Shown here one piece after another: positions 1 through 64,000 of a stretch of 64,000 nt of DNA. Source of the stretch: Octopus bimaculoides (lineage: Eukaryota); assembly GCF_001194135.2 (NCBI RefSeq), contig NC_069004.1:25137887-25201886 (forward strand). The letters are read 5' to 3'. Under the pieces are notes generated by a model. It worked only from the letters and a program-made list of their open reading frames with translations, ran no database searches and was not told the DNA's origin. Numbering within the stretch: position 1 is the first letter of the stretch; each line of letters opens with the position of its first letter. The position numbers and the translations under genes are program-made.

Positions 1-39
1 TATATATATATATATAATAGGTACACGATCTCTTTTTAG

Positions 40-192
40 GACGGCAGTTTCAGCCATACAGCAAAACTTATCATTGATGTTGAAGACGTCGATGACCTGG
101 GACCTGTTTTCGACCAAAAGAATAGCAGTTTGAGTCTGGAGTTCTCCAAAACGCTCCCAATCTATATCTATAAAATCCAGTACAACTATACG
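40..192 (+). CDS. Cadherin-related protein, internal exon A (EC-EC linker)
   Basis: tctttttag|GAC acceptor and ACG|gtaagc donor; 153 nt, phase 0-0; DGSFSHTAKLIIDVEDVDDLGPVFDQKNSSLSLEFSKTLPIYIYKIQYNYT contains the cadherin linker DxDDxxPxF. Confidence 0.85.
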
Positions 193-2142
193 GTAAGCGA
201 CGAACGTCTACTTCCGCCTGCGTTTATGTGTGAGTGTGTGTGTGGGGGGGGGTTAAGATAATATAACATGCAACATGTATCTGTGTATGCATGCATGTAT
301 GTACGCATGTATGTGTGCAACGCATGTATGTATGTATGTCATACATGTATGTACGTGCGTGTGCAGGTATGTATGTATGTATGTATTGAAAAAGTGTGAA
401 GGCGCATCCGACGCACAATCATAGGGTCGAGAGATTGGTACAGAGCTGTGCGTTGTGACGTTGAGCAAGATACTTTATTTCACGTTCCTCCAGTGCACTC
501 ATCTGGCAAATGTGAGTAGTAACTGTAATTCCAAAGGGCCAGCCTTGTCACATTCTGTGTCACGCTGAATCTCCCGTCACATTCTGTGTCACGCTGAATC
601 TCCCGTCGTAACCACTGGAGTGCTAGTTTAATTGTTAAGTCACTGTTCGAATGAGCTAGTAATGCAGATGACTAACCAATGATACGAGTTTCTCATAAAC
701 TCATGTATATCCAAGTTCTAACAAAATATTATACTCCATTTGTCCTCTATATTTCTTTTGGTATTCTATGCATTTGAATAATTTACAGAATTTATACCCG
801 AAAGCAGAATGAAATAGGTTTAGCTTCACATCTGCTATTATCGAAATATATATTAAATCTTCAGTTTGTTCTGCTCTCGGGCACATATATGAATATATAT
901 ATGTATGTGTGTGTGAGTGTGTGTGTGTGTGTGTGAGAGAGAGAGACAGAGCATGTGTGTACATGCACACATGCATATATATATATANNNNNNNNNNNNN
1001 NNNNNNNNNNNNNNNNNNNNNNNNNNNNNNNNNNNNNNNNNNNNNNNNNNNNNNNNNNNNNNNNNNNNNNNNNNNNNNNNNNNNNNNNNNNNNNNNNNNN
1101 NNNNNNNNNNNNNNNNNNNNNNNNNNNNNNNNNNNNNNNNNNNNNNNNNNNNNNNNNNNNNNNNNNNNNNNNNNNNNNNNNNNNNNNNNNNNNNNNNNNN
1201 NNNNNNNNNNNNNNNNNNNNNNNNNNNNNNNNNNNNNNNNNNNNNNNNNNNNNNNNNNNNNNNNNNNNNNNNNNNNNNNNNNNNNNNNNNNNNNTATATA
1301 TATATATATATATATGCACATAGATGCGCGCGCGTGTGTGTATTAACGGTGCGTAATTTATGTATGCATGTATGGATATATATTAACGGTGGAAAAAGAC
1401 AACTCTACCAATAATAGCGAGTCAAACTTTAGGCGAAGATCTTCGAAGGAAAGAGTCGAAGACCGCCCGTCGGACTGGAACCAATATTTTCTGAAAAGGT
1501 GACAGATGTTATACCAAAACAATCCTTCGAATTTATAACTCCATTTCAGAAGCTTTATTCTTACCAGCATGAATGGCATATTTCTAAATTCTAAATGCTT
1601 ATGGCATAAGCGACTTTCAGTTCACGTTTGTAACAACCAAGCTTCCAAAATTTAACGAAAAAATCGGATTCTTTTACTATAGTGATAGAACGTCTGTCTT
1701 ATTTACAGATATGGGTTCGAATTCCGCGGGCAGTGTGAGACGTTTTCCATCCAAGGTTGTTTTAACTCTTAATATGTACACACTATACAAGGAGACGGGC
1801 TGGCAGAATCGTAAGCACAGCGGACAGAATGCTTAGCAGCATTTCGTCCGTCTTTACGTTCTCAGTGTAAATTCCGCCGAGGTCACCTTTTGTCTCTCAT
1901 CTTTTCGGTGTCGATAAAGTAAAAACCAGTTGAGCACTAGCGGTCGATGAAAATGTCATACCACCTCCCCTGAAATTGGGGGACCATGTGCCAAAATTTA
2001 AAATCAATATTTACATGCAATTATTCCATAAGGCAAAGATCCATTACTGAGTTACATGAGCGAGCTGGTCTCCACTGGATCCCTCTGCAGCAGTGGTATA
2101 TACATATGTGAGTGGGACCGTGTGTGTGTTTTGGTGCGTTGT

Positions 2143-2814
2143 TACTGGTGTTGTTTCGTGACAGACATTTATTTCTTCATATTATTGCAATAGAGAAGAA
2201 CTGCAGTAAAATGTTCAACACATTTAGGGCAGGAGTGGCTGTGTGCTAGGAAGCTTGATAAGGCGGCGAGCTGGCAGAAACGTTAGCACGCCAGGCGAAA
2301 TGCTTAGCGGTATTTCGTCTGCCGCTACGTTCTGAGTTCAAATTCCGCCGAGGTCGACTTAGCCTTTCATCCTATCGGGGTTGATTAAATAAGTACCAGT
2401 TACGCACTGGGGTCGATGTAATCGACTTAATCCGTTTGTCTGTCCTTGTTTGTCCCCTCTATGCTTAGCCCCTNNNNNNNNNNTACTGGTGTTGTTTCGT
2501 GACAGACATTTATTTCTTCATATTATTGCAATAGAGAAGAACTGCAGTAAAATGTTCAACACATTTAGGGCAGGAGTGGCTGTGTGCTAGGAAGCTTGAT
2601 AAGGCGGCGAGCTGGCAGAAACGTTAGCACGCCAGGCGAAATGCTTAGCGGTATTTCGTCTGCCGCTACGTTCTGAGTTCAAATTCCGCCGAGGTCGACT
2701 TAGCCTTTCATCCTATCGGGGTTGATTAAATAAGTACCAGTTACGCACTGGGGTCGATGTAATCGACTTAATCCGTTTGTCTGTCCTTGTTTGTCCCCTC
2801 TATGCTTAGCCCCT
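2143..2814. other. Exact 331-bp duplication across a 10-N gap (probable contig-overlap artefact)
   Basis: 2143-2473 and 2484-2814 read identically and flank a minimal gap. Confidence 0.75.
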
Positions 2815-2834
2815 TGTGGGCAATAAAGAAATAA
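2599..2834 (+). mobile_element. tRNA-derived SINE family A inserted into a family B SINE
   Basis: Head ggcggcgagctggcagaaacgttagc, B-box gagttcaaattcc, central ctttcatcc..ggggt.gat.aaataagtaccag (Deu/Nin-domain-like, inferred); TSD GAAGCTTG at 2591-2598 and 2835-2842. Confidence 0.85.
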
Positions 2835-3289
2835 GAAGCTTGCTTCCCAACCACATGATACCGGGTTCAGTCCCATTGGGCACCATAGGCAAGTGTCTTC
2901 TATAGCCTCGGGTCAACCAAAGCCTTGTGAGTGGATTTGGTAGACGGAAACTGACAGAAGCCAGTCGTTAGTACATGTGTGTGTTCGCGCACGCGCGCGT
3001 CTTTGTATGTCTGTGTTTGTCCCCCCCACCATCGTTTAACAATCGTTTGTTCGACTAAATGCATGCTCCACCATGGCCGCAGTGAAATGACTGAAACAAG
3101 TAAAAGAATAATAGAACATTTATGACTGTGAATGCGTGTTCGTGTGGTAAAATAAGAAAAGAGGTCTGGCGCATGCTTGTCGTTCCACTGCCTGCGGTTT
3201 GATCTCACTGAGGGCTACTTTGGACACGAATTCACCAATGCTTAGTGGAATTTGTTAGAGAAACGTTGCTCTAAATTTTGCTGCAAATA

Positions 3290-3330
<41 letters not shown>

Positions 3331-3422
3331 ATACACACAAACACACATACACACAGATAGATAAATATGTGTGTATGTATGTAGAATGATCCATGAATTA
3401 TTTTACAAATGCATAAATACAA

Positions 3423-3453
<31 letters not shown>

Positions 3454-4534
3454 TTCAAACCAATAAACAATCATTCCGATTCAAATAACTATATGTTAGA
3501 AGTGATTCTAATGATACTTTACAGTAAACCAACAGTTAGAGGGTTTCGACAAAGCTATCAGATTTCGCACTGGAACTCAACTGTGTGCACGCATTCTTCT
3601 GGCAGAAACGGAAAATCATAAAGTTAACCCTTCCTCTTTTTTCATTAATATATATATATATATATATATANNNNNNNNNNNNNNNNNNNNNNNNNNNNNN
3701 NNNNNNNNNNNNNNNNNNNNNNNNNNNNNNNNNNNNNNNNNNNNNNNNNNNNNNNNNNNNNNNNNNNNNNNNNNNNNNNNNNNNNNNNNNNNNNNNNNNN
3801 NNNNNNNNNNNNNNNNNNNNNNNNNNNNNNNNNNNNNNNNNNNNNNNNNNNNNNNNNNNNNNNNNNNNNNNNNNNNNNNNNNNNNNNNNNNNNNNNNNNN
3901 NNNNNNNNNNNNNNNNNNNNNNNNNNNNNNNNNNNNNNNNNNNNNNNNNNNNNNNNNNNNNNNNNNNNNNNNNNNNNNNNNNNNNNNNNNNNNNNNNNNN
4001 NNNNNNNNNNNNNNNNNNNNNNNNNNNNNNNNNNNNNNNNNNNNNNNNNNNNNNNNNNNNNNNNNNNNNNNNNNNNNNNNNNNNNNNNNNNNNNNNNNNN
4101 NNNNNNNNNNNNNNNNNNNNNNNNNNNNNNNNNNNNNNNNNNNNNNNNNNNNNNNNNNNNNNNNNNNNNNNNNNNNNNNNNNNNNNNNNNNNNNNNNNNN
4201 NNNNNNNNNNNNNNNNNNNNNNNNNNNNNNNNNNNNNNNNNNNNNNNNNNNNNNNNNNNNNNNNNNNNNNNNNNNNNNNNNNNNNNNNNNNNNNNNNNNN
4301 NNNNNNNNNNNNNNNNNNNNNNNNNNNNNNNNNNNNNNNNNNNNNNNNNNNNNNNNNNNNNNNNNNNNNNNNNNNNNNNNNNNNNNNNNNNNNNNNNNNN
4401 NNNNNNNNNNNNNNNNNNNNNNNNNNNNNNNNNNNNNNNNNNNNNNNNNNNNNNGTGGGTGGGTGGGTATGTGTGGGTGAGTATAAAATGATTTCAATTA
4501 TCTTTTTACGTTTTGCTTCTCCCTCCAATTGCAG

Positions 4535-4619
4535 GGTGAAATCACTGTTTGTCCAGAAGCTGTCAAAGCAGTCGATGTTGAGAAAGAACATTATAATGTT
4601 AAATATTCTCTTGAAACTG
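4535..4619 (+). CDS. Cadherin-related protein, exon B
   Basis: ctccctccaattgcag|GGT acceptor and G|gtttgt donor; 85 nt, phase 0-1; GEITVCPEAVKAVDVEKEHYNVKYSLET matches the cadherin 'P..v.A.D.D....v.Ysi' segment and joins exon A in frame. Confidence 0.85.
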
Positions 4620-4967
4620 GTTTGTATTTTACATTCAGAGCCTTAATTCATATTTCACCTTCAGCTTCATTTCTGTCTTGAACATAACCATTTAACTGTG
4701 GATAAGCTACCAGTGACAGGAGCTGCTCTGTCCTGTATGGTACCCTTGTACATCACTGATATAATGGTGAGAGTGACAGCCAGAACAGACTCCTCCGGGT
4801 CTGGATTTGTGACAAGCTATCACAGAAGTGCTTAAAAAAAGAAACATTTTAAGTAAGATAAAATGCTTTAGATGTGTGGTATAGCAATAGAGGCCATAAA
4901 GCATAAAACATAACCATACACGAGTGGATTTTGTAGTAGTTAACTGAAAGAAGCCCGTCCTATATAT

Positions 4968-5022
<55 letters not shown>

Positions 5023-5999
5023 NNNNNNNNNNNNNNNNNNNNNNNNNNNNNNNNNNNNNNNNNNNNNNNNNNNNNNNNNNNNNNNNNNNNNNNNNNNNNN
5101 NNNNNNNNNNNNNNNNNNNNNNNNNNNNNNNNNNNNNNNNNNNNNNNNNNNNNNNNNNNNNNNNNNNNNNNNNNNNNNNNNNNNNNNNNNNNNNNNNNNN
5201 NNNNNNNNNNNNNNNNNNNNNNNNNNNNNNNNNNNNNNNNNNNNNNNNNNNNNNNNNNNNNNNNNNNNNNNNNNNNNNNNNNNNNNNNNNNNNNNNNNNN
5301 NNNNNNNNNNNNNNNNNNNNNNNNNNNNNNNNNNNNNNNNNNNNNNNNNNNNNNNNNNNNNNNNNNNNNNNNNNNNNNNNNNNNNNNNNNNNNNNNNNNN
5401 NNNNNNNNNNNNNNNNNNNNNNNNNNNNNNNNNNNNNNNNNNNNNNNNNNNNNNNNNNNNNNNNNNNNNNNNNNNNNNNNNNNNNNNNNNNNNNNNNNNN
5501 NNNNNNNNNNNNNNNNNNNNNNNNNNNNNNNNNNNNNNNNNNNNNNNNNNNNNNNNNNNNNNNNNNNNNNNNNNNNNNNNNNNNNNNNNNNNNNNNNNNN
5601 NNNNNNNNNNNNNNNNNNNNNNNNNNNNNNNNNNNNNNNNNNNNNNNNNNNNNNNNNNNNNNNNNNNNNNNNNNNNNNNNNNNNNNNNNNNNNNNNNNNN
5701 NNNNNNNNNNNNNNNNNNNNNNNNNNNNNNNNNNNNNNNNNNNNNNNNNNNNNNNNNNNNNNNNNNNNNNNNNNNNNNNNNNNNNNNNNNNATATATGCA
5801 TACAACGGGCTTCTTTCAGTTTTCGCCTACCAGATAAACTCACAAGGCTTTGGTCGGCCCGAGGCTAAAGTAGAAGACACTTGCCCAAGACGCCACGCAG
5901 TGGGAGAGAATCCGGACTATGTGGTTGGGGAGAAAGCCTCTTACCACACAGCCAATCTTGCACCTATATATATATATTAAAAAAAAAATTATATGTTTC

Positions 6000-6190
6000 A
6001 ATCATTTGACTGCGGCCATGCTGGAGCACCGCCTTTAGTCGAGAAAATAGACCCCAAGACTTATTCTTTGTAAGCCTAGTACTTATTCTATCGGTCTCTC
6101 CTTCCGAATCGCTAAGTGATGGGGACGCAAACACACCAGCATCAGTTGTCAAGCGATGTTGTGGGGACAAATACAGACACACAAATATAT

Positions 6191-6247
<57 letters not shown>

Positions 6248-6400
6248 CGACGGGCTTCTTTCAGTTTCCGTCTACCAAATCCACTCACAATGCTTTGTTC
6301 GGCCCGAGGCTATAGTAGAAGACACTTACCCAAGGTGCCACGCAGTGTGACTGAACTAGGAACCATGTGGTTGGAAAGCAAGCTACTTACCACTCAGCCA
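6000..6400 (-). mobile_element. Composite SINE family B (tRNA/CORE-like head, microsatellite, conserved tail)
   Basis: Head ..agcttgctt(t/c)ccaaccacatggttc..gtggcaccttgggtaagtgtc, internal (TA)n(TG)n, tail gcggtgctccagcatggccgcagtcaaatga. Other copies at ~9030-9190, 9790-9995, 33815-34325, 44000-45370, 46355-46785, 58035-58140, 61170-61370 (+) and 5800-5965, 29370-29750, 32420-32600, 39185-39570, 47450-47850, 54285-54620 (-). Confidence 0.85.
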
Positions 6401-6631
6401 AAATAAAATACCACAATATATTAGATGAATTATAATATAGGTGGCCCGTTAGCAATTAAAACCTAAAGATAAATTAACACACAGAGCTAAAAAAATTAGT
6501 ACCGGTATTGCTACAAATAAGATTCAAAGCCGACAAATAAGATTCAAGGTACTAATCTGATGAGTCCACGAAAAGCGAGCTAAAGCACCATTCTATGGTG
6601 AGATAAACTCACAAAATGAAGTAAAGAAATA

Positions 6632-6690
6632 TATCCTTCTCACGTGATTTCGAACTCTGATAATAAGAGCTTAGTTCTCATCAGAGGTAC
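6632..6690 (-). ncRNA. Degenerate hammerhead ribozyme motif
   Basis: Minus strand: CTGATGA-GAACT...AGTTC-GAAA-TCACGTGA (palindromic helix III), but U16.1 appears replaced by G and helix I has only ~3 bp. Confidence 0.35.
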
Positions 6691-6758
6691 TTGCTGATAT
6701 TCCGGGTTAAAAAGGGTAGCTCACCTCGTTCAACTCATGAGAAAAACCATTGCGCCTC

Positions 6759-6790
<32 letters not shown>

Positions 6791-7424
6791 ACATATGTGT
6801 ATATAAATATGCGTGTATATATGTGTGTGTGTCTGTGTGTGTTGTGTATCGGCAAGACAGACATAAGTTTACAGATTGACACGATCAATAATTTCCCTAC
6901 AAGATAAATCTACGCGATGAGTATATTTTTATGTAATACAATACATAAACGATAACCACTCGCATATTCGATGTTATTACAGATTTCTTTTCCATTACAT
7001 TTCTTTCCTTGTTTTTTGTTTTCTTTATTTATTAATGTTTGTTTTTTTTTATTGTTGTTCTTCTTCTTTCGCTATAATTACAATTCTGTATGTCTAATTA
7101 CGTGGAAATATCCTTAGATGATGAGATATTATTTTGGGTAGTCTAAACGATAATCGTATTATGATGCGAAAAGGGAAATCACACGGCACAACGGCGGGAC
7201 GTCGCTTCCACTCCAGACAAAGAACTAGAAGTGATAAGAAAAGAAATTATTCAAGCGTGATATACAGCGTAAACAGAAGCTAATAATTAAATTCATTTTC
7301 TATAAGAAACCATTTTTTTTCTCGTCGTACAATGAAAATCCAAGTTAAAGGGAGCAATCAGACGATGTGATTTCCATATCTATTGAGGTTAGTTGAATGT
7401 TTAGATGTTAATATGTTGCCTAGT

Positions 7425-7885
7425 AGAAAAGGCACCGAGCTGGTTGAATCATTAGCAAGCCGGACAATGTGCTTAGCGGCATTTCGTCCTTCCTTACGTT
7501 CTGAGTGCAAATTCCGTCAAGTTGACTTTGCCTTTCATCCATTCGGAGTCGATAAAATAAGTACCGGTTGAGCACTGGGGTCGATGTAATCGACTTACTC
7601 CCTTCCTTATGAAATTGTTGGCCTTGTGCCAAATTTTGAAATCAATGTTTTTTCTTAATAGACAAGTCGGTGAGCTGGCTGAATCGATAGCAAGTCGGAC
7701 AATGTGCTTAGCGGCATTTCGTCCGTCTTTACGTTCTGAGTTCAAATTTCGTCGAGATCGAACTTTGTCTTTCATCCTTTCGGGATCGATAAAATAAGTA
7801 CGATTTGAGCATTGGGGTCGATGTAATTGACTTAACCCATCTCACCAAATTGCTGGATTTGTGCCAAAACTTGAAACCAATATGT
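7425..7885 (+). mobile_element. Two tandem SINE family A copies
   Basis: Two heads (~7429 and ~7665), each with the gagt(g/t)caaatt box and aagtac core. Further family A copies at ~1792-2010, 18805-18975, 22325-22510, 24308-24690, 40507-40745, 41300-41760, 48745-48965 (+) and 31020-31260, 35640-36040, 41115-41270, 48590-48720, 63370-63620 (-). Confidence 0.85.
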
Positions 7886-9297
7886 TGCTAGTAGGCCTTA
7901 AATTGACAGAACCTGAGGATCGTCACACAGATTGCCTTGTGGTTACTCGTCCCGGTACTCTGTGCTCTGAGTTCAAATACCACCCTAGTCTACTTTGTCT
8001 TTCAGTCTTTATGGATCGAAATCATCCTTTGCTTATTTCGATTCTTCTCTTTAGAACATTCTATGTAAGAGTAATATAATAGTCCGTATATAAAAGTCTG
8101 TACAGTTCATGCACATGGGCTATTATTGCACCTATATTGAAGTTAATAAGATTATGTCAGAGGTAACCTGTATAAAACAGTTGGACTGACCACGTACGAG
8201 GGACTTGGTGTCCCCTAGATGAAAGTAAGATCAGACTATGTAAGAGGCAAAGGGTATGTCATATATAAAAGTTAGTACAAAGTATGTAAGAAGGCAAAGG
8301 TAAAATGGTAACGACGTCCTTTGGTCATGAATGAGCATGAGACTGCATCTAGAGAGTTTCCGTCCGAGGCACAAGCGCGGGCAAGGTTGTTTGTGGAAGA
8401 CCAGCAGTTGCCCATGCAAACCAGTCACCCCTCTCCGCCGCATGGATGTTGTCCAGGAGAAAGATCGATATAGCTTGGCACCAGTGACGTCGCAACTCAT
8501 TTCTACAGCTGAGTAAACTGGAACAGCGTGAAATAAAGTGTCTTGCTCAAGAACACAGCACACATCCTAGTCCGGAAATCGAACTCACAATCTCATGATT
8601 GTAAGCCCGATGTTCAAACCATTGAGTCATGTGCCTTCACGAAAGCTAGGGTAGCCTCGGTAATATTCCAAATCTTACACGAATATGTTTGACACAAAAC
8701 ATTGGTGCCAAATCAGCAAAGTCTTAAAATCAAACATGCCATCTCATTTTTTCTTCTACGCATAATTGTGCCTCGCCTCCTACGAATAGATTGTTTCTCG
8801 ATCAGCTGACAGAGTAGCTGTCGTAACAAAAACTGTTGTGTATCAATGCATGGTACGAATTACTAAATATAAATAATGGTATATTTATGATATTTTATGT
8901 TACTTTAAAAGATGTTAGGGTAAGAAACATTTAAGGGGGATTCCAAAAATATGGACTTCTCAACGAAATAAGTAGTAAGTGAAGTATAGGAATTTCCATG
9001 GTAACAGTGGACTGGGAAGGACATAGATGTTAGGCATGACTGTGTGGTCAGAAGCTTGCTTCCAAACCACATGGTTCTGGGTTCAGTCCCCCTGGGAGGT
9101 ACCTTGAGCAAGTATCTTCCACTATAGCTTCAAGCCGATCAAAGCCTTGTCAGTGGATTTGGTAGACGGAAACTGAAATAAGTCCGTCGTATATATATAT
9201 ACGTATGTATGTATGTATGTATGTATGTATGTATGTATGTATGTATGTATGTATACGTATATATGTGTGTGCGTGTGTGTGTGTGTGTTTGTGTGTA

Positions 9298-9337
<40 letters not shown>

Positions 9338-9533
9338 TATATATATATACATATATAAACAATTTATCTTAAATCTCTGAGTGAGATATATACAGTAACA
9401 GTACCGAATAGTAATGTTTATATGCCATAAATGACGATATTATTGTTGTTTTAGCCCCAGTAAAACGTCTCTTCTAGCTGGAATATATAGCATTTGTGAG
9501 AGGAGAGAACTTTCGTCACTAGCTTGTGATTAT

Positions 9534-9579
9534 CTCACACTGAGGACGGGTAAGCACCCACAAACCTAAGGTCTGTGAG
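9534..9579 (+). ncRNA. Hammerhead ribozyme motif, G12 mutated (homolog of the 56-kb unit)
   Basis: CTCACA-CTGAGGA-C-GGGT aagc ACCC-A-cAAA-CCTAAG-GTC-TGTGAG; helix I 6 bp, helix II 4 bp, GUC site; GAAA reads CAAA. Confidence 0.6.
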
Positions 9580-10112
9580 TATCACGTGAGGCGAGAGATG
9601 GGAGAGATTACCTGCCTTGCAAATTGCTATACGACACAATGTGTGTGTCGATAGCCCGCTGGAAAAGATGTTTTCCAGGGGCTAAAACAACAGTAACATC
9701 GTCCTTTATAGGACTGCCACATTCTGTTGGCATATAAACATTGCTACATGTGTTTGTGTGTGTGTGTGCGTATGTATACATTTATATGTGCGTCTCTGTG
9801 TCTGTATTTCTCCGTCGCACCATCGCTGGAAAACAAATGTTGGTATGTTTACGTCCCTGTAATCTAGCGCTTCGTTTAAGAGATCGATAGATTAAGTAGC
9901 AGACTTACAAAGAATAAGTCCAGTGGTCGATTCTTTCGACTAAAAGGCAGTGCTCCAGTCTTGCCACAATCAAATGACTGAAACAAGTAAAAGACTAAAT
10001 GAATATATATATAAACAATAATATAACAACAAATGAATGAATGAGACCGCGATGTTATCTAAATAGAGGAATTTATAATATAATATGTGACAATTAGTCG
10101 GTTGCCATAAAA

Positions 10113-10177
10113 AAAAAAAAACTCAGAGTTTCAGATGTCGGGCCGGAAGTCTGCTCCGACATCTCTTCAGTTGTTTT
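10113..10177 (-). ncRNA. Type-I hammerhead ribozyme (left arm of inverted pair)
   Basis: Minus strand: AAAACAA-CTGAAGA-GATGTCGG...CCGACATC-T-GAAA-CTCTGAG-TT-TTTTTTT; perfect 8-bp helix II, helix III ACTC-T-GAGT, weak helix I. Confidence 0.65.
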
Positions 10178-10239
10178 AATAACTGACGAGATGCCGGAGC
10201 AGATTCTCGCCCCGACATCCGAAACTCTGAGTTTTATTA
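10177..10239 (+). ncRNA. Type-I hammerhead ribozyme (right arm of inverted pair)
   Basis: TAATAA-CTGACGA-GATGCCGG...CCGACATC-C-GAAA-CTCTGAG-TT-TTATTA; helix I 6 bp, helix II 7/8 bp, helix III ACTC-T-GAGT, GUU triplet ending at 10233. Confidence 0.75.
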
Positions 10240-10352
10240 TGGCAACCGTCATATTATATTATAGGTAAATTCCTATATATATATATATACAACTTTACGA
10301 TGAAAGTAAACAAACAAAGTTTGTTCTTTTCTAGAAGCGTCGAGATGTATTG

Positions 10353-10637
10353 TAAGATACAGAAATAAATTTATTTCTGAAACGCGTGATAATACTATAA
10401 ATAGCGTGATCAGGATAAACTGAAGCTAAATTTATAAGTTCTAAAATTGCAGAAGAATTCGTTGCTGGGCAGTTTAGTTTAATGGTAAAACACTTGACCC
10501 GTAATCACAGATATGTGAGTTCGAGTCTCATGATTGGCCAGTAGCGTATTTTTCTGCAATAAATGGATAATTTATCCTGATTACGTTATTTATAGCATTA
10601 TCACGCGTTTGAGAAATAAATTTATTTCTGTATCTTA
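10353..10637. repeat. 67-bp inverted repeats enclosing a tRNA-like sequence
   Basis: Arms 10353-10419 and 10571-10637 are nearly identical; the spacer holds a tRNA-like 10466-10540 with T-arm GTGAG-TTCGAGT-CTCAT. Confidence 0.7.
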
Positions 10638-11035
10638 TATATATACACACACACGAGGGGTGCCTGTGTGTAATTTTTAATATAGACACAAGAACCAAAA
10701 TTTGGAGGCAGAGTCAGCTAATTAAACTGATTCGAGTATTTGATATTATTATCATGGGTGATCAAATTTGTGCTCGACGAGCTGTCTGTTCAGAAGGTTA
10801 AGAAATACCGCAATATCCACATATTGTACGACGTTCCTACGATTCTCTTTTACTTGTATCGCGTATCTAAAGGAAGTCTAGTTATATTACACGTGATATA
10901 CAGATAGTAATATTACTGCAGTGAAGAATGAGATATCTGTAGCCAAGTAACAAGTGGTTAAGTACAAGAAGGTTTTGCACCATCTGATACACTTTTAATA
11001 AGCAGACAATCAATAATTTGTGTTTTTTTTTTCAG

Positions 11036-11148
11036 CAACGCCGTTGATTCTAGTCAATTATTTCGCCATCGATAGTCATACAGGCCAAATGCGTCTGGAG
11101 AAAGAACTAACGAGGAATGTACCTCTTCCTGGTGTTATTATTATCAAG
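11036..11148 (+). CDS. Cadherin-related protein, exon C
   Basis: tttttttttttcag|CA acceptor and AAG|gtaggg donor; 113 nt, phase 1-0; (A)TPLILVNYFAIDSHTGQMRLEKELTRNVPLPGVIIIK carries the cadherin F.ID..TG.i motif; phase matches exon B. Confidence 0.85.
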
Positions 11149-11170
11149 GTAGGGTGAAAGACATGTATTT

Positions 11171-11247
11171 TCTTCTTCTTCTTCTTCTTCTTCTTCTTCT
11201 TCTTCTTCTTCTTCTTCTTCTTCTTCTTCTTCTTCTTCTTCTTCTTT
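11171..11247. repeat. (CTT)n microsatellite just downstream of the exon C donor
   Basis: Direct reading. Confidence 0.95.
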
Positions 11248-11399
11248 TCGATAGTAAGAATTCAAATATAGTAGCCCCGAAAAGGGCTTTAATACGTTCC
11301 CAGAGTCTATAGAACTTAGGAGCAAATACCAATAAGGTATGTATACTAAAATCGTGAAGCATGGTGGGTAATAACAGGCTAATCAGATATGAGATAATA

Positions 11400-23039: not shown

Positions 23040-25297
23040 NNNNNNNNNNNNNNNNNNNNNNNNNNNNNNNNNNNNNNNNNNNNNNNNNNNNNNNNNNNNN
23101 NNNNNNNNNNNNNNNNNNNNNNNNNNNNNNNNNNNNNNNNNNNNNNNNNNNNNNNNNNNNNNNNNNNNNNNNNNNNNNNNNNNNNNNNNNNNNNNNNNNN
23201 NNNNNNNNNNNNNNNNNNNNNNNNNNNNNNNNNNNNNNNNNNNNNNNNNNNNNNNNNNNNNNNNNNNNNNNNNNNNNNNNNNNNNNNNNNNNNNNNNNNN
23301 NNNNNNNNNNNNNNNNNNNNNNNNNNNNNNNNNNNNNNNNNNNNNNNNNNNNNNNNNNNNNNNNNNNNNNNNNNNNNNNNNNNNNNNNNNNNNNNNNNNN
23401 NNNNNNNNNNNNNNNNNNNNNNNNNNNNNNNNNNNNNNNNNNNNNNNNNNNNNNNNNNNNNNNNNNNNNNNNNNNNNNNNNNNNNNNNNNNNNNNNNNNN
23501 NNNNNNNNNNNNNNNNNNNNNNNNNNNNNNNNNNNNNNNNNNNNNNNNNNNNNNNNNNNNNNNNNNNNNNNNNNNNNNNNNNNNNNNNNNNNNNNNNNNN
23601 NNNNNNNNNNNNNNNNNNNNNNNNNNNNNNNNNNNNNNNNNNNNNNNNNNNNNNNNNNNNNNNNNNNNNNNNNNNNNNNNNNNNNNNNNNNNNNNNNNNN
23701 NNNNNNNNNNNNNNNNNNNNNNNNNNNNNNNNNNNNNNNNNNNNNNNNNNNNNNNNNNNNNNNNNNNNNNNNNNNNNNNNNNNNNNNNNNNNNNNNNNNN
23801 NNNNNNNNNNNNNNNNNNNNNNNNNNNNNNNNNNNNNNNNNNNNNNNNNNNNNNNNNNNNNNNNNNNNNNNNNNNNNNNNNNNNNNNNNNNNNNNNNNNN
23901 NNNNNNNNNNNNNNNNNNNNNNNNNNNNNNNATATATATATATATATATATATATACAGATATGTTTTTCGTATACACACGCACCCAGACACTTGTGTAT
24001 TAATAGTATATTACGAAAAGTTTCATAGACGCAAAAGGTGCCATCACATTCACAAATTATTGTAATACTAGAATAATGACGCCATCAATAACGACGGCAG
24101 ATGTTTGACTAGACTTTGAGAATTATAATGTTCTGGTTTGTATGTACGAATATTTGATTCTTGCAATTGAAGATTTTGTTCGAAAACTTGCATGTTAAAA
24201 GTTACTAATGAGAGTGTGAGGATTGAAATAAATACGCCAAAATAAAAGGAAAATAATAAAAATATATTTATCAACAGTCAAATATTATACAAGATTGATT
24301 GCAATATGTAGGCGGCGAGCTGTCAGAATTGTTAGCACGCCGGACTAAGTGCCCAGCAGCATTTCGTCCGTCTTTGCATTTTGATTTCAGATTCCACCGA
24401 GGTTGATTTTAATCCTCTTGGATAAGTAGGTACCAGTTGATCACTTGAGTCGGTGTAATCGACTTACTCCTCCTCTGTGCCAAAATTTGAAATCAGTATT
24501 TTAAAGGGCAGTGAGCTAGCAGAATCGTTATTACGCCGGACAAAATGCTAAGCGGCATTTCGTCCGTTTTTACAGTCAAGGTTTCAAGATTCCGGGTCCG
24601 ATAAGTAACAGTTGGGCACTGAAGTTGATGTCATGTGATCGACAAACCAGCTCACCCAAAATTGCAGGCCTTGTACCGAAATTTGAAATTAATATGTACA
24701 ATATGTGGTAGTCAATGATTCACTCGTTATTCTGAATTTTGTTATATCCTACAATAAATACCCTACCTACTTTCACTGATGTCTACACATATTCAAAACT
24801 ATCGCTATATGCATATTCACAGATGGTTATAAGTACTTACAAACAGGAGGTTACATACATTCTATAACGGTCTCCAAGAGATGCCACATTTAGTACAAAA
24901 GCTACAAATGTACGTAAGGAGCATTATTATCCACATTCACTGCAAAAGTTCCCGAAGAAAAATATTTCATGTGTTGATATGGAGAGGCGCCAATACACAT
25001 CGGCTTTCTGAAGTTTCAATCTATAATTTCGAATTATTTCCGTTTTGGTTTATTTTATCTTTTGCTTCAAACAAGAATTCTATGCCTGCAGATTAGTAAG
25101 TAAATAGGATGATATTGAACACTTGCTACCTCTCAGTAGCTTGAATATAAAGGGTAATAGTGGAATAAAATGGAATATACGAATCATAATAATTAATAAT
25201 GGAATAAGTGTATATACAATTATATACAGCGTATAAAGCTTATCAAATATATTTTGATAACACATTGGATATCATATATACATATATATATATATAT

Positions 25298-25438
25298 ATA
25301 TAGTTTTAGAGAAAAGAACCAAGGTTCATGAACTCATCGATGAAAATCCACTGTCACATAGAAAATTGTTTCTATATGTGACTGTGGATTTTCATCGATG
25401 AGTTCATGAACATTGGTTCTTTTCTCTAAAACTATATA
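25298..25438. repeat. ~140-bp palindrome (foldback/MITE-like) in TA repeats
   Basis: tagttttagagaaaagaacca..gaactcatcgatgaaaatccac mirrored around ~25365. Confidence 0.85.
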
Positions 25439-26024
25439 TTTATATTTTATACTGTGAAACTTAATTTAGTTAAAATTTTTAATANNNNNNNNNNNNNNNN
25501 NNNNNNNNNNNNNNNNNNNNNNNNNNNNNNNNNNNNNNNNNNNNNNNNNNNNNNNNNNNNNNNNNNNNNNNNNNNNNNNNNNNNNNNNNNNNNNNNNNNN
25601 NNNNNNNNNNNNNNNNNNNNNNNNNNNNNNNNNNNNNNNNNNNNNNNNNNNNNNNNNNNNNNNNNNNNNNNNNNNNNNNNNNNNNNNNNNNNNNNNNNNN
25701 NNNNNNNNNNNNNNNNNNNNNNNNNNNNNNNNNNNNNNNNNNNNNNNNNNNNNNNNNNNNNNNNNNNNNNNNNNNNNNNNNNNNNNNNNNNNNNNNNNNN
25801 NNNNNNNNNNNNNNNNNNNNNNNNNNNNNNNNNNNNNNNNNNNNNNNNNNNNNNNNNNNNNNNNNNNNNNNNNNNNNNNNNNNNNNNNNNNNNNNNNNNN
25901 NNNNNNNNNNNNNNNNNNNNNNNNNNNNNNNNNNNNNNNNNNNNNNNNNNNNNNNNNNNNNNNNNNNNNNNNNNNNNNNNNNNNNNNNNNNNNNNNNNNN
26001 NNNNNNNNNNNNNNNNNNNNNNNN

Positions 26025-26064
<40 letters not shown>

Positions 26065-26657
26065 AGGTGAAAAGGTTCCATAGTCTTTTTCCACGTAGTG
26101 AATTGTAGTAAACAATACACAAAGAAGGAAAATGCATAGAAATTTCATGGTGGACAAAGTATGAGCATTATAAAAAATAAATAAATAAATAAATAAAATA
26201 AAAATACACCATGAACAATTGGAATATAGTAAGAAAACAGAATGACTCCAACGAGTAGTGAGAACTCGTGTCGAACGAGAGCTCCTGGTGAAAAGTTTAG
26301 AAAGTAAATCATAGAGGAACGATTTCAATAGCTTAAAATTCTTAAGTATTTTTCACCATATGCATATATGTATACATACATATATATGTATGTATGCATG
26401 TATGCATGTATGTATGCATGTATGTATGCATGTATTTCAACACACGTATTATATATATTGATTTTTGTGGGAAATAAAACGTGCCAATACTGTCGCCCAT
26501 CGCTTTCTATGGATGCACCATTGTCTGTCTGTCATTAATATGTCATCAGTTTCACGACACTCGTCATGGTGGTAGCTTAATAATGTATATTTTATTCGTA
26601 TTTAACAATTATTTAGATTATATAAATATATATATATATATATAAAGGGCATTAACT

Positions 26658-26802
26658 GTGTATTAATACCTCACGCTATCGGGGGACTAAATAAGTAAAA
26701 AAACTACCCAAAATAAGTAACATATTTACCGAAATATGTTACTTATTTTTGGTAGTTTTTTTTACTTATTTAGTCCCTCGATAGCGTGAGGTATTAATAC
26801 AC
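26658..26802. repeat. ~145-bp palindrome (foldback/MITE-like)
   Basis: gtgtattaatacctcacgctatcg..aagtaacatattt-accg-aaatatgttactt..cgatagcgtgaggtattaatacac; runs into an N gap. Confidence 0.85.
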
Positions 26803-27408
26803 NNNNNNNNNNNNNNNNNNNNNNNNNNNNNNNNNNNNNNNNNNNNNNNNNNNNNNNNNNNNNNNNNNNNNNNNNNNNNNNNNNNNNNNNNNNNNNNNNN
26901 NNNNNNNNNNNNNNNNNNNNNNNNNNNNNNNNNNNNNNNNNNNNNNNNNNNNNNNNNNNNNNNNNNNNNNNNNNNNNNNNNNNNNNNNNNNNNNNNNNNN
27001 NNNNNNNNNNNNNNNNNNNNNNNNNNNNNNNNNNNNNNNNNNNNNNNNNNNNNNNNNNNNNNNNNNNNNNNNNNNNNNNNNNNNNNNNNNNNNNNNNNNN
27101 NNNNNNNNNNNNNNNNNNNNNNNNNNNNNNNNNNNNNNNNNNNNNNNNNNNNNNNNNNNNNNNNNNNNNNNNNNNNNNNNNNNNNNNNNNNNNNNNNNNN
27201 NNNNNNNNNNNNNNNNNNNNNNNNNNNNNNNNNNNNNNNNNNNNNNNNNNNNNNNNNNNNNNNNNNNNNNNNNNNNNNNNNNNNNNNNNNNNNNNNNNNN
27301 NNNNNNNNNNNNNNNNNNNNNNNNNNNNNNNNNNNNNNNNNNNNNNNNNNNNNNNNNNNNNNNNNNNNNNNNNNNNNNNATATATATATATATTAGAGAG
27401 ACAGAGAG

Positions 27409-27452
<44 letters not shown>

Positions 27453-27899
27453 TATGTATGTATGTATGTATGCATGTATGTATGTATATGTATGTATGTA
27501 AGGTCGTATGTGTGCGTACATATATGTAACTATCTGTGTATAAGTGTGGCTTTAATTATTCTGCTTCAAAAAGGAATTAATGTTCAGCCACAAAACTGAT
27601 TCTGATTTACATTTAGATTGTTTTTTCCTACATTATCATAACTGAAGTTTAAAAACTAACAGCAAAAATAATGACAAAATGTCTAAGATCGAGTCACATA
27701 TACACAAACGTACACATACACACACGCACATATATGTATATAGGGGACGATATAAAGATATAGACATATACATATAAATTCATCCACACACACATATACA
27801 TACATACATACATACGTACATACATACATACAGAATGTCCCAGAAATATTTACCCAAGTTTAAATCTTTCTAAATAATATCGGCTAAGGTAATATTATC

Positions 27900-28400
27900 T
27901 ACGAGAGGGAACCCAAAAGAGACCGGAATTTTGCAATATTATTTCATTTACTTAGTTTTACATGTTTACACTTTTATCGGCTTCAAAATATTCTCAATGT
28001 GAAGCAATGCATCGGTCCAGACACATTTTCCACTGCACGAAGCAGTGCTGGAACTCTTACTAAGTGATGTTTTTAACGTCTCCGTCGTGTTTTTTTTCCC
28101 CTCACCTTTTCCACATCTGCAAATTCCGTATCATCAGCTTTCATCACCAGTGATGACCTTCGTATATAAAGGTCTGATTCAACTTCCACCTGTTCTTTCA
28201 GTTCACGGCATCCATTCAGGCGTGACTGCTTTTGATCTTCCTTGAGCAAGCGAGGCACAAATTTTGCTGGAACTGTTTTCATTCGCTGTTCATCGTTCAA
28301 AATTCGTTTGGCAGGAGTTCCAGGTCACACCAATCATATCAACAAGTTCGATTGTTCTGTGACGGTCTTCCAAGATCAGTTCATGATATTTAAGTCTACT
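27900..28400 (-). mobile_element. Mariner remnant, internally deleted
   Basis: TA + CGAGAGGG mariner-type TIR at 27900; minus strand AKFVPRLLKEDQKQSRL and C-terminal FQHCFVQW..DRCIASH*EYFEAD. Confidence 0.8.
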
Positions 28401-28811
28401 ATTTATGCATATATATATATATATACATATATACATATGTATATATATATACATATATAAATGTATATATATGTATATATNNNNNNNNNNNNNNNNNNNN
28501 NNNNNNNNNNNNNNNNNNNNNNNNNNNNNNNNNNNNNNNNNNNNNNNNNNNNNNNNNNNNNNNNNNNNNNNNNNNNNNNNNNNNNNNNNNNNNNNNNNNN
28601 NNNNNNNNNNNNNNNNNNNNNNNNNNNNNNNNNNNNNNNNNNNNNNNNNNNNNNNNNNNNNNNNNNNNNNNNNNNNNNNNNNNNNNNNNNNNNNNNNNNN
28701 NNNNNNNNNNNNNNNNNNNNNNNNNNNNNNNNNNNNNNNNNNNNNNNNNNNNNNNNNNNNNNNNNNNNNNNNNNNNNNNNNNNNNNNNNNNNNNNNNNNN
28801 NNNNNNNNNNN

Positions 28812-28898
<87 letters not shown>

Positions 28899-30074
28899 TA
28901 GATAGATATACACATGCAACCCACACGCACACCCACACGCACACATTCATATATACATATGTATATGTTTCATTTTTTGTTACAATACTTTCGATTATAT
29001 GCTTACATGCTTACACTGAACTGTTGAAATCCACCAGGACATAGGTATATATTTTGGTTAGCACAATATGAATACATCGTCAACACTATATGATTTGGTA
29101 AAGGCGGAAAAAAATTTCCGTAAACCTTTCAGTTTCGAGATTAGACTGGAATGAAATCATCTCGAGAGAAGCTGTCAGCATATAAACAGACTTAGGTTTG
29201 TCACATACCTCCGATGTTTTATGGCGTTAATTCGGTAGTTTACGATGGCAAAATCCATCAAAATCTGCTGACCAGGAATGGTGTAGACATTTAGGCATAA
29301 TACTGGTATTGTAATTTCGTGTGTTGAAGCATATTCTGTTGTGTCTGGGGAGAGTGTTCATCGGTTATCTTTTATTTGTTTTAGTCATTAGACTGCGGCT
29401 ATGCTGGGTCACCGCCTTAAAGAATTTTAGTCGCACGATTAGAATCCCAGAACTTAATAGTTTTCCCTTTCAGGTATGGTACTTATTCTATCGGTCACTT
29501 TTGCCGAACAACTAATTTGCGGTGATGTAAACATACCAAGACCGGTTGTCAAACGGTGGTGGGGGACGAGCACATACACACACATATACGACAGGCTTCT
29601 TTCAGTTTCCGTCTACCAAATCCACTTAGAAGGTTTTGGTCAGCCCGCAGTTATAGTAGAAGACACTGGTGCAAGTTGCCACGTGATGGGATAGAACCTG
29701 GAACCATGTTGTTGGGAAGAAAACCTTTTATCACACAGCCGTGCCTGTGGCTATAAAGGAGAAGTGAATACCCATGTTCGAACAGGAGACCGTTCGATGT
29801 ATATATTTTTGAAAGTTTAGGATATATTCCATTGGTCTCTTTAGCTAAACTAGTAAATTAAAGGATCGTAAACCAACCAACACTAGTTGTCAAACGGTTT
29901 TAAAGAACAAACACAAATACAAACACAAAACCACACATATAGATATATATACATTTATACCTACATACGTACATAGACTTATAGACAGACACAGACGCAC
30001 ACACACACACAACTACACTTATATATGCATATACATACATATATGTGTGTGTGTGTATTATGTATGTATGTATG

Positions 30075-30560
30075 TACGAGGTGCGTTCAAAAAGAAACCA
30101 ACGACTTAATTTTCCGCCAAAACTAATGCCCGGATGGGCAACATCCTTTGCATGGTAAATGAGGAACACTCCCCATCCTGCGCATGCGGGAAAAGTTTCG
30201 TGCGGTTAGGCCGCATCATTTCTCAGCTGTTATATGATATGCGCTCGTTGGATTTTGGTTTTCACCGCAGGATGATCGAACGTATCGTGCATCGACCATA
30301 AACCTTTGTCTTATCACCAGTGATGATGGTCGTCGTGAAGTCTGGGTTGGGATTTGTACGGTCCAACATGTTCTAAGTGCTTTTCATGCGGAGTTGCGTC
30401 CGCAGCTCCGCCATCCCCTTGTGGACAAATTTAGCTGTCAGTCACGGCATGCACAAATCCTCCGTTAAAATGGAATTCACTGATCCTCTGCTTATTCTCA
30501 CATCGCGAGCAACCGCTTGCTTCGGCAAAAGAGGTTTGGTAAACGACAACGATAGAACTT
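30075..30560. mobile_element. Mariner remnant (TIR plus inverted internal fragment)
   Basis: TACGAGGTGCGTTCAAAAAG TIR and a MIERI start on +; minus-strand segment VARDVRISRGSVNSILTEDL..TAKFV..TIITGD at 30310-30530. Confidence 0.7.
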
Positions 30561-31455
30561 TAAAATAAATTCTTGGATCCTTCTGGTCGATTGAATACCT
30601 TTCAGGCGGTGTTTCACCATAGCCGCAGGGTAATAACTGCATCAAGTAAAAGATGAAAGGCGATATACAATATATCATTCGTCTGCCTAGGTCATCGCTA
30701 GCGGACAGATATAACTTATAATGGTTTCTGCTAATGACAAAACGAAATGAGTTCGCTTTTAGCGTAAGGGCATATTCGATGGAATTGATTATAAACTTTA
30801 TTATTGGAAGGTGTCTCATCTATTTAACGGACGGTTGACAGGAAATGCAGAAACCAGAGGGTTGTTCGAGTTTTCGAAACTAGACATACGGAACGAAATA
30901 TTGGTTCACATTTCTAAGTATTCCTTGTTTCAGACAACTAAAATAATGATTGATTTGTAAATTAAGACACTGCAAAACTTGATCTATTGCTGAATTTATT
31001 TGGCTTCAAATATTAACTCAAGGCCAACCGTTTTAGCGGAGAGGGTAAACCCATTATATTGACCTCAGTGCTTGACTGGTATTTGTTTTATCGACCCCGA
31101 AAGGACGAAAAGCTGAGTCGACCTCCATGGAATTTGAAATTTGAACTCATGGCGTTAAGACGGACGAAATGCTGCTAAGCATTTTTTCCCGGCGTGCTAA
31201 CGACTCTGCCAGCTCGCCGCCAAAAAGTTAATTTACATATTGGTTTCAAATTTTGACACTCGGCCTGTAGTTCCTGGGCAAAAGAGACCGATAGAATAAG
31301 TACTAGGCTTACATAGAATAAGTCCTGGGGTGGATTTGCTTGACTAAAGGCGGTGCTCCAGCATGGCCACAGTCAAATGACTGAAACAAGTAAAAGAGTA
31401 ACTTCCGGATTCAGACATTCAAAAGTTTTGAACGGGAACCAAAATAAAGAAATTG

Positions 31456-31503
<48 letters not shown>

Positions 31504-32665
31504 TGTGGGGAGGGGTGATGGTTGCTGCTGTTGTGGTTGTGGTTGCTATTTTGCTTGTTGTTTAGCTACTGTTGTGTAGTCCTAGGTCAGTTCTGACTGA
31601 ACTGAGATACCGGACATAGCGTTCTTGCCGTGACCATCCCGCCGTCAGACGAAATGTGTTCTTAGTTGTTGTGTACTGTAGCCTCGGATCAGCCCTGACA
31701 AATCAATCAGATTTATGATAAATGGTATGTTTATCGCGACCATTTCATCAAACAAAATATGTTTTTAAATTTGATGCTGTTTACACCTACATCGACATAC
31801 CAACCATGGCCATCGCCTCTTTAGATTATGTAATGCGCTTTTATCAAGGATTTCATTTTCTAATAGGTCTGTCTCCTTTGATGACGTTGGGGTGTAATTT
31901 AATGGTTATCTTTAGCGGGACGAACGACCATGTAACAGCTCCCTCGTTGGCCTATTCTGTCCAATGTTTAATGCGGTAGAGTGAATGACTTTAAGAAGAT
32001 CTGGCTGTTATTTCTAACAAGCTACATGACGCATAATTGCTTCCTTCGTCGTCTCGAATCTCTCAAGTGTGATTATCTGGTTTCTAAATTTATTTCTTCT
32101 CCAGGCTGTTTCTACGCCATTAATTGAATCTCCGTCGAAATGACGTCAACTAGATGACGTCATTATTCTGGGTCATTTTGGAGTTAATTTGGTTCAGAAA
32201 AACTACAAAGACATTTTGTTCAGAGTTCTACTGTTTCTGTCATCTAATGAATACTAATAAGAACATGGTACTGATATCTGCATTTGTGAACAATCAGTGA
32301 TCCACCGCAACCATCTCCCTGAGACATGCACTTTTAACTGGAATGAAAATTAGATTAAATCTTTGTGATGCCAGAGCGTCAAAGTTTTATAGTAAGTTTC
32401 TTAATCCTTTCATCTTTCATCTTTTATCTTTTGCCATTTAGTTACTTCAGTCACTGGACTGCAGCTATGTTGGGGCACCGTTTTGAATAGTTTAGTTTAT
32501 TCTTATTCTACCAGTTTCTTTTGCCGACACGCTAAGTTACGATGGCGTAAAGAAAACAATACCAGTTGTTAGACGCTAGTGAGGGAGAAACATAAGCAAA
32601 ATACATACATACATACATACATACATGCACACATACATACATACATACATACATACATACATACA

Positions 32666-32985
32666 AAAATATCCTGTTGGTGTTGTTGAAATTCCAATGA
32701 CCGAACCTTGGATGTGGGCTAGAAACCGGCTGTTTCTCTATCGGCAGGAAATCTTGATATAAAACTGATTAATGACATACACACACTATATGCATACATA
32801 CGTACATACATATATACATACATACATACATACATACATACATACATACAAAAATATCCTGTTGGTTTTGTTGAAATTCCAATGGATGGAGGTTAGAAAC
32901 CGGCTCTTGGATGGAGGTTAGAAACCGGCTCTTTCTCTATTGGTAGGAAATCTTGAAATGAAATTGAATAATGACATGCATACAT
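32666..32985. repeat. Tandem duplication of a ~125-bp unit separated by (TACA)n
   Basis: aaaatatcctgttgg..gaaattccaatg..tagaaaccggct..aggaaatcttga..aatgacat occurs twice. Confidence 0.8.
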
Positions 32986-34329
32986 GAAGCACTCTCCCGT
33001 TGAAGATGAAGTATGAGCGTTCAGTTTTTGCCGATCGACCTGCACAAATGATTTCTTTATAGGGATCAAACGTATGTGAAGTACATTAGCTCACTTCCTC
33101 CGTCAAATCGTCGTTTCCTGAATAGGTGCACCCAGGTGTACTACGCCTCGGGTGTTGGAGTGTTCGCAGATCGACAGTAGATGAAGTCTTTTGCTCAAGA
33201 ACACAACGCACCGCCCTGTCTAGGAATTGAAATCACGATTTCGTGATCCCAATTGCAAGGTTGGCCGCAGTCTAATCATTAAAAAAGTAAAGGACGAAAG
33301 CTAAAAGATGCCAATACAGTGACATCGGCAACACCGTTTATCATGCTGCCACGTCAGCGTCCATATACCCAGTCACACAGTCATGCCTGCTCTTAGACTA
33401 ACAGGGCTGCATTAGAGTTAATTAACTCAAAAAAGGATCCATCAGTTTGCTAACGACGTCATGGAAACCATTAAACCTTCTCTCGCCAATTTCATATTCT
33501 ATCGAATCAATTGGCTGTAAACCTTCATTCATTGGAAACGTTATATAACCTTTAATTATTGTTGGAGAACACGACCGAAAGCATTATCTTCAAATTGTGC
33601 GTCGAACAAAAGAAGGGAGGGAAACCTGGCCTCTGTGGAACGCATCAGTTGATTAGAAGTATGGAAACTATAACAAGTAGATCTAATGCACCACGCGGCT
33701 TAAAACCTACAGTTGAAACCCGCGAAGGTGGTTTCAATGTTATCAATCAAACTGCTAGAAATAGCAGCCAATTCTCTCTGAAAATCATTGTCACCTTCAA
33801 CACCACATTACACCTGTAGGCACAGGTATGGCTCCGTTGTTAAGAAGATCGCTTTGCAACCACACAGTTTTCCGTTCAGTTCCAGTATGCGGTACAATAG
33901 GCAAGTGTCTTCTACTGTAACTCCGGATCGACTGATACCTTGTATGTGAGCTTGGTTGACAGAAACTGTGTAGAGGCCGGACAAACACACGTGTGTGTGA
34001 GTGTGTTTGTCTGTGTGCCTTTGTGTTTGTATTTGTCCCCCACCCACGGAAACTGAAAGAAGCCCGTCGTATATATGTATATATATATATATATGTGTGT
34101 ATGTGTGTGTATATGTTTGTGTGTCCGTGTTTGTCCCACCAACATCGCTTGACAACCGATGCTGGTGTGTTTACGTCCCCGTAACTTAGCTGTTCGGCAA
34201 AAGAGACCGATATAATAAGTACTAGGCATCCAAAGAATAAATCCTGGGTTTCGATTTCCTCGACTAAAGGCGGTGCTTCAGCATGTCCACAGTCAGATGA
34301 CTGAAACAAGTAAAAGGGTAAAAGAGTAA

Positions 34330-34630
34330 GAGTTCAGATCTTTATGGATAATTCTGTGTACAGTCGCCACATCAACACCAAACTGTTTGCATATTGTCTG
34401 TATTGACACTCAACGGTTTTCATCCAGAAACTTGCAAATTTTCTCAACCAGTTCTGATGTGCTGACGTCATTCTCCCTCCAACATCTCTCATCGTCTCTC
34501 ATTTCCTCTCTACTGTCCTTGAACCTTTTGTGCCAGTGGAAAAGTTAATCCACAAACAGTCCGGAACCTTTCATAAGTTTCTGTAGCATTTTGGGTGGGT
34601 TTTACATAAAACTTTATTGCATAGCAAGCT
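34330..34630 (-). mobile_element. Mariner transposase N-terminal (HTH) fragment
   Basis: Minus strand YAIKFYVK..NATETYE..FHWHKRFKDSREEMRDDER. Confidence 0.65.
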
Positions 34631-36554
34631 TCCAAATGTCCCGACTACATTCTACAAACTAGACAGCTGTAACAAGTAGAGTTTAATTTAGTATTCTTAA
34701 AATTCTGTTACAGCCGTCCCCTTCAATTTGGAATAAAAAAAGTTAGCACGTCAGCTTATTAGATGTCTGGTAATGAAATACTAAAATTTCAAAAGTATAG
34801 GACAGTTAAAACTGCCTCTCCTGAGAAAGTTTCAAAACTTCTGAAATTCACCTCCGATGTCCAATTCAGGGATTTTAAAATGTTTTCTTCTTTCTGGTCA
34901 AACATATAGGTTTTAATCTTGTAAATGCGTCAATGCCAAAGCACTACAATTACACGTATAGTGACTAATATAGGTCTAATTCTTTTTCATTTCAATTTCA
35001 GGAATTAAAATTTATCAACTATTTAATCCCCTTGTGAGAAGTACCGGATCTACTTAATCAATGTGGTTCTGAGTACATCCATTCCTGAAAAATAAACGCG
35101 ATCATCAGAGCTTAAAAGACTTTGATCCTAAATTAACTCTACCAGGGTGCAGTGGTTTTAAACAACAACGGGCAACAACGTTTTTACTCTTTGGCCAGAG
35201 AGAGAGACAGAGAGAGAGGATACCAAAAACAGACTTTTAGAGCTCCTAGATTAGCCGGATGAAGGGCACAAGCAATCCGCAAACCGGAAACCTTACACGA
35301 ATTATACATTAGCGTGATTAGTTTGCACTCTACTGAAGAAATCCAAGTTGCCAGGTGCTGGTGTGAAATCAGGGAACGAATATAAACTCTCGCCGAAGAA
35401 CTAAGCCCTGTTGTCACCTTATGTTTTTTGAGAAGTTTTCTGGCACTTTTGCTCATCTAAGTATCTGAGTATTTGTCACACTGTTTGCACAGAACACCTG
35501 CAATACCTTCAGCAACCACTTCTGCCCAGCACTGATAAGATTTTGAAAGACGGCTTCTACCACATTTGCTATTGAGAGTTGTTTATAAGCCCCAAACTTA
35601 TTCTTTATTGACAGTTGTTTGTTTGACCATACATATTCTTTTCTACTCTAAGCACAAGGCCCTAAATTTTGGAGGAGGGGGGCCAGTCGATTAGATCGAC
35701 CCCAGTACGCAACTGGTACTTAATTTATCGACCCTGAAAGGATGAAAGGCAAAGTCGACCTCGGCGGAATTTGAACTCAGAACGTAAAGACAGACGAAAT
35801 AACGCTAAGCATTTCGGCCGGCGTGCTAATGTTTCTTATTTCTTTATTTCCCACAAGGGGCTAAACGTAGAGGAGACAAACAAGGACAGACAAAGGGATC
35901 AAGTCAATTAGATCGACCCCAGTGCGTAACTGGTACTTAATTTATCGACCTCGAAAGGACGAAAGACAAAGTCGACCTCGGCGGAAAAACGGTAAGTATT
36001 TCGTCCGGCGTGCTAACGTTTCTGCCAACTCGCCGCCTTACGAAGTACCAATAAAATAGTGAAGTCGGTTTAATCATTTAACTCCCACCCCCTAATATTA
36101 TTAATATTTCTAAATCTACAACCTTTTACGTTCTGAGTTCAAATTGTACTAAGTTCATCGACTTTACATTTTATCAATCTGGGTGGAGAAGTGTCGATAA
36201 ATATAAAATTACCAGTCAAGTACTGCAGCCATTTTGAACCAACTTTCCCCTTTCCTCTGAAATTATGTGGTGTTGTGCCAAAGTTAAAAATCAATACTGA
36301 AACATGAAGAAGACATGGCCGCGGTGAACATGGCCGTTAATAGTCGTAAAGAATAAATTGATCTCTTGTATTGATTCATTTATTTATTTACACTATTTAA
36401 TTATTATCTAAACCCGACACCTTACCTCCACACCTACAACATTTCTAGAAAGTCATTCACTTGAAATATGATACGGTTCATTTACTGCTGATATCAGGCA
36501 GATAAAAAAAAAGCGTTAAATTCAAACATTATTTATTACTTTCAGGCAGCGCTA

Positions 36555-36630
36555 TCATCATCATCCTCATCACCATCATCCTCATCACCATCATCCTCAT
36601 CACCATCATCCTCATCACCATCATCCTCAT
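36555..36630. repeat. 15-bp tandem repeat (CATCACCATCATCCT)n
   Basis: About five units read directly. Confidence 0.85.
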
Positions 36631-36863
36631 TAGCACTAGTCGCAGCTAACGCGAACGTACCCCAACCCCATCCGTATCCTTCTAAAATCCATTACCTTCA
36701 CTAAAGAAATCATCATTCAGTAAAAATTTATTCGTTTCGGTACATTTTATATTCTTCATTTCGGTTGATTTTTGTTGTTTCGCTTCGGATATATATATAT
36801 TTTTTTCGTTGTATGTTTTTTATTTTCATTATTTTGTGTCTTGTGTGTGTGCTGGTGTATGTG

Positions 36864-36934
<71 letters not shown>

Positions 36935-37149
36935 TGTACTTTTTTATTGTATCATAGCCGTTTCTATTACGATCCGGATCGTATCATTCTTCTAACCTCC
37001 ATTCCCACTATTTCTCGTTTCTCCTCTCTATCTCAATCAATAGCTTATCTGTCTGTCTGTCTATCTATCCATCTATCTTTTAAGTTATCTATGCTTTCGT
37101 GTGTCTGTAAGTTCAAATTCCATACTCTTGGTAACACTTTAACCGGATC

Positions 37150-37760
37150 AGCTCTGCTTTGATAAACTCTTTGGGATACCGTATCTTAACAGGATAGGCT
37201 ACATGGCCATTGCTACTATCAAATACCTTGGAGAAATCCCCAAATACAATTCACGCTTCTTTCTTTGAAGATTCAGCATTTTCTGTGATTCTTCTGAAAG
37301 CAATTATCTGTGACAAGGTTGGTCTGTCTTTGATGAAGTGTACTGTACACATTAAATCCAAAACTGAAAAACTCGAACCCTCATTTTAAAATCAACATGT
37401 CTCTATTTGTGTAGATCTCAGAGAGCGACCCAAGTCAACCACATTGTGAGGGAAACCAGTGACCAGCATTTAGAGGCCTGGTTTCTTCAGATTGGTTCTG
37501 AGAGAAACAGACTGCCTGAGGAAAACAAACAGAAAAGCAATACAAACAATGAACCAGACCGAACGGCCGAGATAACTCATTCATAAACATCTATATGGTT
37601 CTGTAATTAGATCTATGAAGGAAACAAGCCTACAGATTCATCTAAGCCTGGAATTATTCTGTTTCCAAAGAAAGATTATCTTCAGTCTCAGAGTTATAAA
37701 GGAACTACACTCTTGATGTGCAGCCTTCAAACACTACAAAGTTTTGGTCCTTGGTAGAAT
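37150..37760 (+). mobile_element. Very degenerate Helitron/Pif1 helicase fragment
   Basis: Broken-frame echoes in the expected order: MAIAT.., TIHASF (cf. TAHSxFK), LKAIICDK (cf. IIWDE), EAWFLQIG (cf. FAxWLLxIG). Confidence 0.3.
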
Positions 37761-37963
37761 TACCTCTTATAACCATCCATGATTGAACGGGTCCTCCAAA
37801 AGCGAGCGATTAGGTGTGTGCACGCACACACACACACACACGCATGCACNNNNNNNNNNNNNNNNNNNNNNNNNNNNNNNNNNNNNNNNNNNNNNNNNNN
37901 NNNNNNNNNNNNNNNNNNNNNNNNNNNNACACACACACACACACACACAAATATATATACACA

Positions 37964-39174
37964 CAAAGGAGCGCAAGGTATTTGAGGACATACCTTTTTA
38001 GGGGTATTACTGCATTTTTTTTACTAACTCTGTATAATCTTTGTTTCAGAAAATAATAATGGCAGACCCTCAGCTTACTCAAGAAATGAAGAGCTATGCT
38101 GTTATTGTGGTTATAAAGGCTGAGTATAGCGATTTAGAATTACCTTGACTTTTAAAAGTTGCCAACTCTTTCGTCTTCAAAGTTTGTAAGGAGCTTGAGA
38201 CTGAAGACGAAAACGTATCACCAGTATCAAAGCATAAAAAAGCATTCTAAACACTCTGAAATCATCAGATCACCTGAATTTATCCAGCAAGTTCAACAAT
38301 CCCAGAAAGTCCACGAGGTCAACTGCAAAAAATCTCTATATATCAGAAGGAACAGTCAGTAATGTTGTCCACGAAGACATCAGATATAAGTCTTATATGA
38401 TGAGGAAAAGTCAATTTATATCAGAAAAAGCAAAAGAAAATCACAACATCAGATCTAAAAGGTTTTTAAACAAACTGAAAAATCCAACAGAAGATTTTAT
38501 TTGGTTTTTATCAAACGAGAAAAACTTCGACCAATATCAAAACGTTAACAGAAGAAATGACAAAATTTCCTGCAATTGTCATGGTATTAGGAGTTGTGAG
38601 TTATGAAGGAGATGTGATGCCTCCTTACTTCTTTCCATAAGGCCTTAGAGTTAACTCTGCCCCCTACATTGTGGTCCTGGAAATAATTGTTAAGCCCTGG
38701 ATAGACAGTGTCTGTAATGGAAGGCCATATGTGCTTCAGGAAGACTCTGCACTATCACACATGCCTCTGGTAACACAGGAATGGATGGTTGAAAATTTCC
38801 ATGATCACATAACCCCTAACATTTGGCCTCCTAATTCCCCAGATCTCAATCCATTCAACTATTACATGTGGAGCATTATTGAGAAAGAGGTCAATGAACA
38901 CCCCCGTAACACCAAATATTCTTTGAAAGCTGCCATAGTCAGAGTAATGCCCAAAATGAACCAGGACCACTTGATTCGAGCATGGAGATGATTTAGATCT
39001 CATATAGAAGCAGTTGTTGAAGCTGAAAGTGGTTTTATTGCATAACATTATAGAAAAAAACGTTTATTTTTATCCTCATCGCATTTTTTGATAAAGTTAT
39101 TATCTGTTATTTATATATCTGTTTTTTTTTATGTAAACATAAAATCTCTCCTGAAATATCTTACGCATCCTGTA
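37964..39174 (+). mobile_element. maT (DD37D) Tc1/mariner transposon, near full length, inactive
   Basis: Imperfect TIRs (aggagcgcaaggtatttgagga at ~37967; tcctgaaatatcttacgcatcctg followed by TA at 39149-39174). Transposase pieces WFLSNEKNFDQ, LQEDSALSH and WPPNSPDLNPFNY, with 37 residues between the 2nd and 3rd catalytic positions; D1 and D3 read N; several frameshifts. Confidence 0.88.
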
Positions 39175-39575
39175 TATATTCTTTTATTCTTTTACTTGTT
39201 TGAGTAATTTGGCTGCGGCTATGCTGGAGCACTGCCTTTAGTTGAACAAATCGATCTCAGGACTTATTCTTTGTACGCCTAGTACTTATTATATCGGCCC
39301 CTATTGCGGAACCGCTAAGTTACAGGGACGTCAACACACCGATATCAGTTGTCAAGAGAAGGTGGAATGACAAACACAGACACACTAATATATACATATA
39401 TACATACATATATACGACGGGCTTCTTTCAGTTTCCGCCTACCAAGTTCACTCACAAGGGTTTGGTTGGGCCAAGTCTATAGTAGAAGGCACTTACGCAA
39501 GGTGCCACGCTATGAGATTCAACCCGGAACCATGTGGTTGGGAAACAAGTTCCTTACTACACAGCCACGCCTGCG

Positions 39576-39614
<39 letters not shown>

Positions 39615-39624
39615 NNNNNNNNNN

Positions 39625-39663
<39 letters not shown>

Positions 39664-39692
39664 GCGTATGTGTTTCATATACATATATATAT

Positions 39693-39723
<31 letters not shown>

Positions 39724-41863
39724 CATACTAACAAATATGCGCTTACATACATGTCACTATATATATAATATTATATATACATATTTGTATACACACACAC
39801 GCACGTGTGTGTGTGTGTGTCTGTGTGTGTGTGTCTGTCTGTGTCACTAAGATAACATCTTAGTTATATATAAAAACACAGCAATCAATAGAAGAAACTA
39901 TCATCCTAGCATCCTATGGATCGATCGTGAAGTACTCACTTCCCGATGACCTCCTATGCAACCATGCTATTGATGGACCAGCATATTTTAGCAAAAATCT
40001 GAAACAGAAGTAATTTGAATAACAACAATAGAATTTGATATTAGCGACGCTGGCAGTATTAGTTCAAAACAGCATTTGGTAGAACTTATTTAACGTAAAT
40101 ATTCTGTAGAAAGTCACCCCACTGCGGTATTCGTCTTAAGAAAATATCTCTTATAAACGTATAGTGATGAAAAGCACATAAGTGTGTGATAAGCACACAG
40201 AAGGCGTACAGCGGCGGTGATAGAATTCTAAAATCGAAATTTCTGCATCTTTGCTCGTCATCAGTAGCACGTATCCACTAACAAGCGCATGTTTAAACGG
40301 AATTAGCTGCTATGGATATAGAAAAATAATGGTTGATATATCACTAGCGACACAAATAGCCGGAGAGCTGGGAAATCTTTCGCTATTAGAGACGAAAGCA
40401 ATGGTAGTTCAGAGCAGCAATCTGTAAATTGTACTTAACGTAGATATACTGTGAGAAAGCCACTTAACCGCTGTATTCGTCTTCAGAAAGTAACGCGCTA
40501 ACAGAAAAGGCGGCGTGCTGGCAGAAACGATAGCGCGCCGGGCGAAATGTTTAGCAGTATTTCGTCTGTCTTTATGTTCTGAGTTCAAATTCTGCCGAGG
40601 TGTACTTTGCCTTTCATCCTTTTGGGGTCGATAAATTAAGTACCAGTTACGCACTGGCGTCGATGTAATCGACTTAATCCCTTTGTGTGTCCTTGTTTGT
40701 CTCCTCTATGTTTAGCCCTTTGTGGGCAATAAACAAATAAGAAAGTATTGTGCATCGACTTATAGTGCTAAAAGGTACAAATGCTTTGTGGCTTTCTGCA
40801 GTACGTTACCGTATACAAAAGGCCATAATAAAATTGTCATGCTATGGTAAATTCCCAATATTATTGAAGTTGAGGCTAATATAAACGTAAAGTGTAGCCT
40901 CCCTTGCGCTTATAACTCTTAGGTCATATCTTGAGCGTTATACATTTGCTACTGAAGAGTAGGAAATAGCTGCGAAATATTTAATGAGCAAAGGAGATAA
41001 TGAGGATTTAAAATCCCAAGATGCAACGGTCAATGGCGTTTATGTCACTTTTCTGCGAAAGGCGCTATATGTCTTATCAGAAGCTGCCATCTCATATTAA
41101 TTTTAAATTTTGATGCAAGGACAGCAGTTTTGGGGTAAAGGGGTTTGTCGATATCGAACCCAATACTCCCGAAAGGATGAAAGGCCAAGCCAACCTCGGC
41201 GGAATTTGAACTCAGAACGCATAGACGGATAAACTGCTGCTAAGCTCACCGACTTGTACTGCCTCACATTCCAACATGCCATTATTATTAATACAATATA
41301 CAATAAGGCAGCAAACTGACAGAATCGTTATCGCGCTGGACGAAATGCTTAGCAGTATTTCGCCCGTCGCTACGTTCTGAGTTCAAATTCCGCCGAGATC
41401 GACTTTGCCTTTCATCCTTTCGGGGTCGATAAATTAAGTACCAGTTGCGTACTGGGTAGATGTAATCAACTAGCCTCTCCCCCCAAAATTTCGGGCCTTG
41501 TGTTTAGAGTAGAAAGGATTAGTAATAATACAATATACAATAAGGCGGCGAACAAGCAGAATCGTTAGCACGCCGGATGAAATACTTAACTCTATTTCGT
41601 CCGTCTCCATGTTCTGAGTACAAATTCCGCTGAGGTCGACTTTGCTTTTTACCCCTTCGGGGTCGATAAAGTAAGGACCAGTGAGACACTGGGGTAGATG
41701 TAATCGAGTAATCCCTTCCTCTAAAATTTCATGTCTCGTGCCTTTATTACAAAGGTTTATTACAATATACAATAGAAGCTATATGAACTTTTACTGTGAC
41801 ATAAATACAAACAATAGCTCTGTCATTGAATATATACACACCAATAGAACGAATATTATTGAG

Positions 41864-41976
41864 ACATTCTCATCAAAGTTTCTACCAACTGTAAACGGAA
41901 CAGACTTGATGTAGTTACGATCTGTATTCCAGAAGATTTTGGGGTGGGAGAAAGTGTTATAACTGTCCCAGATTAA
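41864..41976 (+). pseudogene. Orphan cadherin-like exon fragment
   Basis: After a weak AG the frame reads ILIKVSTNCKRNRLDVVTICIPEDFGVGESVITVPD*; IPEDFGVGESVITV resembles the EC-repeat start (v.E..pvG..V.tV). No clear donor before the stop. Confidence 0.3.
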
Positions 41977-42139
41977 ATTAATTTTAATATAATAGTAGTA
42001 CACATCTAATAAACTGACTAACCTTTGTTTATTCTGTGTTGAAGGAAATGGCTGAAACCATACTTTAGGCACACTCCACTAAACATTGCTTGTCACAGCT
42101 CATTAGTTTGGTGTATTCAGCCGGGACGTGAAGATAATA

Positions 42140-42760
42140 TGGAATCTCGTTATGCAATAAAGTTTAGAGTTAAACTGGGCAAAAACGCTACAGAAACTTA
42201 TGAAATGCTCCAGACTATTTATAAATTAAAGTGCATGGACAAAGCATCTATTTTTCACTGGTACAAGAAGCTTGACAGAGAAAGTCCACTGAGAAGCTCA
42301 GGATGATCCCCTTTTTCAACAGCAAGGGCATCATCTTCTTCCACAGGAAGCTCTCTGATCAGACGATCAAGAAAGATTATTTTGAGGATGTTTTAAGGGA
42401 GTTCATGAAAAGATTTCGTCGCAAAAGGCTAGAGCACCCGCACCACGACAATGTATCAGTCCACAGTCCCAGAGACAGAGATGGGCGTCAAAACTGTCCT
42501 TCACCCTTTCTTACAGCCCAGACTTTGCTCTCTGTGATTTTGACTGTTCCCTAATTTGAAGAAGATGGAGTTGTGACAAGGTCCTCCACACCTTTACTCT
42601 GGAGGACTTCCACAGCGCTTTCAGGAAGTGGCTCGGTGAACGAACCCAAGTGCAATGAAGTCAAAGGATCCAACTTTGAAGGAGGTCAGATTTTGTACGT
42701 CTTTGAAATCAATAAATGCCTCTCCTAAAAATAGCTAAAACTTCTTGAATGTACCTTGTA
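42140..42760 (+). mobile_element. Mariner remnant with right TIR
   Basis: YAIKF.VKLGKNATETYEMLQT, FFNSKGII, HHDNVSVH, SPDFALCDF pieces; ends in ...cttcttgaatgtaccttgTA. Confidence 0.75.
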
Positions 42761-43326
42761 TTTGGAACCCATGAGTAGACAGAAATTTGTGAACCCACAG
42801 ATCCGAACATCTAAAATGAGTGAGAGGAGGAAATATTTATGGACAAGTTAACTGCATCGGAACATGTAAAGCCTCTACTCGCATTATAAATTCGTTTGCA
42901 CCAATAATCATTGGAACATGGAAAATCTAAGCTTTTCAGGGGCGAAATAAAAATCACACTCAGGTACTTTGTAAAAAAGAAGTCTAATGGAAGAAGTTGA
43001 AATAAGCAAACCTTCAATGAAGTTTGATATAAAATAATTGTCGTTTTTCTATCAAAATTCCAGTGATGGGATTCTGTTAGAAACCTGCTCCCTGCCAAGA
43101 AGAATTTTAACAAAGATATATAAATGCATACGAACACACACCCACGTACACACATTCATATATACATATATATATGTTTGTACATGTGTGTATATAGCAC
43201 TGCATGAAAACGGTGAGCCAGCATGGTTGCAGTCTTTTTGTGTCTGTGTGTATGTATGTGTGTATATATATGTGTGTGTGTGTGTGGGCGGGCGTGCGTG
43301 TGTGTGTGTGTGTGCGTGTGTGTGTG

Positions 43327-43396
<70 letters not shown>

Positions 43397-45112
43397 TGTG
43401 TGTGTGTGTGTGTGTGTAAAATGATTTGTCACAAAAAAGAAGTGATTTCATTCACACTTTATAATAAACTTCGATCTGCTCGGCTCGAAGCCAGCAGATA
43501 TGAGCACGAAAATCTCTGAATATTTCACGTGATTCCATTATTCCATTGTTAGTACTTCACATAACAATCTAAGATAATTACACGGTATTCAATGACTATA
43601 TTCAACCCAAAACAAAAGGAAGAGAATTTATGAGAAACACTTTAGTAATTCGTTAGGAAGACAAAAACCTAGGAATGAACACAAAATATTAAGAAAACAA
43701 GACATTTATTGCTCATCATTAGGACGTATAATCATTGAAATAAGCAGGTTATTTCAGTGTTTTGAGGTGGATTCGGAGATAGTCTGTTGATATTGTATTA
43801 GAGTAGTGTGAAGGTGTTTGGCTTAGTGCTTCATTTGTGGGTTTCGTTCCCGGACTGGCAGGTGCGTTGTGTTCTTGATTATAAAACTTCGTTTCCTGTT
43901 AATCTGTGATCACTTCGACTTGACATCTGACGTATGGCACACCGTGCTCCTATAACAGCCAATGTCGATTTGACCGAGCACAAGCATTTGATCATTATAG
44001 GCGCGGGCGTGGCTGTGGTAAGAGGCTTGCTTCCCAGCCACATGGTTCCGTGTTCAGTCCCACTGCGTGGCATCTTGGGCAAGTGTCTTCTACTTTGACC
44101 TCGGGCCGACTAAACTGGAAGCCTGTCGTATATATATACATACATATATATATATNNNNNNNNNNNNNNNNNNNNNNNNNNNNNNNNNNNNNNNNNNNNN
44201 NNNNNNNNNNNNNNNNNNNNNNNNNNNNNNNNNNNNNNNNNNNNNNNNNNNNNNNNNNNNNNNNNNNNNNNNNNNNNNNNNNNNNNNNNNNNNNNNNNNN
44301 NNNNNNNNNNNNNNNNNNNNNNNNNNNNNNNNNNNNNNNNNNNNNNNNNNNNNNNNNNNNNNNNNNNNNNNNNNNNNNNNNNNNNNNNNNNNNNNNNNNN
44401 NNNNNNNNNNNNNNNNNNNNNNNNNNNNNNNNNNNNNNNNNNNNNNNNNNNNNNNNNNNNNNNNNNNNNNNNNNNNNNNNNNNNNNNNNNNNNNNNNNNN
44501 NNNNNNNNNNNNNNNNNNNNNNNNNNNNNNNNNNNNNNNNNNNNNNNNNNNNNNNNNNNNNNNNNNNNNNNNNNNNNNNNNNNNNNNNNNNNNNNNNNNN
44601 NNNNNNNNNNNNNNNNNNNNNNNNNNNNNNNNNNNNNNNNNNNNNNNNNNNNNNNNNNNNNNNNNNNNNNNNNNNNNNNNNNNNNNNNNNNNNNNNNNNN
44701 NNNNNNNNNNNNNNNNNNNNNNNNNNNNNNNNNNNNNNNNNNNNNNNNNNNNNNNNNNNNNNNNNNNNNNNNNNNNNNNNNNNNNNNNNNNNNNNNNNNN
44801 NNNNNNNNNNNNNNNNNNNNNNNNNNNNNNNNNNNNNNNNNNNNNNNNNNNNNNNNNNNNNNNNNNNNNNNNNNNNNNNNNNNNNNNNNNNNNNNNNNNN
44901 NNNNNNNNNNNNNNNNNNNNNNNNNNNNNNNNNNNNNNNNNNNNNNNNNNNNNNNNNNNNNNNNNNNNNNNNNNNNNNNNNNNNNNNNNNNNNNNNNNNN
45001 NNNNNNNNNNNNNNNNNNNNNNNNNNNNNNNNNNNNNNNNNNNNNNNNNNNNNNNNNNNNNNNNNNNNNNNNNNNNNNNNNNNNNNNNNNNNNNNNNNNN
45101 NNNNNNNNNNNN

Positions 45113-45162
<50 letters not shown>

Positions 45163-46529
45163 TGTGTGTGTGTGTCTGTCTGTGTTTGTATTAATCCCGC
45201 CCACTGGTGTTGGTTTATGTACGTCCCTGTAACTTAGCGTTTGTGCAAAAGAGACCGATAGAAAAAGTTCAAGACAAACTAGTAAGTACTGGAGTCAATT
45301 TGTTCGACCAAATACTTCGAGGTGTTGCCCCAGCATGGCCGCAGTCAAATGACTGAAACAAGTAAAATGTAAAAGACAAGGTAGTGAAGTGGCTGAGTTG
45401 TGAGGGAGTTCGATAGATGCCCTCGCAATATTTGTCCCGACACTTTGTTTATGCTCGGAATTCAAATCTCGCCGAGATCAACTTTAAATTTTCTCCTTTC
45501 GGGATTCCAAAAATTGTGCCAATCTGTTGTAGTGGCAAACTGTTGTAGTGGTAGAGCTGTTAGAGTGATGGACGAGATGCTTTGCAGTATGTGTTCCAAT
45601 TCTTTGCGCTCAGAAACCCTGCCAGCAAGTGATTTGTGTATCTAATTCACAGAATTAATAATAAAATGAGCCGGTTGTTTTTTTTATTGTTAAACGGCAG
45701 TATGAACTGATTGTTTGTTCAAAGTTCTAGAAAGCAATGATCTTAACTGTCATTAAAATAGATGGAGGTTATCCGTTTCACTGTTTTATAATCTCGCCTC
45801 TCATTTGCATTACATATAGCACTATTTCTGTATATCACACTATACTGTAACGTTCAATTTGTCCGTTTGATGATAGATAATAAGAAACGTTGTAGTCTTA
45901 TGAATAGTCTGTCTACTTTAAAATTTTTGATAGGAGATTTATATCGACTATCATATTAGGAAGTAATTAACATGCTTGAATTTTAAGCTAATACGTATTG
46001 TTGCATTTTAGCTCTTACAACTAATTTGGCTCTTGCAGAACTCTTAATTCTATATTTCTTTTATATAACAGCCACTCTATGTGAATAGAATCAAATTGGT
46101 TGACGATATTGCATTAAGCCGCAACACACTGATGATATAGATATTATCTGTTTCGAGAATACGTAACGAACCAATTGTTGAGATAATGAGGTGCTCTTAG
46201 CTCTAGCTTCTAGTTTCTTAATTGCTTCAGAACACTCAGCTGCATAAAAAAAAAATATGAAGAAAAAGACACTACAGAGAACGTTGATATTATTTAAGTT
46301 CCTGACAAGAATGCTTCGTTTCCAACAAAATATTTTATCTATTTTGGTGACTGTGTATTAAGAAGCTTGCTTCCCAACAACCTGGTTCTAGATTCAGTCC
46401 CCCTGCGTGTCACCATGGGGTAGTGTATTCTACTATAGGCTCGGGCCGATCAAAGAATTGTGAGTGGATTTGGTAGACGGAAACTGAGAGAAGCCCGTCC
46501 TATATATGCATATATATGTGTATGTGCGG

Positions 46530-46602
<73 letters not shown>

Positions 46603-47597
46603 TGTCTGTCTGTTTGTCTGTCTGTGTTCGTCCCCCACCACCGCTTGACAACCGGTGCCTGCAAAAGCGACTGATAGAGTAAGTACTGGGGTCGATTCAT
46701 TCAACTAAAACAAATTGCTCAGCGCGGTGCTCCAGTATAGCCGCAGTCTAATGACTGAAACAAGTAAAAGATAAAAGATAAAATACACAGTAAACCGAAT
46801 TAAAAATTAAACGCTAAATATGTTGCAATTTCCAAGAAGAGGAAACCCGAGTAGAGGTTGCAGTCAGTTGGGTTCCGCCACCAGCTTGCATTCTCTAAAC
46901 ACCTGACTAAGGAAACTTATTCCTCTTGAAGTATAGTTATTGTAGCAGAACGCCGATTCTGATTGGCTGGCTACTTCCTCTGTCTAGCCAACCAATGGCA
47001 CTCGAAGACAGTCATGATTTTGGGGACGACCTCACGACAGAGGTAAAAGGCGCAGAGCGAAAATCAATTGGAGGATGACATCTCAAGGTAACCTGAAGAC
47101 AGGAAACATTAATCTGAATCGGTGTGATGCATGAATAACATTCAATCGAACCTGGGGGAGGAAGCTCGCCGCCAAATGCGATGAGCAGCGCAGGAGGCTC
47201 TAAAGCTAAGTTAAAAAAAAACTGAAGGATTATAGTTAAATCCCTACTCTGTGTCTGTGTGTGTGAGTAAATCTTGCAAAGTTTCGTCAAACACTATTTC
47301 TCTGTCTTTTTCTCAGTGTATCGCATCTACAAAATAATGAACGAAGCTTTGTGAAGTTTTTACAGTTTCTTTCAGTTCTCTACTAAAAATAGCTTTACTA
47401 TTTGTTATTACAAATGTTAAACCCCATAAAATATTATAATTCGTTGTTTGCAGGACCATTAAGTTGCGGGGACGTAAACAAACCAATACGTGTTATCAAG
47501 CGGTAGGGGATAGAAAAACAAGCACAAAGACATGCACATCTATATACACACACACACACACACATTAATATTAACATAGCTAAGTTTTCATTTTAAA

Positions 47598-47687
<90 letters not shown>

Positions 47688-48989
47688 GGAGGGAGGGAGA
47701 GAGACAGACAGACAGACTGGCATTGGTTAGACACGGCATTGGTCGGCTCGTGGATATAGCAGAAGACATATGCCCAACATGCTGCAAAGAGGGATTGAAC
47801 TCGAAACTACGTGATGACAAAGCGTGCTTCTTTACCACACGGCTATGCCTTCGCTTAATTCCCGTGAATTGATTAAGAAATTACAAATGATTTGAATCGG
47901 AAATGTATCTCTCCGTGTATAACCATTAATAATACATAAATAGTTAATCATTCAACGCTCTTTTGTCATCCATTTTGTTGTCTGTGACAACTTTGTGAGT
48001 GCTTTGGCAACTTTAAAGCTATAATTACCCCTATCAACCAATGTCTTATTAATTTCATCTTCATTGAATTGGTGGTTTTCAAAACCATGATTTCAAGTGG
48101 AACGATGTGTGAGTATTGCATCCAGAGAAATTCCTAAGCTTCAATGAGTAACTTCGAATTTTTGAAGATAGTAAAATATATTGCTAAATTTTGGATCAGC
48201 GCATATAGCAGCTATAATTTCAGATGGAAAAGACAAGTTTGACTGAAATTTTAATTCTTCAGGGATACCTAAATAGCAGAATTACTTCTTCCACGCTCAA
48301 CACAATCTTGTGCTAGCCATTTAATCGTTTAATAATAGTTATTTAGCAAAATGGTTGGAATTAGTTTTTCAGTTAAGTTTGTTTTCGTCAACAGATTGTA
48401 GCTATGAGATGAACACTAACACTTTTCGCAGTATCTTCTCGAATCAAAATCAATTCAGTAACATTATCCATAAGTTAGCGATGTTGTAATCCTATCTGTG
48501 CCAAAAGACATTTCCACTTGGCTGCCTTTTAGGATAACACTGCTGGCACAATTGTAATATCTCTTATGAACTTATAATTAATATTGGTTACGAATATTGG
48601 CCGCAGGCCAGTAATTTTAAGGAAGGAGATAAATCGATTACATCAACCCCAGTGTTCAACTAATACTTATTTTATCGACCCAGAAAGTCGACCCTGGTGG
48701 AATTTGAACTCAGAACGTCTTATGATTAATATAATAATTGCACAGAAGGCTGCGAGCTGGAAGAATCGTTAACACCACGGACAAAATGCTTAGCGGCATT
48801 TAATTCGTCTTGACGGTCTGAGTTCAAATTCCGCCTAGGTCGACTTTGCCTTTCATCCTCTCGGGAGTAGATAAAATAAGCACCAGTTGAGCACTGGGGT
48901 CGATGTAATTGATGAACCCTTCCCCCCGAAATTGCTGGGCATGTACCAAAATTCGAAACAAGTTTTAATTACACAGTTATAATCTTACA

Positions 48990-49330
48990 ATTACGAAACA
49001 AGCATAAGAGTATTGCCTTTTGGCAATACACCCACGATTTCTCGAAGACCTGCAGCATTGTAAATATTTGTTCGGCTGTGCTGCATTCGGAGCGAAAACC
49101 ACATTGTTCGTCAGCTAGCCTGAACTCGACAATAACATTAAATCTCTTTGCAAGACACCTAGCGTAGACATAATAAGCAGATTCCTCTATAATTAGAGCA
49201 ATCCCTCTCGTCCAGATGAGCTTGGTTGGTCTTGCTTGGGGGTCCAGCCGGATCAATTGGAGACGGTTACTTATGACATGATCCGATGGGAGATGTGCTT
49301 GAGGATTCTGTCCCCACGATCTTCCCAGGG
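48990..49330 (-). mobile_element. RTE-type LINE reverse transcriptase fragment
   Basis: VYARCLAKR..IVE..LADEQCGFRSECSTAEQIFTMLQVFEKSWVY matches the QxGFRxxRSTxDQIF RT motif. Confidence 0.8.
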
Positions 49331-49457
49331 ATACATAGGCTTAAATGAGATGAGATAATCCTGCAAATTAAGAGACATACTATCTAAACCCAGCCGATTT
49401 TTCAGAAGTGGAAGAGAAAGTGCGATAGAGAGACGGGGATAAAGAGAGGGGGCAAGG

Positions 49458-49459
<2 letters not shown>

Positions 49460-49511
<52 letters not shown>

Positions 49512-49735
49512 GAAGGAAGAAAGAAAGACAGAAAGAAAGAAGGAAAGAAGGAAAGAAGGAAAGAAACAAAGAAACAAAGAAACAAACAAAGAAAAGAAAA
49601 GAAAAGAAAAGAAAGAGTGAGAGAGAGAAGAAAGAAAGAAACAAAGAAGCGAAAAGAGAAAGAATGAAAGAAAGAAAGAAAGAAAGAAAGAAAAAAGAAA
49701 GAAAGGAAGAAAGAAAGAAGGAAAGAAGCGAAAAG

Positions 49736-49786
<51 letters not shown>

Positions 49787-49800
49787 AACACGGAGAGAAA
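49460..49800. repeat. (GAAA)n purine-rich microsatellite
   Basis: Direct reading; it causes the spurious FLSF-rich ORFs. Confidence 0.95.
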
Positions 49801-50064
49801 GAGAAAACACAAATGACCACAATACTGGTAATATATTTATTGAACAAGGAAGGGCAAAAGGCAAAGTTGACTACTGCCGGATTTGAAATAAGAAGGCGAA
49901 AATACCGGAGCGGATTACGCTCTATCCAAGGTGTGAACGACTTTATCAATTCGCCGCCTATTGTATGCCTTTGTGTACCTATAACTACGTATTGCCTTTG
50001 CGTGTGAGTGTGTGTTGTGTATGTGCGTGTATACGCGTGTGTATGTATGTGTATGAATGTGTGT

Positions 50065-50390
50065 ATGTAGCTTAGTGGTTAGGAGATTTGGCTCACGATC
50101 GCAAGGTTGTGGGTTCGATTCCCAGCGGGGGATTGTGTCCTTGAGCAAGACACTTTATTTCACGTTAATCCAGTCCGCTCAACTAGCGATTACGAGTGAG
50201 TCGTATCTGTATTTCAAAAGGCCGGCTTTGACATCCTCTGTTTCATACTGAATCTCCCTAATAACTACGTTAAGGTTACCCGTGTCTGCGGAGTGTTCAG
50301 CGACTTTCACTTTCATTTCACAGGCAGGCTGCTCTGTTGACCGAATCAATTGGAACCCTCGTTGACGTAAACAACTGAGTGTCAGTGTGT
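50065..50390 (+). mobile_element. tRNA-derived SINE family D
   Basis: A/B boxes tagcttagtgg and ggttcgattcc, then gtgtccttgagcaagacactttatttcac. Related copies at ~430-660, 43810-43990 (+) and 8330-8640, 32990-33260, 62060-62345, 63620-63830 (-). Confidence 0.8.
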
Positions 50391-50786
50391 ATGTGTGCGT
50401 GGGTATTTCACGTGTCCTTGATTATATGAGAAGACTGTTATAGATATATGTACTCATGCATTTATGTAGTAAAAGTGTGGAAAGACATCACATAATCATT
50501 CACCAGAAGCAATAGCTAACACCTATTGCAAGAGGCGACCATCATTGCCACATCAGTTGAAGTAAACTAAAAGTCCCAAACAGAACTGAAAAGCTATGTC
50601 CGTGCTGCTCATGTTTTAGAAAACTATCAAGCGATGACACGACAGGAAATCGATTTGCGGCCGTAATGTATGCATGCATCTGTTTGTATGCATATATGTA
50701 AGTAACTATGGATATATGCATACATGTATGTAAGAATATATGCTTGCATATATATGTATGCATTTACATATATATACATGTATATA

Positions 50787-51508
50787 TTAATATCAAAAGG
50801 GTAAAATTAATTAATTAAATTAATTAATCAATCAATTAATTAATGATTTTACCAAGTAGATCGGCACGTTAAAATAACCTTTATAGGTAAATTTATACAA
50901 ATATTCTATAATTATAAACATAATTATAATTAGGGAGCAGCTAATTGCTTCACCATATATTTGTATAATTTTACCTACAAAGGTTATTTTAACGCACCGA
51001 TTTACTTGGTAAAATTATTAATTAATTGATTGATTAATTAATTAATTTAATTAATTAATTTTACCCTTTTATTATTAATTTAAAATTATAATTTACTCCC
51101 TAATCGAATACTGCAGTTTTCTGCGGCACTGCACGTAATATGCACGTGGGTACAGGGGAAAAATATGTATTCACATTGGGCTGTGTAAATTTTGGAAGTG
51201 TTGGTTGGATACCTGTTGTACGTTGTCACTCGATCGTGTGCGTATTTAAACCCTAACACTTTCAAATTTTATAATGGAAATGCTACACTGATGACGGGAA
51301 GTAAGTAAATTAAATATTTTAATCTCGAAACGCGTCTGTGGCTAATCGAAGTCGTGTTGATTCATTATTTTTGTCTTTGCCTACATAAAAAAGGGCGTTA
51401 CTGTCTGGGAGATTCTTACGGTAGTAGAAAAGGAAACTCCTATTTCTAAATTCGGTTTGTGGTGAAGCAATTAGCTGACCCCTAATTATAATTATGTTTA
51501 TATAATAC

Positions 51509-51510
<2 letters not shown>
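50787..51510 (+). mobile_element. Non-coding HHR-bearing element with 5' inversion (Penelope-pLTR-like)
   Basis: Palindrome arms ~50787-50900 and ~50958-51072; 50900-50955 is the inverse of 51455-51505; HHR at 51282-51342. Confidence 0.65.
51282..51342 (+). ncRNA. Type-I hammerhead ribozyme (canonical core)
   Basis: GCTACA-CTGATGA-C-GGGA...TCTC-GAAA-CGCGTC-TGTGGC; helix I 6 bp (one G-U), G10.1-C11.1 intact, palindromic ACGCGT helix III, GUC triplet ending at 51336. Confidence 0.8.
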
Positions 51511-51543
<33 letters not shown>

Positions 51544-51793
51544 NNNNNNNNNNTTTATATATAGATATTTAAGAACATTTCTAAAAACATATACACACAT
51601 TCGTACATAACGTACATTCTTAATAGATTCATACATGTATATAGAATGAATACATACATTGATACATATATACATATGATACATTCATGTACATATATAT
51701 ATATACACGTCGCATATGCAAAAATATGTGTGTATGTGTGCGTGCGTGTGTATGTATGCCGAAGAACTAAAATAGATATACATATATGTATGT

Positions 51794-51850
<57 letters not shown>

Positions 51851-51905
51851 ATGTGTGTGTGTGTGTGCGTGTGCGTGTGTGTGTGTATACATGTACATGT
51901 ATATA

Positions 51906-51976
<71 letters not shown>

Positions 51977-52842
51977 GTTTGTATGTGTGTGCGTGCGTGT
52001 ATGAATTTACACATGTACAGATGTGCATCTGTATGTGCATCTATGTGCACGTATGTGTGTGCACTTGAGATAAACAAACATAACAAACCTTGAAAACAAG
52101 CTGACACATACAGGCGTCCATGACGCGTGTACAAGTGTATTTATAAATATATCCTCATTTTTCCATAGATACACACATATACACAAGCACACACATATAC
52201 ACAAGCACACACATATATATATATATACACACACACACATTGAACTCAGATAGTCATAAATCCCTTGAAGTGTCCTTTCTAAAAACGAGTCTTGTCACCA
52301 TAGTTGTTGATTAGCTTCGCTTTTGCCAACAACTGAATTCTTCAAGAACAGCATGAGTTTTCATCCTACGTAGATAAATATATAAAACATAGACACGTAG
52401 ATAAAAACATACGTACCTATGTATATATATATGTGTTTATACATATATCCTTACATGCGTACAGATATACATAACACACATGCATACATAAATAACTATG
52501 TACATATATAGATACACATACACACTCGCACACACACATATATAAGCTAGAATAAGTACCAACGTACAAGTATCGGGGCGGGATTCACTTTGTTGCTTCT
52601 GTAAAATATTTACAAAAATATACATACACTCATATTTTGATTTTGTTTTCATCCTGTTTGCCTCACCATCCATCCATCAATACATCCATCTATACATACA
52701 TACATACCAACACACATTTCTCTCTCTCTCTCTCTCTCTCTCNNNNNNNNNNNNNNNNNNNNNNNNNNNNNNNNNNNNNNNNNNNNNNNNNNNNNNNNNN
52801 NNNNNNNNNNNNNNNNNNNNNNNNNNNNNNNNNNNNNNNNNN

Positions 52843-53035
52843 TACCAGACTGTTATAAAATAAAATAAAAACGTACAAGGTTCGATTTTCTTCAATTAAA
52901 TCCTTTATAGCGGTGCCCCGGATCGATATAGTAAATACCAGACTGTTATAAAATAAAATAAAAATGTACGGGGTTTGATTTTCTTCAATTAGACCCTTCA
53001 TATCGGTGCCCCAGCGTGGCCACAATCCAATGACT
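52843..53035. repeat. ~93-bp tandem duplication of a SINE-tail-like unit
   Basis: taccagactgttataaaataaaataaaaa..gattttcttcaatta..cggtgcccc occurs twice. Confidence 0.8.
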
Positions 53036-53533
53036 GAACCAAATGAAAGATAACTGTATACATAAATATGTTCCTTGATGATTACGCTTGTACGTATACA
53101 TTAACGAATACACAATTCGTTATATTGTTTATACGTTGTACATTCTGATCACTGTCTTCCTTCTGAATTACATAAACAATGACAAAGAAGGAGGATAAAA
53201 GTAAACACAAATTAGTAATTACGCTGGAGTTAATTAATGTATTTGCATCTGTCAAGACGAAGGACAATATGTTGAAGTTTCAATTCAAGTGATATCTAAA
53301 ATGAGGTGAAACTGCCTTCGATGACGCCGGCGTTGCTTTGTGGTAAGAAGCTTGGTTTTCACTCACACGATTCTAGGTTCAGAACCATTGTGTGACACCT
53401 TGAATTACCTTCCATTTAGAATAACATCTTCCAGCGATCAGACATGAAGGAAGCAGTTTGTTGTTGCCATTGAAATACGTGTAGTGATGTGATGCATGTG
53501 TGCAGCCAATACTTTCCAGTATTATTTTTATAC

Positions 53534-53564
<31 letters not shown>

Positions 53565-55404
53565 TACATATACATATATATATATATATATATNNNNNNN
53601 NNNNNNNNNNNNNNNNNNNNNNNNNNNNNNNNNNNNNNNNNNNNNNNNNNNNNNNNNNNNNNNNNNNNNNNNNNNNNNNNNNNNNNNNNNNNNNNNNNNN
53701 NNNNNNNNNNNNNNNNNNNNNNNNNNNNNNNNNNNNNNNNNNNNNNNNNNNNNNNNNNNNNNNNNNNNNNNNNNNNNNNNNNNNNNNNNNNNNNNNNNNN
53801 NNNNNNNNNNNNNNNNNNNNNNNNNNNNNNNNNNNNNNNNNNNNNNNNNNNNNNNNNNNNNNNNNNNNNNNNNNNNNNNNNNNNNNNNNNNNNNNNNNNN
53901 NNNNNNNNNNNNNNNNNNNNNNNNNNNNNNNNNNNNNNNNNNNNNNNNNNNNNNNNNNNNNNNNNNNNNNNNNNNNNNNNNNNNNNNNNNNNNNNNNNNN
54001 NNNNNNNNNNNNNNNNNNNNNNNNNNNNNNNNNNNNNNNNNNNNNNNNNNNNNNNNNNNNNNNNNNNNNNNNNNNNNNNNNNNNNNNNNNNNNNNNNNNN
54101 NNNNNNNNNNNNNNNNNNNNNNNNNNNNNNNNNNNNNNNNNNNNNNNNNNNNNNNNNNNNNNNNNNNNNNNNNNNNNNNNNNNNNNNNNNNNNNNNNNNN
54201 NNNNNNNNNNNNNNNNNNNNNNNNNNNNNNNNNNNNNNNNNNNNNNNNNNNNNNNNNNNNNNNNNNNNNNNNNNNNNNNNNNNNAATCGACCCCAGGACT
54301 TATTCTTTAGAAGCCTAGTACTTATTCTATCGGTCTCTTTTGCCGAACCGCAAAGTTACGGGGACATAAACACACCAGCATCGGTTGTCAAGCGATGTTG
54401 GGGGGACAAACACAGACACACAAACACATACATACATACATATATATATATACATATACACGACGGGCTTCTCTCAGTTTCCGTCTACCAAATCCACTCA
54501 CAAGGCTTTGGTCGGCCCGAGGCTATAGTAGAAGACACTTGCCCAAGATGCCACGCAGTGGGACTGAACCCGGGACCATGTGGTTGGTAAGCAAGCTACT
54601 TACCACACAGCCACTCCTACGCTATATATTTATATATTTATTCTAAATAGTTTAGAATTAAGAACAAAATTAGGAGCCATAAGAATGTTATGAAAATAAT
54701 ATTTTCACTCTTTTATCGTTTCTATTTCGCACTCACATCCTACTCCTGTATCTCTCTCTCTCCCCCCTCTCTCTCTCTCTTTCTCCCCTCTGTCTCTTCC
54801 TCTTCCCATCTCTCTCCCGTATTTTCTTTCACTTATTTATATGTTATGTCGGTTAACGTGAGCCTGTCTACTAGTGTTCGGTGCAAATCAATCATTACAG
54901 TCAGATATTCTCCATTGAACGATTCGGCTGGTAGAAAAATCTGCTAGTCTTAATGGTGCTCTTCCTGTTCGTCTATTGGGTAATTCTGATGTCAGTGACG
55001 CGAAAAATTCAATATCAGAGCGAAATTGGTGCGGTTTATAAATGAATATACATTCGTACTTGCATATTTAAACACACACATATACACACACATACACAAA
55101 CAAACAAATAGACGTAAGACATATATGCGCACAAATTGATATATCTAGATGCGTATACATACACGTATATGTATGTGTACCTATAGGGCGTATGGTGATT
55201 TTACACTGGTATGAATAGCAAATAATCGAAGAACCGAAACGCTTAATAATGTTAGGTGGAGAGGAATAGCGTTATTTAATGAAATCCAACTCTCTGCTAC
55301 TTGCGATTCCGAGTTTTCCGATGCCTATTATAAGTTGCCTATAGATTTGGAACGTAAACCAAATATAAAACCGAGGGAGATACCGAGACAGACAAGTAGA
55401 TAGA

Positions 55405-55485
<81 letters not shown>

Positions 55486-56276
55486 NNNNNNNNNNNNNNN
55501 NNNNNNNNNNNNNNNNNNNNNNNNNNNNNNNNNNNNNNNNNNNNNNNNNNNNNNNNNNNNNNNNNNNNNNNNNNNNNNNNNNNNNNNNNNNNNNNNNNNN
55601 NNNNNNNNNNNNNNNNNNNNNNNNNNNNNNNNNNNNNNNNNNNNNNNNNNNNNNNNNNNNNNNNNNNNNNNNNNNNNNNNNNNNNNNNNNNNNNNNNNNN
55701 NNNNNNNNNNNNNNNNNNNNNNNNNNNNNNNNNNNNNNNNNNNNNNNNNNNNNNNNNNNNNNNNNNNNNNNNNNNNNNNNNNNNNNNNNNNNNNNNNNNN
55801 NNNNNNNNNNNNNNNNNNNNNNNNNNNNNNNNNNNNNNNNNNNNNNNNNNNNNNNNNNNNNNNNNNNNNNNNNNNNNNNNNNNNNNNNNNNNNNNNNNNN
55901 NNNNNNNNNNNNNNNNNNNNNNNNNNNNNNNNNNNNNNNNNNNNNNNNNNNNNNNNNNNNNNNNNNNNNNNNNNNNNNNNNNNNNNNNNNNNNNNNNNNN
56001 NNNNNTATATACTTTTTCTAGTGACGAAAAGTCAGTGATCTTGAAAAGGTGGAAACAAGCAATAATAAATCTCCGAGCGAGATATAAACAATAGCCACAC
56101 GACATCGTGAAGTATATTTGCCACCTAAGTGTGGCTAACCCCTAAGGGTCGATGCTACTGTAGCTTGTAGCCCCAGGAAGACATCTCCTCCAGCTGGGTA
56201 TTGACACACTATCTGTGCCCTATCAATAATATTTGCAAAGGGAAATCATCGTTCCCATCTCCAGCCTGACGTGATA

Positions 56277-56321
56277 CACACGGACCCGAGTTTCTGGGTA
56301 TTGACCCGTCATCAGCGTGTG
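56277..56321 (-). ncRNA. Type-I hammerhead ribozyme, tandem unit 1
   Basis: Minus strand: CACACG-CTGATGA-C-GGGT caat ACCC-A-GAAA-CTCGG-GTC-CGTGTG; helix I 6 bp, helix II 4 bp, near-palindromic helix III ACTCGGGT, GUC site. Confidence 0.8.
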
Positions 56322-56650
56322 ACAACCAGCAGTTGACGATGGGAAATAATTCTCAATGCAAATGTATATATATATATATATATATATACTTTTTCTAGTG
56401 ACGAAAACTCAGTGATCTTGAAAAGGTGGAAACAAGCGATAATAAATCTCTGAGCGAGATATAAACAGTAACGGCACGACATCGTGAAGTATATTTGCCA
56501 CCTAAATGTGGCTAACCCTTAAGGGTCGATGCTATTGTAGCTTGTAACCCCAGGAAGACATCTCCTTCAGCTGCCTATTGACACACTATCTGTGCTCTAC
56601 CAGTATTTGCAAAGGGAAGTCATTCTTCCCATCTCCAACCTGACGTGATA

Positions 56651-56695
56651 CACACGGACCCGAGTTTCTGGGTATTGACCCGTCATCAGCGTGTG
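56651..56695 (-). ncRNA. Type-I hammerhead ribozyme, tandem unit 2
   Basis: Identical 45-nt motif 374 bp from the unit 1 copy. Confidence 0.8.
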
Positions 56696-56735
56696 ACAAT
56701 CACCGGTTGGCTATGGGAAATGGTTCTCAATGCAA

Positions 56736-56768
<33 letters not shown>

Positions 56769-56769
56769 G

Positions 56770-58032
56770 ATATATACATACGTCAGATGTAAAATAATAT
56801 GGTAAAAAGAAATGAAATGAGTATTAATTGTTTATTGTTATTGAACAAATGAAACATTAAATGTCCATTCTTATTGAACTAGTATACTTTCTTGCATTTA
56901 TGCAATCTTCAGGTTCATCTGGTGGTGGTGATAGTTGTGTTCATTGGCTTCAACTAGGGCTGACTCGTTAAATTTTGTCCTTTATATACATTCCTGTAGT
57001 TAGAAGTAGTAGTTCCTTGGCTATTTTTAGAAATGATGCCATACCATTTTTCAGTGTTTATTTTTAGAAATGATGACAGCAGATATTAATAAATTATTTA
57101 ATATTAGAAGAATTTGGTTAACAATATTCAACAATTAGACACCAGTAAATGTAAATAGAATACAGATCATACGAAAATCTTCTTGCATGACAGGTAAATC
57201 CAAATATAATTTGGCAGAATTTCGAGAAATTCAGAGTATTTGACAATACCCGTCACTACTTATAGTAAATTGTGTTCAGCGGGCTATGAAAATACCCACA
57301 CAACAACCGAAGACAATACAAAGAAGAGAAAAACAAGAACAAATCATACCATTTATAGTGACGCACAATTCATGCCACCATATCATTTTCAAAATCGCTA
57401 AAGCAAACCTACCATTCATTGCTCAAAGTAAGGAATTATGAGACATCATTACAGACCAAACAATTACTCTCAGTAAAAGGCAGCCTAAAAGCATGAAAAA
57501 GTTATTATCAAAGGCAAGGTTTGACCTTAGCAACAAAGACCAACAATTCACTGTGTCTAAATGCAATGATAGCCAATGCGGTACATGCCAATTAATTCAT
57601 ACCGGCCCATATATGAACACAAAAAACGGGGAAAATATTCACAAACGCAAATATGAACTGCAAAAGCAGAAATTTAATCTACTGCATCAAATGCCCGAAT
57701 TGTGAAGAACTGTATGCTGGCCAGACAGGCAATGCACTATCAGAACGCTCACATGTGCACCAACAGCAAATTAAAAATCCAGAAGTACACCAAATACCGC
57801 TGAGTAAAATGTGGCCGGAAAATATTTATAATATTTCCATTTCATAAACTATACAATCCGAATGTAATCAAGAGAAAACTGAGAGAAAAGGACTTTATTA
57901 ATAAAATCAAAGCCAAGCTTAATAAACAATGATAAAAACTAATCTTATTTAAGGTTTAAAAGTCTTATCCCCATATCTAAAAATAAAAATCTCTAAAAAG
58001 TACTGTTGTTATCATTTCTAAAAATAAACACT
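56770..58032 (+). mobile_element. Penelope-like element remnant (RT C-terminus and GIY-YIG) with inverted 5' pLTR
   Basis: IPFIVTHN, KCNDSQCGTCQLI and NCKSRNLIYCIKCPNCEELYAGQTG (57350-57800). 57053-57081 is the reverse complement of the 3' tail at ~58003-58032, and the inverted segment continues into an HHR. Confidence 0.85.
56875..56917 (-). ncRNA. Type-I hammerhead ribozyme in the inverted pLTR of a Penelope-like element
   Basis: Minus strand: TGAAC-CTGAAGA-TTGCA taaa TGCAA-GAAA-GTATAC-TA-GTTCA; perfect palindromic helix III AGTATACT, CUA site, helix I 5 bp. Confidence 0.75.
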
Positions 58033-58842
58033 TTCGGGTTCAGTCCCAATGACAGGTACCTTGGCAAAGTGTCTTCTGCTGTAGTTTCGGCCCGACCAAA
58101 GCCTTGTGAGTGGACGAGGTAGACGGAAACTGAAAGAAGCNNNNNNNNNNNNNNNNNNNNNNNNNNNNNNNNNNNNNNNNNNNNNNNNNNNNNNNNNNNN
58201 NNNNNNNNNNNNNNNNNNNNNNNNNNNNNNNNNNNNNNNNNNNNNNNNNNNNNNNNNNNNNNNNNNNNNNNNNNNNNNNNNNNNNNNNNNNNNNNNNNNN
58301 NNNNNNNNNNNNNNNNNNNNNNNNNNNNNNNNNNNNNNNNNNNNNNNNNNNNNNNNNNNNNNNNNNNNNNNNNNNNNNNNNNNNNNNNNNNNNNNNNNNN
58401 NNNNNNNNNNNNNNNNNNNNNNNNNNNNNNNNNNNNNNNNNNNNNNNNNNNNNNNNNNNNNNNNNNNNNNNNNNNNNNNNNNNNNNNNNNNNNNNNNNNN
58501 NNNNNNNNNNNNNNNNNNNNNNNNNNNNNNNNNNNNNNNNNNNNNNTATATGCAGTAATGATGCGATAAAGTAGTTGTATGCTGTCAACTTAATGTGACA
58601 GTCCCATGAAGGGAATAATGCTACTGCTATCTAGCCCTGAGAAGCAGCACCGCTAAACCTGTATCCAGAGACTAGTTTCTGAGTCATTCCTCGGCACACA
58701 CACACGCACACACTCGCGCAGACAAACAGACAGCCAGAGATAGAGGGAGAGAAGGAAAGAGAGAGAGGAGGAAAGATACATACATACATACATACATACA
58801 TACATACATACATACATACATACATACATACGCGCATACAGA

Positions 58843-58904
<62 letters not shown>

Positions 58905-59742
58905 CTCTCTTCCATCTTGTTTAACGTTTCAATTCTGAACATAAAATTGTTGCAACACAGCAAAAATTTCAGCAGCAACTTAACAGCTTAGAATCATGAA
59001 AATGAATCCATTGTCTTTGATTAGCCGCGCACCGGAATTTCTCGCTTAAATTTGAACATCGTTTTAAGGAACCAAGTCGCTGCTTTATTTAGCGACCGCA
59101 AGAAGAAAAAAAGTATAGAAAAAAGTAAAGAAAGAAAATAAGGAAGCAATCAGTGAGAATCGGTTTGTTGTGGAGTTCTGAAGTGTTTGTTCGTTCTAAC
59201 TATATCTTCCTACTTGAGAAACAATTTCATAATTTCTTAAAGTACAGCCACTTTAAAAAAGAATTATTTATCCAGTAGTCCCCCCTTATCCGATTACGTC
59301 ATACAAACTAAAAATAATGTCATCAGATGCTAAAGTAATGATTGAAAACAAAAAATAAGGAAACTGTAGGAAGAGGAAAGAGAAATATCGTCGTGATCTA
59401 CGTCGTCAATTTAGAAATATCAGGCATGGCTGTGTGACTAAGAAGCTTGCTTTGCTATCACGTGGTTTTGGGATCGGTCACACTCCGCGGCATCTTGGGC
59501 AAGTGTTTCTACTATTATTAGTAACTACTGTCCGAGGTCGACTTTGCCTTTCATCATTTCAGGATCGATAAATTAAATACCAACTGAGCACTGGGATCGA
59601 TGTAATCGACTAGTTCCCTACCCTTAAATTACAATGCCTTGCGCCTATAGCAGAAGGGATCATTAGTAACTACTGTTCGTATCTGACCAATGGTTTGCAA
59701 AAACACCATGAGTGAATTTGATTGACGGAGGAAGTGTGGAAG

Positions 59743-59789
<47 letters not shown>

Positions 59790-59794
<5 letters not shown>

Positions 59795-60790
59795 CATTAG
59801 TTTCCTCTCACTTCTGTACTGAGACTGCATGTTACGTGCTGCAGCATGACTTTGGTGATGTTGAGAAAATCTCATCTCACTTATCTTGAAACTCCATTTG
59901 ATGTACTGCAGCATATCTTTGCTGATCTTGGGAAAATTTCATCTCCCTTCACTTTTGAGACTCCATTTAATGTGCTGCAGCACCTGTTTGTTGATCTTGG
60001 GAAAGTTTCATCTCACTTCTGGATTGAGATACTATCTGAGATGCTGTAGCATACCTTTGCTGATCTTGAGAAAGTCTCATCTCACTTCTGTCTTGAGACT
60101 CCATTTGACGTTCTACAGCAATCGTTTACTGATGTTGGGAAAGTCTAATCTTTCCTCTCTCTTGAGACTCCATTTCATGTGCTGCAGCATGTGTTTCGTG
60201 ATCTTGAGAAAGTCCCATCGCCCTTCTCGCTTGAGACCCTCACGTTCGGTTTTCTACAATCCTCCTTCCTTTATACTTGTTTCTGGAGGGATTACGTCTT
60301 TCCTTTAGTGGCATATTTTTTCCAATATTGTAAGCAAAATATTATGAGCATAGAAAAAATTATACATTAATCTCTATTTTTGTAAACAGTTGCATGTATG
60401 TAGTATGTCTGTATTTTTGTATGCAATATAAATTAACCAAATGTAAGCAAATTAACCAAATAGAATCAAATATATGAAATGCTAATCTTCTTTCGAAATA
60501 ATATGATCTTAGTGTTATCACGTTAGAATTAAAAATGAAAGAATAAAATTTACACAGTATTATATCACATTACAATATAGATCTCCTTCTTTCCTTTTCG
60601 ACACGTAATACCGAATCAGTGCCAATGTTATATTGTTTTAATCCAAATGAAGTAAAAAAAAATCATGTTGCAACTCACAGGGTCTGATGCTATTATCATG
60701 TAAAAATTTGATTTGATTTGGTCGAGCCATTTGAGAATGCACAGTGAACAGACAGACAGAGAAAGAATTATATATATATATATATATACA
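59790..60790 (-). mobile_element. Helitron 5' remnant with 69-bp (23-aa) STPR-like repeats
   Basis: ATG at 60314 (MPLKERRNPSRNKYKGRR...) followed by ~7 units like ESQDRSEMRLSQDQQRYAAAHQM with stops and one frameshift; Helitron-type subterminal tract (...acagacagacaga...tatata on the + strand) at 60700-60790. Confidence 0.6.
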
Positions 60791-60797
60791 TATATAA

Positions 60798-60843
<46 letters not shown>

Positions 60844-61060
60844 NNNNNNNNNNNNNNNNNNNNNNNNNNNNNNNNNNNNNNNNNNNNNNNNNNNNNNNNN
60901 NNNNNNNNNNNNNNNNNNNNNNNNNNNNNNNNNNNNNNNNNNNNNNNNNNNNNNNNNNNNNNNNNNNNNNNNNNNNNNNNNNNNNNNNNNNNNNNNNNNN
61001 NNNNNNNNNNNNNNNNNNNNNNNNNNNNNNNNNNNNNNNNNNNNNNNNNNNNNNNNNNNN

Positions 61061-61094
<34 letters not shown>

Positions 61095-61106
61095 TTGTGT
61101 GTGTGT

Positions 61107-61147
<41 letters not shown>

Positions 61148-62360
61148 TGCGTGTGTGTTTGTGTGTAAGGTTATCTTTTTATATGTGTTTGTTGCCACAT
61201 CACTTGACAACCATGATGGTTTGTTTACGACCCTGTAACTTAGTGGTTTGTGAAGGCAGACCGATAGAATAAGTACCAGACTTAAATTGGAAAATAGGTA
61301 CTAGGGTCGTTTATTCGACTGAAACCTTTCGAGGCTGTGCCCAACATGGCCGCTGTTTAATTACAGAAGCAACGAAAGGAGATAAGATAATCTACCAACC
61401 TGACCTAATAAATCTTCCATGCAAAAATCGCTTGAACATAACGCTTCTAAACTAACAAGTAGACGGAGTAAAATCATGGTAAATTGAGAATAACAATTTC
61501 GAACGGAAGGCACTTCTGCTTTTACGTATCGTTCCTAGTTATCCTTCAAATCTTGATTCCTTCCTACGTACGTAACTCTCTTAAGTTATTTTTATTCCAA
61601 TTTCAATTATACTAAGCTTATGGATTAGAGATTCATTTCCATTTATCTTCGAACAACTATTTGTCAGTTGATTACATATGTTTTCGATAAATAATAAATG
61701 ATAGTCAAAAATTACCGAAAAAAATACTTTGTATGCAATAAAAATATACTAAAAATCTTTGGGAGAATGTTAATGCAAATGCCTCAATGCGGTTTGAGAG
61801 AACACCATGTTCCAATATATTTAAGAAAGACCTTAAGGTAGAAGACGGAACAGCCTCACTCAGAAATAGCTTTTTACAAATGATTGCCCAACTATCCATG
61901 CAGCTGATATCAGGTTTTATTGCATTCTGATAACCAGACACTAAATTGGGAAGAACTTAACTGTAACTAAATAAAGAATCGGGTTACCAAATGTAATGTA
62001 GAAAAGAATGCTGTATATGTGGTCGTTGTTGAAGAATCAAATAAACTAGCACTCAGCTCGTTACGACGGCGAGGGCTTCGGTTGAATCGACCAACGGAAC
62101 AGCCTGCTCGTGAAATTAACGTGCTGTATCCTTCGTGTAGTTGTCAGCGAGATGCACCGTGACACAGAATGGGACAAGGCTGGCCCTTTCAAATACAGGT
62201 ACAACTTATTTTTACCAGCTGAGTGGACAGGAGCAACGTGAAATACAATGTCTTGCTCAACGAACACAACTCGCTGCCGGGAATCAAACTCATGACCATG
62301 CGATCATGAACCGAATACTCTAACCACTAAGCCACGCGCTTACACTGAAGGATGAAATAT

Positions 62361-62766
62361 TATGATGACTAAAATGGTATGATGACTAAAATGCTATGAT
62401 GACTAAAATGCTATGATGACTAAAATGGTATGACGACTAAAATGCTAAGATGACTAAAATGGTATGACGACTAAAATGCTATGATGACTAAAATGCTATG
62501 ATGACTAAAATGCTATGATGACTAAAATGCTATGATGACTAATGCTAAGATGACTAAAATGGTATGATGACTAAAATGGTATTATGACTAAAATGCTATG
62601 ATGACTAAAATGGTATGATGACTAAAATGGCATGATGGCTAAAATGCTATGATGATTAAATGCTATGATGACTAAAATACTATGATGACTAAAATGCTAT
62701 GATGACTAAAATGCTATGATGACTAAAATGCTATGATGATTAAATGCTATAATGACTAAAATGGTA
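62361..62766. repeat. 17-bp minisatellite (TATGATGACTAAAATGC)n
   Basis: About 24 near-identical tandem units with G/C variation at the last base. Confidence 0.95.
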
Positions 62767-64000
62767 TATTCTAAAATCTCTATAAATACTTGTCCTCGTT
62801 ACCTGACTACCAGAAAGCTGTTAAAATGAGTTAGGGAAGAAGATCAGTATCAATAAATACAACGATGAACACACTTGATAATTATAAATGTATATCTCTG
62901 TTGTCTTTCTGAATGTACCTGCACGTGAGAAAGAGATATAAATGAACTGTGTGTCTGCAACAAATATGCTTACTGCTGTCTCCTATAGTATTTATGGAAG
63001 AGAAAAGTGGCAGGACAGCTAATATGAATGCAATATGTGTGTGAGTGTAGGGGCTGTTTATGTATATATGTATAAGTGAGTGAGAGAGAGAGAGAGAGAG
63101 ATGGAGAGTGGAGAGTGGAGAGGAGATTGTGTTTTAACGGCATGCAAGTGAATCAGAGACTTCTATCGTTATAGGATTTTTCTGGTGAAAGATTTGTCGA
63201 AGCTTATTTATAACGAAAATTATGAATATTCAGAAATGTTGTCTGCCTTTTGTCGTGAAAATAGAACTAGGATTGTGAAATTAGCCGCCACAAATTAAAA
63301 TCATCTGAAATAAATGTCGGGAAGCAGACTTAACAGCTAAAGGGATTTGGTATTTGCAATAAAACTATTACTCTTTATAATTTTGGCACAAGGCCAGAAA
63401 TTTTTATGTGGAGGGTGCAAATCGATTATATCGATCTCAGTTCTCAACTGGTACTTTTTTATCGATACCGAAATTATGAAAGTCAAAGTCGACGTAATAA
63501 GTCGGAAGAGATTTGCAATTAAACATTGCTTCCCAATTTTGACACAAGGCCAGCAATTTTAGGGGAGAGGGTAAGTCGATTACATCGACCTCAGTACTCA
63601 ACTTGTACTTAATTTATCGACCCCGAAACGACCTGCTCGTGAAACTCACGTGCAAGTGAGTGAGCACTTCACAGATACGCGAACCCTTACCGTAGTTATC
63701 AGGAAGACATGTGGAATGGAGCAACGTGAAATAAAATGTCTCGTTCAAGGACATAACATGGCTCTGGGAATCGAACTCACGGCCTTACAATCGTCTGCCG
63801 TTTACACTAACCACTAAACCACACACTTTCCTCATCTTAAAGCCTTAGAGAAATAACTCGGGTTTTAGAGCGACTTTGAGAAAACACTCCAAAGTTTGAA
63901 CGAATCTTAGAAATAAAAACATTTGACATCGAAGCGCTGAATAGAAAGAATTACAGTTTTCTAAGCGGGTTAAGGAATCAATACTGGAGGTGGTTTTTGT

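What the first reader, a model, noticed from the sequence alone, without database searches (positions are those of the whole stretch)
56011..56737. Retrozyme-like tandem array: ~374-bp period, one intact hammerhead per unit
Seen: two highly similar non-coding units separated by (TA)n. The 45-nt HHR is identical in both while the flanks differ at many positions, and a ~520-N gap bounded by TA repeats on the left could hide more units. Both HHRs have an unusual C/A opposition at 10.1/11.1. Known: metazoan non-LTR retrozymes are tandem repeats of a few hundred bp whose transcripts self-cleave to monomers and circularise, and near-palindromic helix III supports dimeric cleavage. Inferred: a minus-strand transcript would release a ~374-nt monomer or circRNA. 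A Penelope remnant, a plausible source of RT in trans, sits directly adjacent. I know of no description of this family but cannot search.
Basis: partly seen in the sequence, partly recalled or inferred. Interest (0 to 1): 0.88.

Follow-up and report, generated by a model that had tools for sequence, protein, structure and literature searches.

The report
Octopus hammerhead-ribozyme repeat (retrozyme-like dimer)
Two copies of a ~350-bp non-coding repeat in an octopus-like genome each carry a complete self-cleaving hammerhead ribozyme motif, which fits the already known animal "retrozyme" class of small mobile elements that ride on Penelope-like retrotransposons; it is a new example of that class, not a new kind of thing.

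Summary
Two non-coding units (56012-56364 and 56389-56738, 91% identical) lie head to tail inside a (TA)n microsatellite. Each carries a 45-nt type I hammerhead on the minus strand. The predicted cuts after C56657 and C56283 would give a 374-nt monomer.

The motif is not chance: about 0.003 such motifs are expected per window. Helix I shows three compensatory pair changes across relatives. The C10.1/A11.1 opposition is kept in a 73%-identical third copy at 9357-9739 and in an unrelated eukaryote-like metagenome contig. Helix III is unstable as a hairpin but forms an 8-bp duplex between two copies, which points to dimeric cleavage.

No Rfam hammerhead model detects the motif. Cleavage, RNA and circles are untested.

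The adjacent Penelope-like remnant is real but broken, and it carries its own, different hammerhead on the same strand (56875-56917). The unit shows no homology to that element's untranslated region.

Best reading: a (TA)n-targeted, Penelope-dependent non-autonomous hammerhead element of the metazoan non-LTR retrozyme type, seen here as a dimer. It may be a true tandem or two stacked insertions. It is a new member of a known kind, and I found no paper describing it in cephalopods.

The parts
55407..55485 (.). (GT)21(TA)19 microsatellite bounding the left side of the assembly gap
55486..56005 (.). 520-N assembly gap. It is flanked by TA repeats on both sides and could hide further units.
56012..56364 (-). 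Unit 1 of the non-coding repeat (353 nt, 45% GC)
   Evidence: No ORF is longer than 56 aa. The six-frame translation has no relative among 5.8 billion proteins.
56277..56321 (-). Hammerhead 1 (type I). The predicted cut is 3' of C17 at 56283.
56365..56388 (.). (TA)n spacer between the two units
56389..56738 (-). Unit 2 of the repeat (350 nt, 45% GC), 90.9% identical to unit 1
56651..56695 (-). Hammerhead 2, identical to hammerhead 1. The predicted cut is 3' of C17 at 56657, so the monomer 56656->56283 is 374 nt.
56739..56780 (.). TA-rich microsatellite between unit 2 and the Penelope-like 3' fragment
56787..57082 (-). Inverted 3'-UTR fragment of a Penelope-like element. It matches the sequence downstream of the same element in O. 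sinensis locus L001 (79%). Its inner end (57053-57082) is a 30-nt inverted repeat of 58003-58032.
56875..56917 (-). The Penelope-like element's own hammerhead (UGAAC CUGAAGA UUGCAUAAAUGCAA GAAA GUAUACUA GUUCA; C17 at 56880). It is on the same strand as the array but belongs to a different hammerhead family.
   Evidence: The same motif is at L001 10612-10654. Analogous motifs lie about 130-270 nt after the ORF2 stop in the full-length relatives L004, L005 and L006. It scores only 11 bits with model R1.
57193..57929 (+). 5'-truncated, degenerate Penelope-like ORF2 remnant. It corresponds to residues ~463-696 of 698 of relative P0005: the region after the RT, a CX4CXXC linker and the GIY-YIG endonuclease. 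It contains stops and a frameshift.
57930..58032 (+). 3'-UTR stub of the plus-strand Penelope-like copy. It ends where a SINE-like repeat begins.
9483..9739 (+). Third, older family copy in direct orientation, 73% identical. It starts after TATATA with the same 5' end (CATTTG...). Its hammerhead at 9534-9579 keeps C10.1/A11.1 and helix I through compensatory changes, but has G12->C, so the core is dead.
9357..9480 (-). Inverted, 5'-truncated partial copy of the same family, abutting the direct copy head to head. This layout is typical of Penelope-like insertions.
   Evidence: layout described in PMC8557442

Best explanation
The two units are copies of a ~350-bp non-coding, non-autonomous retroelement of an octopus-like genome. 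They sit head to tail in a (TA)n microsatellite, and each carries a canonical-architecture type I hammerhead. This corresponds to the metazoan non-LTR retrozyme class.

**Proposed mechanism** (shown = read from the sequence; inferred = from what is known of the family):
1. A minus-strand transcript that runs through both units contains two hammerheads (shown).
2. Helix III is too weak as a hairpin but is self-complementary. The two ribozymes, or two transcripts, would therefore pair through an 8-bp helix III into the double-hammerhead form (pairing shown in silico; its use is inferred).
3. Cleavage 3' of C56657 and C56283 would release a 374-nt RNA with 5'-OH and 2',3'-cyclic phosphate ends (inferred).
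4. A host RtcB-type tRNA ligase could circularise this RNA (inferred from PMC7229834).
5. The RNA would be copied and integrated in trans by an intact Penelope-like RT/GIY-YIG enzyme whose endonuclease prefers (TA)n (inferred).

The basis for step 5 is the flanks of all copies, the head-to-head inverted truncated copy at 9.4-9.7 kb, and the CX4CXXC linker of the neighbouring remnant.

The C10.1/A11.1 opposition is an inherited feature of this hammerhead lineage, and probably lowers monomeric activity. This locus is probably old and may no longer be active.
For: **The hammerhead is real.**
- The catalytic core is complete, with helix I 6 bp, helix II 4 bp and helix III 2 bp.
- Chance expectation is 0.003 per window.
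- Across three distinct relatives, 100% of pair cells are paired, and three helix I pairs change on both sides; 6 of 500 shuffles reach this.
- The motif is identical in units that are otherwise 9% diverged (P = 0.01).

**The C/A opposition is inherited.** The C/A opposition and the helix II sequence are kept in the 73%-identical copy at 9534-9579. They are also kept in metagenome contig L002, which shares nothing else with the window.

**Dimeric cleavage is plausible.** The helix III duplex energies are -10.3, -12.7 and -9.6 kcal/mol in the three variants, against 0 for the hairpin.

**The units look like retrozyme units.**
- They are non-coding and 41-45% GC.
- The monomer folds better than shuffles (z = -2.9).
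- The hammerhead sits at the tip of a long imperfect hairpin in all three copies.

**Link to Penelope-like elements.**
- All copies abut TA/TG microsatellites.
- (TA)n is the reported preferred target of Penelope-like elements that carry a CX2-5CxxC linker (PMC8557442).
- The neighbouring remnant has CX4CXXC plus GIY-YIG.
- The 9.4-9.7 kb locus has an inverted 5'-truncated copy next to a direct copy.
- A family fragment lies next to the same Penelope family and (TA)n in O. sinensis.

**Fit to published descriptions.** The architecture matches that of canonical metazoan type I hammerheads and retrozymes (PMC4209133; PMC7229834). Those descriptions include an axolotl ribozyme with a mismatch at the base of helix II that cleaves better as a dimer.
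Against: - No Rfam hammerhead model reports the motif, even at E <= 10 on 75 nt.
- G10.1-C11.1 is replaced by C/A, which may cripple catalysis.
- Only two units are visible. They are separated by (TA)n and 9% diverged, so they may be two independent insertions.
- Tandem Repeats Finder did not call an array.
- There is no evidence of transcription, cleavage or circles.
- The third copy has a dead core (G12C).
- Penelope-like expansions in octopus are reported as old, about 56 My (PMC13282606).
- No genome-wide census was possible, so linkage of the unit to some other coding Penelope family is not excluded.
Confidence: 0.65

Rival explanations
1. The units are two independent, same-orientation insertions of a dispersed SINE-like hammerhead element into a (TA)n hot spot. 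That hot spot also received the Penelope fragments. On this reading the locus is not a tandem array generated from a multimeric or circular RNA, and the 374-nt spacing is incidental.
For: - The units are 9% diverged and each is bounded by TA tracts.
- The same microsatellite holds a Penelope 3' fragment in the same orientation and another in the opposite orientation.
- The 9.5-kb copy shows the same defined 5' end directly after TATATA.
- Penelope-like endonucleases are reported to prefer (TA)n.
Against: - Penelope-type integration itself typically yields partial tandems.
- Published retrozymes range from dimers upward and also occur as monomers.
- The gap may hide more units.
- Even if this reading is true, a read-through transcript would still carry two hammerheads. 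This is therefore a difference of origin, not of kind.
Confidence: 0.25
2. The units are solo or tandem pseudo-LTRs of an autonomous Penelope-like family. They are terminal repeats left after loss of the ORF, not a separate non-autonomous element.
For: - Hammerheads of Penelope-like elements lie in their terminal repeats (PMC4209133).
- Xenopus retrozymes are close relatives of such repeats (2026 preprint).
- A Penelope remnant is adjacent.
Against: - The unit has no detectable similarity to the adjacent element's 3' UTR, in the window or in L001.
- That element carries its own, different hammerhead.
- No RT/EN coding sequence lies on the unit's strand, and none lies elsewhere in the window.
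- The full-length relatives L004-L007 lack the unit and its hammerhead type.
Confidence: 0.1
3. This is a decayed relic with a hammerhead-shaped but catalytically dead motif. The C/A opposition at the base of helix II and the minimal helix III prevent cleavage, and the locus has no RNA-level activity.
For: - There is no Rfam match.
- The minimum-free-energy fold of the isolated 47-mer is not the hammerhead fold: -13.3 against -8.3 kcal/mol.
- The third copy has G12C.
- Octopus Penelope activity is reported as old.
Against: - The C/A opposition is conserved in three separate lineages, with helix I maintained by compensatory changes.
- The motif is identical between units that are 9% diverged (P = 0.01).
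- An axolotl retrozyme hammerhead with a mismatch at the same position cleaves, and does so better as a dimer.
Confidence: 0.3

Closest known systems
Metazoan non-LTR retrozymes (Cervera & de la Pena 2020, PMC7229834), including the mussel families
   Same: - One type I hammerhead per 170-400-nt non-coding unit.
- Head-to-tail units, from dimers upward.
- GC below 50%, and no LTR, PBS or PPT.
- Co-occurrence with Penelope-like elements.
- Predicted monomer of a few hundred nt.
   Different: - Only two units are seen.
- The units are separated by a (TA)n tract.
- C/A replaces G-C at 10.1/11.1.
- There are no expression or cleavage data.
- No retrozyme has been reported from a cephalopod in the papers I could search.
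Axolotl HHR_Amex2 / Rtz_353 retrozyme (PMC7229834)
   Same: - Helix III is 2 bp capped by a tetraloop.
- There is a mismatch at the base of helix II (U.U there, C/A here).
- The unit is ~350 nt.
- Cleavage is more efficient as a dimer.
   Different: It comes from a different phylum and a different sequence family, has tens of thousands of copies in long arrays, and its activity has been shown experimentally.
Hammerheads in the terminal repeats of Penelope-like elements (Cervera & de la Pena 2014, PMC4209133)
   Same: Type I topology, a link to Penelope-like elements, and a proposed dimeric mode through a palindromic helix III.
   Different: - The minimal Penelope motifs have helix II of 7-8 bp, helix I of 4-5 bp and little or no helix III; the array motif has the canonical 6/4/2 layout.
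- The Penelope element next to the array carries its own, distinct hammerhead (56875-56917).
- The unit flanks no ORF.
Schistosoma Sm-alpha SINE-like elements and newt satellite 2 (cited in PMC4209133; otherwise from my own knowledge)
   Same: Dispersed or tandem repeats of ~330 bp, each with a type I hammerhead. The newt ribozyme works as a dimer because of its weak helix III.
   Different: There is no sequence relationship. I did not test for Pol III promoter boxes or for the high copy number reported for those elements.

Membership tests
Hammerhead ribozyme, type I | Conserved core: C3 U4 G5 A6 N7 G8 A9, G12 A13 A14, A15.1-U16.1, H17 | tested here: met
   All core positions are present in both units. 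The 9.5-kb copy has G12C.
Hammerhead ribozyme, type I | Three helices around the core, with helix I open, supported by covariation | tested here: met
   Helix I is 6 bp, helix II 4 bp and helix III 2 bp. All 35 pair cells are paired, and three helix I pairs change on both sides across three distinct sequences. Helices II and III do not vary, so they are uninformative.
Hammerhead ribozyme, type I | G10.1-C11.1 (or another Watson-Crick pair) closing helix II against the core | tested here: not met
   There is a C/A opposition in both units, in the 9.5-kb copy and in L002.
Hammerhead ribozyme, type I | Match to the curated Rfam hammerhead covariance models | tested here: not met
   There is no hammerhead hit at the gathering score or at E <= 10, whether on the whole window, 811 nt or 75 nt. 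L002 gives the same result.
Hammerhead ribozyme, type I | Loop 1 / loop 2 tertiary contacts and actual self-cleavage | not testable with these tools
   An internal loop follows the 6-bp helix I inside a long hairpin in all three copies. Whether contacts form, and whether the RNA cleaves, needs experiment.
Metazoan non-LTR retrozyme | Hammerhead-bearing units of ~150-450 bp in head-to-tail repeats (dimer or more) | tested here: met
   Two units with a 374-377-bp period. This is the minimum number, a (TA)n spacer lies between them, and a gap may hide more.
Metazoan non-LTR retrozyme | Non-coding, low GC (<50%), no LTR/PBS/PPT | tested here: met
   No ORF exceeds 56 aa, and no protein relative was found. 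GC is 41-45%. I saw no terminal repeats other than the units themselves, but I ran no specific PBS/PPT search.
Metazoan non-LTR retrozyme | Expressed as linear and circular monomer RNAs | not testable with these tools
   No transcriptome could be searched by nucleotide sequence.
Metazoan non-LTR retrozyme | Mobility: dispersed copies, co-occurrence with Penelope-like elements | tested here: met
   There is a third copy at 9357-9739 and a fragment in O. sinensis locus L001. Penelope remnants are adjacent in both loci.
Pseudo-LTR of a Penelope-like element | Direct repeats flanking an RT-EN ORF, homologous to that element's untranslated regions | tested here: not met
   No ORF lies between or beside the units on their strand. 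There is no similarity to the neighbouring element's UTR. Other Penelope families of the genome could not be examined.

The most novel reading that the evidence does not exclude
The C10.1/A11.1 hammerhead is a conserved functional subclass, not a defect. It is shared by this octopus family and by at least one unrelated eukaryote (contig L002). On this reading it defines a (TA)n-targeted retrozyme lineage that is still transcribed in cephalopods and processed into ~374-nt circular RNAs. Cleavage would depend on dimerisation, and possibly on a protonated A+.C wobble.
Probability: 0.15. Interest if true: 0.55.

Novelty: new member of a known kind. Interest (0 to 1): 0.35.

Why it matters
If active, this would extend ribozyme-made circular RNAs and Penelope-dependent retrozymes to cephalopods, whose genomes are rich in SINE and Penelope-like repeats. 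It would also add a natural hammerhead variant that tolerates a C/A opposition where G-C is the rule, which bears on how strict that core-adjacent pair really is.

It also shows a practical blind spot. Curated Rfam models miss this motif entirely, so standard annotation of such genomes will not report these elements. Beyond that, it is an expected kind of element in a mollusc genome.

Tried and rejected
1. **Rfam.** Scans at the gathering score and at E <= 10 found no hammerhead family.
2. **Tandem Repeats Finder.** It found only microsatellites and no 374-bp array.
3. **Six-frame translation of both units against 5.8 billion proteins.** I ran this to pull in other copies or transcripts. No hit was found.
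4. **Exact-pattern scans for the helix II/core signature.**
   - The viral and prokaryotic genome collections gave nothing.
   - The metagenome collection gave one real relative (L002) and one GC-rich chance match inside bacterial sequence (L003).
5. **An RT fragment beside the L002 hammerhead.** I suspected one, but BLASTP against P0005 and a Pfam scan do not support it, so I dropped it.
6. **Circular permutation in the 9.5-kb copy.** I first read it as joining the unit's 3' end directly to the hammerhead, which would be evidence of circular permutation. A proper local alignment shows it simply starts at the normal 5' end after TATATA, so I rejected that idea.
7. **Other CUGAUGA...GAAA matches.**
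   - 6557 (+): I read no helix II or helix I in it.
   - 6640-6684 (-) and 40228-40267 (-): they fail the helix or position 16.1 requirements.
   - 51283-51341 (+): it passed only the relaxed descriptor, with a poor helix II.
   - 15686-15749 (-): a relaxed-descriptor hit in an A-rich stretch, which I took for chance and did not examine further.
8. **Covariance model R1.** Built from the four hammerheads, it found no further family members in the window or in the fetched loci.
9. **The unit as the neighbouring Penelope element's untranslated region.** I rejected this because there is no similarity and that element has a different hammerhead.

Full report
**What is in the sequence.** The region reads as follows on the plus strand:
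- a (GT)21(TA)19 microsatellite (55407-55485);
- a 520-N gap (55486-56005);
- TATATA, then unit 1 (56012-56364);
- a 24-nt (TA)n tract (56365-56388);
- unit 2 (56389-56738);
- a TA-rich tract (56739-56780).

The units differ at 32 of 353 aligned columns, which is 90.9% identity. They are non-coding. The longest ORF is 56 aa and runs through the TA tract. A six-frame translation of both units found no relative among 5.8 billion predicted proteins. GC is 45% for the units and 41% for the cleavage-to-cleavage monomer.

The window is a draft animal genome full of microsatellites and gaps. The one named protein relative is from Octopus sinensis, at 84% identity, so the source is an octopus or a close relative.

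**The hammerhead.** On the minus strand each unit reads 5'-CACACG CUGAUGA C GGGU CAAU ACCC A GAAA CUCGGGU C / CGUGUG.
- All core positions are present.
- Helix I is 6 bp and helix II is 4 bp, plus the C/A opposition at 10.1/11.1.
- Helix III is A-U and C-G, capped by UCGG.

This 6/4/2 layout with a small palindromic loop 3 is what Cervera and de la Pena describe as the canonical metazoan type I hammerhead (PMC4209133).

**Is it more than chance?** I wrote a descriptor scan: CUGANGA, a helix II hairpin, GAAA, a helix III hairpin closed by A15.1-U16.1, H17, then helix I. In 300 first-order Markov simulations of the window it found 0.037 relaxed motifs per window, and 0.003 motifs of this quality.

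The 45-nt motif is identical in the two units and lies inside the longest identical run, 61 nt. With the 32 differences placed at random, the motif escapes them with P = 0.010, and a run of at least 61 nt occurs with P = 0.056. This is moderate evidence of constraint, or of recent homogenisation.

**Relatives and covariation.** A blastn of the unit against the window found a third, older copy at 9357-9739, 73% identical. Its hammerhead (9534-9579, plus strand):
- keeps helix II and the C/A opposition exactly;
- keeps helix I through C-G->U-A and U-A->A-U double changes;
- has a 3-bp helix III;
- has G12->C, so it is catalytically dead.

An exact-pattern scan of public metagenome contigs found one further relative, L002. 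It is a 3.6-kb, 36% GC, eukaryote-like contig with a LINE-type tail. Its motif is ACUCU CUGAUGA C GGGU GAAA ACCC A GAAA CUCGAGU A / AGAGU. It shares nothing else with the window.

On the alignment of these sequences, every pair cell forms a standard pair, and three helix I pairs change on both sides. Only 6 of 500 shuffles reach that, and slid registers collapse to 8-57% paired. The fold has therefore been maintained, and the C/A opposition is an inherited trait of this hammerhead lineage, not a local lesion.

A covariance model built from the four sequences found no further members in the window or in the fetched loci.

**Dimeric mode.** Helix III alone has no stable hairpin (0 kcal/mol). ACUCGGGU pairs with itself over 8 bp at -10.3 kcal/mol. 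The L002 version, ACUCGAGU, is a perfect palindrome (-12.7), and the 9.5-kb version gives -9.6.

The minimum-free-energy fold of the isolated 47-mer is not the hammerhead fold (-13.3 against -8.3 kcal/mol). This is expected for ribozymes that need a partner. In all three copies the motif sits at the tip of a long imperfect hairpin that extends helix I beyond an internal loop. The 374-nt monomer folds better than shuffles (z = -2.9).

**What curated models say.** No Rfam hammerhead family reports the motif at the gathering score or at E <= 10, even on a 75-nt stretch, and the same holds for L002. I treat this as a failed membership feature. It is most likely caused by the C/A opposition and the minimal helix III, and it is a warning that activity is unproven.

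There is a precedent. The axolotl HHR_Amex2 has a U.U mismatch at the base of helix II and a 2-bp helix III. It cleaves 22% in one hour as a monomer and much better as a dimer (PMC7229834).

**The neighbourhood.** tblastn with full-length relatives shows a single Penelope-like coding remnant at 57193-57929 on the plus strand. It corresponds to residues ~463-696 of 698 of P0005. It covers the region after the RT, a CX4CXXC linker and the GIY-YIG endonuclease, and it contains stops and a frameshift. This copy cannot supply enzyme.

Its 3' UTR stops at 58032, where a SINE-like repeat begins.

Between this remnant and the array lies an inverted fragment of the same element's 3' end (57082->56787, minus strand). 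Two observations identify it:
- a 30-nt inverted repeat with 58003-58032;
- a 79% match to the sequence downstream of the same element in O. sinensis locus L001.

My scan found that this fragment carries its own hammerhead at 56875-56917, with C17 at 56880, on the same strand as the array. The same motif is at L001 10612-10654. Analogous ones, with U.U at 10.1/11.1, lie about 130-270 nt after the ORF2 stop in the full-length relatives L004, L005 and L006. L007 gave no motif in that scan.

These are a different hammerhead family, scoring 11-12 bits with my model against 72 for the array. The unit has no detectable similarity to this element's untranslated region. The array is therefore not that element's terminal repeat.

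**Signs of mobility by Penelope-type machinery.**
- Every copy abuts a TA or TG microsatellite.
- (TA)n is reported as the preferred target of Penelope-like elements with a CX2-5CxxC linker before the endonuclease (PMC8557442).
- Both the array units and the 9.5-kb copy begin with the same 5' end (CATTTG...) directly after a TA tract.
- The 9.5-kb locus consists of an inverted 5'-truncated partial copy abutting a direct copy. This is the layout described for Penelope-like insertions.
- In O. sinensis, a fragment of the family lies beside the same Penelope family and a (TA)n tract.

These points are consistent with trans-mobilisation, but they do not prove it.

**Interpretation.** The best reading (0.65) is a non-autonomous, Penelope-dependent hammerhead element of the metazoan non-LTR retrozyme type, present here as a dimer.

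Its origin is open. It may be a tandem formed in one integration or from a multimeric RNA, or it may be two same-orientation insertions into a targeted microsatellite. The 9% divergence and the TA spacer favour neither decisively. Under either origin, a read-through minus-strand transcript would carry two ribozymes, or three if it starts in the Penelope fragment, which would add a 223-nt piece.

Remaining possibilities:
- The unit may be the terminal repeat of some other Penelope family. This could not be excluded without the whole genome.
- The motif may be catalytically dead.
- The family may be extinct. Octopus Penelope expansions are dated to about 56 My (PMC13282606).

**Novelty.** Retrozymes with type I hammerheads are established in cnidarians, mussels, insects and many vertebrates, and a 2026 preprint argues that they derive from Penelope terminal repeats.

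Full-text searches for hammerhead or retrozyme together with octopus or cephalopod returned no description of such an element. A detailed 2026 repeat annotation of O. vulgaris mentions neither ribozymes nor retrozymes.

This is therefore a new member of a known kind. The conserved C/A at 10.1/11.1 and the blindness of Rfam to it are the only mildly unusual points.

Noticed in passing
window 56875-56917 (-); L001 10612-10654 (+); L004 3310-3354; L005 3295-3339; L006 3638-3684: The Penelope-like element next to the array, and its full-length relatives from metagenome assemblies, carry their own type I hammerhead after ORF2.
   Followed up: partly
window 58032-58140, 54467-54572, 6254-6356, 9079-9182, 2862-2961, 39421-39529, 5809-5889, 46393-46494, 29595-29667: A SINE-like repeat of about 105 bp, 77-84% identical between copies, occurs at least ten times in the window. 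Copies often run into TA/TG/TATG microsatellites and assembly gaps.
   Followed up: no
window 6640-6684 (-): A hammerhead-like core sits next to a (TA)n tract: CUGAUGA, a helix II of GAACU/AGUUC, GAAA, then the perfect 8-nt palindrome UCACGUGA. Position 16.1 is G, so it fails the canonical rule. It may be a decayed minimal hammerhead.
   Followed up: partly
window 50910-51505: An element bounded by ~45-nt terminal inverted repeats (50910-50960 and 51461-51505), resembling a MITE. It holds a weak hammerhead-like motif at 51283-51341 (+) that begins CUGAUGACGGG but has a poor helix II.
   Followed up: no
window 10468-10539 (+): Rfam calls a tRNA here (37.2 bits, above the gathering score), but ARAGORN finds none. 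It is probably a tRNA-derived repeat or a pseudogene. An inverted repeat lies just upstream (10100-10260).
   Followed up: partly
window 56194-56205 versus 56294-56305 (unit 1): The 12-nt string GTCAATACCCAG (loop 2 plus the 3' strand of helix II) recurs about 100 nt downstream in the same unit, preceded by GUGUGU. It is partly kept in the 9.5-kb copy. It could form an alternative pairing with the 5' half of the ribozyme.
   Followed up: no
L002 578-620 (+) (contig from ENA assembly ERZ1740055): A single, non-tandem hammerhead with the same C/A opposition and helix II, and a perfectly palindromic helix III (CUCGAG). It sits in an unidentified AT-rich eukaryote-like contig that also holds a LINE-type tail.
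   Followed up: partly
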